Of a stretch of 64,000 nucleotides of DNA, positions 1 through 64,000 are shown piece by piece (the stretch's first letter is position 1; each line of letters starts with the position of its first letter). A program made the position numbers and the translations under genes. The notes under the pieces were generated by a model. It was not told the origin of the DNA, made no database searches, and worked only from the letters and a program-made list of their open reading frames with translations. Source of the stretch: Octopus vulgaris (lineage: Eukaryota). The stretch is taken from contig OX597818.1 in the NCBI GenBank assembly GCA_951406725.2, positions 51,894,001 to 51,958,000 of the forward strand. The letters are read 5' to 3'.

Positions 1-38
1 TCTATCTATCTATCTGTCTGTCTATCTATCTATCTATA

Positions 39-76
<38 letters not shown>

Positions 77-93
77 GTCTGTCTATCTATCTG

Positions 94-156
<63 letters not shown>

Positions 157-161
157 GTCTG

Positions 162-212
<51 letters not shown>

Positions 213-244
213 GTCTGTCTGTCTGTCCGTCAGTCTGTCTGTCA

Positions 245-276
<32 letters not shown>

Positions 277-310
277 GTCTGTCTGTTTATCTGTGTGTCT
301 GTCTGTCTGC
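1..310. repeat. (TATC)n/(TGTC)n compound microsatellite
   Basis: Direct tetranucleotide repeats. Confidence 0.95.
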
Positions 311-339
311 CTAATAGTAGTAGTAGTAATAATAGTAGT

Positions 340-1120
340 AGTGGTAGTGGAGGTGGTAGTGGTGGTGGTAGTGGTGGTGGTGGTAATGGTGGTAGTGGTG
401 GTTGAGGTGGTTGTAGTGGTGGTGGTAGCGGAAGTTGAGGTGGATGTAGTGGTGGTGGTGGTAGTGGTTGTGGTTGTGGTGGTTGTGGTGGTAGTGGTGG
501 TGGTGGTAATGGTGGTAGTGGTGGTTGAGGTGGTTGTAGTGGTGGTGGTAGCGGAAGTTGAGGTGGATGTAGTGGTGGTGGTGGTAGTGGTTGTGGTTGT
601 GGTGGTTGTGGTGGTAGTGGTGGTGGTGGTAATGGTGGTAGTGGTGGTTGAGGTGGTTGTAGTGGTGGTGGTAGTGGAAGTTGAGGTGGATGTAGTGGTG
701 GTGGTGGTGGTAGTGGTTGTGGTTGTGGTGGTTGTGGTGGTAGTGGTGGTGGTGGTAATGGTGGTAGTGGTGGTTGAGGTGGTTGTAGTGGTGGTGGTAG
801 CGGAAGTTGAGGTGGATGTAGTGGTGGTGGTGGTAGTGGTTGTGGTTGTGGTGGTTGTGGTGGTAGTGGTGGTGGTGGTAATGGTGGTAGTGGTGGTTGA
901 GGTGGTTGTAGTGGTGGTGGTAGTGGAAGTTGAGGTGGATGTAGTGGTGGTGGTGGTGGTAGTGGTTGTGGTTGTGGTGGTTGTGGTGGTCGTGGTGGTC
1001 GTGGTGGTAGTGGTGGTAGTGGTAGTAGTGGTGGTGGTAGTGGTGGTAGTGGTAGTAGTGGTTGAGGTGGATGTAGTGGTGGTGGTAGTAGTGGTTGTGG
1101 TGGTAGTGGTTGTGGTGGTG
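340..1120. repeat. GTG/GTA-rich minisatellite, ~120-126 bp higher-order unit
   Basis: The marker 'gaagttgaggtggatgtag' recurs about every 120 bp (near 431, 554, 677, 803, 926). It explains the poly-Pro/His/Val ORFs. Confidence 0.9.
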
Positions 1121-1351
1121 CTTCTTGAATAACCACCTCATTTAGCAACACTCCATCGATTCACCGTCAAATCTAAGACGGCTACAGAGTTTACAAGCCA
1201 ACGAAAGATCCTGCTAGAAACAGCAACCAATTTTCCCTCAAACCACAAGTTAACTCTTTTAGCGAAAGTAATTAAATACACATTCGGCAATTTATTTCTT
1301 GGAAGCTTTACAATGACAATATGAATCTGGCTAGAATTGTTTTTTATATTA

Positions 1352-1520
1352 GGCGTAGGAGTGGCTGTGTGGTAAGTAGCTTGCTTACGAACCACGTGGT
1401 TTCGGGTTCAGTCCCACTGCGTGGCAGCTTGGGCAAGTGTCTTCTACTATAGCCTGGGACCGACCAAAGCCTTGTGAGTGGATTTGGTAGACGGAAACTG
1501 AAAGAAGCTCGTCGTATTTA

Positions 1521-1602
<82 letters not shown>

Positions 1603-1620
1603 TGTGTTTGTCCCCCTACC
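1352..1620 (+). mobile_element. SINE family A (tRNA-like head, CORE-like box, internal TA/TG microsatellite), 5' part
   Basis: Head GGCTGTGTGGTAAG...GGTTCAGTCCC and CTTGGGCAAGT box; many other copies in the window. Confidence 0.85.
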
Positions 1621-1848
1621 CCTCTCTCTGACATCACAACTCTCATTAGGCGTCATTAAGAAGAATGTAATATTTTGACTTTATTATTTAAATTGGATCT
1701 GGTCTAATCAGGATCCTTCACAAGTGGTCTCTGAGAGAGAGGTTAAGTATTTTACCCTTTGCCTGTTCAAAGCATTTTCATAAGATTTTCTTCTTAACGG
1801 ATTAATAATATTTGTTCTATTAAATTATGATTGGTTAAATAAAATAAT

Positions 1849-2440
1849 GTTTCTTTATTAGCCACACAGGGCTGCACACAGACGGGACAGATTACAAAGT
1901 AGAGCTTTTCTTTTGGAGAGAAAGAGAGAAAAAAAAGTGGGATTGGTTTTCGATTAAAAGGGGTCGTAAAAGGGAAAGAAAAAAAGGAAAGAAAGAAAAA
2001 AAAGAAAAAAGGGAAAGAAGAAAAAAAAGGAAGAAAAAAGAAAGAAAACGATCAATAGGGATCGTGTATCACAGAAATGCCATGATGTAAAGTGTAAAGG
2101 GGGAAGCAGATAAGGTTTATCCACGGAAAGAAAAACCTACGGAAAATACCACGGTAACCTCGTCAATATTATTACATGTTACCACATTTGTTTGCAAGCA
2201 GGTAACCCTCTGTTTCAAATTTTTCCAGGTTCATAGGATTATGCTCATTCATACGTGCCATCGTCATTCATACGTGCCATCCTTGCTATATATTTTTTTT
2301 GAAACATTCGCCTCTCTACTCTCACTTTCCTTTTCAAGTGGTACTTGAAGAAGTTGAAGAGTGATTGACCAGAGAGGAAAGTTTTTCTCTCCAATCCTTT
2401 CAGACGCGTAACAAATAATATCTCAAGGGTTTTCTCAGTC
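1849..2440 (-). mobile_element. 3' end of a non-LTR retrotransposon (L1/Tx1-like C-terminus plus 3' UTR)
   Basis: Minus-strand peptide RLKGLERKTFLSGQSLFNFFKYHLKRKVRVER, then a pyrimidine-rich UTR ending CTGTGTGGCTAATAAAGAAAC. A second copy of the 3' end lies at ~50984-51110. Clade assignment is from recall only. Confidence 0.55.
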
Positions 2441-2656
2441 CGCTTCGTACTCTCAGCGGACAACATGGAAAAGACGTTGCTCCAGAGGATGGCCAGCTAT
2501 CTGCCTGCAATATCTTCTATTCACCTGACTATACGACAGTAAAACAAGCTTAAATTCTTATACTGATCTATCTTTTCTGGGTTTATGACAGCCGTAGATT
2601 CAGTCATGCTATCTTTAATACATTCTCCAGGAAAACGTTTATTATAGTCAGCAATT

Positions 2657-3081
2657 GGATCTTTTCGGTTTGAACGGCAGTTTTTTAATATAATTTCCAC
2701 GTAACTAAACAATTTTAAACTTCGTATACTGGTAGAATGTGTTTATAAAACATCTTTTTCTCTTGGCTTTATTGAGAAAATTATATAGTTTGTAAGATAT
2801 TTGTTGTTTTTTTCTTCATTTTCTGCAATTTCAACCAATCAATGACGTCTATTGAGGTGAAAACATTCTGTGCCGCATGAACATGTCCCTCGTTTAAGAA
2901 ACAGATTGGGTTTATTTACATTTGTGAAGAAAAAAAGATACCCTTCCCCCACCCCTAACCCTAACTAACCCTAACCCTAAAACAAATTGAAATACAATAG
3001 ATCGATACTAGGGTCATAATTATGGGTGACAATTTCATATGACACCGCCAGAAAAAACTGCCGATTAAACCGAAAAGATCC
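2657..3081. mobile_element. Non-autonomous DNA transposon (MITE), Merlin-like
   Basis: ~30-bp TIRs GGATCTTTTCGGTTTGAACGGCAGTTTTTT / AAAAAACTGCCGATTAAACCGAAAAGATCC; perfect 8-bp TSD CAGCAATT at 2649-2656 and 3082-3089; termini begin GG. Confidence 0.85.
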
Positions 3082-3883
3082 CAGCAATTTTATGAGCAAT
3101 AATGTAGCTAAGTTTAGTGATACAGTCATAAGTAATAAAACCAAATCATTTTCCTCAACATTCAGTCCTACTTCTTTATATTTGTTTTATCAATTCACCA
3201 ACTTCTTACCTTCTTGCTTCGGTTGAGCAATTTACATATTCTTTTGCATTTTTGGTATCAAAGTGATACGCCAATTCTTTTAATATTGACATTTTGTTGA
3301 CACATGATACAAATTAGATAACTGTTTATGTCAACGAAAACAGAAACATTTGTATTTCCACTCTCCGTTGAACACTTCAAATTCAAATGGTTAATCTCTC
3401 TGACTAGTTTTCAAATTCATTACACGAAGACTATACAAATATATACAAGACCTGTCAAAGGAGAATGAACTGAAGAATCTACAGCCATCTAATTACACTA
3501 AAGTAACGAACCCAAGTGACAGACTTTCAGAATATAGGGAAAAAACGTAGTTATTATTTCTAAAACTCAAATTAGGTTTCAAAATAAGGCCCCATTCTCA
3601 TTCATAACCCTTCATTTAATTTTAAAATAAGATAATTATGGAAGCTACAATTACAATATAGGATTTTTAGATAATGAAAATACGAACCACGAACGGCATA
3701 TAATAAAATTGATAATGCCAAACCTGGCAACGCCTAGACTAGAGATGGGGAACCTGCGGCCTTCTGGGTCAACAAGAGCGGCCTTCTGCAGCCATTGATG
3801 TCAGTGTTAACATATATATTTTTTAAGATCTTGATTTTTTTTTGTATATTGTTTTTATGCATAAATTTACAATACATACACAC

Positions 3884-3957
<74 letters not shown>

Positions 3958-4210
3958 ACATAGATGAGTGGAAAATAGCTGTGTTCAGTGATATCACTCC
4001 CAGAAATTGGGAGCATTTTTCTATGAACCTAATGAATATAAACTTAAAGCAACATGGTTATAGAGGCAACATTTCCTTGTCAGTCGCACCAGCCTAGTGA
4101 GAGTGAGTGACCTCGGATATTTCAACACTCAAAATTCCAAAACATTTTGATCTGATACGATCACTTACTATTTAATCTGATCATTAACTGGAAATATAGA
4201 AATAAGAGTG

Positions 4211-4560
4211 CAGAGTGTTCGGGCTAAATTTGACAGTTTGCAAGAGAAGAAAATAATATCTTATCTAAGCATAAAAGTATTTTCTTTTCTAAATCAAAAA
4301 AGTATCAACTAGATATTGGGAGATAACAATTAAGTTAAGGTAACCGCTGTCAACTTCCACCACGGCTTCAAGACGGCTCTGAAACTTAGCGCATGCGTTA
4401 TTCGCTCTCTCCTTGCGAAGATTTTCGAAAATCTTCTTGATTATGGCCACCAGTTTGGCCTTGGTGTTGCAGTCAGAACGATTGACTGTTCACTAATGCA
4501 TCAGGATGATCCAGAAAAAGGAGACACAAAACATCGCCAAATTTAGCCCGAAAACCCTGT
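4211..4560 (-). pseudogene. Tc1/mariner transposase C-terminal remnant with possible TIR
   Basis: Minus strand reads ACAKFQSRLEAVVEVDSGYLN, resembling the mariner/Tc1 C-terminal RL..VV...G motif. TIR-like CAGAGTGTTCGGGCTAAATTTG at 4211. Confidence 0.6.
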
Positions 4561-4562
4561 AA

Positions 4563-5010
4563 GGCGGCGAGCTGGCAGATTTGTTAGCACGCCGGGCGAA
4601 ATGCGTAGCCGTATTTCGTCTGCCGCAACGTTCTGAGTTCAAATTCCGTCGAGATCGACTTTGTCTTTCATCCTTTCGGGGTCGATAAATTAAGTACCAG
4701 TTACGCACTGGGGTCGATGTAATCGACTTAATTCCTTTGTCTGTCATTGTCTGTCCCCTCTATGTTTAGCCCCTTGTGGGCAATAAAGAAATACGTAACG
4801 TTAACACACTGGGCGAAATGCTTAGCTGCATTTCGTCTGGCACTACGTCCTGAGTTCAAATTCCGCCGAGGTCGACTTTGTCTTTCATCCTTTCGGGGTC
4901 GATTAAATAAATACCAGTTATGTACTGGGGTCGATCTAATCGACTTAATCCCTTTGTCTGTCCTTGTTTGTCCCCTTTTTGCTTAACCTCCTGTGGGCAA
5001 TAAAGAAATA
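4563..5010 (+). mobile_element. SINE family M (Meta-domain-like), tandem dimer
   Basis: GGCGGCGAGCTGGCAGA head, GAGTTCAAATTC B-box-like motif, and GACTTTGTCTTTCATCCTTTCGGGGTCGAT...TACCAG central domain, twice. Confidence 0.85.
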
Positions 5011-5919
5011 AATATTACATTTTGTTTCCATTCTGCAAAGAGAGGTTGAAAAGGTATATCTTTGAATTTTAAAAAAACTTCACGTGGGCCGCATAGGCCG
5101 AACTTGTTGGCCGCATGTGGCGCGATGGTCGTGGTTTGCCCATTCTTGTTCAGCTTTGCCGTTCATCACCGATCTAGTACTGGAATCGATGATATCGATT
5201 AATCACCCCCCCTCCTCAAACTTGCTGGCCTTCTGTCAAAATCAGAAAACGTTGTTATTGTTGTTGCTATTGTTGTTGTTGTTTATGTCCGACTTTTTCC
5301 TTTTCCTTTTCCTTTTTCTTTCTCCTTTTTCTTTCTTCTTTTCATTCATCGACTCTGTCTGACATTGCAAATTACCAAAACAACACCCTACAAACACACA
5401 CACACGCAAAAAAAGTACAAAAACACACGCACAGATGCATACACACAGATGCATCCACGTACTCACATACACACACAACATTCACACACACACACACGCA
5501 CGCACACACACACACACACACGCGCAAAAACGTACAAAAATACACGCACAAACATGCACACACACACAGATGCATACACGTACTCACATACACACACAAC
5601 ATTCACACACACACACACACACAGGCAAAAACACACGCACAGACATACACATACAGATGCACATAAGTACTCACACACACACACACACGCGCGCGTAAGC
5701 ATACAAACACACACACAGCATTCACACACACACACACAAACAAACCTACATACACACACCCATACACATATACATAACCCTTGAACAAAACTAAGCAAGC
5801 AGAAAAAAAACAAGGAAAAACATATACATACACAAACACAAAAAAAATATAAATAGTAAAATGAAAAAAAAAATGAGGAAGGAAAAAAGAAAAAAATAAG
5901 ACGAAAGATGATGATGATA

Positions 5920-5950
<31 letters not shown>

Positions 5951-6194
5951 CTACGACGACGATGATGATGACGATAGTGACGAGGATGATAGGACGATAA
6001 TTATGATGGCGGCGGTGGTGGCGGCGCTCGAGCGCTGGAAAGGAGTAAAGAAAGAAGGAAAGAAAGAAAGGAGGAAAGAAAGGAAGGAGGAAAGAAAGAA
6101 AGAAGGAAAGAAAGAAGGAAAAAAAAGCAGGAAAGAAAGAAAGGAAGGAAGGAAGAAAGAAAGAAAGAAATGAAAGAAAGAAAGAAAGAAATGA

Positions 6195-6237
<43 letters not shown>

Positions 6238-6660
6238 GAAGAAAGAAATGAAAGAAATGTGCCATCATCGCTGGATGTGATTGAAAGCTATTAGAAATGT
6301 AACTTCAAATGAAGAGCGGACAGCAAGGCCCGGTAATAGTGACTGGATAAAAAAAACAACAAAAATCAAAACAAAACGAAAACAAAAAACAAACAAAAAC
6401 AAACAGAAACAAACAAAAGACAATCAAACAAACAACAAAAACAACAAACAACGTAAGACGTCTCAAACACACAAGTTTTATTAAACTGTAAACTCTCTAT
6501 AAAAGAGATTTCTGCCGTTTTTCTTCTTTTTTTTTTTTTCCATTCCATTCCTCGCCAAAAGGTTGCAACCTCGACAGACAATAGTTTCAAAAAAGAGTCG
6601 GTCGAACAAACAACTCAAAAGTGATAAAGTCTGCTGCTGGGGCCGCTACTACTGGTAGTG

Positions 6661-6701
<41 letters not shown>

Positions 6702-6714
6702 TGTTGTAGTAGTA

Positions 6715-6845
6715 GCAATGGTGGCGGTTCTGGCAGTGGTGGTGGCGGCGGCGTTGGTGTTGTTAATGACGCTGGGCATCGATAGTGGAGTGACGGCGCT
6801 CGAAGTAGTAGTCGTGGTAGTGGTAATAACAGTTGATTGAAGTAA

Positions 6846-6887
<42 letters not shown>

Positions 6888-7010
6888 CAATGGTGGCGGT
6901 TCTGGCAGTGGTGGTGGTGGCGGCGTTGGTGTTGTTAATGACGCTGGGCATCGATAGTGGAGTGATGGTGCTCGAAGTAGTAGTCGTGGTAGTGGTAATA
7001 ACAGTTGATT

Positions 7011-7014
<4 letters not shown>
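6715..7014. repeat. Tandem duplication (~171-bp period) between (TAG)n tracts
   Basis: 'agcaatggtggcggttctggcagtgg...aacagttgattgaagta' occurs twice, from ~6715 and ~6886. Confidence 0.9.
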
Positions 7015-7068
<54 letters not shown>

Positions 7069-7703
7069 CAGTAGTAGTAGTAGTAGTAGTAGTAGCAGTA
7101 GTAGTAGTAGTAAATATTGTTGTTGTAATAGCGGTGGTGGTCGAGGTCGTTGTCGCCGTTCTGGTAGTGGTGGTTGTCGATAACGGTGAATCGTAATGGC
7201 GACAATACGTAATGCATTAAAAAAAAAAAGAAAAGAGAAAGTAAAAAAAAAGCAAACAGGAATAAAATGATGACAACAACAACAAGAGTAATAAAAAAGA
7301 AAAAAGAAATAACTCTCTGAGTTCGGGACATAAAAGACTTTCACTTTTTGGTCGATCTGACTGTGAGCTTTCATGCCAAAGTCTGAGAAAAATCACTCCG
7401 CGAGTGCCCCAGCATGGCTGCGGTTTAATGACTAAGACAAGTAGAAGATAAAAGATACTCGGTTTTGCGGTTTAGGAGGACGTTATTATATCAACACCAG
7501 ACCTCCATTTGTACTGTTGTTAAACTGGGGGACAAAATTTAAAAAAAAATGAAACGCGACCTCAGTAGGTATCGAACTCAGAAGTGATTAAAAAAAAATG
7601 CCGCATAGTATATTCTATGATGCTTTGCGCCGATTCTCTCTGTCGACAGCTTTGCAAAAAAGAAAGACAGTTTCTAACGGAGACACAAAACCGTAAATTT
7701 TAA

Positions 7704-7955
7704 TACTCTTTTACTCTTTTACTTGTTTCAGTCATTTGACTGTGGCCATGCTGGAGCACCGCCTTTAGTCGAGCAAATCGACCCCGGGACTTATTCTTTG
7801 TAAGCCTAGTACTTATTCTATCGGTCTCGCTTTTGCCGAACCGCTAGGTTACGGAGACGTAAACACACCAGCATCAGTTGTCAAGCGATGTTGAGGGGAC
7901 AAACACAGACACACAAAAATACACACACACACACAAAACCATATACATATATATT
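7704..7955 (-). mobile_element. SINE family A, 3' half
   Basis: (ACTCTTTT)n tail, CAGTCATTTGACTG hairpin and GCCATGCTGGAGCACC match other copies. Confidence 0.85.
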
Positions 7956-8490
7956 TTTTCACATATCCCCTTTGGGAACTGGAAAATGTGAAGGCGCGTG
8001 GCTTAGTGGTTAGGGTGACGTAATCACCGTTGTAAGATCTTAGTTTCGCTTCCGGCGCTTAGCGGTGCATGGTGTTCTTGAGCAAAAGTTCACTCAGCTG
8101 TATGTGAGTGACGCCCACGACGGGATGCGGCATATCGTTTGAGGTGGGATTTGTGATCTCGGTTACTTATATGCCAGGGAAACCGAGTATCCGGCCCTAC
8201 GAATTCTAAGAGTCAAGATCATAACAGCACTTTACTTATTTATGCCTGTTGAGGGTCGAAAAAAAGATACCAGCCAAGTACTGGCTCGATGTAATAGACT
8301 CGTCCCCACCCCTCAATAATTACTGGTCCTGAACCCTGCAAAGGACCGGCGTCCGATTCAAGGGAATGGTGTGATCTCACTGACTTGTAGCCATAGAAAC
8401 CGGGCAACCTATGAGGACTAAGGGTAAAAAAATAATAAAATATAAATAGAAAAATACAAACATACACATACATAATACATACATACAAAG

Positions 8491-8649
<159 letters not shown>

Positions 8650-8771
8650 TATATACATGAGTAAATAGTCCTCTAAATTACGCAAAAATGAAAGTAACAC
8701 TCACGACTCATTTTAACAAATATATTTACCAAAATTACATGAAAATATCTTGAAATACTAAAAAGTCAATT

Positions 8772-9480
8772 TATTCAATAAAATCACCATTGGCTTCAAC
8801 CACGGTCTCCAGACGACTTCGGAATCTCCTGCAGCTCTTCTGGACAGTCTCCTTGTTTAAGTTGGTGAATGCTGCCAAAATCCCTGCTTTTAGTTCATCT
8901 TTGGTGTTACAAGGAGTTTTGTTGGTCTCTCACTCAACTGAGCCCTCTTATATGATAATCAAGGGGGTTGCATTCTGGCGACTTAGGTGGCCAGATTTTA
9001 GGGGTGACGTGGTTGCAGAAATTGTCTGAGAACCATAACTGGGTTCTCCTGCTCGTGTGGCATGGTCCAGAGTTCTGTTGCCTGACTCAGGGTCTTCCAG
9101 CAGCCACCCTCTTGACACATAACACGGTCTTTCCCTTGTCTTTGATGGCTTGGGATAAAAATTGGCCCTTTCTCATCTTGTATAAGGAATACCGAATGTC
9201 TTCATGCCCTACCTGCCTGATAAGAAACTCAGATACTCCCTTGTCCCTGGCGATGGACCTAATTGACTTGGGGGGATCATTGTCAAGAATGACCTGGATT
9301 TCACCAGCAAATTCAGGAGTTATTTTCTCATCAGAATGATCGGAGTGCGTCTTCCGAGCTGCCATAACTTCGTAACTACTATTACACTCATCCAACTCTT
9401 TTCGAATCCTCTGCATTGTCCTCAGATTGACACCCAAACACTCTGAAATGTTCATATTGCAGCTTCCGTCGCGAATACCA
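8772..9480 (-). pseudogene. Degenerate Tc1/mariner-superfamily transposase
   Basis: HTH-like NISECLGVNLRTMQRIRKEL (ORF 9087-9455). Further 3' on the minus strand: QQNSGPCHTS, WPPKSPECNPLDY and CRRFRSRLETVVEANGDFIE*. Frameshifted and internally deleted. Confidence 0.85.
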
Positions 9481-10785
9481 GTCGCTATGAGGTACCTTAG
9501 GAAAGTAACTACTGTTATAGCCCTGAGTCAATCAAAGCCTAGTGAGAGGATTTGGTAGGCAGAAACTAAAAGAAGCTCATTATGTATGTATGTATGCACA
9601 CACATACACACACACGTGTGTGTGTGTGTGTGTGTGTTTGTTTGTTCCTCATCAATGCTTGACAACCGGCATTGATGCATCCTAGTAATTTAGCGGTTCG
9701 GTAAAAGGCACCAATGAAATAAGTACCATGTTTAAAAACTAAGTGTTGGGATTGATTCGTTGTACCCAAACCCTCCAAGACGGCCCTTTAGCATGGCCAC
9801 AATCCAATGACCGAAACATAAAAAAATAAGAATAAAAAAAACATAAGAAATAGAGATAACGTAGCGCTGCGGACGACTGGTCAAATTTCAGTATTTCCAG
9901 TTCCGGCCGGTTCTGCAGGCCGGAACTTCTCATAGATTTCATTTATTTTCCTTTATTTTCCTTCCTTTTTATATTTCGAAAAACTGAAACTGTAAAAAGA
10001 CGAGCGAATCGATATACCACAGAGCAAGGCAATAACGATATCAAGTACATATTACAGGGATACGACTGATACTAATCTCGACGCCTCCAGAGATTAAATA
10101 AAAAATGGCAACAACGATATCATTGATCTTTTTGTTATGTTATCTTTTCAAGAGAGACGACGTTTAGGAGAAGCACAAAGGTAACACCACCATAGTATAT
10201 CTCATACCTTTTTATTCCTTTATTCACAGACTTATTTACGTATTTATTGAATAACCGAAGTTCAGGAAGACAGTCTATAATTGACTTCCCACCCACCTCA
10301 CATCTCTCGCCATTTTCTTCATTTTTTTTCTTCTTTTATATATTTCCTTCTTTCTTATTTTCGTACAAAGTTTCATTCTTTCCTTCCTTTTTACGTATTT
10401 TTGCCCTCACCTCTACTACTACTACTACCACTACTGTTACTACTACTACTACTACTACTACTATTACTGTATAAACAGACACACGCTACTTTCCTCTGTG
10501 TAATCAGACGACTGAGACGGTTTCGCGACAGAGCTGCTTAGAAGAAGCATCAACTCTATTCTAGACGCTTTCTAACCGTGGCACTTCTTATCATTTTGCT
10601 TTGAACTACATGCTTTCCTAAACCTTCCATAGCAACTTACACTCGGCGTGGAATGATTTGCTTGCTTTCTGCTAATGTATGCCTATATGTATATACACTC
10701 ACAAACATACAAAGAAAAAGATAAAAAAAAGAAAACAAAAATACACTTATGCACAAATACGTGTGTGTGAGTAAGTGTATATAAG

Positions 10786-10866
<81 letters not shown>

Positions 10867-11639
10867 GTGTATATATATATATACACACACACAGATAGAT
10901 AGATACACATATATATATATATACATTCACACGCATCATATATAGATTCCCACAGACACACATACACACACACAATTATGTGTACATATAGATTTAGAAC
11001 TATATAAAGTAAACGTTATATATATATATACATACATATATATATAAACATATATATATATATATATGTAAGCATATATATATATGTAAATATATATATA
11101 TACATATATATGTGTGTATGTATTTGTGTGTATGTCTGTCTATGTACATATATATGTGTGTGTGTGTATGTATAAGTATATATATATATGTGTTTGTATA
11201 AAGATATAAATATATGTGTATGTATGCGTGTGTATATATACATACACTCATATATATATGTATGTATTTATATATGCATGCACACAATCACACACATACA
11301 TCAAAGCACATACACTTGCAAATATACATACATATATTCATATGTACACATCACCGACCTTTCTACACAGTTACATTTTATATATATTTGTGTTTATATG
11401 AGTATGTGCATGCGTGTGCGTGCGTATATTTATGTACATATCTGTACGGCCATATATAAATATATGTGCAAGGTGTAAGCAGGTGTGTAGATATTTCGAG
11501 AGACACAGTGATAAGAAGATGAATGTATATAAAAATATTATTTACTGTTGCATAATGTTACTGACCAAACAGTACGTTGAACATTCAGTTAAATGTTTCT
11601 ATCTAGCGTGTAATATTATTTTCTTTATTTAGTAATTAT

Positions 11640-11935
11640 TTCTTATTTATTTATGCGTTCATGGGCCTAGTTTCCCGGTTTCTATGGCGTATGCGTTCCC
11701 CCCAAGTGGACGGGACGCCAGTCCATCGCAGTGTTACTCAAGAAACAGGGAGAAAGAGTGAGAGAAAGTTGGGGCGAAAGAGTACAACAGGGGTCGCCAC
11801 TACCCCTTGTCGGAGCCTCGTGGGCCTTTAGGTGTTTTCACTCAATAAACACACACAACGCCCGGTCAGGGAATCGAAACTGCGTTCCTCCGACCGTGAG
11901 TCCGCTGCCCTGACCACTGGGCCATTGCGCCTCAA
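11640..11935 (-). mobile_element. SINE family B (tRNA-like head) with V-domain-like tail
   Basis: Head GAGGCGCAATGGCCCAGTGG on the minus strand; GCGATGGACTGGCGTCCCGTCC; flanking TTATTTAGTAAT direct repeat (TSD). Confidence 0.85.
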
Positions 11936-12090
11936 CTTATTTAGTAATAACTGAAATCAAATCGGGTACGTACTCATTTGAACTCAGACTGCAGAGCCGG
12001 AACAAACAAGGTATTTTGTGCTACAATCTGATGATTCTACCAATCTTTCGCCTTTTAGAGTTCATAGTCTTTACCGTGACTGCCGAATCC

Positions 12091-12162
<72 letters not shown>

Positions 12163-12351
12163 TTCTTAGAATAAAAAGGATGTTTACATTTTCAAATACT
12201 CAGGGATAAAGGAAAGGATAGGTATTCACAGAAGTTGTAGATATTAAAGTTTAAAAAAAAATTTAAGATGATCGTTTGTGTGTTCGGAAATTGTAGATAT
12301 GTAAGTTTCCTAACTTATTTTGAGGGAGATTTAAAATACTCACAGGAAATT

Positions 12352-12882
12352 GTAGATCACATACCCGAAGGCATCATCGAAAATGATAATGTAAAGATCC
12401 TGTGGGATTTTATGATTCAGCGCGACCATGAGTTAGAGAATAGGAAGCCAGACATAGTCTTAATTGAGAAAGAAAGCAAACGATGCTGGATCATAGATAT
12501 AGCTTGCCTAGCTGACAAGGTATGTGATAAGGAAGAAAGAAAAGTCGATAGATATGACAGGTTAGCTTGGGAAGTTAAGCAGTTGTGGTCGATGAAAAAG
12601 GTAGCAGCAGTACCAATAATTCTCGGAGCCCTAGGAACAGTTAACAAAAATCTCGAGAAGCACGTGAAACAAATAGGGGCTGCAATAAAGGTAGAGCACT
12701 TGCAGAAAACAGCACTACTTGGAATCGCTCGAATACTCCGGAAGGTGCTCGAAAAATAAGACGAGGTAACCTTAGTTCACTGGTAGTGAAGAGCTGACAC
12801 CGTAGTATATCTTCAGCGTTAGAAGCTGTGCAAAGGCAATAATAATAATAATAATATTAATAATAATAATAACAATAATAAC

Positions 12883-12915
<33 letters not shown>
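12352..12915 (+). mobile_element. 5'-truncated R4/Dong-like non-LTR retrotransposon (RLE domain, 3' UTR, (TAA)n tail)
   Basis: ENDNVKILWDF..Q.DH....RKPDIVL...WIIDIA...KEERKVDRY...VPIILGALG...LQKTALLG.ARILRKVL* matches the restriction-like endonuclease C-terminus. It ends in (TAA)n, the known Dong target. Confidence 0.9.
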
Positions 12916-13097
12916 CACAAGACCTGAAATTTTGGAGTAGGGACTAGTCGATTGCATCTACCGCAGTACTCAAGTGGTACTTATTTTACTGACGCCAAGA
13001 GGATGAAAGGCAAAGCTAACCTAGGCAGAATTTGAACTCAGAACGTAAGGCCAGAAGAAATGTTGCCAGACATTTTTTCCGGCATGCTAACGATTAT

Positions 13098-13128
<31 letters not shown>

Positions 13129-13229
13129 GATAATTTAGCCAACAGCTAAATTCTTCTTTCTTACATGTACCTCATTTAGTATCCTGCTGTCAAGATACAT
13201 CAGATCAGCAGTCACCCTTGAATCCGAAG

Positions 13230-13915
13230 GAAGGGATATGAAAGTATTAATCATCTAGCAATAAGCTAACACGAAAAGAGTATAAATGTAGACATAACTC
13301 TGCGGGTAAAAGAGTGGATTGGGATGTTAGCCGAATGTGTGACATAGAGATAACAAGAAATTGGTATGAGCACGAATCATAAAATAAGAATTATAAAATT
13401 TTATAGGACTTCTCCAGGAAGACTGACCATGGTTTTCAAACAAGTAGACGAGATATGACTAGAGAGGGCAAAATAGAACACAGTGTAAGATCATAAACTT
13501 TTCAACATCATACCAACGAAATTGAAACAATTGAGAAATAAGAGGTTTTAGCAAGATAATTAAAGAGGGTAACTTTTCTGACACCTCTCGGCGGACACAT
13601 AGCTCACCGCTGTAATTCGGAAAGGATCGATGGGCCACGCTTTTGCGGTCCGTATTCGTACTGAAAATCGAGATCGAGCGAGCTTTTGCCCTTTTGCTCG
13701 ACGTGTGGTTTCCGTCTATGACAACAATTATTCCTGTGATAATTGGTGCACTTGGCACAACACCAAAAATGAAAGAGTGTAAAATGGAAGCTCGCATTGT
13801 TGACGTTGAGAAAAGAACCAGCCTATATTCTGTAAGAATCCTTAGAAAGGTTCTTGAGATTTGGGGAGGCTTGTTGTCACCAAATCCCAAGATAACATTC
13901 CTGCTAATTAAAGTA
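13230..13915 (+). pseudogene. Second, highly decayed R4/Dong-like RLE fragment
   Basis: WYEH and KIL*DF remnants, IIPVIIGALGTTPK and SVRILRKVLEI; interrupted by a 28S fragment. Confidence 0.7.
13568..13716 (-). rRNA. 28S (LSU) rRNA fragment, ~150 bp pseudogenic piece
   Basis: The reverse complement contains GGGCAAAAGCTCGCTCGATCTCGATTTTCAGTACGAATACGGACCG and GAGGTGTCAGAAAAGTTACC, conserved eukaryotic LSU domain V sequence. Confidence 0.9.
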
Positions 13916-14799
13916 GGATGTAATAGGCCTAAAATTGAAGGGTGGGATAGTCGATTACATCGATCCCGATGCTCAACTTGTATAAATTTTATCGGCCCCG
14001 AAAAGATAAAAGGCAAAGTCGACCTCGGCGGAATTCAAAATGTAGGGACGGACGAAATGCCGCTAAACACTTTGTCCCTTGTGCCCTAACAGTTATAGTC
14101 ATAATTCTTTCTAATAAAGGCACAAGGTTTGAAATTTGGGGTGGGGGTTGCTAGCCGATTATATTGATCCAAGTTCTTGATTGCACTTACTCAATCGACT
14201 CCGAAAAGATGAAAGACAAAGTCAACCTCGGCGAAATTTGAAAAATAGCAATAGTAATAATAAATCCTATTTGTAAACACAGTAGTGTGCACACAAGTAG
14301 GCGTGATAACCCAATATAATAATTGAAAGAAATGAAGCAGGGATGCTCTCAGCTTGGTTGGTTCGTTTCACCACACTGGTTATCGGTAGTTTTACTTTGG
14401 CAAAAATTCAATTCACTTCGTTATAAATATTTACAGCGGGCACCAAACACAATTTTAATTTGTGCCAAAACTAAAATCGTTATAATTTTTTTTTACACTT
14501 AGCGTAAACTTATTTGTTATACAGTTTTCTTACAGAAAATTAAAAATAATGATTTCAAGAATCTTGTAGGATACTTTTTTTTTGGTAGGATATTTTCTTT
14601 TCTTGAGCCCTAGTATTCATAAGGCCAGTTTTGTATTCGTGACCGAAATCACAGCATTGGCCTTGAATGAGACGTCGGTCTGTTGTAAGGTTCAAAATCA
14701 GCCATTTTATGAAGTTACAAGTCGATTACATCGATACCAGTACTTGATACAAGCATACACACAAGCATACGCGCATACAAATTCACATTTATACGAATA

Positions 14800-14895
14800 G
14801 TAACTGGTGCACTTGATTTTGTTGGTATATGCCTTAAAGAAAATCTGGAAAAGCTAGGGTTTTCAGAAAAAGAAATCAACCAGCTAACACGCTCA
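14800..14895 (+). pseudogene. Short RLE-type LINE C-terminal remnant
   Basis: TGALDFVGICLKENLEKLGFSEKEINQLTR resembles the GALG..L..NL.KLG motif. Confidence 0.4.
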
Positions 14896-15289
14896 CCACG
14901 AATACAATGTGATTCGTTGAAAAGTCAGAGGTTGTGGTATTTCATCTGGAAAAATTCCTTTATAGACTTATTGTGTTAAAAAACACAACATACTTCAGAA
15001 ATCGGCGAAAAGAAATCGTCACGGAGACAACGGCGAGAGCAACATATATGTATTTCGTCGTGGTTACGGCTTGTCAGTGTCACATATTTATTAATAGGTA
15101 AAATGGGGTAATAGGGAGTTTCCTATCGCGTACGTTCATAGATATATAAAATGAATTGTTTCTAATCTTTATCTTGTGTCGCATTTCAGCATAAGGCAAT
15201 ATTTTTCCACGGTGGATACAATCTATCAAATTTCCCAGTAATTAGCAGTTGAGCGATACTTATTTTCATAGATTTTGGAATGATGAGAG

Positions 15290-15605
15290 ACTTCACCAAT
15301 GGAGAAGTTCTTAAGCAGATCAGGCCGAAAATGTCGCTAGAAGCTAGGATCACCAAGCATAGATTGGCATATTTCGGTCATATTATGCGGAGAAAATCCC
15401 TGGAGAAGGACATCATGCTCGGAATGGTCAGTGGCAAGAGAGGAAGAGGCCGACCAAGAACCCGCTGGCTTGACACCATCAAGAGTGATACCGGAATGGA
15501 CATAGCCAATCTGAAAGAAGCGGCCCAGGATAGAACTGACTGGAGGACACTAATCAAACGAGTAACCGAGAGTCGACTTCGACTGAGCGGATAGATAGAT
15601 AGAGA
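15290..15605 (+). mobile_element. 5'-truncated RTE/BovB-like LINE 3' end
   Basis: TNGEVL...LEARI...RLAYFGHIMRR.SLEKDIMLG.V.GKRGRGRPRTRWLD...DR..WR...VTESRLRL*, followed by a (GATA)n tail. Confidence 0.9.
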
Positions 15606-16203
15606 GACAAGGATCAACAAAAATTGGACTCAAAACATACAGGAATGTTACAAAGTAACAAAGCACATTTTGTTCCATTCTCTATTCTCTTAATCCATTA
15701 TTCTAAAGATCCAATATTCTCAAAGTTTCGTAGTCAACGGTAGTTTGTACATACATATTTTTTACGATATTTTTACGACATTTATTTTACGATATTTTTT
15801 ACGTTATTTTTAATTTGTAAATTATTAATTTTTATCACTTGTAAATATTTTTCTTTTTGTATTTTGTCATTCATTCGCATTTGTGTACGTCCACTTTTCA
15901 CTAGTTTTTATTCGAATATATTTATTTGTCATTGCTTTCATTATTATATCATCACAAGTATATATTTTAATTTTCATCCCTACATATTATTAATTTTATA
16001 TGAATGTTTGTAGGCATAAGTCACGTTAGAATTTAGTTTTGTAAATTTTTAATTTTTATTATAAATCAATTAAATTTTTATTTGAATTAAATTATGGCTT
16101 GTACAGTAAGGTTCGGCGAATTTATTTGCACATACGCATATTTATCTGTTAAAAAATTAAAATATAGAATTTGATATTGAATTATAATAAAGTTATTTAG
16201 AGA

Positions 16204-16293
16204 CCTGACGATTGGGGTTGCGTTTTAAGAAATGTTCCTGTAAAACACTGCGTGCTTAACGAACGGCAAAAGAACCTCAAGAAAGACGTGTAG
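16204..16293 (+). ncRNA. Hammerhead ribozyme-like motif (type I), long helix II, slightly degenerate
   Basis: CTGACGA (16205) - TTGGGGTT...AACCTCAA - GAAA (16281) - GACGTGTA, one change from a palindromic ACACGTGT helix III. Helix I is weak. Confidence 0.6.
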
Positions 16294-16502
16294 CAGAAAA
16301 ATTTAGAAATGAGTTGTAAGCATTAAAATAAAATTCTTTTATATAGTGTGATGACGGGGACTGCTATCTCTAAATAACACACACACACACACACACATAT
16401 ACATACATACATACATACATACATACATACATACATACATACATACATACATACATACATACATACATACTTACATACATACATACATACATATATAAAC
16501 AT

Positions 16503-16936
16503 AATCAAATAGGGTAATAAAATAAATTATTATTACCAGTGGCCTAGCACAAAAGACGAATTAGTCATTAGACTATATATTTTTCGTATAGAAATATAAT
16601 AAAAGGCTTCCAAATAAGGAAGCGTAGTGTTAGAACCACAAAAAGGGATAAATTCATGAAAGGAAAGAAAATTAAAAACATTTACCATCTCAGCTATATC
16701 CCAGACCGAAAGGTTTCTACCTATTTTTAGCCTTCGTAAGGATTACGAAGGCTTCCCACTGAAGAACCTGGCCTGGCAAATATATTCTGTGTGTTTGCTA
16801 AAAAAGAGGTAGAAACCGTTCGGTCTGGGATATAGCTGAGATGGTAAATGTTTTTAATTTTCTTTCCTTTCATGAATTTATCCCTTTTTGTGGTTCTAAC
16901 ACTACGCTTCCTTATTTGAAAGTCTTTTATTATATT
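16503..16936. mobile_element. Fold-back Penelope-like/retrozyme insertion between microsatellites
   Basis: ~135-bp inverted arms (16592-16730 / 16798-16936). The left arm has a ~90-nt extra tail, and a hammerhead spans the spacer and right arm. Confidence 0.75.
16754..16830 (+). ncRNA. Type I hammerhead ribozyme
   Basis: TCCCA-CTGAAGA-ACCT[hairpin insert]AGGT-A-GAAA-CCG TT CGGT-C-TGGGA. All three helices pair; predicted cleavage after GUC at 16825. Confidence 0.8.
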
Positions 16937-16960
16937 ACATATATATATATATATATATAT

Positions 16961-17022
<62 letters not shown>

Positions 17023-17462
17023 GAATGAATAATAGTAGATGAGTGTACTGATACACTCATCTACTAATATTAGTGTCTGTACACTCATCTACTATCATTC
17101 ATTTATCTCTCTCTACATATATATCTGTTTACGTATATATTTGCTGATCTCATTAGTTTAATTGTACCTCTTAAACACATGTTTGGTATCATTCAATAAA
17201 TAGACATAATGGAGTGTTTACTGACTGATGTTTATCAATTTTATATCCTCTCCATTTTCTTATTTGCCTTATAAGTCCTGGGTAAATTTCCAACTTACCC
17301 CCACCCATACCTAGTATTCAATTGCAATATTGCCATGCAATAGTAAGCACTTGGTTAAAAATACGTAGGTACATATCCAATGGTATATTGGATATTTAAT
17401 ATCCCTTAGATGGTTTATTAACCTGTAACTCATACAGACATATATGCATATATATATATATT

Positions 17463-18020
<558 letters not shown>

Positions 18021-18997
18021 ATACAGACACACGCGCACACACACACATTCACACACATGTATATCACTGTATCACTATATCGATCAGACAGTCAGATATG
18101 ATCATACATCGCTATTCACAACACGTTTCCTCACGGTAGTGTAGCTTCCGAATGACGTCACCCTTCTCTAGATAGGCGGGCAGCACCAGTATATGTGTGT
18201 GTGTGTGTGTGTGTATGCGTGTGTGCACGAGCGCGTATATGTGCAGTAACTAGAAAATGAGAAAGAATAAGCATTGAGAAAAACTAACAGCTGGGATCAA
18301 TATTTATATTTATATATTTATTTCCTCCTAGTATATAGAACTTAGGAGGAAATACTAATAAGGTATGTATACTAAAATCGTGAAGCATGTTACGTAATAA
18401 CAGGCTATTCAGATATGAGATAATAACAATTCAAAGTAAATAACTCTGAAAAAAGCTTTTGTGCGTTCGCAAAGAATATTACCCTCAACAGCGCTAGTGT
18501 TGGTATATTTGGGAATAAGACACTAACCGAAATAAGTGGATCTATTGTTAAGGAAAATACTATTTACGTGTTTAAGGGTTGTACTGGATAAATTGCGAAA
18601 ATAACTCTAACAGTTCAAATACTAAGAAATAAACACACTCAATTTGATTTATACTAAATGATTTAGGAAAATAAATGGGTTATTTCCCTTGGCAGTTAAA
18701 ATCTGGGCGAATGGGGTTTTTTTCCTTGGATATTAAAATGAAATATATTGGATATTAAAATGAAATATATTGGATATATATAAGGATCCCTTCCAGGGGC
18801 CCTATTATCAATATTTCTACAACCTGAGTATGCCATGAGGTTTCCGGACATGAGCTGTACTCACGTTTCAAGTTTCAAAAAAATTGGATAGAACGCTGTA
18901 GGGGGAGTTAGCTAAAAACTCCACAAACACACACACAGAATTTCCCACATATGTATTAGATGTGTGTGTGTGTGTGTGTATGTGTGTGTGTGTGTGT

Positions 18998-19028
<31 letters not shown>

Positions 19029-19337
19029 ATATTTTCTAAATATGCGTTCGAAAAATGGTTGCTTCTTAAATGCAGGAAAATTCATTACTGTAAATAAAAT
19101 GGTAAAAAGACGTTTTTAACGTTTTAGAAAAGGTATCTTGTTTTTGTTTTCTTTCTTTCCCTATATCAAAATGCTGTATTTTTCATACAGCCAAGACTTT
19201 TCATAGTTAGTGTGTTAACATACGTGCAAGCATGGTTGTGTGATAAGAGGACTACTGCCCAGCCACACGGTCAAGTGTCTTCTACTAAAACCCCGGGTCG
19301 ACCAGTGCCTTATGATAGTTGACGGAAATTGAAAGCC

Positions 19338-19395
<58 letters not shown>

Positions 19396-21070
19396 CTTCA
19401 GTCATTTGATTGCGGCCATGCTGGAGCATCGACTTTTAGTCGAACAAATCGATCCCAGGACTTATTCTTTGTAAGTTTGGTGCTTATTCTATCGGTCTCT
19501 TTTGCCGAACCGCTAAGTCACGAACATTTATTGACAAGCGATGGAACAGACACAAAAACACACACACACATAAATACACAGACACCCATAAATACACACA
19601 CACACAGAAACACACACACGCATATATATATATATATACAACGGGATTGTTTCAGTTTCCATCTGCCAAATCCACTCACAAGGTTTTGATGGGTCCGAGG
19701 CTATTGTAGAAGATACTTGCCCAAGGTGACGCGCATGTGGTTGGGAAGCAAGCTTCTTACCACACAGCCATATATCTATGCACGCATATATACATACATA
19801 TATATATACATACATACACACACATACATACATACATACACACATACATACACACACACACATACATATATACATACATACATACATGCATACATACATA
19901 CATACATACAACATACATACACACATACATACATGCATACCTACATACATACATATACACACACACACATACATACATACATACATACATACATACATAC
20001 ATACATGCATACATACATACATACACATACATACATACATACATACATACATACATACATACATACACATCCATCCATCCATCCATACATACATACATAC
20101 ATACACATACATACATACATACACATCCATCCATCCATCCATCCATCCATCCATACATACATACATACATACATACATACATACATACATACATACATAC
20201 ATTTCCTTTGTGTTTGTTCCTCACCACCGCTTGACAAAATACATTGGTTTGTTTACGTCCCCGTAACATAGCGGTTTAGCAAAAACCGACTGATACAATA
20301 AGTTCCAGGGATACAAAAAAAAAAAAAAAGGTGCTGTGGAATACTGGAATAAAGTTCGACTAAACCCCTTCAAAACGGAGCCCCAGCATGTCCGCAGTCC
20401 AGTGAATGAAAGAAGTAGAAGATAACACAGAGGCAGTTTGCAGATTCAGAAGAGAACCGGAAAGATGCCTCATTTAAATAAATCCCTTTTATATACCGAA
20501 TTGAGAAGCCGGCAGTACCTTATTTTGTTGAACGGACGTTAATAAAATCAGCTTAGTAACAGCCAAGTGTTGGATGTCAATTAAAACCATTATATCCTTC
20601 CCCGCATATTTTTCGTCTTGTGTCTGCGTTAAAAATCAATAATTTTGTAAATAAAATGAACACTTTCTTTCCGTTTGTGATTAAATTCGTGCAACAAAGC
20701 GGAACAATGTGAAGCACAAACACACACAAGCTCGCGCACACACACATACACACCACACACACACACACAAGCACACACACGCGCATACAGATGTATATAG
20801 AAAAATATACGTACAAATACACACACACACATATATATATATATATATGTATATATATGTATAATGAACATTTATAAGTATGGGTATGTATGTATATATG
20901 TATGTACACACATATGCACTGACGTATATATGTATTTATATACATATATACATATATGTATGAAAATATATATATGTATGTATATATAAGTATATGTATG
21001 TATGTATATATATGTATGTATATGTATATATATATGTATATGTATATATGTATATATATGTATGTATATA

Positions 21071-21141
<71 letters not shown>

Positions 21142-21925
21142 ATATATGTATATGTATGTATGTATGTATGTATATATATGTGTGTGTGTGACCTATCGAA
21201 AGGTCGATATAATGTTTATAATACTTAAAAAGAAAATGTCTGAAAGAATGCCTTTTTGATACATACATACATCCATACATACATACACACACACAGATAC
21301 ACAGAAATGCGCACACATACATATATGATTTGAATACAATCGTTTGAATTTATTTTTAGATCCACTCTCAACACATAACAGATACAAACTGTATTTCGGC
21401 GCGTTAATACTAACCCTTGTTTTAGATTTTCATTTACTGTCCGATGTGTATCTGTCAGAATGCCATTGAAAGATAACCATTACTTCAAAGTAGGCACAAC
21501 ATCAGATATTTGTTGGGAGGAGGAATCCTGGCTCTCCGTCGGTTGCGAAGACGAGGGTCCCAGTTGATCCGATCAACGGAAGAGCCTGGTTGTGAAATTA
21601 ACGTGCAAGTGGCTGAGCACTCGACAGACACGTGTTACCCTTAACGTAATTCTCATGAGGATTCAGGGTGACACAGAATGAGACAAGTCTGGCCTTTTCA
21701 ATACATATATACACACATACATACATATATACATACATACATAATCCGAAGATCACAAATCCAATCCATCACTGGAACTGTAAAAATCTGTAAAACATTT
21801 TAGAAGTTTATCATTTAATTATATATGTGCCTGTCTAGATATACAACTATATGCATGAGTATACATACATAAAGCAGAATATACAAATCTACACATATAC
21901 ATACATACATATATACATACATACA

Positions 21926-21961
<36 letters not shown>

Positions 21962-22061
21962 CATACATACATACATACATACATACATACATACATACAT
22001 ACATACATGCATACATACATACATACATACATACATACATACATACATACATACATAATAC

Positions 22062-22275
22062 TCTGTTGTTGATGTTGAAATTCCAATGAAGGAGCCTTGG
22101 ATCTAGGTTAGAAACAGGTTCTTTCTCTTTTGGCAAGAAATCTTGAGAAAAACAGAATAATGATATACAAAAATACCCTGTTGCTGATGTTGAAATTCCA
22201 ATGAAAGAATCTTGGATCTAGGTTAGAAACCGGTTCTTTCTCTATTGGCAAGAAATCTTGAGATAAACTAAATAA
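22062..22275. repeat. Tandem duplication, ~117-bp unit
   Basis: 'ctgttg.tgatgttgaaattccaatgaa...ggcaagaaatcttgaga' occurs twice. Confidence 0.9.
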
Positions 22276-22814
22276 TGACATGCATACACACATACACACA
22301 CACATACACACAAACGCGCACACATACATATATAATTTGACTACAGTCATTTGAATTTACTATTAGATCTCAGCACATAACAGATACAAACTTATTTCGA
22401 TGGTTAACTCATTTTTGCCAGCAGGGTGGACTGGTACAGCGTTAAATAAAGTGTCTTGCTCAAGGACACAACGAACCGCCGGGTATTGAGCTTATGACAT
22501 TACGATCGTGAGTCAAAATCCCTAACCGCTAAGCCTTTGATGAAGAATATGGGCTATTATATCAACCGAACTACGTGACTGGTGCTTTATGTATCGACTT
22601 CGAAACGATGAAAAGCAAGGTTGACTTTTGAGGGATTTTAACTCAGGAATGAAATTTTCAGTTCTATAATAATTGGAATGGGTGTTCCTCTGTGATCGAC
22701 GGGGTTTGAACCCTCATTCTCCCTTAAATTGAGAGTATGACTAAAATGATTCGTTTAGGAATCCCTTCCGTTGTTCACGCTTGCTTGAAGACGTCAATAT
22801 CTATTATTTGCGTG

Positions 22815-23380
22815 CTTAGCGGTATTTCGTCTGTCTTTACGTTCCGAGTTCAAATTCCGCTGAGGTCAACTTTGCCGTTCATCCTTTCGGGGTCGATTAA
22901 ATAAGTACCAGTTATGCACTGGAGTCGATATAATCGACTCAATCCGTTTGTCTGTCCTTGTTTGTCCTCTCTGTGTTTAGCCCCTTGTGGGTAGTAAAAA
23001 AAAAAAAAAAAGGTATTTCGTCTGCCGCTACGTTCTGAGTTCAAATTCCGCCGAGGTCGACTTTGCCTTTCATCCTTTCGGGGTCGATTAAATAAGTACC
23101 AGTTACGCACTGGGGTCGATATAATCGACTTAATCCGTTTGTCTATCCTTGTTTGTCCTCTCTGTGCTTAGCCCCTTGTGGGTAATAAAGAATAGGTATT
23201 TCGTCTGTTTTTACGTTCTGAGTTCAAATTCGGCCGAGGTCGACTTTGCCTTTCATCTTTTTGGGAGTCAATTAAATAAATACCAGTTACGCTCTTGGGT
23301 CGATGTAATCGACTTAATTCCTTTGTCTGTCCTTGTTTGTCCTCTCTATGTTTAGCCCCCTGTGGGCAATAAAGAAATAA
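22815..23380 (+). mobile_element. SINE family M, tandem trimer
   Basis: Three ~185-bp units, each starting GGTATTTCGTCTG and ending in an (A)ATAAAGAA or poly-A tail. Confidence 0.9.
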
Positions 23381-23409
23381 ATATCTATGATTTGTGATAA
23401 TTTTAATAA

Positions 23410-23820
23410 GCGTGGCTCTGTGGTAAGAAGTTTGCTTCCTAACCATATAGTTCTAGGTTCAGTCCCACTGCTTGGCACATTTGGCAAGTGTCTTCTACTA
23501 TAGCTTCGGGCCGGGCACAGCCTTGATAGTAGATTTGGCTGACGGAAACTGAAAGAGGCCCATCATATGTGTGTGTGTGTGTGTGTATGTGTTTGTGTGT
23601 TTTTCTATGTGTGTGTTTGTGTTTGCTGCACCACCATCGCTTGACCACTGGTGTTCGTGTTTTTACGTCCCTTAACCGTAACTTAGCGGTTCGGCTAAAG
23701 AGAGTGAAAAAATTAGTAAAAAAATCTTTAAAAAGTAAATATTGGATCGATTTATTCGAATAAAATTCTTCAGGGTGGTGCCCCAGCATGGTCGCAGTTT
23801 AATGACTGAAGCAAGTAAAA
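23410..23820 (+). mobile_element. SINE family A, near full length, diverged
   Basis: Head, CORE-like box, internal (TG)n and CCAGCATGG.CGCAGT tail. Confidence 0.8.
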
Positions 23821-24017
23821 GGTAATAGGAGAAATAAATACATCAGTACTTGACTGGTATTTTATTTCGCCAACCTCGGAGGCTAAAAGTCAACTTTGAT
23901 CAAAAGATGAATTGTGCCACTTTTAACCTTGGAGAGTTTGGACCGAAAACGCAGAGAAGCGTAATTATATTTCGCATGGTATTTGATTAATATTTTCCCG
24001 TTTCTACCGTCACATCA

Positions 24018-24430
24018 CCTATTTCTTTATTACCCACAAGGGGCTAAACACAGAGGGGACAAACAAGGACAGACATAGGTATTAAGTCGATTACATCGAC
24101 CCCAGTGCGTAACTGGTACTTAATTTATCGACCCCGAAAGGATGAAAGGCAAAGTCGACCTCGGCGGAATTTGAACTCACAACGTAACGCAGACGAAATA
24201 CCTATTTCTTTATTACCCACAAGGGGCTAAACACAGAGGGGACAAACATGGACAGACATAGGTATTAAGTCGATTATATCGACCCCAGTGCTTAACTGGT
24301 ACTTAATTTATCGACCCCGAAAGGATGAAAGGCAAAGTCGACCTCGGCGGAATTTGAACTCAGAACGTAACGGCAGACGAAATACCGCTAAGCATTTCGC
24401 CCGGCGTGCTAACGCTTCTGCCAGCTCGCC
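24018..24430 (-). mobile_element. SINE family M, tandem dimer
   Basis: Two near-identical units; the flanks share CCGTCACATCACC (TSD-like). Confidence 0.9.
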
Positions 24431-24483
24431 GTCACATCACCGTTGTGATTCAACATTTTAACTGTTATGAAATGTCAGTGTAA

Positions 24484-24574
<91 letters not shown>

Positions 24575-24740
24575 AACAACTTATAAACAAGGGCAAAAGA
24601 AAAATTATTTCCATGCCAATATGCTGAGAACAGACTTTAAATCGTCAATTTCCACATTTCATTTTACATTCACTGTAGATACACATCGTGCTGAAATCGA
24701 GGAAAGCTAGCCAACAGAATTTTTAAAAAAAAGTTCGTTA

Positions 24741-24800
24741 TTTCTATACTGAATCAATTTCGGGATTAATCCTATGGATTCTTCCCTCTTAAGTAGTAAA
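24741..24800 (-). ncRNA. Hammerhead ribozyme, inverted copy with core mutation
   Basis: Minus strand: CTA-CTTAAGA (G5 mutated)-GGG..AATCC ATA GGATT..CCC-GAAA-TTGATTCAGT-A-TAGAAA. Confidence 0.65.
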
Positions 24801-24951
24801 TACGATAAAAAATTAATGAAGTACTTACTAGCACCCATCGAAAAAAGCACATGCACTTATGTGTACTTATGTGTACTTATGTGTACTCATGACTCTTGCT
24901 TGATCTTTTTTTATGGGTGCTAGTAAGTATTTCATTTATCTCTTATCGTAT

Positions 24952-25011
24952 TTTCTACTGAAGAGGAAAGAATCCATAGGATTAATCCCGAAATTGATTC
25001 AATATTAGAAA
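24952..25011 (+). ncRNA. Type I hammerhead ribozyme
   Basis: TTTCTA-CTGAAGA-GG(A)aag AATCC ATA GGATT aat CCC-GAAA-TTGA T TCAAT-A-(T)TAGAAA. Confidence 0.75.
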
Positions 25012-25292
25012 TAACGAACTTTTAAAAATAAATTCTGTTAGCTAGCTTCCCTCGATTTCAGCACGATGTGTATTTATAGTGAATGTAAAATGAAATGTGG
25101 AAATTGACGATTTAAAGTCTGTTCTCAGTATATTGGCATGGAAATAGTTTTTCTTTTGCCCTTCTTTATAGGTTGTTTGTAATTTTAACCTTTAAAGGTA
25201 TTTTAATATGCTGCCACTTTTGATGAAAGTTTTTTCTGAAAAAATTTTATCCTATATTAATATTATTATTATGATTATTATTATTAGTAGTA

Positions 25293-25359
<67 letters not shown>

Positions 25360-25801
25360 CAGGGCAATAAGGAGCACCAACTTAGCTAAAAATAGGAACA
25401 CAAACACACACACGCACACACATACATATACATATATACATACACACACACACAAATACAGATAAATGTGTGGTCGTGTGTGTATGTATATGTATATATA
25501 TATATTCATGTATATGATGGCTGACAACCTGTTTTCTGACGAAGGTGTCGCTGACTCTTAAACGTATGATTTTTATAAAAAGAAGAATGGAGATTGTCAA
25601 CAATAACGAAGAAATATTCTTTGGTTCGCTGAGGCTTGCACAACAACTCTCTGACCTTGTGGCATGAATCAGAATCAAGCCGAAGCAAGATATCTGATAT
25701 CGGAATAGGTTATCAGATGGGGATCGTAGTGAGCATTAAATGCACGCACGCACACACACTGACACACACCTATATATATATATATATATATATATATGTA
25801 A

Positions 25802-26262
25802 AAAATTATAAGTTAGGATATCTACGAGATACCACCATTCTGAAAATAGCAGCCATGATCTGACTCTAAAACCACCTTAATTGTCCATATATCAACACGG
25901 AGAGAAAACAAAGAGACAAGATGAAACTTGTATTCGTATGTTGTGCTTATATGTATATGTATTTATGTTTCTCTTCTGTGTGTATTCTACTGACGAGGCA
26001 AAGCATTCCTAAATGCAAAGCCAGAAATCCGGGATCTAGAATTATCCAGTAATTTTTTACTAGTTTCATCTTGTCGCTTTGTTTTCTCTCCGTGTTGATA
26101 TATGGACAATTAAGGTGGTTTTAAAGTCAGATCATGGCTGTTATCGTGGTATCTCGTAGATACCTTAATTTATAATTTTAATAATTATTACCTTTGAAGG
26201 TTATTTTTTCCATGCTAACCACTTGATAAAATCGTTATTTTATTTTTAGATCTTATCCTTAT
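25802..26262. mobile_element. Fold-back Penelope-like/retrozyme insertion in (TA)n
   Basis: Inverted arms ~25802-25928 / 26062-26179; hammerhead in the spacer; ~80-nt tail similar to 25180-25257. Confidence 0.8.
25984..26042 (+). ncRNA. Type I hammerhead ribozyme
   Basis: ATTCTA-CTGACGA-GGC aaa GCATT ccta AATGC aaa GCC-A-GAAA-TCC G GGAT-C-TAGAAT; predicted cleavage after AUC at 26036. Confidence 0.8.
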
Positions 26263-26330
26263 ATATATATATATATATATTATGCGCATACATGCGGAAG
26301 CACTTATGTATATTAACACACACATATACG

Positions 26331-26377
<47 letters not shown>

Positions 26378-26460
26378 TAACATATCCATCTAGTGTTGAT
26401 TGTCAGAATAAAAAGAACTCAATAACATAGTATAGATTAATAATATATTTCATGTTGAAT

Positions 26461-26840
26461 GTGGCGAGCTGGCAGAAGCGTTAGCACGCCGGGCGAAATA
26501 CTTAGCGGTATTTCGTCTGCCGCTACGTTCTGAGTTCAAATTCCGCCGAGGTCGACTTCGCCTTTCATCCTTTCGGGGTCGATTAATAGTACCAGTAATC
26601 GACTTAACCCGTTTGTCTGTCCTTGTTTGTCCCCTCTGTGTTTAGCCCCTTGTAGGCAATAAAGAAACAGGTAGTTCATCTGTCTTTACGTTCTGAGTTC
26701 AAATTCCGCCGAGGTCGACTTTGCTTTCATCCATTTCGGACTCGATAAATTAAGTACCAGTTGCGTACTGGGGTCGATCTAATCGACTGGCTCCCACCCC
26801 CAAAATCTCGGGCCTTGTGCCTAGAGTAGAAAAGAATATA
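26461..26840 (+). mobile_element. SINE family M dimer with two different tails
   Basis: Unit 1 ends AATAAAGAAA; unit 2 ends GGGCCTTGTGCCTAGAGTAGAAAAGAAT; ATATTTCATGTTG occurs on both flanks (TSD-like). Confidence 0.85.
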
Positions 26841-27794
26841 TTTCATGTTGGTTGAGATGTCATAACTTGCTTGAAGATCCTGTGTACTCACAAGTAAAAA
26901 TCAGAATAAGAAGAGACTGATTGGTTCCATATAACACACACACACACACACTCACACACACACACTCACACACACACACAATAATGCACACAGAAATAGA
27001 GGCATAAGATCCCATACATAAATACACACAAAGGTACACATACAGTAATACACACATAAACAGAAGCACACAGACAAATACATACACGCACTTGCACACA
27101 CACATGCACACACACTAAGAGGCACACACACACACAGAGGCACACCCCCACACATACGCACACACAAACACACACATAGAGGCACCCACACACAAATACA
27201 TGTACACAGGCATGCACATACAGAGGCACACACACCGAGGCACCCCCAAATACACACACAGGCATACACAAACATACACGCACACAGAGGCACACACAGG
27301 TACACACACAGGCACACACACACATACACACACACATATGTATGCATATATGGATATTATGTCAGGTCGCTCTCGAGCACTACTGGTAACATGTAACCCA
27401 TTACAACCTGTCGCATTGTCGGGTCATCGGTGACTAAACTGGTGACCCCACCAGGCTTGTTCGGTGAGGAGGGTGATTTATTGGATATCCTGCGGTACGA
27501 AACGAAAACCCGTCAAAGGGTGACCGGACTGAAGAGAGTGAACAGCCATCCAATAATGTGTGTGCTCCAGCATGGCCGCAGTCAAAAGACTGAAACAAGT
27601 AAAAGAACACACACACACATATGCACACATATTGTGGGCAGGTATGCGCCGGGACATAGAAATACTCGGTTGTTGTCGGAGGGCGCAGTAGGCTCAAGGA
27701 GAATGAGTAACCCCTGGTCTGGTCTTTGTTAAGGAACTCGTCTGGGGAAAAGTCTAAATCGTATATAAAACCTGCTGCTCTACTGAGCCGGACA

Positions 27795-28224
27795 TATTCT
27801 TTTCTACTCTGGGACACAAGGCCCGAAATTTTTGGGTAGAGTGCCAGTCGATTAGATCGACCCCAGTACGCTACTGGTACTTAATTTATCGACTCGAGAG
27901 GGAAGAAGGCAATGTCGACCTCGGCAGAATTTAAACTGAGAACGTAAAGACAGATAAAATACCTATTTCTTTACTACCCACAAGGGGCTAAACACAGAGA
28001 GGACAAACAAGGACAGACAAACGGATTAAGTCGATAATATCGACCCTAGTGCGTAACTGGTACTTATTTAATCGACCCCGAAAGGATGAAAGGCAAAGTC
28101 GACCTCGGCGGAATTTGAACTCAGAACGTAACAGCAGACGAAATACCGCTAAGTTACGGAGACATAAACACACCAGCATCGGTTATCAAGCGATTATGGG
28201 GGATAAACACAGACACACACACAT

Positions 28225-28306
<82 letters not shown>

Positions 28307-28470
28307 ACGACGGGCTTCTTTCAGTTTCCGTCTACCAAATCCGCTCACAAGGCTTTGGTCGGCCCGAGGCTATAGTAGAAGACACTTGCCCATGGTGCCA
28401 CGCAGTGGGACTGAACTCGGAACCATGTGGTTGGTAAGCAAGTTGCTTACCACACAGTCACTCCTGCGCC
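27795..28470 (-). mobile_element. Composite of SINE family A 5' part joined to a family M dimer
   Basis: The junction at the shared microhomology ACCGCTAAG (~28144-28152) links the two families. Confidence 0.75.
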
Positions 28471-28959
28471 TGATCTATCAAAAGCTAAGTTTATATTCTT
28501 ATTCTTATGTTGTGTATCATAACTAAGTCAAACTTATAACCTAATATGACTTCTACAGATGGCTGTAGAAGGTGCAGGCACAGCCCAAGAATCAGGTTAT
28601 ATTTTCTGCATTATTTGCAACGGTAAAGTAATGACCACTTGTTGCACGTTTTTAGAAGAGCATGTTTCACACATTTTAGAGTGAAATTGGATGATTAAGA
28701 CGAATCATAGACTGCGTCTACCAAATTTGTGCCAATAACCTGAAATGATTAATGACAAATGACTTTGTTGTACCAAAAATTTGAATAGAACCTATGAAGC
28801 ATATAAATGATTGCCACCTTTGTATTGTTAAGATTTCTGGACATAACCGCGAGATCTAATCGAAGATAAATTAACTTGCTTTTCGTCATATGACCCGGTT
28901 CTCATTGTACTGAAGTTGTTTCTCTTGTATTTAATAAGTCAGATGTTATCGAGGAACCT

Positions 28960-29348
28960 GGAGTGGAAGCACTCCGTCGGTTCCGACGACGAGGGTTCCG
29001 GTTGATCCGAATCAACGGAACAGCCTGCTCGTGAAATTAACGTGTAAGTGGCTGAGCACTCCACAGACACGTGTACCCTTAACGTAGTTCTCGGGGATAT
29101 TCAGCGTGACACAGAGCGTGACAAGGCCGACCCTTTGAAATACAGTTACAACAGAAACAGGAAGTAAGAGTGAGAGAAAGTTGTGGTGAAAGAGTACAGC
29201 AGGGTTCACCACCATCCCCTGCCGGAGCCTCGTGGAGCTTTAGGTGTTTTCGCTCAATAAACACTCACAACGCCCGGTCTGGGAATCGAAACTGCGATCC
29301 TATGACCGCGAGTCCGCTGCCCTAACCACTGGGCCATTGCGCCTCCAC
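28960..29348 (-). mobile_element. Full-length SINE family B with Nin/Deu-like 3' region
   Basis: tRNA-like head GGAGGCGCAATGGCCCAGTGG; 13-bp TSD TATCGAGGAACCT at 28947-28959 and 29349-29361. Confidence 0.9.
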
Positions 29349-30054
29349 TATCGAGGAACCTAAGTGTTGCACAAAGGAAAGGTGAATTAAGGATGAAACT
29401 TATATGCAATCTGCTGAAACAAGGGTATCTAAACTCTTCACCCAATCCAAATTAAAAGGTTCCATACGCGATATAGACCTTTTTAACACTTCGGCAGAAT
29501 AGTTTACCTTTGGGCCAAATCAAAATTACCAGGTAACTCCGGGAACAATATTTAGTTTTTATCGATTTAGAAAAAAGGATTTTTTTAAAGCTGTAGCCAT
29601 TAGAAGATAATACTGTCATGAGGTTAAGGTTTGTTAAATGCGATCAGAGGGAAATGAATATAAGCCTAATATGATAGCTAAATATAAATTGCTGATAGGG
29701 ACACCTTATTTTCTTTTGCAACTATAATATCCTAGCAAGTATATTAAAGATTTATAAATCAATGCTGTGCCCTACTTTGTGTCAGTAGTAAGTTGGCTTC
29801 ATTTCTGAAGTGTATCTCCAGAGATTTTCTATAGAATTTATAGCCAGCTCTGGAAGTTACGACTTTTTGTGTACGAAAACGTTTACGTATATGCAAGTGT
29901 ATGCGAACAGAGCTAGATTTTTCCTGAAATTAGTTAAATTACTAAACTATGTATACCATATTCTACATTTCATATGCGCTAACAGAATTGCTAAAACCTG
30001 AAAATTCGTTTCCCAAATAAATAAATAAATAAATAAATAAATAGCATTAAGCAT

Positions 30055-30440
30055 AGGCGCAGAGGTGGCTGTGTGGTAAGTAGCTTGCTTACCAACCACA
30101 TGGTTCCGGGTTCAGTCCCACTGCGTGGCACCTTGGGCAAGTGTCTTCTACTATAGCCTCGGGCCGAAAAAAATTTGTGAGTGGATTTGGTAGACAGAAA
30201 CTGAAAGAAGCCCGTCGTATATATGTATATATATGTGTGTGCGTTTGTGTGTCTGTGTTTGTCCCCCCCCCATTGCGTGACAACCGATGCTGGTGTGATT
30301 ACGTCCCCGTAACACTAGCGGTTCGGCAAAAGAGAACGATAGAATAAGTACTAGGCTTACAAAGAATAAATCCTAGGGTCGAATTGCACGACTAAAGGCG
30401 GTGCTCTAGCACTGAAACATGTAAAAGAGTAAAAGAGTAA
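30055..30440 (+). mobile_element. SINE family A, near full length
   Basis: Head through the (GTAAAAGA)n tail. Confidence 0.9.
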
Positions 30441-30837
30441 GCAAAAAAAAAAAAAAATCAAAACTGCACGTGAAGAACAAATTCTAAGGAGATTTGAGGT
30501 CAGCGGTCCCGCAAAAATAAATAAATAAATAAATGAATAAATAAATAAAAACAAATTATATTTCATGGAGACTGTACACGAGAAAAAGAAAAAAAAAAAA
30601 ACAAAACAGTGTATTTAATGATCTGGGTTGCACTGCAGCTAACAATAACACGGGATGGTCACGAGTGGAATGTCTTTGATCGTAGATGTTCTCGATCAAG
30701 GCTGACCAGAGACAAAACAACAACAAATACCCCCCCCCCCCCAAAAAAAAACCCACACGTGTATATTTATACACTAAAATAACATGCAGAACAATTAATG
30801 TCACTCAAGTGCCACCGCGATTCAATTGTCATCCATT

Positions 30838-30876
<39 letters not shown>

Positions 30877-31449
30877 TTGGGCCTTTCATTTATTCATTCA
30901 TTTAACCCCCTCACCATATTTCATCTGTCTTCTGGCAGAATCGGAGCTGATAATGCACCAACTCCGCCCTCCCTTCCTATGCACGCCAATTCGCTGTCAG
31001 GCCAATTTTGCTGTATCCTTTCAACTAATTCTTACAGACTCGATTGTCCCCCAATCATTCTCAGCAACCGTTTAAGAGATTCTCTTCATCAACTGCTCCC
31101 TTTTCTCTCCCTTTTCTCTCTTCTCCTTTCTGTTCCTCTTTCCTTTCCTCTTGCTGCCTTTCTCGTCCCCCCCTTCTCCCTCTCTCTTTCTCTCCCTCTC
31201 TCTGTGCTCTCTTTGCATCTTGGTCTTTCTGAATCACAGACACAGATTACATATGAACACACGCACACAGAGCTATCTATGGATAACGATACTGAAGTCT
31301 AGCTCTTTTGTCGTCACACGTCGTTTGTGTATGTATGTATAGTCCCACTGCATGGCGCCTTGAGCAAGTGTCTCTTACTATAGCCTCTGGCTGACCAAAA
31401 CCTTGTGAGTGGAATTGGTAGACGGAAACGGAAAGAATACCGTCGTATG

Positions 31450-31494
<45 letters not shown>

Positions 31495-31559
31495 GTTTAA
31501 ATATTTGTTGTGCAAGATTTTTTATTGGCTAAACTGGCAATATGACCATTCCGAAATAT

Positions 31560-31656
<97 letters not shown>

Positions 31657-31678
31657 CATACATATGTATGTATGTATG

Positions 31679-31728
<50 letters not shown>

Positions 31729-31732
31729 AAGT

Positions 31733-31980
31733 GGAGGCGCGTGGCTTAGTGGTTAAGGTGTCAGCATCATGATCGTAAGATTGTGGTTTCGATTCTTGGA
31801 CTGGGCGACGCGTTGTGTTCTTGAGCAAGACACTTCATTTCACGTTGCTCCAGTCCACTCAGCTGGCAAAAATGAGTAACACTGCGATGGACTGGCGTCC
31901 TGTCCGCCCGGGGAACACATACGCTTTTGAAACCGAGAAACCGGGCCCATGATCCTGGCTAGGCTTTAAAAGGGCGCATT
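31733..31980 (+). mobile_element. SINE family C (tRNA-like head, CORE-like box, V-like domain)
   Basis: GGAGGCGCGTGGCTTAGTGG; TTCTTGAGCAAGACACTT; GCGATGGACTGGCGTCC; same family as 59506-59760. Confidence 0.85.
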
Positions 31981-31990
31981 TATCTATCTA

Positions 31991-32021
<31 letters not shown>

Positions 32022-32023
<2 letters not shown>

Positions 32024-32272
32024 TCTTTACCTTGTTACCTCCCCTACTTTCCTTCTCCTGTCTGACCCCTCTGTCCGGCACTAGTCGTCATGATAGATCG
32101 TTAGCCACTACACACATTGTTTCTCTTCTTGTTTTTTCTGTGTCCCTTTCTGTAGAAGAGCGTAGGCTCGAAACATAAAATACTTTTTCTATTCCTGAGC
32201 GTTATACTAATACATCTGTTTGTTTTGTACACCACCTGTCTTCGTCTTTTGTTTTTTTCGTAAACTTGCCCT
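32022..32272 (+). mobile_element. Short (TA)n-embedded element with degenerate minimal hammerhead
   Basis: CTGTAGA-A-GAGC gtag GCTC-GAAAC-ATA at 32150-32177; shares TTCCTGAGCGT and overall layout with 60267-60468. Confidence 0.55.
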
Positions 32273-32303
32273 ATATATATATGTATGTATATATATATAT
32301 ATA

Positions 32304-32353
<50 letters not shown>

Positions 32354-33023
32354 TATATATATGCATGCGTGCGTGTGTGTTTGTGCCCCACTGCTTGACA
32401 GCCGGTGTTGGCTTTTTTACGTCTCCGTAAACTAGCGGTTCAGTAAAAGAAACCGATTGAATAAATAATAGGCTTAAAAAGAAAGTACTGAGATCGATTC
32501 GTTCGACCCAAAAGTCTTCAAGGAGGTAGCCCAGCATGCATGCAGTCTAATGACTGATACATATATATATGTATGTGTGTGTGTGTGTGTGTGTGTGGTT
32601 CGATATTGTTTATATCGCTCGAGCTGCTTTTAATTCACATCTGAAGTCTTTCCGTGGTATGAAACATTGGAACATACCAGCAGGTGGTTCTTACCCCATT
32701 TTGCATATAGTCATGGGACAGTGATTTAGCTTACATCGGGCCTCGTTTCAGGTACGTGGTATTGTCAAGTCACAAAAAGGACGAAACATCGATGTCTCTC
32801 GTTTCTGAATGGGGCCAGATGCGAGTTATCCCGCCTGTCTATGACTTCCAGCTATTTTAATGCCAGGCGAATTGATGGCAATAATACTGTTATTATTATT
32901 TACAGAGTTTTAAAAATCGGCACCGCTTAACAAAACCATTCGCAGTAAAAGCACATGATAGGTTGTTTACAAAAACAACTACGAACTAATTATAGTTCTT
33001 AAATTTGACACTAAAAGCATGTA

Positions 33024-33114
33024 GGTTCGCTAGTGTAACCGGTAGCGCACTCAGTCACGTAAACAGAGAGGTGTGGGTTCGAGTCCCATGTGTAAGGGGA
33101 AACGTACTTTTTTT
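33024..33114 (+). other. tRNA-like Pol III promoter unit (A box, B box, oligo-T)
   Basis: TAGTGTAACCGG (A-box-like); GTGGG-TTCGAGT-CCCAT T-arm hairpin; T7 at 33108-33114. No convincing acceptor stem. Confidence 0.5.
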
Positions 33115-33811
33115 CTGTCGAGGGCTTATATGCCCCATTATTAGACTATTTTCTTTAGTCATTGCGCAGTGATCGCTTTAAGCTTAGAAAAGTGTGTGTT
33201 CATATATGTGTTTGTCTCCTCCATCGCTTGACAACTGGCGGTCGTTTGTTTACGTTCCATCGGCAAAACAGACCGCTAAAATAAGTACCAAACTTTATAA
33301 AGTATACTACGTACTAGTGGTCGATTTGCTTGACTAAAGGTATTAAAAGTCCAATAACTGAAACAAGTAAAAAGTGAACTAAACAAAAATGCAATAAAAA
33401 AAATCACTACTGTAGGAAGGGTAAATCCAACTTATAAATTTCCCATACAACCTTTCGAATCCGACAATCCAACAAGGACAACATCAATGAGAAAGCTTCG
33501 TAGAGAAAACTTCACAGGATCTGGTAAAAAATAATAACCAAATCTCGCTCAGTTCTCGTTCTATTGTTTTAATAATTAAAAACGAAGGGCTTATTGGATA
33601 GTAATGTAGTTTTGGGATTAGATTGTGTATAAGGTGAAGGAAAATAATGAAAAGGGAAAAGACATGGTGGTGTCTCGGGTAAGACTTTGGTCATGAAACT
33701 TCTCGATGAGGGCTTACCTGGAGTCGAAGAGCAACCCACCACCACCACCACCACCACCACCACCACCACTGCCGCGCTGCCACCGCCAACAGCAGAAGCA
33801 GCAGCAGCAGT

Positions 33812-34138
33812 GGAGGCGCAATGGCCCAGTGGTTAGGGCAGCGAACTCGCGGTCGGAGGATCGCGGTTTCGATTCCCAGACCGGGCGTTGTGTGTGTTTA
33901 TTGAGTGAAAACACCTAAAGTTCCAAGAGGCTCCGGCAGGGCGTGGTGGCGACCCCTGTTGTACTCTTTCGCCCCAACTTTCTCTCACTCTTTCTTCCTG
34001 TTTCTTGTCCCCGACTTCCTACGCAACCGCTGAGCCTGGATGCGCATTCATCCATCCGTCGATGCTCTCGGTGCCGGGGGTTGACCTGTTTTCTCTTCTG
34101 CGGGTCTTACGAATAGCAAAGGACCACGTTTCGGACCG
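33812..34138 (+). mobile_element. SINE family B with a third type of 3' tail
   Basis: Head and body as at 28960-29348 up to TTCCTGTTTC, then an unrelated tail. Confidence 0.8.
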
Positions 34139-34468
34139 CTCAATAGCAACAGCAACAGCACCACCACCACCACCACCACTACCATCAACAATAACAAAAG
34201 CAACAACATAGCCAAAGGAAAGTTTTATAGATTCATCAATAAGGGTGGAAAAGCTGCTGTAAGAACTAGGTAAGTGGTAGTCGGGGTAAGAAAGGAGGAG
34301 AGAAGAAGAAGAAGAAGAAGAAGAAGAAGAAGAAGAAGAAGAAGAAGAAGAAGAAGAAGAAGATGATGATGATGATGATGATGATGATGACGACGATGAT
34401 GATGATGATGATGATGACGATGATGATGTTGATGATGATGAGAGTTGCACAAACCTGCACATACTTAC

Positions 34469-34639
34469 ACATCTTCGTTCTACTACCAATAGTAATAACG
34501 ACATCAACACACAATAGATAGGACTTCACGACGACCACCAGCACCACCAAGAACACCATCACTACCAGAATGTGTCCCAGAATCCTCTGCAATGTTGCCA
34601 AAGACACCGTTTTGCAATAAACTTATTGATACTGATGCC
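34469..34639 (-). other. Candidate exon (171 nt), probably 5' UTR or start exon
   Basis: Minus-strand TTTTCTCAG acceptor and AAGATGT|GTAAGT donor around non-repetitive sequence; stops in all three frames. Confidence 0.35.
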
Positions 34640-34858
34640 CTGAGAAAATCCATCAAGATCATTGTGCACCATTTTTGCATACGCATACACATTGTCAGTC
34701 TGTCTGCCTATCTGTGTGTTTGTCATTCTCTGTGTGTGTGTATAAATATATATATATTTGCGATGGACTGGCAGGAAACACATACGCCATAGAAACCGGG
34801 GAACCGGGCCCATGAGCCTGGCAAGTCTTGAAAAGGGCGCATAAATAAAAAAAATAAT

Positions 34859-34944
<86 letters not shown>

Positions 34945-35055
34945 CACGCTTGAACATATAAGCATTCTATATATGTATATGTAAATATGTATATTTAGAT
35001 GTATTTTATATAAATATACATTTGTATAATTATGTAGCTTTACAAATTATCACTA

Positions 35056-35120
<65 letters not shown>

Positions 35121-35123
35121 CTT

Positions 35124-35164
<41 letters not shown>

Positions 35165-36913
35165 GATTCATGTGTGTGTATATACGCACGCACACACAGA
35201 TTATCCATGAATACACATTCATTGCATACACACACACACGCGCACGCGAATATACAATGCACCTGTAGACATGCACACGCATACACACATAAATATATGC
35301 GAAAACAAAGTATGCACACATATGCACACACACAATAAGAGTTCCACGCATCTTTCCAGACTCCCCCCCCCACACACACACACAAATAAACAATTACACA
35401 GTATGCACACTCAAATTAGAGCAGAAACTCACATTAACGCACACACAGGAAAGAATAAACGAGATTCTATCCTTCTTTTCATTCCTCTCCTTCTCTCCTT
35501 CTCTCCTTCCTCTCTCACGCCACATCACAACACACGCGTGCGCTTACACTAGCACACACACACACACATAGAAACAAGCACGCAAGCAGACACAGACAAC
35601 GCACATACACAGTCTCATGCAGGGCCGCCGCCGCCGATTCCTTCCCAGTCCGATGAAGGTTAATTAATTATTATACAAGATCCATCTCCTACGTGAAAGA
35701 AGCCCAACACCTCCATCAACACCAATCACCTCCTCCCCGTCTCAAGATTCTGCTACCGTCTTCTTCTTCTTCTTCTTCTCCTTCTTCTTCATCGATGCCA
35801 TTCCACCAACGGCATATTGTTCTTCGACTCCACTCACACTTCCGTACACTACTACATACAATTAGATAGAGCAGCTGCTGTAACACACACAAATGTACAT
35901 CACAAAACGTTAAGTTAACATTACAGTAGAGACGAAATCATCGTATGGTACATTTCATTACATTACACGTTACTAGATTCCACTACATCGCACTAAACTA
36001 ATACATACTATACAGCTTTATACTACACAACATTCAGATTCCATACTACATGAAACTATTCTTCAACAATCCGACTACTCGACATAACCGTACTATAATA
36101 TCATTCCTTGATTTTGCATATACAATACTATACTATGCTATATCGTAATTCACGTAACACAAGACCCTACTATGCCGACTGCTGACACAATGTAAGTTAC
36201 AAATAAGAAAATACAACACCATATTTTTTTTTTTTAAAGGAAAATATTTCTTTTTTTTGTGCTTTTTTTCTTCTTCGTACAGTTTCAATGGAAAATACAT
36301 AATATTTGAAGCAGAATGAAAACGATAAATAACGAAGTGATGGAGATGAATAAATGACATGTATAGTAGGAAAGAACAATTACAAAAAGAAAAAAAAAAG
36401 AATTCGTGTCAATGAAGGAAAAGGTAATATAAACATCTACCAAAACCAAAACCACCACCACCACCACCATTAAAAAAAACCCCATCGTATAACAACAATA
36501 ACAACAAGAGAAACAACAAGGCGAGCACACACCGACAATTAAGACAAGATCTGAAATAGGTAACATTTCAAGAGAGGCTTTCCGACCTCGGGTTCTACGT
36601 TTTTTTATTCCAAAACTATACGGAGGGCCATGGCAAGTGAATTAACAAAATTACAAACTGAACCGCGTTCGCCACATGAAGACAAAGATATTTTCAACGG
36701 TGGGTCAATATTTCTCTGTCTTTTTCAATTAAAAAAATTTATTTTTTATTTATAATTTCTTTGTAATTGTTTCTCTATTTGTGAATGCATTTGAATTTTT
36801 AATTTGCAGAATGTTATGCTCTCCAAAGGATACTAAGTTGAAATAGGGTATCGCGAATTATTGGTTAGGGTGTAACAAGGCATAAAGCATGTATAAATAT
36901 TTCTCTGAACCTT

Positions 36914-37032
<119 letters not shown>

Positions 37033-37129
37033 TTTTATATATATATGCACTTACATCAATGCATCTTCCTTTCTCTCACTCTCTCTGTCTCTCTCTCTCT
37101 TTCCCTTTCTTTCTATGTATCCATTTAGC

Positions 37130-37173
<44 letters not shown>

Positions 37174-37174
37174 C

Positions 37175-37207
<33 letters not shown>

Positions 37208-37425
37208 CATACATATATATATATTTATATATATATTTATATATATGTACTCATTCTAAAAGAATAAAAGTATATGGGTGTGTATGTGTGTGTGTGTATG
37301 TGTGTGTGTATGTGTGTGTGTGCGTGAGAGAGAGAGAATATACATGGATATGTGTATGTGTAAAAGAATTCTCAAATAGTTAATTATATTATTTATGGGC
37401 GTGAGTGAATGTGTGTGCATCAATC

Positions 37426-37514
<89 letters not shown>

Positions 37515-37769
37515 CCTATTTATCTATCAATATGTATGTATGTATGCATGCATGTATGAATTTATGTATGTAAGTCTCTAAAAGTGTATATGAGAGTATG
37601 TGCATATTTGTGTACATATACATGGGTATATTTCTATACACGCATATACATGCATATACATATACACATATACATGGGTGTATTTATATACACGCATATA
37701 TACAAAAATGTATGTAAACGTATATACATATGCAAAAATATTAATATATATATATATATATGTATAGAT

Positions 37770-37809
<40 letters not shown>

Positions 37810-38126
37810 TGAATATATACAAATATATATTTTAAATATATATATATAAATATATATACACAAATATATACATATATACATATGTGTATATATATATATA
37901 TGTATATATATATACACACACAGACGCCCACATATTTACATGAGTACATGTGTGCACATGTTTTCATATATGTAAATACATATTTATATTTATACAAACG
38001 TGTATGAATGTGTATGTGTGTGTGTGACTGTGTGTATATATATATATATAGATATAGATATATATATATCTTTAAATCCTTAAATTATTTCAGCTTTAAA
38101 GCTGTAGTCATGCTGGGGCATCACCG

Positions 38127-38184
<58 letters not shown>

Positions 38185-38866
38185 AGTTCATATATATATA
38201 TTTATATGTATATTATACATATATATACATACATATGTATATACATACATACAAACATACATCCAAAGATACATACATACATGTGTGTGTGTATTCATGG
38301 ATTGGTAGTATGGCTGCTTGTCACGTGATACATAGGGAAGTATACACTGCCAGGGGTTTCAAAATTTTTTGATGGACGTGCACGAGCGTGCATATAGCCT
38401 CTGGGGTGGAGCAACTAAAAACGAACGCTGGTGTACCCACACACTCGCATGAAATGTATACCTATTCTATTTGCATATATACAGTATATACATGCGCACA
38501 TGTATACGATATATATATTTCTATATGGATGGGTGTTCGAGATGAATGTACATATATGTATGATGCATGTATGTAGTATATCTATCTATTCCTCACTTTA
38601 TCGTTATAAATATATACATACATGCATATATATATGTGTTTGTGTGTGTGTATGTATGTATGTATTATGTATGTATGGATACATAACGATAGAGGGTGCA
38701 TAAGTGCGAAACACACACACACATAGATTTCACACTTATGCAGTTTAAGTATCGTCAGCTTGTGAAATTTGAAACCACAGACGGCCACAATATTTATTTA
38801 ATATCATTCACCTACCGGTTTTAACTCCCCTCAACAAGAAAATGTGATTTGCCACTAAGCCAATTT

Positions 38867-38919
<53 letters not shown>

Positions 38920-39251
38920 CTATTTATCTATCTATGTGTCTCAAAGTTTATAAGCATATGTACGTCTTTGTGTATGTGTGTTTGTACATATATATGTATG
39001 TATATATATATATACATATGTATAAATATATATGTATATATATATATATGTGTGTATATATATGTAAATATATGTATATATGTATGTATGCATATGTATA
39101 TATATATATTTATATATATATATATATGAATGTATATGTATATATGTGTATATATATATAAATATATGTATATATGTATGTATATGTATATATATGTATA
39201 TATGTATATATTTATATATATATATGTATATATATATATATACATACATAT

Positions 39252-39283
<32 letters not shown>

Positions 39284-39365
39284 AATTATATATACATATA
39301 TATATGTGTATGTATGTATATAGAGTGTAAATATATGTGCATATAGATATGTAGACATATATTTG

Positions 39366-39400
<35 letters not shown>

Positions 39401-39601
39401 TTATATGTGTGTGTGTATATATATGTCTATATATGTGTATATATGTATGTATATATACATTTATATATATATGTATATATATGTATATATAATTGTTTAT
39501 ATATATATATAGGTATATATAAGTATGCATATATATATTTGTATGTATATGTATATATATATATGTGTGTGTGTATATATATGTATGTATATACGTATGT
39601 A

Positions 39602-39651
<50 letters not shown>

Positions 39652-39865
39652 TTATTTGCTTTAGTTACTGGGCTGCCCCATGCAAGGCAACCGTATTAAG
39701 GGGTTGAGTTGAAAAAATCGATCTCCAAGACTTATTCTTTTTAGATATGGTATTTATTCTTTCGGTCAGTTTGACTAAGTAGGAAAGTTATCTGGACGGA
39801 GACAAACGGTCACCGGTTGTCAAACGTGATGGGGCAGAAAAACAATACAAACAAACACGCATAAG

Positions 39866-39934
<69 letters not shown>

Positions 39935-40119
39935 ACATACATATATACATACATACATAAACACACACACACTACGGCTTTTCTGTTTTTTTAGTTTCCG
40001 CCTATAAGTCCACCCAAAGAAAATTACTCGGCCTGGGGCTATAATAGAAAGATATTGCTCAATGTGTGAATAGTGGACCTGAATCCATATGAGTGTGTTT
40101 GTGTTTGTGTGTATATATA

Positions 40120-40520
40120 GGCGTGACTGGTAAGAAGCTTGCTTCGCTAGCACATGGTCCCGGGTTCAGTCCTACTGCGTGGCACCTTGAGCAAGTATCT
40201 TCTATTACAGCATCGGGCCGACCAAAGCCTTGTGAGTGGATTTGGTCGACGGAAACTGAAAGAAGCCTGTCGTATATATGTATATATATGTGTGTGTGTT
40301 TATATTTGTGTGTCCGTGTTTGTCATCCCGCCATCGCTCGACAATCGATGCTGGTGTGTTTATGTCCCCGTAACTTAACGGTATGGCAAAAGAGGCCGAT
40401 AAAATAAGTACTAGGCTTACAAAGAATAAGTCCTGGGGCGATTTGTTCGACTAGTATCCTTTAAGGAGATGCCCCAGTATGGCCGCAGTCAAATGACAGA
40501 GACAAGTAAAAGCGTAAAAG
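40120..40520 (+). mobile_element. SINE family A
   Basis: Head-to-tail similarity to other copies. Confidence 0.85.
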
Positions 40521-40547
40521 ATAAATATATACATATATGTATATATG

Positions 40548-40660
<113 letters not shown>

Positions 40661-40746
40661 GTATATATATATATATATGATCTTTGGTTCAGACCTTATG
40701 GCCCGTCACCTTAGGTGATTGTCTTTTAATATATCACTAGCTATAT

Positions 40747-40796
<50 letters not shown>

Positions 40797-40797
40797 G

Positions 40798-41006
<209 letters not shown>

Positions 41007-41256
41007 CGAAACAGCTGTCGTAAATTTCGAGCTCCATTTGTGTTTACTTTTTATACCTACGTCACGCTTAGAAGCCACTCGTGAGTTATATAAATTGGAT
41101 TTGGTACCTGCATATCTACGGTTTCCTGTCAACACCCACTTGAACTCTTCAGTGTTGTTTATTTCTCTATGCGCACAGTGTTATAGTACTTAACCATTGT
41201 TAACGTCCTAGGGTCGATACGACTTGATTCTGAAGGATCTTCATAGCAAAATCATA

Positions 41257-41340
<84 letters not shown>

Positions 41341-41354
41341 CTTACACACACATT

Positions 41355-41595
41355 CTTTTATTCTTTTACTTGCTTCATTCATTTGAAGGATCTTAGTCGA
41401 ACAAATTCGACCCAGGGAGTTATTATTTTTAAGCCTAGTACTTATTCTAGCAGTGTCATTAGCGAACTGCTAAGTTACGGTGACACAAAACACACCAGCA
41501 TCGCTTGTCAAATCAAGCGGTGTGGTTAGGAACAAACACAGACACAATGACACACACACATAAATATGTACATACATACATACATACATACATAA

Positions 41596-41655
<60 letters not shown>

Positions 41656-42225
41656 AAGATGAGCTTCTTTCAGCTTCCTTCGACCAAATTCATCCACAAG
41701 GCTTCGGTCGATCGGAGGCTATAGTAGAAGACACTTGCCCAAGGTGCCACGCATGGGACTGAACCCGGAACTCTGTCGGAATGTATGTATGTGCACACAC
41801 ACGCGCGCGCGCGCACCTACACATATAGCAGCAGGCGTAGCTGTGTGGTAAGAAGCGTGCTTCATAACTACATGGCTCCGGGCTCAGTCCCATTGCGTGG
41901 CACCTTGGGCAAGGATCTTCTATTGTAGTTTCAGGTGACCAAAGTCTTCTGTGTGGATCTGATAGATAGAAACTGAAGGAAGCCCGCCGTATATATACAT
42001 ATATATATATATATATGAATGTATTTCTGTGTCTGTGTTTGTCCCCCTACCATCACTTGACAACCGATGTTGGCCTGTTTGCATCACCGTAGCTTAGCGG
42101 TTCGGCAAAAGAGTCCGATAGAATAAGTACAAGGCTTACCAAAAATAAATCTTGGATCGATTTCTTCGATTAAAGGCAGTGCTCCAGCATAGCCGCAGTC
42201 AAATGACTGAAACAAGTACAAGAAA
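41355..42225. mobile_element. Two head-to-head SINE family A copies
   Basis: Minus copy ~41355-41770 and plus copy ~41833-42225. Confidence 0.8.
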
Positions 42226-42272
42226 TAAAAGAGAGATGAGATATATCTGTGTGTGACTGTGTGCTTATGTGA

Positions 42273-42388
<116 letters not shown>

Positions 42389-42431
42389 CACTATATCTAT
42401 GTATATATTTGAATATATGCATGTGTACGCA

Positions 42432-42523
<92 letters not shown>

Positions 42524-42568
42524 TTGTGGATCAAAATGTGCATACATAAGGTCACACATATATATATA

Positions 42569-42599
<31 letters not shown>

Positions 42600-42677
42600 G
42601 TATGTGTATGTATGTATTTATGTGTGAATTTATGTATGCATTTTGATCCACACCTTCTCGAGACTAAGGGACTACTG

Positions 42678-42760
<83 letters not shown>

Positions 42761-43007
42761 TGTATGTATGTATGTATTCAAATAATCGAATTAGGCTACT
42801 GTTTGGCAATGTATCACCAAAATCGAAAACTATAATTGTCATTAAATTTGTGCGTTGACTGCAGCACCAGAGCAATTTAGATCCTATTTCTGGCATTGTA
42901 AGTTTTCTAACACTTTCTGCCATTTGTATACATGTGAATATGCACAGGTATATATTTTCTCAGAATATAAATACATACGTATATCGAATATATAAATGTA
43001 CATATAC

Positions 43008-43062
<55 letters not shown>

Positions 43063-43310
43063 TTCTATGTGTGAGCGTGTGTGTATCTATGTGTGTGTCG
43101 TTTTGCTTGTGTTTGTAGTCGCACCACCGCTTGACAACGGGTATTAGTGTGTTTTCGTACCTGTAAATTAGCAGTTCAGCAAAAGAGAACGATAGAACAA
43201 TTACCAGGTTTCAAAATATGTAATGGTGTCAATTAGTGCGACTAAAATGCTTCAAGGTATTGCTCCAGCTTGGCCGCAATCAAATGACTGAAACTATTAA
43301 AAGAATAATA

Positions 43311-43377
<67 letters not shown>

Positions 43378-43861
43378 ATATATATATATATATATATAGA
43401 TATATATTTATTTATTTATATTTATTTATACACACATACATTCCATTATACATGTATTTATACATGCATACATAAATACATACATACATATACGTACATA
43501 TATATATATATATGTATGTGTATATATATATAAACATACACAAATACACACATATATATACCAACATACATACATACATACATACATGCATACGTGTCTT
43601 TGTGTGTGTGTATGTGTGTGCGCGCGCGCGTGTGTGTATGTGCGTGTGTGTGTGTCTGTGTGTGTGTGTATGAAAATAAATTCCTGGAAAACATTTGTTA
43701 AAATTTCCAAATTTTAATTCTGCAAATATTATTCAAATATTATGAATGTCTCATATAAATTAAAAGCTCAACCTCTCTCTATAGAAATTTAATAACTGTG
43801 CCCAAACAAATGTACTTCTAGATGACACAGCTTGGATTACAAACCATTTCTAGACATGTTA

Positions 43862-43921
<60 letters not shown>

Positions 43922-44010
43922 TCGCCCATGCATTCCGAGACTTGTAACCTGGTGTTGAACACAATATACATATGACTTAGAACAAAATGTTATATGTGTG
44001 TAGAGTGGTA

Positions 44011-44060
<50 letters not shown>

Positions 44061-44211
44061 GCATACACACATACATATATGTACGTACCTACATCTACAT
44101 GTAAATATATATATATATATACATTTAAAGTCTATCTTTAGCATGTTAGGAATCCACTTTGGTGGTCATTCTTCTTAATTTTGTATATATATATATACAT
44201 ATATTTAAATT

Positions 44212-44274
<63 letters not shown>

Positions 44275-44287
44275 AAATTTATATATA

Positions 44288-44520
44288 ATGGGTTGGCCAA
44301 AATTCACTCGACAGTAAATTAAGATTCCATAAATACTTAATATTCAATTTTATTTATTAATTTCTAAAAAAATGGTGCCGCTCAAGAAGGACTTCAGTTT
44401 GAACAATTTTCACATTGTTTCATATTTTGGTTCGTTTATTAAATTCATTCCCTTAAACGTAAATAAATCTTGGAATTAAATAGAATTGATTTACTGTCTG
44501 GTGACTTTTGGCTAACACTG
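44288..44520. mobile_element. Tc1/mariner-type MITE
   Basis: Imperfect ~30-bp TIRs GGGTTGGCCAAAATTCACTCGACAGTAAAT / ATTTACTGTCTGGTGACTTTTGGCTAACACTG within TA-rich flanks. Confidence 0.7.
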
Positions 44521-44563
44521 AGTATATATATATATATACGCACATATATATACACACACACAC

Positions 44564-44631
<68 letters not shown>

Positions 44632-44729
44632 ACGGAGGATTCACAAAAAAAATTAAATATGTGTGTATATATATATTATACATCTACACACACGCACGCA
44701 TACATACGTACATACATACATATATACAT

Positions 44730-44768
<39 letters not shown>

Positions 44769-45020
44769 CACATTAGAATTATGGAATTAAATGTAACGCT
44801 ATTGGTACTTCGGTGTAATCCTTGTTTTTAATAAGGCTGTGTGGTAAGAAGCTTACTTGCCAGCGACATGGTTCCGGGTTCAGTCCCACTGTGTGACACC
44901 TTGGGGAAGTGTCTTCTACAACTTCGGCCCGACCAAAGCAGTTATATATGCAGCCGTATATTTCATTTATCTGTCTTCACACACACGCTCACACATACAC
45001 AGAGAAACACACATATATAT

Positions 45021-45265
45021 AGTACAGTATTGATAATAAAGTGAATGAAGAATTTGAATAGTCAAACTTTGTTTATTTCCATTTAGCTTATCAAAGTTTG
45101 AATTATCAAATTTTCCAATTTCCTTGTTATCAATACTGTACTTTTCACTCCAAATCGGATGGGCGTTAAAGGAAGTTTACCATAAAACCCACCATCTGAA
45201 GGAACCAACCTTAGCATTTTATATATAGAAATTCGGTATTTGCCTTGAAATTATATTCCTCCTCT

Positions 45266-45268
<3 letters not shown>
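45021..45268. mobile_element. Short fold-back insertion with one-sided tail in (TA)n
   Basis: AGTACAGTATTGATAA...CAAACTTTG / CAAAGTTTG...TTATCAATACTGTACT, then a ~125-nt extension to (TA)n. Confidence 0.6.
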
Positions 45269-45304
<36 letters not shown>

Positions 45305-45328
45305 TATATAGACACACCCATGTACAAT

Positions 45329-45364
<36 letters not shown>

Positions 45365-45658
45365 TATATGTTTATGTATTTGTGGTTGTCCTCCACCTCA
45401 CCACTCGACACCGATGCTGGTTTGTTTACGACTCAACCATTAACTGAAACAAGCAAAAGATAAAAGATAATTTATATATCTTTTATGTTTGATGTTTGAT
45501 TTGTTTCAATCATTGGTCTGCGGCCATGCTGGGGCGTCACCTTGAAATTCCCCACGGTACTTATTTTTCAAGGCATATCGGGTGCGTAAACAAAGCAACA
45601 CCGGTTGTCATGCTGCAGTGGAGAAGAAATACAAAGACACAAACTCACACGCTCACGC

Positions 45659-45699
<41 letters not shown>

Positions 45700-45844
45700 T
45701 ATGCATGTATTTATGTATGTATATATATATATACATACATATGTATCTATGCACGTATGTATATATGTATATAAAAATACATAAATATACACATGCATGC
45801 TTATATATATATATATATACATATATATACACACATGTACATAA

Positions 45845-45897
<53 letters not shown>

Positions 45898-46166
45898 TAT
45901 GCATGTATTTATGTATATATATATATATATATATACATACATATGTATCTATGCACGTATGTATATATGTATATAAAAATACATAAATATACACATGCAT
46001 GCTTATATATATATATATATACATATATATACACACATGTACATAAATGTATATATATATATATATATATACTCATATGCATACATATTTTCATGCGTAT
46101 ATATAGATATATTACATATACTCATATATAAATGTGTTTTCTAGTGTGTGTATGTAATTATATATT

Positions 46167-46214
<48 letters not shown>

Positions 46215-46439
46215 GACATATATATATATATACTCACATATATATACACACACGTATTTATATATATCTATATATGCATATATGTACATACACACACATA
46301 TATATATGCATATGCATACATATATATGTGCGTTTATATTTATAGACACACATGTATTTATGTATATATATATATATAAGTGCGATATATTTGTACACGT
46401 TTACTTGTTTATGTGTTTGTGTATATATGCGTATACAAG

Positions 46440-46491
<52 letters not shown>

Positions 46492-47125
46492 GCACATACA
46501 TGTCTGCAAACATATTTTCGTCTCAAATTCTCAATATTAAGGGATATATTTGTCCTTGAGATAGAACTGGACATCACACTATTATATTCTTATCATTTAC
46601 AGTAAATATGTTGCAGCGTGTCTCTAATTAACAAATCATAATTATGTAGGAGTTAATTATTGATTTTGCATATATTTGACAACTTGGCAAATGAGCTTTA
46701 AATGGAATTATGGTGTGATGTCTAATGAACTCAATCAACCCTGCTATGCTACTGACTATGGAATTGGTACTATACCAAAATATTAAGTGATGAAATGAAA
46801 ATGGAGAGCATCAACGTAAAAGAGTGTCTTTATGAAAGGTTTCGTGTTATCCAGAATTGCATTGACACATTCTCTCTTTTTCTCTCTCTCTCTCCCTCTC
46901 TTCCTCTCTCCCTCTGACCTTCTATCTCTGTCTCTGTCTTTTTACCTATCTTTCACACTCGCATTTTCTTTCCTTCTCTTCCTTTTCTATTCATAAAACG
47001 ATTGATCATGATAGCGATATGTATATATATGTACATATATATATATATATACATAAATGCTTGTGTCTTTGTGCATGGGTGTGCCTGTGTATCTTTGTGT
47101 TTGTGTATATATGTATGTATACATG

Positions 47126-47204
<79 letters not shown>

Positions 47205-47206
47205 GT

Positions 47207-47413
<207 letters not shown>

Positions 47414-47878
47414 ATATATATATATATGTACATGTATACATATATATATATGTATATATATATATATACATACATATATATATATATATATATATTGATT
47501 TGCCTAATAGTGGTTTATCTCTAATTTAATATATAATATATATATATATATGTGTGTGTGTGTATGCATATATATATATGCATATATGTATGTATATATG
47601 TATGTATATATGTATGTATGTATGGGGGGTGTGCCAGTGTATCTCAGCACATATATATAAATATGTATGTGTGTATTTATATACATCATTTATACTTTTT
47701 TATATTTGTTTGTATATACATATACATAAATGTAAATACGCATTTACATTTAGATATATATATATATATATATATGCAAGGAATATGGATAAATATATAT
47801 ATACATATTATGTGCTTATATCTGTATATCTCTGCATATATATGTGTGTATATGAATATGAATCTATCTATCCATTTT

Positions 47879-47945
<67 letters not shown>

Positions 47946-49076
47946 GTCTGTGTGTGTATGTGTGTGTGTGTGTATAAGCTTACCTTCGTAATGGTATCGT
48001 AATGGTATATGTATATACCATTGTAAGTGTATGTATATGTCTATGTATAGACATATACAGAAAATGGATTTACTCTCTATACCTACGGTGAACGTTCTGC
48101 ATTCTTCATACACATTCGTTAGTTCTTAGAAACGTTATGAAATGAGGTAGAAAGAAAATTAACAACAATTAGCTTGGATTATCCTTGATATGAGGGGCCA
48201 ATGGAGGTGAGAATACGTCGCTGAAGGGATTGAAAAGATCGAAACCTATCCTCATTTTGTTCTAAATCTGTTAAACAAAAATTGTGAACCTTACATATAC
48301 AAACATAGTTACAATTTACATATATGTGTATGTGTGTGTTTGTATTTAATAACAATAATTCTAGGATGGTATGCTTGTTACATATAACAATGATACTAGG
48401 ACAGCTAATACTTTGCTACGCGCGTTTCCACTATTCTCATGACGTCCATCCCAGGAGTATTGTTGTTATTATTATTATATTTATCTTGATGCAACCCCGA
48501 AAGTCTGGCTCATTAAAGTGCATCGTTAGAGGTGGCTGGGATACTTTATTTGCATATTCAAAACATTACCATGAACAAATATAAAATATATGTATATCTA
48601 TATATATATGTATATATACGTAATTATATGTGTGTGTGTGTGTATGTGTGTGTATGTGTGTGTATGTATATAAATATGTAAATATATGTCTGTGAGTATG
48701 TGTTTGTGCTTATGTATATGCATATACATATATGCATGTATATATATATATGTGTATGTATACATGTATATATATGTACGTATATATTTATATATATATA
48801 TGTACGTATATATATATATGTATGTGTATATATGTATGTATATGTATATATATATGTATATACATGCATACATACACATACACACATATATATATGTATA
48901 TATATAAATATATATATATATATATGTAAATGAAAAGTGTATAAACAAACGACATAATTTGTATTGAATGTAAAGACGAGCAGGAGACAAACAGAATGTC
49001 CGTAATTCTTCGTCAATTATCGACCAATTGGCAATATTCAGTTTGGCACCTACATTTATACACACACACACACGCG

Positions 49077-49131
<55 letters not shown>

Positions 49132-49199
49132 CCACGCACACACTAAACATTCACATACATGTATGCACGTGTATCGGTGTGTATGTACGTATGTTTCTC

Positions 49200-49274
<75 letters not shown>

Positions 49275-49275
49275 A

Positions 49276-49318
<43 letters not shown>

Positions 49319-49327
49319 AACATATAC

Positions 49328-49365
<38 letters not shown>

Positions 49366-49384
49366 TACATATGTACATACACAC

Positions 49385-49440
<56 letters not shown>

Positions 49441-49465
49441 ATACGTATATGTCTGTATTTTCCAA

Positions 49466-49504
<39 letters not shown>

Positions 49505-49828
49505 TAGCGTTAGAGAATGCAACGCAAGCGTAGTGTAAATGTGTAAATATTCAGGTAGTAGTGCTCAGATAAATGGAACGTTAAATTCCAGCTTCTTCAT
49601 CCAGGACATTTACATCCGGTGGAGAAAGTTGGCCAAACGACCGTTCCTCGTCAAACGGTTTCCGAAGCAGAAAGATAGGCAAACAGAAACGGGGTGAACG
49701 TGTAATATTTACATCAAATAAAAATATTACGTAACTCGCTGTCTTACCTTGTATTTCCTAATCTGTATTTTGTATTCTATGTAACTAAATACATGTTAAG
49801 CGTCCGTGTGTTTATCTGTCTTTCTACC

Positions 49829-49886
<58 letters not shown>

Positions 49887-49983
49887 TATATATATTTATA
49901 TATTTATATATATATATGTATATAAACATATATATATATGTATATATACATACATGTATCTCCGTGTGTATGCATGTGTTTAC

Positions 49984-50029
<46 letters not shown>

Positions 50030-50176
50030 TCATCCATGTGCATACAGTGTACATATATATGTGTATGGGTGAGGTGGACTATGCACATTCTTAAATACAC
50101 GTATGCTTGTTACATGTAACACAGAAAATTGAAAACTTCGATGATCTGAGAAAGTCGACTGAGGGAACACATTTTA

Positions 50177-50219
50177 CTGATGAGATCCAACAATATCGAA
50201 ACATGCCAGTTGGTGTCAG
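50177..50219 (+). ncRNA. Hammerhead ribozyme core
   Basis: CTGATGA-GAT ccaacaat ATC-GAAA-CA tg CCA gt TGG TGT-C. Helix I pairing is not evident. Confidence 0.6.
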
Positions 50220-50457
50220 CATTTTACTTATAAATTTTTTGATTAAAAATTCAGAATTGGTTGGAGCGATTAGAATCATTTCGCTTCTTTATTACATTCG
50301 GAGAAAATTTCTAAATTAATTTTCGGATTTTTGCTTGCAATAAAAATCTCATAAGGCTAAAAATTTTAACACTCCGCTATATCATATGTGACATCCTACA
50401 GGATATGTGTCTAAATTGCAAACTGCTCTACTCGAGATATTTACCCTACAGCTCTGT

Positions 50458-50491
<34 letters not shown>

Positions 50492-50520
50492 TGTAAACAC
50501 ACATATATATATACACATGC

Positions 50521-50551
<31 letters not shown>

Positions 50552-50663
50552 CATGTGTGTATATACATACATATATACGTATACATATATTTATATATTC
50601 ATGCATATGCATGTATATAAACATACATGTATGCATAAGCATTTATTTATTTATATATACATG

Positions 50664-50711
<48 letters not shown>

Positions 50712-50836
50712 CACATACACACACATTCTTGTACTATCATGATTTTGTATGTATATTTATATGTATGTACACATTTGTACATATATATTTGTATCCATCT
50801 ATCTCTCTATATATGTATATACATAATACACACACA

Positions 50837-50923
<87 letters not shown>

Positions 50924-50983
50924 ATACACGCACGAGCGCATATATATATAGATAGATTGGTGGATAGATAGATAGATAAATAA

Positions 50984-51109
50984 GTTTCTTTATTAGCCAT
51001 ACATTGCCGAACAGGGCCGAACACAGAGGGGACAAAATACAATGTAGAGCTTTTCATTCCGGAAAAACAAAAGGAGAAAAATAAAATTCCGATTAAAAGG
51101 GATCGTAAG

Positions 51110-51110
<1 letters not shown>
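50984..51110 (-). mobile_element. Short 3' terminal fragment of the LINE seen at 1849-2440
   Basis: Shares GTTTCTTTATTAGCCA, GTAGAGCTTTTC and CGATTAAAAGGG.TCGTAA with it. Confidence 0.7.
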
Positions 51111-51146
<36 letters not shown>

Positions 51147-51147
51147 T

Positions 51148-51179
<32 letters not shown>

Positions 51180-51477
51180 GTGAGTGGATAGAATATAATT
51201 TGCCGATGCGACTGAATTGGATCGAAGCATGTCTGATTATATCAGAAGTTGGTTTAATGGAACTATCCTGAATTCATTCTATTTTTTATTTTTACCCGCA
51301 AACTAGATATAACACAAGTTATCTTTATCCCTTTTTGCTTTTAGTTTAATCCTTCTGAATCCAATGTGCCCGTGATCACCCCTGGTTCTGTGATACCCAA
51401 TTCATGTTTGAAGCGATGGAAATTAAGATCTTCCATTAATATCCAGTTTTAAGTTATAATTCAAACACCATCCTTAT

Positions 51478-51643
51478 AGGAGTGGCTGTGTGGTAAGTAG
51501 CTTGCTTACCAGCCACATGTTTCCGGGTTCAGTCCCACTGCGTGGCACCTTGGGCAAGTGTCTTCTACTTTAGCCTCAGGCCGACCGAGGCCTTCTGAGT
51601 GGATTTGGTAGAGGGAAACTGAAAGAAGACCGTCGTATATATG

Positions 51644-51729
<86 letters not shown>

Positions 51730-51950
51730 CGTGTGTGTGTTTGTATGTCTGTGTTTGTCCCCCAACATCGCTTGACAACCGATGCTGGTGTGTTTACGTC
51801 CCCGTAACTTAGCGGTTCTGCAAAAGAGACCGATAGAATAAGTACTAAGGTTACAAAGAATAAGTCCTGGGGTCGATTTGCTCGACTAAAGGCGGTGCTC
51901 CAGCATGGCCGCAGTCAAATGACTGAAACAAGTAAAAAAGTAGAGAGTAA
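51478..51950 (+). mobile_element. SINE family A, full length
   Basis: Complete head, internal (TA)n(TG)n and tail. Confidence 0.9.
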
Positions 51951-52228
51951 AGACAGATATATTTTTCTAAGACCTTTATTGTTTTAAAAATTGATTGGCT
52001 AAAAATGCAATGTCTATCAACAAAAATATAGTAAAACAATAATAATAACAGATAAAATTTAATCTATGTTTAAGAATCAATGAGGCTATAAAAGCGAATT
52101 TCTACATACATACATACACATATTTGTGTGTTCATATATGGCTATATGTGTGCATGTGTATATAATAATAATAATAATAAAAATAAGAAGAAGAATAATG
52201 ATAATGACGATGATGGTGATGATGATGG

Positions 52229-52271
<43 letters not shown>

Positions 52272-52426
52272 GATGATGATGATGATGATGATGATAATAA
52301 TAATAATATAATAATAATAATAATAATAATAACAACAACCATAACAACAACAACAACAATAATAATAATAACAATAATAATAATAACAATAATAATAATG
52401 ACAATAATAATAATAATAATCATAAC

Positions 52427-52478
<52 letters not shown>

Positions 52479-53340
52479 GCAACAGTGATACATAATGTAA
52501 TATAGAACAAATATATATTCCAAGTTGAGCCGTCCGCACGTCGGGAAGACTCAAAAATGCAATGAACTCCATCAAACGAAATGAATTATTGTATGATGTG
52601 TGTATGTGTGTGTCCTTTTTATTTGTTTATTTGTTTCAGTCATTTGACTGCGGCCATGCACTGTCTTTTAGTCGAACAAATCGACCCCGGATTTGTAAAC
52701 CTACTACTTATTCTAGCTTTCTCTTTTGCCAAACCGCTAAGTTACGGGGTGGACAGGACACTGGTCTGTCGCAAAGTTAGTCATTTTTACCAGCTGAGCG
52801 GACTGGAGCAACGTGAAATGAAGTGTTTTGGTCAAGAACAGCGCATCGTCCGGTGCAGGAATCGAAACCACAATCAATCCCATGGCTACTTGGGGTACTA
52901 TTATGCAGAGAGGCGGTTAAGAAACCCCTAAAATATTTGTGATTCTCGTGGGATATAAGAAGTGGATAAATTGCCAAGCCTATTCGCGGAAAAGACTTTC
53001 GCTTGTTTTATTTCTGCTGTGAAATACAGTCAGAGTTGCTTTGCACAATCGGTATTACGATTACGCAGAAAGTAATTGGAAGCGGTTTCGTGTTCGGTGT
53101 CGACATTCCCTGTCTTTTTTTGAGTTTTTTTTACCTCTGTTGACTAATGCCTTAATAAATCTTATCGAAAATTTATTACATATAATTTATAACATGAAAT
53201 AGTTAATCTTTCATCTTACAACATAAACATATGCTATGCATGCATGAAAATGCGTTTGTATGTATGCATGCACGTGTACATATATAGATGACGGAGATAT
53301 ACATACATACATATATACATACATACATACATACATATCA

Positions 53341-53394
<54 letters not shown>

Positions 53395-54314
53395 CATATA
53401 CGCACACACACAGGTTTGTGTGTGTGTATGTGTTTGTGTGTCTGTGTTTAGCCCACACCATCGCATGTTGACCGATGTTGGTGTGTTTACGTCCTCGAAA
53501 CTTTGCAGTTCAGCACAAGTGCCCAATAGAATAAGAACTAGGTTTGCAAAGAATAAGTCCTGGGGGGGGGGGGCAGTTTGTTCGACTCAAGGCGGTGCTC
53601 CAGCATGGCCGCAGCCAAATGACTGAAACAAGTAAAAGAATAAAAGAATATATATATATATATATATAGTGCATATATGTTAATATTAGCGTGTGCATGC
53701 TTGCATGCATCCGTGTGTGAGTGTGTGTGTCTTTTTTGCGTATATATATATATATATATATATATATGAGTGTGTGTGTGTGTTTGTGTGTGTTTTAGAT
53801 ATGCATGCATGTACACAGGCTTGTCCAAATGTAAGTTGATGCCACTAATTTCTAGAGACAAAATGATTTCTTTTGATGTATCCCTAAACGCTTACTCAAC
53901 TATTTAATAGACATAACGTGTGTGCTTAATACATTCACGTGTTTGAAGCATTAGGTAGGGTCTGCTCAGGTAAAAATGTGTAATGAAGCGTATCCGTACA
54001 CTTTTGAGAGTGTATGTGTTTGTATATATATATATATTTGTATATCACGTGACCACGTGACCGACCAGGCTATCAGACGCTGTTACACATCGCTGGTCAC
54101 AATGCGTTTTGGCATTGTTTTAGCCTTCAGATGACGCCAACCCACTGGGTAGGCGAGCAGGCCAACGTCCCCCACCCTGATCGAAAGCGGGTACTGGAGC
54201 AGCGTGAAATGAAGTGTTTTGCTCAAGAACACGACGCGTCGGCCTGTCAGGGAATGGAACCCATGATCTAGCGATCGTGAGTGCCACAGCCTAGGCCACG
54301 CGCCTTCGCATATT

Positions 54315-54358
<44 letters not shown>

Positions 54359-54726
54359 AGTGTGTGTGTGTGTGTGTGTATAAATATATACATATATACG
54401 TATATATTTGTGTGTATACATATATACACATATGTTGTGAGCCTTTATGTGTATATAGCAGAATCCCCATACATTTTAAAAGCTATTTACAAAGCATGTT
54501 TTTGTTGGATTTATATGATTTAAACATTCGAGATTACGACTGTGGGTAAAATAATTTAACAAATGCAGCTGTTTCTTTTCTTTAAAAAAATTTTTTTTTA
54601 AATTCTCGTAATAGTAATCCTAAAATCTATATTCTAACCTACAAAACCTATCTTTAAACTCTAAAATTATACTGTTACCTTAAGCAGGATCCTAACTCTA
54701 ATCGTAGCTGAATTTTTTTCCTATAT

Positions 54727-54944
54727 ACTCTTTTACTCTTTTACTCTTTTACTTGTTTCAGTCATTTGACTGCGGCCATGCTGGAGCATCGCCTTTAGTC
54801 GAGCAAATCGATCCCAGGACTTATTCTTTGTAAGCCCAGTACTTATTGTATCGGTCTCTTTTGCCGAACCGCTAAGTGACGGGGACGTAAACACACCAGC
54901 ATCGGTTGTCAAGCAATGCTAGGGGGACAAAGACAGACACACAA

Positions 54945-55005
<61 letters not shown>

Positions 55006-55158
55006 CATATATACGACAGGCTTCTTTCAGTTTCCGTCTACCAAATCCACTCACAAAGCATTGGTCGGCCCGGGGCTATAGCAGAGAGCACTTGCCCAAG
55101 ATGCCACGCAGTGGGACTGAACCCGGAACCATGTGGTTGGTTAGCAAGCTACTTACCA
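54727..55158 (-). mobile_element. SINE family A, near full length
   Basis: Reverse complement of the family consensus with an (ACTCTTTT)n tail. Confidence 0.9.
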
Positions 55159-55604
55159 CGATTGCAATCTAACATGTAACACGAGCAAATTTTACGAAAA
55201 ACATCAGAAACGGAGCCGTTACTGCGGTATGTGCACTCCGGAAGTAGGTATATTTTTTAGCGAAATTTTAAAAAACTTTCAGAATAATAATGCAGATTTC
55301 TTCAAAAGAAAATATGTAAATATAGAATAAAGGTAAGGTAGCTGGTTGTTCATAATTCATAAACCCACACCATTATATACTTTTGACGTGTGTACACACA
55401 CACACACGCACATACTCACACATATATCGTGGCTGTGTGGTAAGTATGTGTCCCAACCACATGGTTCCAGGTTCGTTTCCACTGCGTGGGTAAGTGCCTA
55501 ATACCATAGGTCGTGGGTCAACCAAAGCCTTGGGAGTGGATTTGGTAGACGGGAACTGAAAGAAGCCTATCTTGTATATATATGCATAAATATTTAAGAG
55601 AGAG

Positions 55605-55689
<85 letters not shown>

Positions 55690-56074
55690 GTGTTGCTTTG
55701 CTTACGTTACCATAACGTAGCAGTTCGGCAAAAGGGCATGATAAAATAAGCACCAGGTTTTTTTAAAAATCAGTACTGAGGTCTACTTGCCAGGCTAAAA
55801 TCCCTTTCAGGGCAGTGCCCCAGCATGGCCGCAGCCTAATGACTGAATTTCTATGACATACACATTGTTCAATATACTTTTCTGCTCTAAGCACAGGGCC
55901 AGAAATTTTTGGAGAGGGGCCAGTCGCATTACACCACACAACACCACACACACATATACACGACGGCTTCCACACAGTTTCTGTTTACCAAATTCGCCCT
56001 CAAGACCTTGGTCGGACCCGTTTTATAGTAGAAGGCATTTGACCAAGATGCCACACAATGGAGCTGAACCTGCG

Positions 56075-56227
56075 TGGCTGTGGGTAAGTAGCTTGCTAAC
56101 CAACCACATGGTCCCGGGTTCAGTCCCACTGCGTGGCACCTTGGTCAAGTGTTTTCTACTATAGCCTCGGGCCGACCAAAGCCTTGTGAGTGGATTTGGT
56201 AGACGGAAACTGGAAGAATCCCGTCGC

Positions 56228-56276
<49 letters not shown>

Positions 56277-56487
56277 TGTGTTTGTCCCCCCAACATCGCT
56301 TGACAATCGATGCTGGTGTGTTTTCGTCCCCGTAACTTAGCGGTTCGGCAAAACAGACCGATAGAATAAGTATTAGGCTTACAAAGAATAAGCTCTGGGG
56401 TCGATTTGCACGACTATAAAGTCGGTGCTCCAGCATGGCTGTGCAGTCAAATGACTGAAACAAGTAAAAGAGTAAAAGAGTAAAAAG
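56075..56487 (+). mobile_element. SINE family A
   Basis: Head-to-tail similarity to other copies. Confidence 0.9.
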
Positions 56488-56654
56488 TGAGTATCCATGC
56501 TTGTGCCTAATTCAGTTTAATTCCAAATAAATGTAAGCAAAGCATAACTATTAGCTTATCCAGTGTATCAAATATTAACAGAAAAGAGAGTATTAACAGA
56601 GTAGAACTAAAAACGCAAGGACACAAAACGTGATGAAGATCCGCGTCTGTAAGC

Positions 56655-57284
56655 CAGAGGCTCTCAACCATGAAACCATTTAATTCTTATTTTACTTAGG
56701 AAGACCATGATATCCATTTGTTGTTTAAAACAATCGTATTGCTTTTTTTAGAATTTAATGTTATTGGGAATTGCATAAAACCATTAAGACATTTTGGTGT
56801 TTTGTAGAAGTATGACCATAAATTTTAACAAAATCTTAACTGGTGTGGCTGTGTGGTAAGAAGCTTGCTTACCAACCAAATGGTTCCGGGTTTAGTCCCA
56901 CTGCGTAGACCCTTGGGTAAGTGTCTTCTACTATAGCCTCAGGCCGACCAAAGCCTTGTGAGTGGGATTTGGTAGACGGAAACTGAAAGAAGCCCGACGT
57001 ATATATGTATATATATATGTATATGTGTGTGTGTGTTTGTCCCCCTCCAACATCGGTTGACAACCGATGCTGGTGTGATTACGTCCCCGTAACTTAGCTG
57101 TTCGGCAAAAGAGACCGATTGAATAAGTACTGGGCGTAGGAAGAATAAGCTCTGGGGTCGATTTGCTCGATTATAAAGGCGGTGCTCCAGCATGGCCGCA
57201 GTCAAATGAGTGACACAAGTAAAAGAGTAAAAGAGAGTTAAGAGTATCCGCAAAGGTCACATGGATCCCGGTTGAGAACCACTG
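56655..57284. mobile_element. hAT/Charlie-like MITE interrupted by SINE family A (56842-57240)
   Basis: TIRs CAGAGGCTCTCAACC / GGTTGAGAACCACTG; no clear TSD. Confidence 0.6.
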
Positions 57285-57297
57285 GTGTTGATGGATA

Positions 57298-57837
57298 TCC
57301 TATTTTCCGGCATATAAGTCGACGGAATATATAGTATAAATTTATTCTTTTATTTATGCACCTTTTTCAAGCCAGGCTTATGGGCCCGGTTTCCCGGTTT
57401 CTATGGCGTATGTGTTCCCCCACACCACCAGCTGGACGGGACGCCAGTCCGTCGCAGCGTTACTCAAGAAACAGGAAGAAAGAGTGAGAGAAAGTTGGGG
57501 CGAAAGAGTACAACAGGGATCTCCCCCCCCCCCTGCCGGTGCCTCGTGGAACTTTAGGTGTTTTCACTCAATAAACACACACACAAAGCCCGGTCTGGGA
57601 ATCGAAACCGCGATCCTCCGACCGCGAGTGCGCTGCCCTAACTACTGGGCCATTGCACCTCCTATAGTATAAATACGTAGTGTAAATATTGAAATATTGT
57701 CACTATCTTTCCAAATCCTGTTGCATTTCACATAGAATTCTTGGTCCTCCAAAATCATTTTGGTGTTTAAGACGACCTACCATTTTGCCTTATAAATTTT
57801 GGTCTGAAAAATTCGACTTGTATGCCAGAAAATAGGG
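57298..57837. mobile_element. Tc1/pogo-like MITE interrupted by SINE family B (57342-57662, minus strand)
   Basis: TIRs TCCTATTTTCCGGCATATAAGTCGA / TCGACTTGTATGCCAGAAAATAGGG with TA flanks; the SINE has TSD TATAGTATAAAT. Confidence 0.75.
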
Positions 57838-58227
57838 TACATATAGAAGAGTACCAAGTGAGTTTGTCGCAAGACAGAGTCATATAAACATTTTTACAAG
57901 AAAACACGTCTCTCGTGCAAGTCATTGAGCGCGTGAATCAGGTGTAAGAAATGCAGAACATTGAAAGAGGAGCCTCTCCATGTCACTCGCAGGTTTGACC
58001 TAGAAAACAATACTGACCTAATAAATACTTCCACTTTTATAGGGAGCTGGTCACGAATAGGCAGCGACAGATTTATTACCGAAAATGAAAGAAAAGAAAG
58101 AAAGGAATAATAATTTTTTAGGAATGGTTAAAAAAAGGGATTGTTTATTTAAAAGTTTAAAGGAAGAAATCCCACAAAAATATATCTATATCTTTATTTA
58201 ATACCTATCTGTGTCTCTATCTATCTT

Positions 58228-58296
<69 letters not shown>

Positions 58297-59489
58297 TTAT
58301 TTATCTATCTATTTATCTTTCTTTCTTTCTTTCTCTATCTTCTTGCATGCATGTATGTATGTAAGTATGTATGTACGTATAAACATACATATGTTCGCTT
58401 TCATGCCAATGCATATGCAAAAACAAGTTAACAGTATATATTAACATTATGTATATATTTTATAAACTTTTACAATGAAAAAGTTTCCAGTGACTTCCAA
58501 GTTTACATACATACATACATACATGCATGCATGCATACATACATACATACATACATACATACATACATACATACATACATACATACATACATACATGCAT
58601 GTGTATGAAAAACTTAGGTGCGAAACTGTGGCTCAGAACATGCAGTTCATATGTATGTATGTATGTATGTATGCATGCGTGTATGTATGTACACACACAC
58701 TCACACACACACACAAACACACACACACACACACAATCACATGTGTAAATAAGTATATATGCACCTTCTAATCTGAGTGAGATTTATCTGCGATATTTAG
58801 CAGTTTATTAGACCGTATAGAATATCCCACGTTGCACATTTGGTGCGAGAAAGATATATATCTTGAACATACATTCTCCTTATATTTTCTTAAATTTGGT
58901 TATATAATATTCTATAGCAACATTTTCTAAAAGTTGATACCACACACACACAGAATGAGAGAGAAGGATATATAGAAATAGAGAAGAGAAGTTTGCCGGT
59001 ATAGAAAGAAATAATGGTAACGTGTTAATGCAGCGCAAAGTGAATATATACACAACCTCGTATAGGGTGTATAAATAATGGTGATCGAACAAAAGCCGCG
59101 TAATGTGGTGTGCCTTTATGAAGATTTGCCTTGGAAAGGAAGAACTGCGAATGATAAATGAGTTTTAACTTCGGAATGGAGGAAGTGCTATCTTTTTATC
59201 TGTTAATCGTTTCAGTCGCTTGTCTGAGGCCATGCTGGGGCACCGTTTCGAAGGGTTTAGTCGAAGAGTTCTTTTTATTTTCTATTTACCGTTTTTTGCC
59301 GAACGGAACCAACACTGGTTGTCCAAAAGGCGGTGGGCGACAAGCACAAACATAAACACGACGATATATACACGTTTACATACATACATACATACATACA
59401 TACACGCACACAAATATACATACATGCATACATACAAATATATGTACGTATTTACATACATACATACATAAGCATAAATATTTAATATG

Positions 59490-59982
59490 CAGTAATCCAT
59501 CGACTGGAGGCGCGTGGCTTAGTGGTTAGGATGTCAGCATCATGACCGTAAGATTGTGGTTTCGATTCCTGGACCGGGTGACCCGTTGTGTTCTTGAGCA
59601 AAACACTTCATTTCACTTTGCTCCAGTCCACTCAGCTGGCAAAAATGAATAACGCTGCGATGGACTGGCGTCCCATCCAGCTGCAGGAACACATAAGCCA
59701 TAGAAACCGGGAAACCGGGCCCATGAGCCTGGAAAGGCTTTAAAAAGGCGCAATTATTTATAATCCCTCGACTATCGCGGGTGTTATGTTCCAAAAAACA
59801 CCCCGTGATAGACGAAAATCCGCGAAGTAAAAACAGTATTTTACTGTATATTTTCTTTTATTATTTTCATAATTTGTATATATTTATTTTATTCTAAATG
59901 CAAAACAACACTACGGAGAAATCGACGTAAGCTTAAATAATAAACTGCGATAGGTGAACAGAGATATGGTGAGGCCTTACTG
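59490..59982. mobile_element. Tigger/pogo-like MITE with SINE family C (59506-59760) inserted in its left TIR
   Basis: CAGTAATCC(C)TCG...GAGGCCTTACTG-TA; SINE TSD TAATCC(A/C)TCGACT at 59493-59505 and 59761-59773. Confidence 0.75.
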
Positions 59983-60015
59983 TATAGACAAATAATATAT
60001 ATTTACATATGCATA

Positions 60016-60115
60016 NNNNNNNNNNNNNNNNNNNNNNNNNNNNNNNNNNNNNNNNNNNNNNNNNNNNNNNNNNNNNNNNNNNNNNNNNNNNNNNNNNNNN
60101 NNNNNNNNNNNNNNN
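60016..60115. other. Assembly gap (100 N)
   Basis: Run of N. Confidence 1.
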
Positions 60116-60147
60116 ATGCATATATATAGAATATGTATTTACATAAG

Positions 60148-60266
<119 letters not shown>

Positions 60267-60468
60267 GACCGCGTGTGTATCGTTGGCGATTTTCTTTCTC
60301 CGTTTTCTTTTCTTTTGACCTTTCCTTTTTCTATGTTTCTGACGACGAGCTCAGCTCGAAACGTTAAATCCTCCTTCTTTCTTTCCTTTCCTGAGCGTCC
60401 AATAACACTGTATTTGTTCAACGTCGTCGCGTTGTTGTGTTTTCTCTTTGTTCATCTTTGGATTAACT
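60267..60468 (+). mobile_element. Short (TA)n-embedded element with minimal hammerhead (60336-60368)
   Basis: TTT-CTGACGA-C-GAGC tca GCTC-GAAAC GTT-AAA: a loopless palindromic helix III (AACGTT), typical of Penelope-like minimal hammerheads. Confidence 0.65.
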
Positions 60469-60493
60469 ATATATATATATATATAAACACACA

Positions 60494-60647
<154 letters not shown>

Positions 60648-61062
60648 TTTCAGGAGCCGGTAAAACCAAGGTATTTAAATAACAAAGGCATCAAGGTAGA
60701 GTCAAGGATAGGATACCTGTGCACTAACAGTGTGTACGGCTACTGACGTACTTACTAAAGTGAGTACGGGTTAGTCCTTTCAGTTATGCATACATTCAAA
60801 AGTACTGACCGAGTACAAAACGTATACATGTGATGTCTCACAGGAGTACATTCCAGCACGTATTTCACGATGGACTTAATAGGTTCAAGATCCAACGCCA
60901 GCATCTCAGTTGTAACCCAGATGGAAAAGTCAATACGCATTTTGTGTGAAAAATTACAAATATTAAATTTTACTTTAAATTCATGTACACGATATGATTC
61001 TTCTCTTTTTCAGTAAAGAAAAGCTGAAATGAACCTCAACCTACACACACACACACACACAC

Positions 61063-61095
<33 letters not shown>

Positions 61096-61100
<5 letters not shown>

Positions 61101-61322
61101 CGGGGACCGGTTTTGGGGGGGTTACGCTGGGTTTCTCGCTCATAAGGGGTTTCACCCTACGGTGTATCTTCAAAACCCAAGCACTACTGGCCTAAAACCT
61201 CTTTAAAAAAAAATTTAAGCGGTCTTAGGCCAGCAGTGTTTGGGGTCTGAGGATACGCCGTGCGGTTAAACGCCTTATGTGCGAGAAACCCAGCGTAACC
61301 CAATAAACCGGCCCCCATTATA
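61096..61322. mobile_element. Hairpin MITE / fold-back element
   Basis: Imperfect ~105-bp inverted arms (GGGTTACGCTGGGTTTCTCGC / GCGAGAAACCCAGCGTAACCC) around an A/T spacer; TA-rich flanks. Confidence 0.8.
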
Positions 61323-61460
61323 ATATTAAACGCTTTACATCTTAGAGTGTGCTTTCACACCGGATACACATACATACATACATACATACATACATACATA
61401 CATACATACATACATACATACATACATACATACATACATACATACATACATACATACATA

Positions 61461-61515
<55 letters not shown>

Positions 61516-61959
61516 CCATGCTGACACACTGGCACATATAAACACTTATGTATGTATGTATGCATGTGTAGGTATGTTTTTATTTCATATATATGTACAT
61601 ATTCGTACTAATATAAGCATATAAACACATACAACGATTCCTCGATATACGCACACACACACACACACACATATGTATGTATGCATGTATGTATGCATGT
61701 ATGTATGTATGTATGTATGTATATAATATGAATATATTATAACACACACATCCACGCATGCACACACACACACACACACACATATCAAATGTCACATACC
61801 AGAGGTTTCAAATGAAGATAGAGCACAGTCAACGTTGGTGCCCCAGAATGGCCACAGCTTTGAAGCTGAAACAATTTAAAGATTTAAAGATTTATGTGCC
61901 GCAGCATGGCCGCGGCCTTCGGGCTAAAACATTTTTAAGGATTTTATATATATATATAC

Positions 61960-62048
<89 letters not shown>

Positions 62049-62051
<3 letters not shown>

Positions 62052-62274
62052 ATAAAACGGTAAGATAACAAAAGAAAGAAAGAGACCTCAATATTATGTA
62101 AATAGAGGAAATTTATCTATACAATATGTTACATTACTCGGTAGTCAAGATAAAACTCTGAGTTTCAGATGCCGAAGTGGAAATCCACAACACCATCTGA
62201 TGGTGTTGTGAATTTCCACTTCGGCATCTGAAACTCAGAGTTTTATCTTGACTACCGAGTAATGTAACATATTG

Positions 62275-62278
<4 letters not shown>
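62049..62278. mobile_element. Near-perfect palindrome with one-sided tail, carrying the 3' half of a hammerhead
   Basis: 80-bp arms 62118-62197 / 62199-62278 with a 1-nt centre and one mismatch; ~70-nt extra tail on the left; (TA)n on both sides. Confidence 0.8.
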
Positions 62279-62343
<65 letters not shown>

Positions 62344-62425
62344 ATACGTACATACATACATATGATGTACATTATTATAACATAAATATAACACAGACAG
62401 ACATGCATACACATACACACACACA

Positions 62426-62488
<63 letters not shown>

Positions 62489-62711
62489 GTGTGTCATAAT
62501 ATTGTGTTTAGGATAAGGTTGATAGATACAAAATAGTATACATGCAATATCTGCTAAGTGGAACATATTATATCCATGAAGAAGTGGATTTCGACTCATT
62601 TAATGCAGTATGTAAAATGCATGTGTAATTATAAGTATAAAGTGTGTGTTCACATATATGTATATATATATTTATACATACATACATATATGTACATGCA
62701 TATATATATTT

Positions 62712-62751
<40 letters not shown>

Positions 62752-62841
62752 GCATATACATATTTGTATATACGTGTGTATATATATACATATATGTGTG
62801 TATGTGTACAAAAAGAAATATATATTGCTACGTATATATTC

Positions 62842-62929
<88 letters not shown>

Positions 62930-63135
62930 AACATAATGCATATACACTATATGGTAATTTGCATTTAGAAATACATATACATATATATAAATATATTGTC
63001 ATTCACACGAATATATATGTATATATATGTGTATACTCACATATACACACATGCATTCAAACATTAACTCTTATATACATTTCGACATCAATCAATTTTT
63101 ATGCATTAATGGTCCTTCTTAACATTTCCAGTTAG

Positions 63136-63175
<40 letters not shown>

Positions 63176-63201
63176 GTAGTACTACTACTAACACCACCAC
63201 C

Positions 63202-63233
<32 letters not shown>

Positions 63234-63307
63234 CTACCCATGTATGTGTTTGTTTCAGAGTGAGTTATAGTACATATATGTATCCACGCATATGCGTGAG
63301 TACATAT

Positions 63308-63366
<59 letters not shown>

Positions 63367-64000
63367 TGTGTATGCGTGTGTGTGCGTCTGTGTGTATGTA
63401 TACAAATGTATTTGCATGCTATTATCTGTAGTTATTTTTGTGTGTGTGTGCTTGCTTCGAGATCCACTTTTCAATACATGCAATTGTTTCACGTTCTCTC
63501 GAAAGTTTATAAATTCTTATGACGTCAGCACACACAGCCTCTCTCTCTCTGTCTCTCTCCCTCCCTCCCTCCCTCTCTCTCTCTCTCATTCTCTCTCTCT
63601 CTCTATCTCTCTCTTACACACACATGCATGCGCGCCGCATTTCGTGTTTTGGTCAAATAACCGATTAAGTCGGCACCATTACTTCTTTAACTAGTTTTAT
63701 GAAACCCGGATCGGTGAAACAGGAAGTTGACCAAGCCAGGATCTGAACTCAAGAACGCATAACACGAGAGCTCTCAGACCTGTCTAGCAATCCACCGCTA
63801 CTATACACATCTCTGCCTCTCTCTCTCTCTCTCTTTCTCGTTCTTTCTTTCTTTCCTTCTGTCTCTATATGTATCTATCGATCGATGTATTTGTCTGTCC
63901 GTCTATCTAAAATATGTGTGTGTGCTTGTTTGTGTTTTTGTGTGTACATACATATATCTATAAATACATCTATACACGTATATACACACTCACGAACACA

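What the first reader, a model, noticed from the sequence alone, without database searches (positions are those of the whole stretch)
16754..16830. Best-preserved hammerhead: all three helices, extended helix II, extra A before GAAA
Helix I is TCCCA/TGGGA, the core is CUGAAGA and GAAA, and helix III is ACCG-UU-CGGU with a GUC site. Helix II (ACCT/AGGT) encloses an additional hairpin, TGGCAAATATA/TGTGTTTGCTA. Immediately 5' lies a perfect hairpin, AGCCTTCGTAA-GGA-TTACGAAGGCT (16729-16753), exactly at the inversion junction, suggesting snap-back priming (inference).
Basis: partly seen in the sequence, partly recalled or inferred. Interest (0 to 1): 0.75.

Follow-up and report, generated by a model that had tools for sequence, protein, structure and literature searches.

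The report
Hammerhead retrozyme, Penelope-type inverted insertion
This is one dispersed copy of a 438-base non-coding repeat that carries a predicted self-cutting hammerhead RNA with a small quirk in its core; it belongs to a known class of jumping RNAs (retrozymes), was likely pasted in by a Penelope-like retrotransposon, and the neat hairpin beside it is only the scar where the two halves of this insertion were joined.

Summary
The motif is there as described and is real: helices I, II, III and the inner hairpin are supported by compensatory changes across 25 related copies. It sits in a ~438-nt, 35% GC, non-coding unit that is dispersed through this animal genome in (TA)n as partial tandems and head-to-head inverted pairs. 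This is an animal non-LTR retrozyme, i.e. a non-autonomous Penelope-like element. The copy is not special within its family. The 'extra A' is family-wide. It is position 11.1 left unpaired after the canonical G10.1-C11.1 pair went to A·A and then lost one A. The 5' hairpin is locus-specific junction filler. Snap-back does not explain the inversions: the outer ends fall at two fixed sites, one of each in 19 of 26 inverted loci and never two of the same, which matches the two Penelope initiation sites shown in vitro (PMC11167929). Cleavage, expression, circles and the autonomous partner are not shown. The scan has reported the same class and two-site footprint for other families in this genome.

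The parts
16754..16830 (+). Type I hammerhead variant (open helix I)
   Evidence: sequence
16754..16758 (+). Helix I 5' strand, pairs with 16826-16830; predicted outer extension 16750-53 with 16834-37
   Evidence: 4 of 5 pairs show a change on both sides; extension from the fold only
16759..16765 (+). Core CUGAAGA (C3-A9)
   Evidence: CTGA.GA in the 25 aligned copies, which were selected for it; 41 of 43 family rows keep both boxes
16766..16769 (+). Helix II base, pairs with 16807-16810
   Evidence: ACCT/AGGT, AACT/AGTT, GACT/AGTC, GATT/AATC among relatives
16774..16800 (+). Inner hairpin extending helix II beyond an internal loop
   Evidence: 100% of cells paired, 1 compensatory pair; a further U-A/C-G swap
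16811..16811 (+). Unpaired A at position 11.1 (the 'extra A')
   Evidence: 10.1/11.1 is G-C or G-U in 5, A·A in 8 and missing/A in 12 of 25 copies; tree
16812..16825 (+). GAAA, helix III (3 bp + GUUC, near-palindrome) and C17; predicted cut 16825/16826
   Evidence: helix III is a perfect palindrome in 14 of 25 copies
16739..16936 (+). Right arm of the insertion: unit positions 1-197, outer end at site B
16496..16731 (-). Left, inverted arm: unit positions 59 to about 294, outer end at site A; holds only the 3' half of the hammerhead
16729..16753 (.). Junction hairpin: 16729-39 is an inverted copy of the start of the right arm; AGC 16729-31 is a 3-nt microhomology with the left arm. Not part of the family unit
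   Evidence: other copies have a different sequence 5' of 16739
16377..16495 (.). Left flank (TACA)n ending in ATATA
16937..17022 (.). Right flank (TA)n then (TAGA)n

Best explanation
The motif is a predicted type I hammerhead ribozyme variant inside a 438-nt non-coding repeat unit, a likely animal retrozyme that is probably copied into TA microsatellites by the enzymes of a Penelope-like element (PLE). Shown here: the unit, its dispersed partial-tandem and head-to-head inverted copies, the covarying hammerhead fold, and two fixed outer ends (site B about 105-110 nt and site A about 205 nt downstream of the predicted cut). Inferred: the PLE protein cuts both strands of a (TA)n tract; one DNA end primes reverse transcription at site A and the other at site B; both cDNAs run back through the hammerhead, often for more than one unit, so the template is a circle or an uncut multimer and not a cut linear monomer; the two cDNA ends are then joined by microhomology or short filler. 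At this locus the B-primed cDNA likely folded back for 10-11 nt and annealed through 3 nt to the A-primed cDNA, which left the hairpin. The ribozyme would process source transcripts, probably slowly and helped by dimer formation through its palindromic helix III. This genomic copy is probably a dead offspring: in a read-through transcript its 3' half is predicted to pair with the inverted arm.
For: Unit: period 438-440 in L013, L018, L033; GC 0.35; longest ATG ORF 46-52 aa; circular fold z -3.0 to -6.0, 0 of 30 shuffles as low for each. Copies: 45 scored matches at 90-100% including the locus itself; 57 exact matches to a 24-nt piece of the 3' half against 0 for the reversed control; 214 exact matches to a sister-family pattern against 0. 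Fold: 93.6% of cells paired, 8 of 17 pairs changed on both sides, 0 of 500 shuffles as high on all five measures, slid controls 13-49%; motif-anchored count 437 of 450. Ends: 65 of 73 outer ends at A (39) or B (26); of 26 inverted loci 19 are A/B, 0 A/A, 0 B/B, 7 have one other end; in the set not selected for site A, 10 of 10 classed loci are A/B, p = 0.001. Arms pass the predicted cut in 16 of 30 and stop at it in 1 of 30 in the set not selected for the hammerhead; 16 of 73 arms exceed one unit, the longest 811 nt. Junctions: 14 microhomology, 4 blunt, 8 with filler. Arms in L001, L006 and L017 differ at common family haplotypes, which suggests separate templates. Literature: a purified PLE protein cuts and extends both strands, starts at two internal RNA sites that define the 'tail', and does not need hammerhead cleavage (PMC11167929). 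Intact RT plus GIY-like elements with type I hammerheads exist in this genome and end in (TA)n at two distances from the hammerhead (5 loci printed).
Against: No cleavage data. The canonical 10.1-11.1 pair is missing and the hammerhead fold is 2.6-3.7 kcal/mol above the minimum. In Xenopus only 1 of 9 predicted retrozyme dimers cleaved (bioRxiv 10.64898/2026.07.22.740005). No autonomous element shares sequence with the unit among 43 PLE loci from two protein queries. No long tandem source array among 47 distinct family loci; the longest is 1.9 units. Arms usually share rare variants, as expected from one template or from later homogenisation, so 'two templates' rests on 3 loci. The covariation shuffle does not keep relatedness, and the aligned copies were chosen for having both core boxes. 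Loci are the best-scoring ones, not a random sample, and end positions blur by about 10 nt into (TA)n.
Confidence: 0.8

Rival explanations
1. Full snap-back: one cDNA primed at site A ran to unit position 1, folded back on the GGA loop and copied itself as far as site B; the left arm later lost 43 nt between two GCT motifs.
For: Perfect 11-bp hairpin with a 3-nt loop exactly at the junction; the arms share three minority variants; L025 has a 25-bp perfect fold-back; self-priming has been proposed for PLEs (PMC3846280).
Against: Needs a second event (the deletion). The arms differ at a two-change haplotype that is common in the family. Only 2 of 26 inverted loci have a fold-back hairpin, and only 2 of 26 have inner ends within 10 nt of each other. 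In 10 of 19 A/B loci the B arm cannot be a copy of the A arm.
Confidence: 0.2
2. The unit is a non-autonomous PLE whose hammerhead is slow or vestigial after losing the G10.1-C11.1 pair; copies are made from uncut tandem transcripts and no RNA circle exists.
For: Missing 10.1-11.1 pair and unfavourable fold; arms read through the cut site; PLE insertion in vitro used unprocessed RNA (PMC11167929).
Against: At least six compensatory changes arose inside the 20-copy clade that already lacks G10.1-C11.1, with the core boxes kept, so the fold stayed under selection. An axolotl hammerhead with a U·U mismatch at the base of helix II still cleaves, better as a dimer (PMC7229834, passages). No long tandem source array was seen.
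Confidence: 0.3
3. The units are solo terminal repeats (pLTR fragments) of an autonomous PLE that I did not find, not a self-standing non-coding element.
For: Same inverted-plus-tail architecture as truncated PLEs (PMC8557442); Xenopus retrozymes are related to pLTRs.
Against: Arms wrap head-to-tail through the whole 438-nt unit with no ORF between. No PLE ORF is joined to the unit in the 96 unit-bearing loci screened, duplicates included; the two PLE ORFs nearby (L013, L015) are separated from it by (TA)n.
Confidence: 0.1
4. Chance motif, or an assembly fold-back artefact.
For: No Rfam hit.
Against: Covariation; 0 hits in 40 shuffles; the arms differ at 5 of 140 columns and have different extents; 25 other inverted loci have the same layout.
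Confidence: 0.02

Closest known systems
Metazoan non-LTR retrozymes (Cervera & de la Pena 2020, PMC7229834, passages; Li, Clavereau & Pollet 2026, bioRxiv 10.64898/2026.07.22.740005, parts 1-3 of 5)
   Same: One type I hammerhead per unit of a few hundred bases, low GC, no ORF, tandem units, self-paired circular fold, co-occurrence with PLEs; axolotl HHR_Amex2 also has a defect at the base of helix II.
   Different: Here the copies are dispersed partial tandems (at most 1.9 units seen) and inverted pairs in (TA)n; helix II is long and two-part; 11.1 is an unpaired A; expression and cleavage are not shown.
PLE-associated hammerheads (Cervera & de la Pena 2014, PMC4209133, parts 1-2 of 4 and one supplement passage)
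   Same: Type I, short helix I, long helix II, palindromic helix III suited to dimers.
   Different: Their extra nucleotide is on the 5' side (between 9 and 10.1) and G10.1-C11.1 is conserved; here the unpaired A is on the 3' side and G10.1-C11.1 is lost.
Insertion structure of EN+ Penelope-like elements (Craig 2021 PMC8557442, passages; Arkhipova 2013 PMC3846280, passages; Frangieh 2024 PMC11167929, parts 1-3 of 4)
   Same: Partial tandems, head-to-head inverted copy, a tail on one end only, AT-rich or (TA)n targets, two internal start sites.
   Different: The tail is about 95-100 nt rather than 30-40; the template is non-coding; one start site per arm was strict in the loci seen, whereas the in vitro study saw no strand difference in start site.

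Membership tests
Type I hammerhead ribozyme (canonical consensus) | Core C3-A9 CUGANGA, G12-A15 GAAA, U16-H17 | tested here: met
   16759-65, 16812-15, 16824-25
Type I hammerhead ribozyme (canonical consensus) | Three helices round the core, helix I open, supported by covariation | tested here: met
Type I hammerhead ribozyme (canonical consensus) | Pair 10.1-11.1 directly adjacent to the core (a rejection criterion in PMC3088659) | tested here: not met
   A16811 lies unpaired between helix II and G12; so filed as a variant that would work like a hammerhead, not as a canonical member
Type I hammerhead ribozyme (canonical consensus) | Match to an Rfam hammerhead model | tested here: not met
Type I hammerhead ribozyme (canonical consensus) | Helix I / helix II tertiary contact | not tested
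   A conserved internal loop in helix II is visible in alignment A3 but no contact was modelled
Type I hammerhead ribozyme (canonical consensus) | Mg2+-dependent self-cleavage 3' of H17 | not testable with these tools
   needs in vitro transcription
Animal non-LTR retrozyme | Tandem units of about 150-450 bp, each with a type I hammerhead | tested here: met
   438-440 nt period with a hammerhead in both units in L013, L018 and L033; the second L033 unit has a core substitution
Animal non-LTR retrozyme | Low GC, no coding capacity | tested here: met
   GC 0.35, longest ATG ORF 46-52 aa
Animal non-LTR retrozyme | Self-paired predicted circle | tested here: met
   61-69% paired, z -3.0 to -6.0 against 30 shuffles each
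Animal non-LTR retrozyme | Expressed as linear and circular monomer RNA | tested here: inconclusive
   only contigs of runs guessed to be RNA were available; their head-to-tail joins also exist in the genome
Animal non-LTR retrozyme | No LTR, PBS or PPT | not tested
   no dedicated search; the layouts show no terminal direct repeats round an inner region
Non-autonomous Penelope-like element | Head-to-head inverted plus partial tandem copies with a one-sided tail | tested here: met
   26 of 47 loci inverted; 19 A/B
Non-autonomous Penelope-like element | AT-rich or (TA)n target | tested here: met
   flanks printed
Non-autonomous Penelope-like element | Sequence shared with the terminal repeat of an autonomous PLE | tested here: inconclusive
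   none found in 43 PLE loci from two protein queries, a small part of the PLE diversity in this genome

The most novel reading that the evidence does not exclude
An active natural hammerhead lineage that gave up the G10.1-C11.1 pair in two steps (G-C to A·A to a lone A before G12) while every helix kept covarying. The loss would act as a built-in brake that lets circles or multimers survive long enough to be copied by a Penelope enzyme from two fixed sites, one on each target strand and sometimes on two different RNA molecules. The sister families would form a ready-made natural series for measuring what the 10.1-11.1 junction does to cleavage rate.
Probability: 0.3. Interest if true: 0.55.

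Novelty: new member of a known kind. Interest (0 to 1): 0.32.

Why it matters
It adds a retrozyme superfamily from a cephalopod-like genome (organism judged from recalled SINE motifs and from earlier scan notes, not from a database call). I found no paper describing cephalopod retrozymes or a natural unpaired A between 11.1 and G12. The insertion ends give genomic support for linking retrozymes to the two-start-site PLE mechanism shown in vitro. The graded G-C / A·A / lone-A series makes a narrow structure-function question directly testable. The class itself, the PLE link and the idea of self-priming at inverted junctions are all in print.

Tried and rejected
Rfam: no hammerhead hit; the miRNA-family hits are microsatellite and hairpin noise. 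Expression: no RNA holder listed. Contigs of three runs guessed to be RNA (X1-X3, two studies) cover most of the unit and show a head-to-tail join of about 438 nt, but the same join is in genomic copies, so it is no evidence for circles. No contig of X1, X7, X9 or X10 crossed the hairpin junction; a hole proves nothing. Autonomous partner: blastn and tblastn of the unit and sister units against 28 + 15 PLE loci gave only weak hits (unit E about 0.04 or worse; the strong hits came from other repeats in one query's flank). Pfam found RVT_1 in L119 and nothing in L100; the 'Hydra-like' label for L100-type elements is my recall, not a test. No PLE ORF was recognised among the 65 ORFs of at least 120 aa in the window. 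One search used a mis-indexed structure string and is void; one search is the corrected count, and it still has 8 of 25 rows shifted by one column in helix II, which is why the motif-anchored count was added. Earlier scan notes on 'rewired' hammerheads concern a different motif. Look-ups of scan notes by sequence, by nearness and by words found nothing for this family. Supplements: that of PMC7229834 could not be read, file 1 of PMC4209133 was not searched, and those of the 2026 preprint are closed; they may list cephalopod hammerheads or this core variant.

Full report
Observation. The motif is a type I hammerhead: helix I 16754-58/16826-30, CUGAAGA 16759-65, helix II 16766-69/16807-10 extended by an 11-bp inner hairpin, an A at 16811, GAAA 16812-15, a 3-bp helix III with a GUUC loop, and a predicted cut after C16825. 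A descriptor written after seeing the motif finds it once in the window and never in 40 shuffled windows. Rfam does not recognise it. On its own the 77-mer prefers another fold by 2.6-3.7 kcal/mol; helices II and III are weak.

The element. The window lies in a 2.8-Gb animal genome. The motif belongs to a repeat: 45 scored matches from 927 first-look candidates (candidates include sister families) and 57 exact copies of a 24-nt piece of its 3' half. Loci with two hammerheads give a head-to-tail period of 438-440 nt. The unit is 35% GC, has no ATG ORF over 52 aa and folds as a circle better than all 30 shuffles in each of three copies. The 60 loci reduce to 47 distinct ones (13 duplicates dropped). 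Most have (TA)n at one or both ends. In the window the insertion is a head-to-head pair: 16496-16731 on the minus strand (unit positions 59 to about 294) and 16739-16936 on the plus strand (1-197).

Is the fold real? Sister families align over most of the unit at about 70-86% identity; a more distant group (L063-L071) was reached through a copy next to L029. On 25 copies chosen to span these groups and to hold both core boxes, 93.6% of cells pair, 8 of 17 pairs change on both sides, no shuffle of 500 reaches any measure, and slid controls pair 13-49%. A motif-anchored recount gives 437 of 450. The shuffle ignores relatedness, so this is support and not a probability. Helix III changes in length and sequence yet is a perfect palindrome in 14 of 25 copies, the feature tied to dimer cleavage in PLE hammerheads (PMC4209133).

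The extra A. It is position 11.1. The distant group has G10.1-C11.1 (or G-U) in 5 of 5 copies, 8 copies have A·A, and 12 copies including this one have a lone A. A tree of the hammerhead plus 105 nt separates the G-C group from the other 20 (100/100) and nests the lone-A copies inside the A·A grade, with one or two origins (midpoint root, trait columns left in). Taking the general G10.1-C11.1 consensus as ancestral (PMC4209133; supplement passage), the order is G-C, then A·A, then lone A. At least six compensatory changes occurred after G-C was lost, so selection on the fold continued. The published extra nucleotide of PLE hammerheads lies on the other side of helix II, and the survey in PMC3088659 rejected hits with mispairing next to the core. 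I found no report of this variant; unread supplements may hold one.

The hairpin. It is not part of the unit: other copies, and contigs from four runs, have a different sequence 5' of 16739. Its left strand is an inverted copy of the first bases of the right arm, and its first three bases double as a microhomology with the left arm. Across 26 inverted loci the junctions are microhomologies (14), blunt (4) or short fillers (8); a perfect fold-back hairpin occurs in 2. The outer ends are the regular feature: 65 of 73 fall at site A (unit 285-300) or site B (189-204); 19 inverted loci have one of each, none has two of the same, 7 have one end elsewhere. In 10 of the 19 the B arm reaches more than 20 nt further 5' than the A arm, so it was not copied from it; in 5 the A arm reaches further and in 4 they are within 20 nt (outermost segments only). 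In L001, L006 and L017 the arms differ at common family haplotypes, though most arm pairs share rare variants.

Mechanism. Shown: unit, fold, layout, two fixed ends, read-through of the cut site (16 pass, 13 stop short, 1 stops at it among 30 arms not selected for the hammerhead; 16 of 73 arms longer than one unit). Inferred: a PLE protein cuts both strands of (TA)n and extends both ends from two internal sites of the RNA, as shown in vitro for the anole Poseidon element, where the two sites define the genomic tail and hammerhead cleavage is dispensable (PMC11167929). The template was a circle or an uncut multimer; these data do not separate the two. The cDNAs were joined by microhomology, here after a 10-11 nt fold-back. 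Full snap-back plus a later deletion remains possible for this locus alone. In a read-through transcript the ribozyme's 3' half is predicted to pair with the inverted arm, so this copy is unlikely to be a source.

Partner. PLE families with long open frames exist in this genome. One group has type I hammerheads with long helix II, G10.1 paired to C or U and a palindromic helix III, and ends in (TA)n about 56-62 (2 loci) or 202-217 (3 loci) bases past the hammerhead; the longer distance resembles site A. No sequence homology to the unit was found in 43 loci, so the partner is unidentified.

Relation to what is known. Animal retrozymes (PMC7229834) and their PLE origin (bioRxiv 10.64898/2026.07.22.740005), PLE hammerheads (PMC4209133), inverted-plus-tail insertions (PMC8557442) and self-priming at junction palindromes (PMC3846280) are published. 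I formed the two-site reading; scan notes read report the same for 355-495 nt families elsewhere in this genome, which is not independent evidence. This 438-nt family was not found in the scan's notes.

Verdict. A real hammerhead variant in a new retrozyme family of a known class; the junction hairpin is a local scar. Interest 0.32.

Noticed in passing
window 25980-26050 (+): Another type I hammerhead-like motif with an inner hairpin in helix II and an A before GAAA, in a sequence that did not match the 438-nt unit. Could be an independent case of the same junction.
   Followed up: no
window 24945-25030, 50165-50235, 60325-60380, 61238-61300 (+): Further CUGANGA...GAAA motifs from other repeat families; none passed my strict descriptor.
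   Followed up: no
window 17005-17122: Small inverted/tandem repeat right of the insertion; it contains a 12-nt motif that also lies at the end of the L100-type PLE terminal repeat.
   Followed up: no
L100, L102, L105, L127-L138, L141: RT plus C-terminal GIY-like elements with open frames up to about 900 aa, many near-identical copies, some in tandem; L100 has no Pfam hit; several carry a type I hammerhead with long helix II and end in (TA)n at two distances.
   Followed up: partly
L013 2-1320 and L015 1790-3194: PLE fragments share the same (TA)n tract as retrozyme insertions, which points to a common target rather than a shared element.
   Followed up: partly
L012, L045, L052: Non-inverted copies that begin near site B and end at site A, with TA-rich sequence on both sides (92, 544 and 551 nt), suggesting that site B is also where a cDNA can be joined to the far DNA end.
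   Followed up: partly
window 12241-12759 (+) and 9087-9527 (-): ORF fragments that resemble a non-LTR retrotransposon endonuclease tail and a mariner-like transposase (labels from recall).
   Followed up: no

Follow-up and report, generated by a model that had tools for sequence, protein, structure and literature searches.

Two fold-back elements, E1 and E2, lie side by side in the window, a 64,000-nt stretch of Octopus vulgaris DNA (contig OX597818.1, positions 51,894,001 to 51,958,000), and each carries a hammerhead motif whose helix II runs on through an internal loop into a distal hairpin. The hammerheads of Penelope-like elements (PLEs) are described as mostly minimal, without tertiary contacts; the initial annotation of this locus took the two neighbours for an extended variant whose helices all covary, and saw in this the mark of selection on RNA structure. 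The locus raises three questions: what the elements are, whether their proximity means anything, and whether the long helix II is a selected part of the ribozyme. Our preferred reading, to which we assign a probability of roughly 0.68, is that E1 and E2 are independent non-coding copies of PLE type, that they bear a long-armed hammerhead, were spread by Neptune-type machinery and dock loop against loop.

Both fold-backs and both hammerhead motifs are real: the arms lie at 24571-24845/24906-25181 (E1) and 25846-25932/26058-26144 (E2), the hammerhead cores at 24958 (+), 24793 (-) and 25990 (+) (Table 1), and the distal hairpins AATCC/GGATT (E1) and GCATT/AATGC (E2) are present as annotated. The E1 hammerhead originally quoted corresponds to the family consensus but occurs in neither arm, being a composite of two damaged ones: the direct arm combines an intact core with GGA/CCC in helix II and T25005 after the cleavage nucleotide, and the supposed GGG/CCC is found only in the inverted arm, beside a CTTAAGA core and a TTACTA helix I. 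A 3x3 A-rich internal loop, ascribed to both elements, exists in E2 after 3 bp, but E1 has 4 bp followed by a 2x2 AG/AA loop. The E2 hammerhead is as described except for A26023, which had gone unmentioned between helix II and GAAA; it matches its own family motif, has G-C at II.2 and sits between the E2 arms. Both helix III sequences are there, but the 1-nt loop drawn for them cannot close a hairpin, and as a monomer helix III folds into 4 bp or 3 bp around a 3-nt loop. With their private defects, both E1 arms are predicted to be dead, and in a read-through transcript they would trap each other as a duplex of ~280 bp; activity of the E2 copy is uncertain because of its extra A. The three hammerhead copies fold no better than shuffles (z = -1.42, -1.83 and 0.05), and Rfam models returned nothing of hammerhead type from the window, neither at the gathering score (0 hits) nor when the cut-off was relaxed to E<=10 (45 matches).

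Table 1. Features of the E1/E2 locus, in window coordinates.
Feature	Position	Strand	Basis
(TA)n target flank left of E1	24556..24573	.	sequence
E1 inverted 5'-truncated copy; stops at inner 3' terminus (+221 from C3)	24574..24855	-	
Hammerhead of inverted E1 copy; G5 of core altered (CTTAAGA), helix I mismatch; predicted inactive	24741..24799	-	
E1 direct copy, part of 491-504-nt head-to-tail unit; outer terminus TTTTATCCT	24872..25253	+	
Hammerhead of direct E1 copy	24952..25012	+	
E1 direct hammerhead, helix I	24952-24957/25006-25011		
E1 direct hammerhead, core	24958-24964		
E1 direct hammerhead, helix II-loop-hairpin; A.C mismatch at II.3	24965-24989		
E1 direct hammerhead, GAAA	24990-24993		
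E1 direct hammerhead, near-palindromic helix III	24993-25003		
E1 direct hammerhead, N17 (A)	25004		
E1 direct hammerhead, private extra T	25005		
E1 direct hammerhead, U1.7	25012		
E1 tail, inner to outer 3' terminus; resembles E2 tail	25180..25253	+	
E2 inverted 5'-truncated copy without hammerhead; stops at inner terminus (about +198)	25802..25932	-	
E2 direct copy, part of 479-501-nt head-to-tail unit; terminus TCTTATCCT	25928..26259	+	
Hammerhead of E2	25984..26043	+	
E2 hammerhead, helix I	25984-25989/26037-26042		
E2 hammerhead, core	25990-25996		
E2 hammerhead, helix II of 3 bp, AAA/AAA loop, 5-bp hairpin	25997-26022		
E2 hammerhead, family-wide extra A	26023		
E2 hammerhead, GAAA	26024-26027		
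E2 hammerhead, helix III	26027-26035		
E2 hammerhead, predicted cut after C	26036		
E2 hammerhead, U1.7	26043		
E2 tail, inner to outer 3' terminus (approximate start)	26179..26259	+	
(TA)n target flank right of E2	26260..26279	.	sequence

The two copies make a weak case for covariation in every helix: only 1/6 helix I pairs and 1/3 helix II pairs differ between them, and helix III cannot be scored pair by pair because the lengths differ, so that the locus itself yields about two clean compensatory pairs. The noted likeness of their tails stands up: the local alignment score is 52, and 5,000 shuffled versions of the E2 tail gave at most 51 (windows picked by eye). The bodies that join hammerhead to tail are dissimilar, 188/2,000 shuffles having matched or beaten their score.

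First-look searches of the 2.8-Gb genome returned 2,449 candidates for E1 and 2,515 for E2, the 30 closest copies diverging from consensus by a mean of 6.5% (E1) and 3.2% (E2), mostly through scattered private changes. Upstream, the longest copies continue into the 3' end of the same element and so reveal head-to-tail units with one hammerhead each, 491-504 nt long in E1 (4 copies) and 479-501 nt in E2 (3 copies). This unit junction was seen in 5 E1 and 3 E2 copies; a full dimer of either was found at none of 60 loci, and no reading frame was found upstream in either unit. Inverted 5' copies accompany 18/30 and 15/30 loci of the two families and tend toward an inner terminus (+221 in E1, about +200 in E2), with 13/16 inverted E2 pieces ending at +193 to +207. 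Direct copies reach an outer terminus (about +295 in E1, +286 in E2), often beside (TA)n; the E1 ends are bimodal, 13/30 at +219 to +221 and 11/30 at +294 to +302. E1 and E2 display 5' truncation, partial tandems, inverted 5' copies, a one-sided tail drawn from two 3' termini and a microsatellite target, an anatomy that matches the hallmarks given for PLEs (PMC8557442), and such tails are explained by two initiation sites (PMC11167929). Their tails of 75-90 nt exceed the 30-40 bp reported for PLEs. Judged by this sequence anatomy, E1 and E2 are non-autonomous Penelope-like elements of retrozyme type, and the "fold-back" is nothing more than the inverted 5'-truncated copy that ordinarily accompanies Penelope-like insertions.

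The 5' ends of genomic copies bear no pile-up that would mark a cleavage footprint, as 2/30 (E2) and 0/30 (E1) copies start within 4 nt of the cut site. The copies had been selected by the sequence downstream of that site, and the whole hammerhead was included in 24/30 (E2) and 21/30 (E1). Because copies extend through the hammerhead and do not start at the cut, we take the copying template to be uncut or circular RNA; the data fit either. Pieces of the families are also present in contigs of four sequencing runs (X1, X2, X3 and X7), which carry no information on ends, strand or circles. Over 24890-25250 these contigs contain A>G differences at 9 places in X1 and 7 in X3, both guessed to be RNA, versus 3 each in X2 and X7; those of X1 and X3 cluster at 25127-25138 within single contigs, and the excess could reflect editing of fold-back RNA or simply other copies.

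To place the hammerheads among their relatives, we turned to four search patterns, which gave 427, 175, 398 and 725 matches in the genome against 0, 28, 47 and 23 in reversed controls. Examination of 159 motif loci, less 11 duplicates, left 148 distinct ones; a filter on helices I and III, which 4.7% of shuffled flanks pass, retained 105 of these and rejected 43. The 105 fall into 23 clusters, related and not fully independent. The full design, comprising a helix II of mostly 4 bp, a small loop with 3' AA and a variable hairpin, recurs in 13/23 clusters, which supports the extended variant at the level of families; conservation of the extension is partial, however, since the other 10/23 have different or longer helix II forms. 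Cluster consensuses are paired in 23, 21, 23 and 17 of 23 cases at II.1-II.4, in 8, 6 and 11 at II.5-II.7, and again in 19, 14 and 18 at II.8-II.10, and II.3 is paired in 23/23 with four pair types. Variants of helix II include GGGA/UCCC, GGAA/UUCC, GAGA/UCUC, GCUA/UAGC, GUUG/CAAC, GCCA/UGGC and GGCU/AGCC. In most families the 4-bp helix is followed by a 2x2 or 3x3 internal loop, and the whole helix II region spans 25-46 nt, with distal hairpins of very different lengths and sequences. The idea that the arm holds a poly(A) signal was considered and rejected, as AATAAA and ATTAAA occur in 5/105 and 6/105 motifs and neither is present in the E1 or E2 arm of the window.

The rest of the motif is that of a type I hammerhead: a core CUGANGA...GAAA with A15.1-U16.1 and an RUH triplet (AUA in the E1 consensus, AUC in E2), from which the inverted E1 arm departs. 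Cores and RUH triplets are kept in 23/23 cluster consensuses, although the patterns impose the core and the parser imposes UH. Three covariation-supported helices surround the core, with helix I open; helices I and III served as the inclusion filter. Helix I pairs over 6 bp and then opens, with U1.7 in 19/23 clusters and A1.8 and A1.9 in 16/23 each; U1.7, which no search pattern imposes, is the least-changing column and is present in 12/13 clusters with the full design. The 3' A of loop II is kept in 18/23 clusters, partly because the patterns impose it: three of the four require the loop AA, and in the set free of that requirement AA occurs in 14/23 passing loci from only 3/10 clusters, 11 of the 14 belonging to one family. 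Loci L121, L132, L148, L129, L131 and L159 have a helix II of 5-7 bp that leads into other loops or into branched arms, and make up a second extension class. At L232/L233, a near-identical tandem of ~400 nt carries one extended hammerhead per unit, with G for U at 1.7, and forms a full dimer. The same pattern applied to viral contigs gave 0/68 distinct matches with both helix II and helix I (80 of at least 120 loci).

Covariation across families was assessed with a purpose-written tree-based null modelled on R-scape (96 rows after removal of 9 identical or short ones, 50 columns, 200 null sets), on an alignment anchored on the core; plain MAFFT, run on 14 representatives, put the hairpins out of register, and its alignment was discarded. 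Of 1,225 column pairs, the 11 that score best all belong to the predicted pairing, one of them in the distal hairpin, and II.2, II.3, II.10, I.1-I.4 and III.3 exceed the maximum of the 200 null sets; II.4 (E 26), II.8 (E 3.7), II.9 (E 35) and II.11 (E 74) are not significant. Scores in helices I and III and at II.2 are inflated because these positions are filter criteria or partly imposed. Within E1, 39 copies divide into subfamilies with G-C (21), A-U (15) or G.U (2) at II.3 and C-G (21) or U-A (11) at II.11, while 38 E2 copies contain no recurrent double change. Covariation is thus shown at the family level in helices I, II and III and for one distal-hairpin pair. Selection on RNA structure, as first proposed from the two copies, draws little from them and much from the other families and the E1 subfamilies; it acted on source elements, most sampled copies carrying scattered private changes.

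What the extended arm might do is suggested by its geometry. The internal loop lies at the canonical distance of loop 2, 4 bp from the core, with its 3' A facing U1.7; because an unpaired U follows helix I in 19/23 clusters, the usual tertiary contact is likely made by the internal loop in place of loop 2. For CChMVd(-), PMC2632901 describes this U-A contact together with an internal loop 2. A Neptune-type Penelope element, we suggest, supplies the enzyme that spreads E1 and E2. Transcription running through a partial tandem would yield an RNA that folds, and the short palindromic helix III would pair between two hammerheads as a double hammerhead, possibly with the help of a protein. In each, U1.7 in the internal loop of helix I would pair with the 3' A of its helix II counterpart, a contact known from other natural hammerheads, and the distal hairpin, needed only to close loop II, would be free to vary. 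Cleavage would then release unit-length RNA that may circularise, and target-primed reverse transcription, begun at one or other of two sites, would turn uncut or circular RNA into new copies. Docking is the least secure step of this scheme, as invariant bases cannot covary, and none of the loop I-loop II column pairs among the 1,225 is significant (best E 5.9). For the dimer, most families have a short, near-palindromic helix III, with a predicted self-duplex of -6.7 kcal/mol for the E1 consensus and -9.9 for E2 and a monomer pairing probability of <=0.03 in the window copies; a monomer helix this weak, beside such a self-duplex, fits double-hammerhead cleavage as in PMC4209133.

In its strongest form, which we hold only tentatively, the scheme extends to at least 13 non-autonomous Penelope families, in which two internal loops would dock, U1.7 of a helix I UAA bulge on the 3' A of a helix II NAA bulge, the slot for the hairpin being free. 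The hammerhead would be tertiary-stabilised, invisible to Rfam models and gated by dimerisation, and E2 would still cleave with its A inserted between C11.1 and G12. In E1, C11.1 directly precedes G12; the intervening A26023 of E2 is present in 14/14 copies of its cluster that pass the filter. As a wider variant the extra A found no support, no other family being evident among the 100 listed of 243 matches (control 113). One folded E2 copy with the majority G.U at II.2 is predicted to mispair helix II with the core (pairing probability 0.02).

The same elements could be read differently, with the helix II extension a non-catalytic part, either tolerated or kept as a folded handle for a partner protein, packaging or RNA stability, and with cleavage mattering little for spread. 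We regard this as unlikely, though it is the most substantial of the alternatives. It accommodates the wide variation of the distal hairpins across their 25-46 nt, the other loop types in 10/23 clusters and the smooth 5' ends around the cut site, and a lizard PLE needed no cleavage to insert in vitro (PMC11167929). It also draws on E2, which is abundant and young (mean 3.2%) despite an A.A at its fourth pair and a fixed extra A beside G12, and on this account the idea that cleavage is dispensable stays alive. Such a handle leaves unaccounted for a loop placed at the canonical 4 bp, opposite a 6-bp helix I with U1.7, where positions change least, as well as cores and RUH triplets retained in every cluster consensus (imposed in part).

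Under our preferred reading the enzyme would come from elsewhere in the genome. Neptune-type elements are abundant there, with an intact 781-aa frame (clade assigned by the cysteine linker, PMC8557442); those sampled have simple or degenerate hammerheads. In 40 GIY-YIG loci, of 150 listed and 6,136 candidates, no sequence was shared with E1 or E2 as part of an element, and tblastn with a Neptune protein and GIY-YIG pieces detected no RT or GIY-YIG frame joined to E1/E2 units. We infer the partner rather than identify it, because the 40 Neptune-type loci have no sequence in common with E1 and E2. Two apparent links, the hammerhead that follows L210 and the GIY-YIG fragment close to L084, turned out to be insertions of their own. 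L171 (1245-3590 and about 4530-4720) holds a young Neptune-type PLE with an intact 781-aa RT-GIY-YIG frame, a frame length found at many places, and its 3' end carries a hammerhead-like motif with a U3-A8 core. At L193, L207 and L209, 3' of the GIY-YIG frame, another Neptune-type family has a duplicated block of ~230 nt and no clear hammerhead.

That E1 and E2 are instead 5'-truncated solo pseudo-LTR remnants of an autonomous Penelope, and not non-autonomous families, we consider very improbable. Most copies are indeed 5'-truncated, and only top-scoring ones were examined; yet the longest lead back into the element's own 3' end, no frame is joined to the hammerheads, and the one nearby fragment is separated from them by (TA)n and unrelated DNA, so that for these two families the idea is largely refuted.

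Hardly credible is a single functional or host-adopted locus, with hammerheads complementing each other for example: the elements do stand ~550 nt apart with their direct copies in the same orientation, and 1/29 other E1 loci has an E2 piece within 1.5 kb, but the helices III differ and could not pair with one another as palindromes, both E1 arms are privately disabled, each element has its own (TA)n flanks, the spacer is single-copy, and new PLE insertions are reported to land next to older PLE copies (PMC6765202). E1 and E2 are independent decayed copies of two high-copy non-coding families; their adjacency is most simply explained by two insertions into a (TA)n-rich stretch, and their neighbourhood has no demonstrated meaning. 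The spacer at 25505-25740, tried as a possible repeat, was rejected on its single match in the genome. Within it, at 25536-25565 (+), a CTGACGA core precedes a short, imperfect hairpin and what looks like a damaged GAAA segment, which we attribute to chance or to an old relic because the surrounding stretch matches once.

PLE-driven non-coding repeats bearing hammerheads are already known; what is new here is the structural variant. Metazoan non-LTR retrozymes likewise have a non-coding head-to-tail unit with one type I hammerhead each, a weak palindromic helix III, low GC and a proposed dependence on PLEs (Cervera and de la Pena 2020, PMC7229834; Li et al., bioRxiv 10.64898/2026.07.22.740005). 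In contrast to retrozyme units of ~220-390 bp in arrays, those of E1 and E2 measure ~0.5 kb and form dispersed partial tandems with inverted 5' copies; a hairpin caps the internal loop that stands as their loop 2. Another known set of hammerheads resembles them in its many families per genome, compensatory changes, G10.1-C11.1, palindromic helix III region and likely dimer cleavage. E1 and E2 differ from that set in having no extra nucleotide 5' of helix II (E2 has one on the 3' side instead), a helix II interrupted at 4 bp, and a helix I of 6 bp that opens into an internal loop with U1.7. With Neptune clade PLEs and their non-autonomous derivatives (Craig et al. 2021, PMC8557442) they share microsatellite targets, 5' truncation, partial tandems, the inverted 5' copy and the one-sided tail, and they differ in the longer tail and the lack of a reading frame. 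The closest structural parallels are the CChMVd(-) ribozyme, whose internal loop 2 has a key 3' A, and that of Schistosoma, whose internal loop 1 has a 5' U, both using a reverse Hoogsteen U-A contact (Dufour et al., PMC2632901). Two small internal loops (2x2 or 3x3) in a genomic type I hammerhead form a combination absent from the available text of that paper and undescribed in the available sections of PMC3088659, PMC7936874, PMC6155905, PMC10085705, PMC6765202 and PMC6962438. The literature covered holds no description of such a hammerhead in elements of this kind; Lunse 2017 and Arkhipova 2017 may show similar forms.

The locus itself is decayed and its basic biology known. The families, with their fixed 6-bp/4-bp geometry, two internal loops and variable cap, are natural variants with which docking and cleavage can be probed, and they would also provide, at the end of helix II, a natural place to insert further RNA modules. 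In this one genome, hundreds to thousands of such motifs escape the standard models. Elsewhere in the window, two more hammerhead-like cores with a short helix II occur at 50177 and 60339 (+), the latter resembling a minimal PLE motif that is likewise present in the flanks of L036 and L044. Another very common repeat, of ~180 nt and in tandem and inverted copies, flanks the locus at 23000-24430 and 26460-26820.
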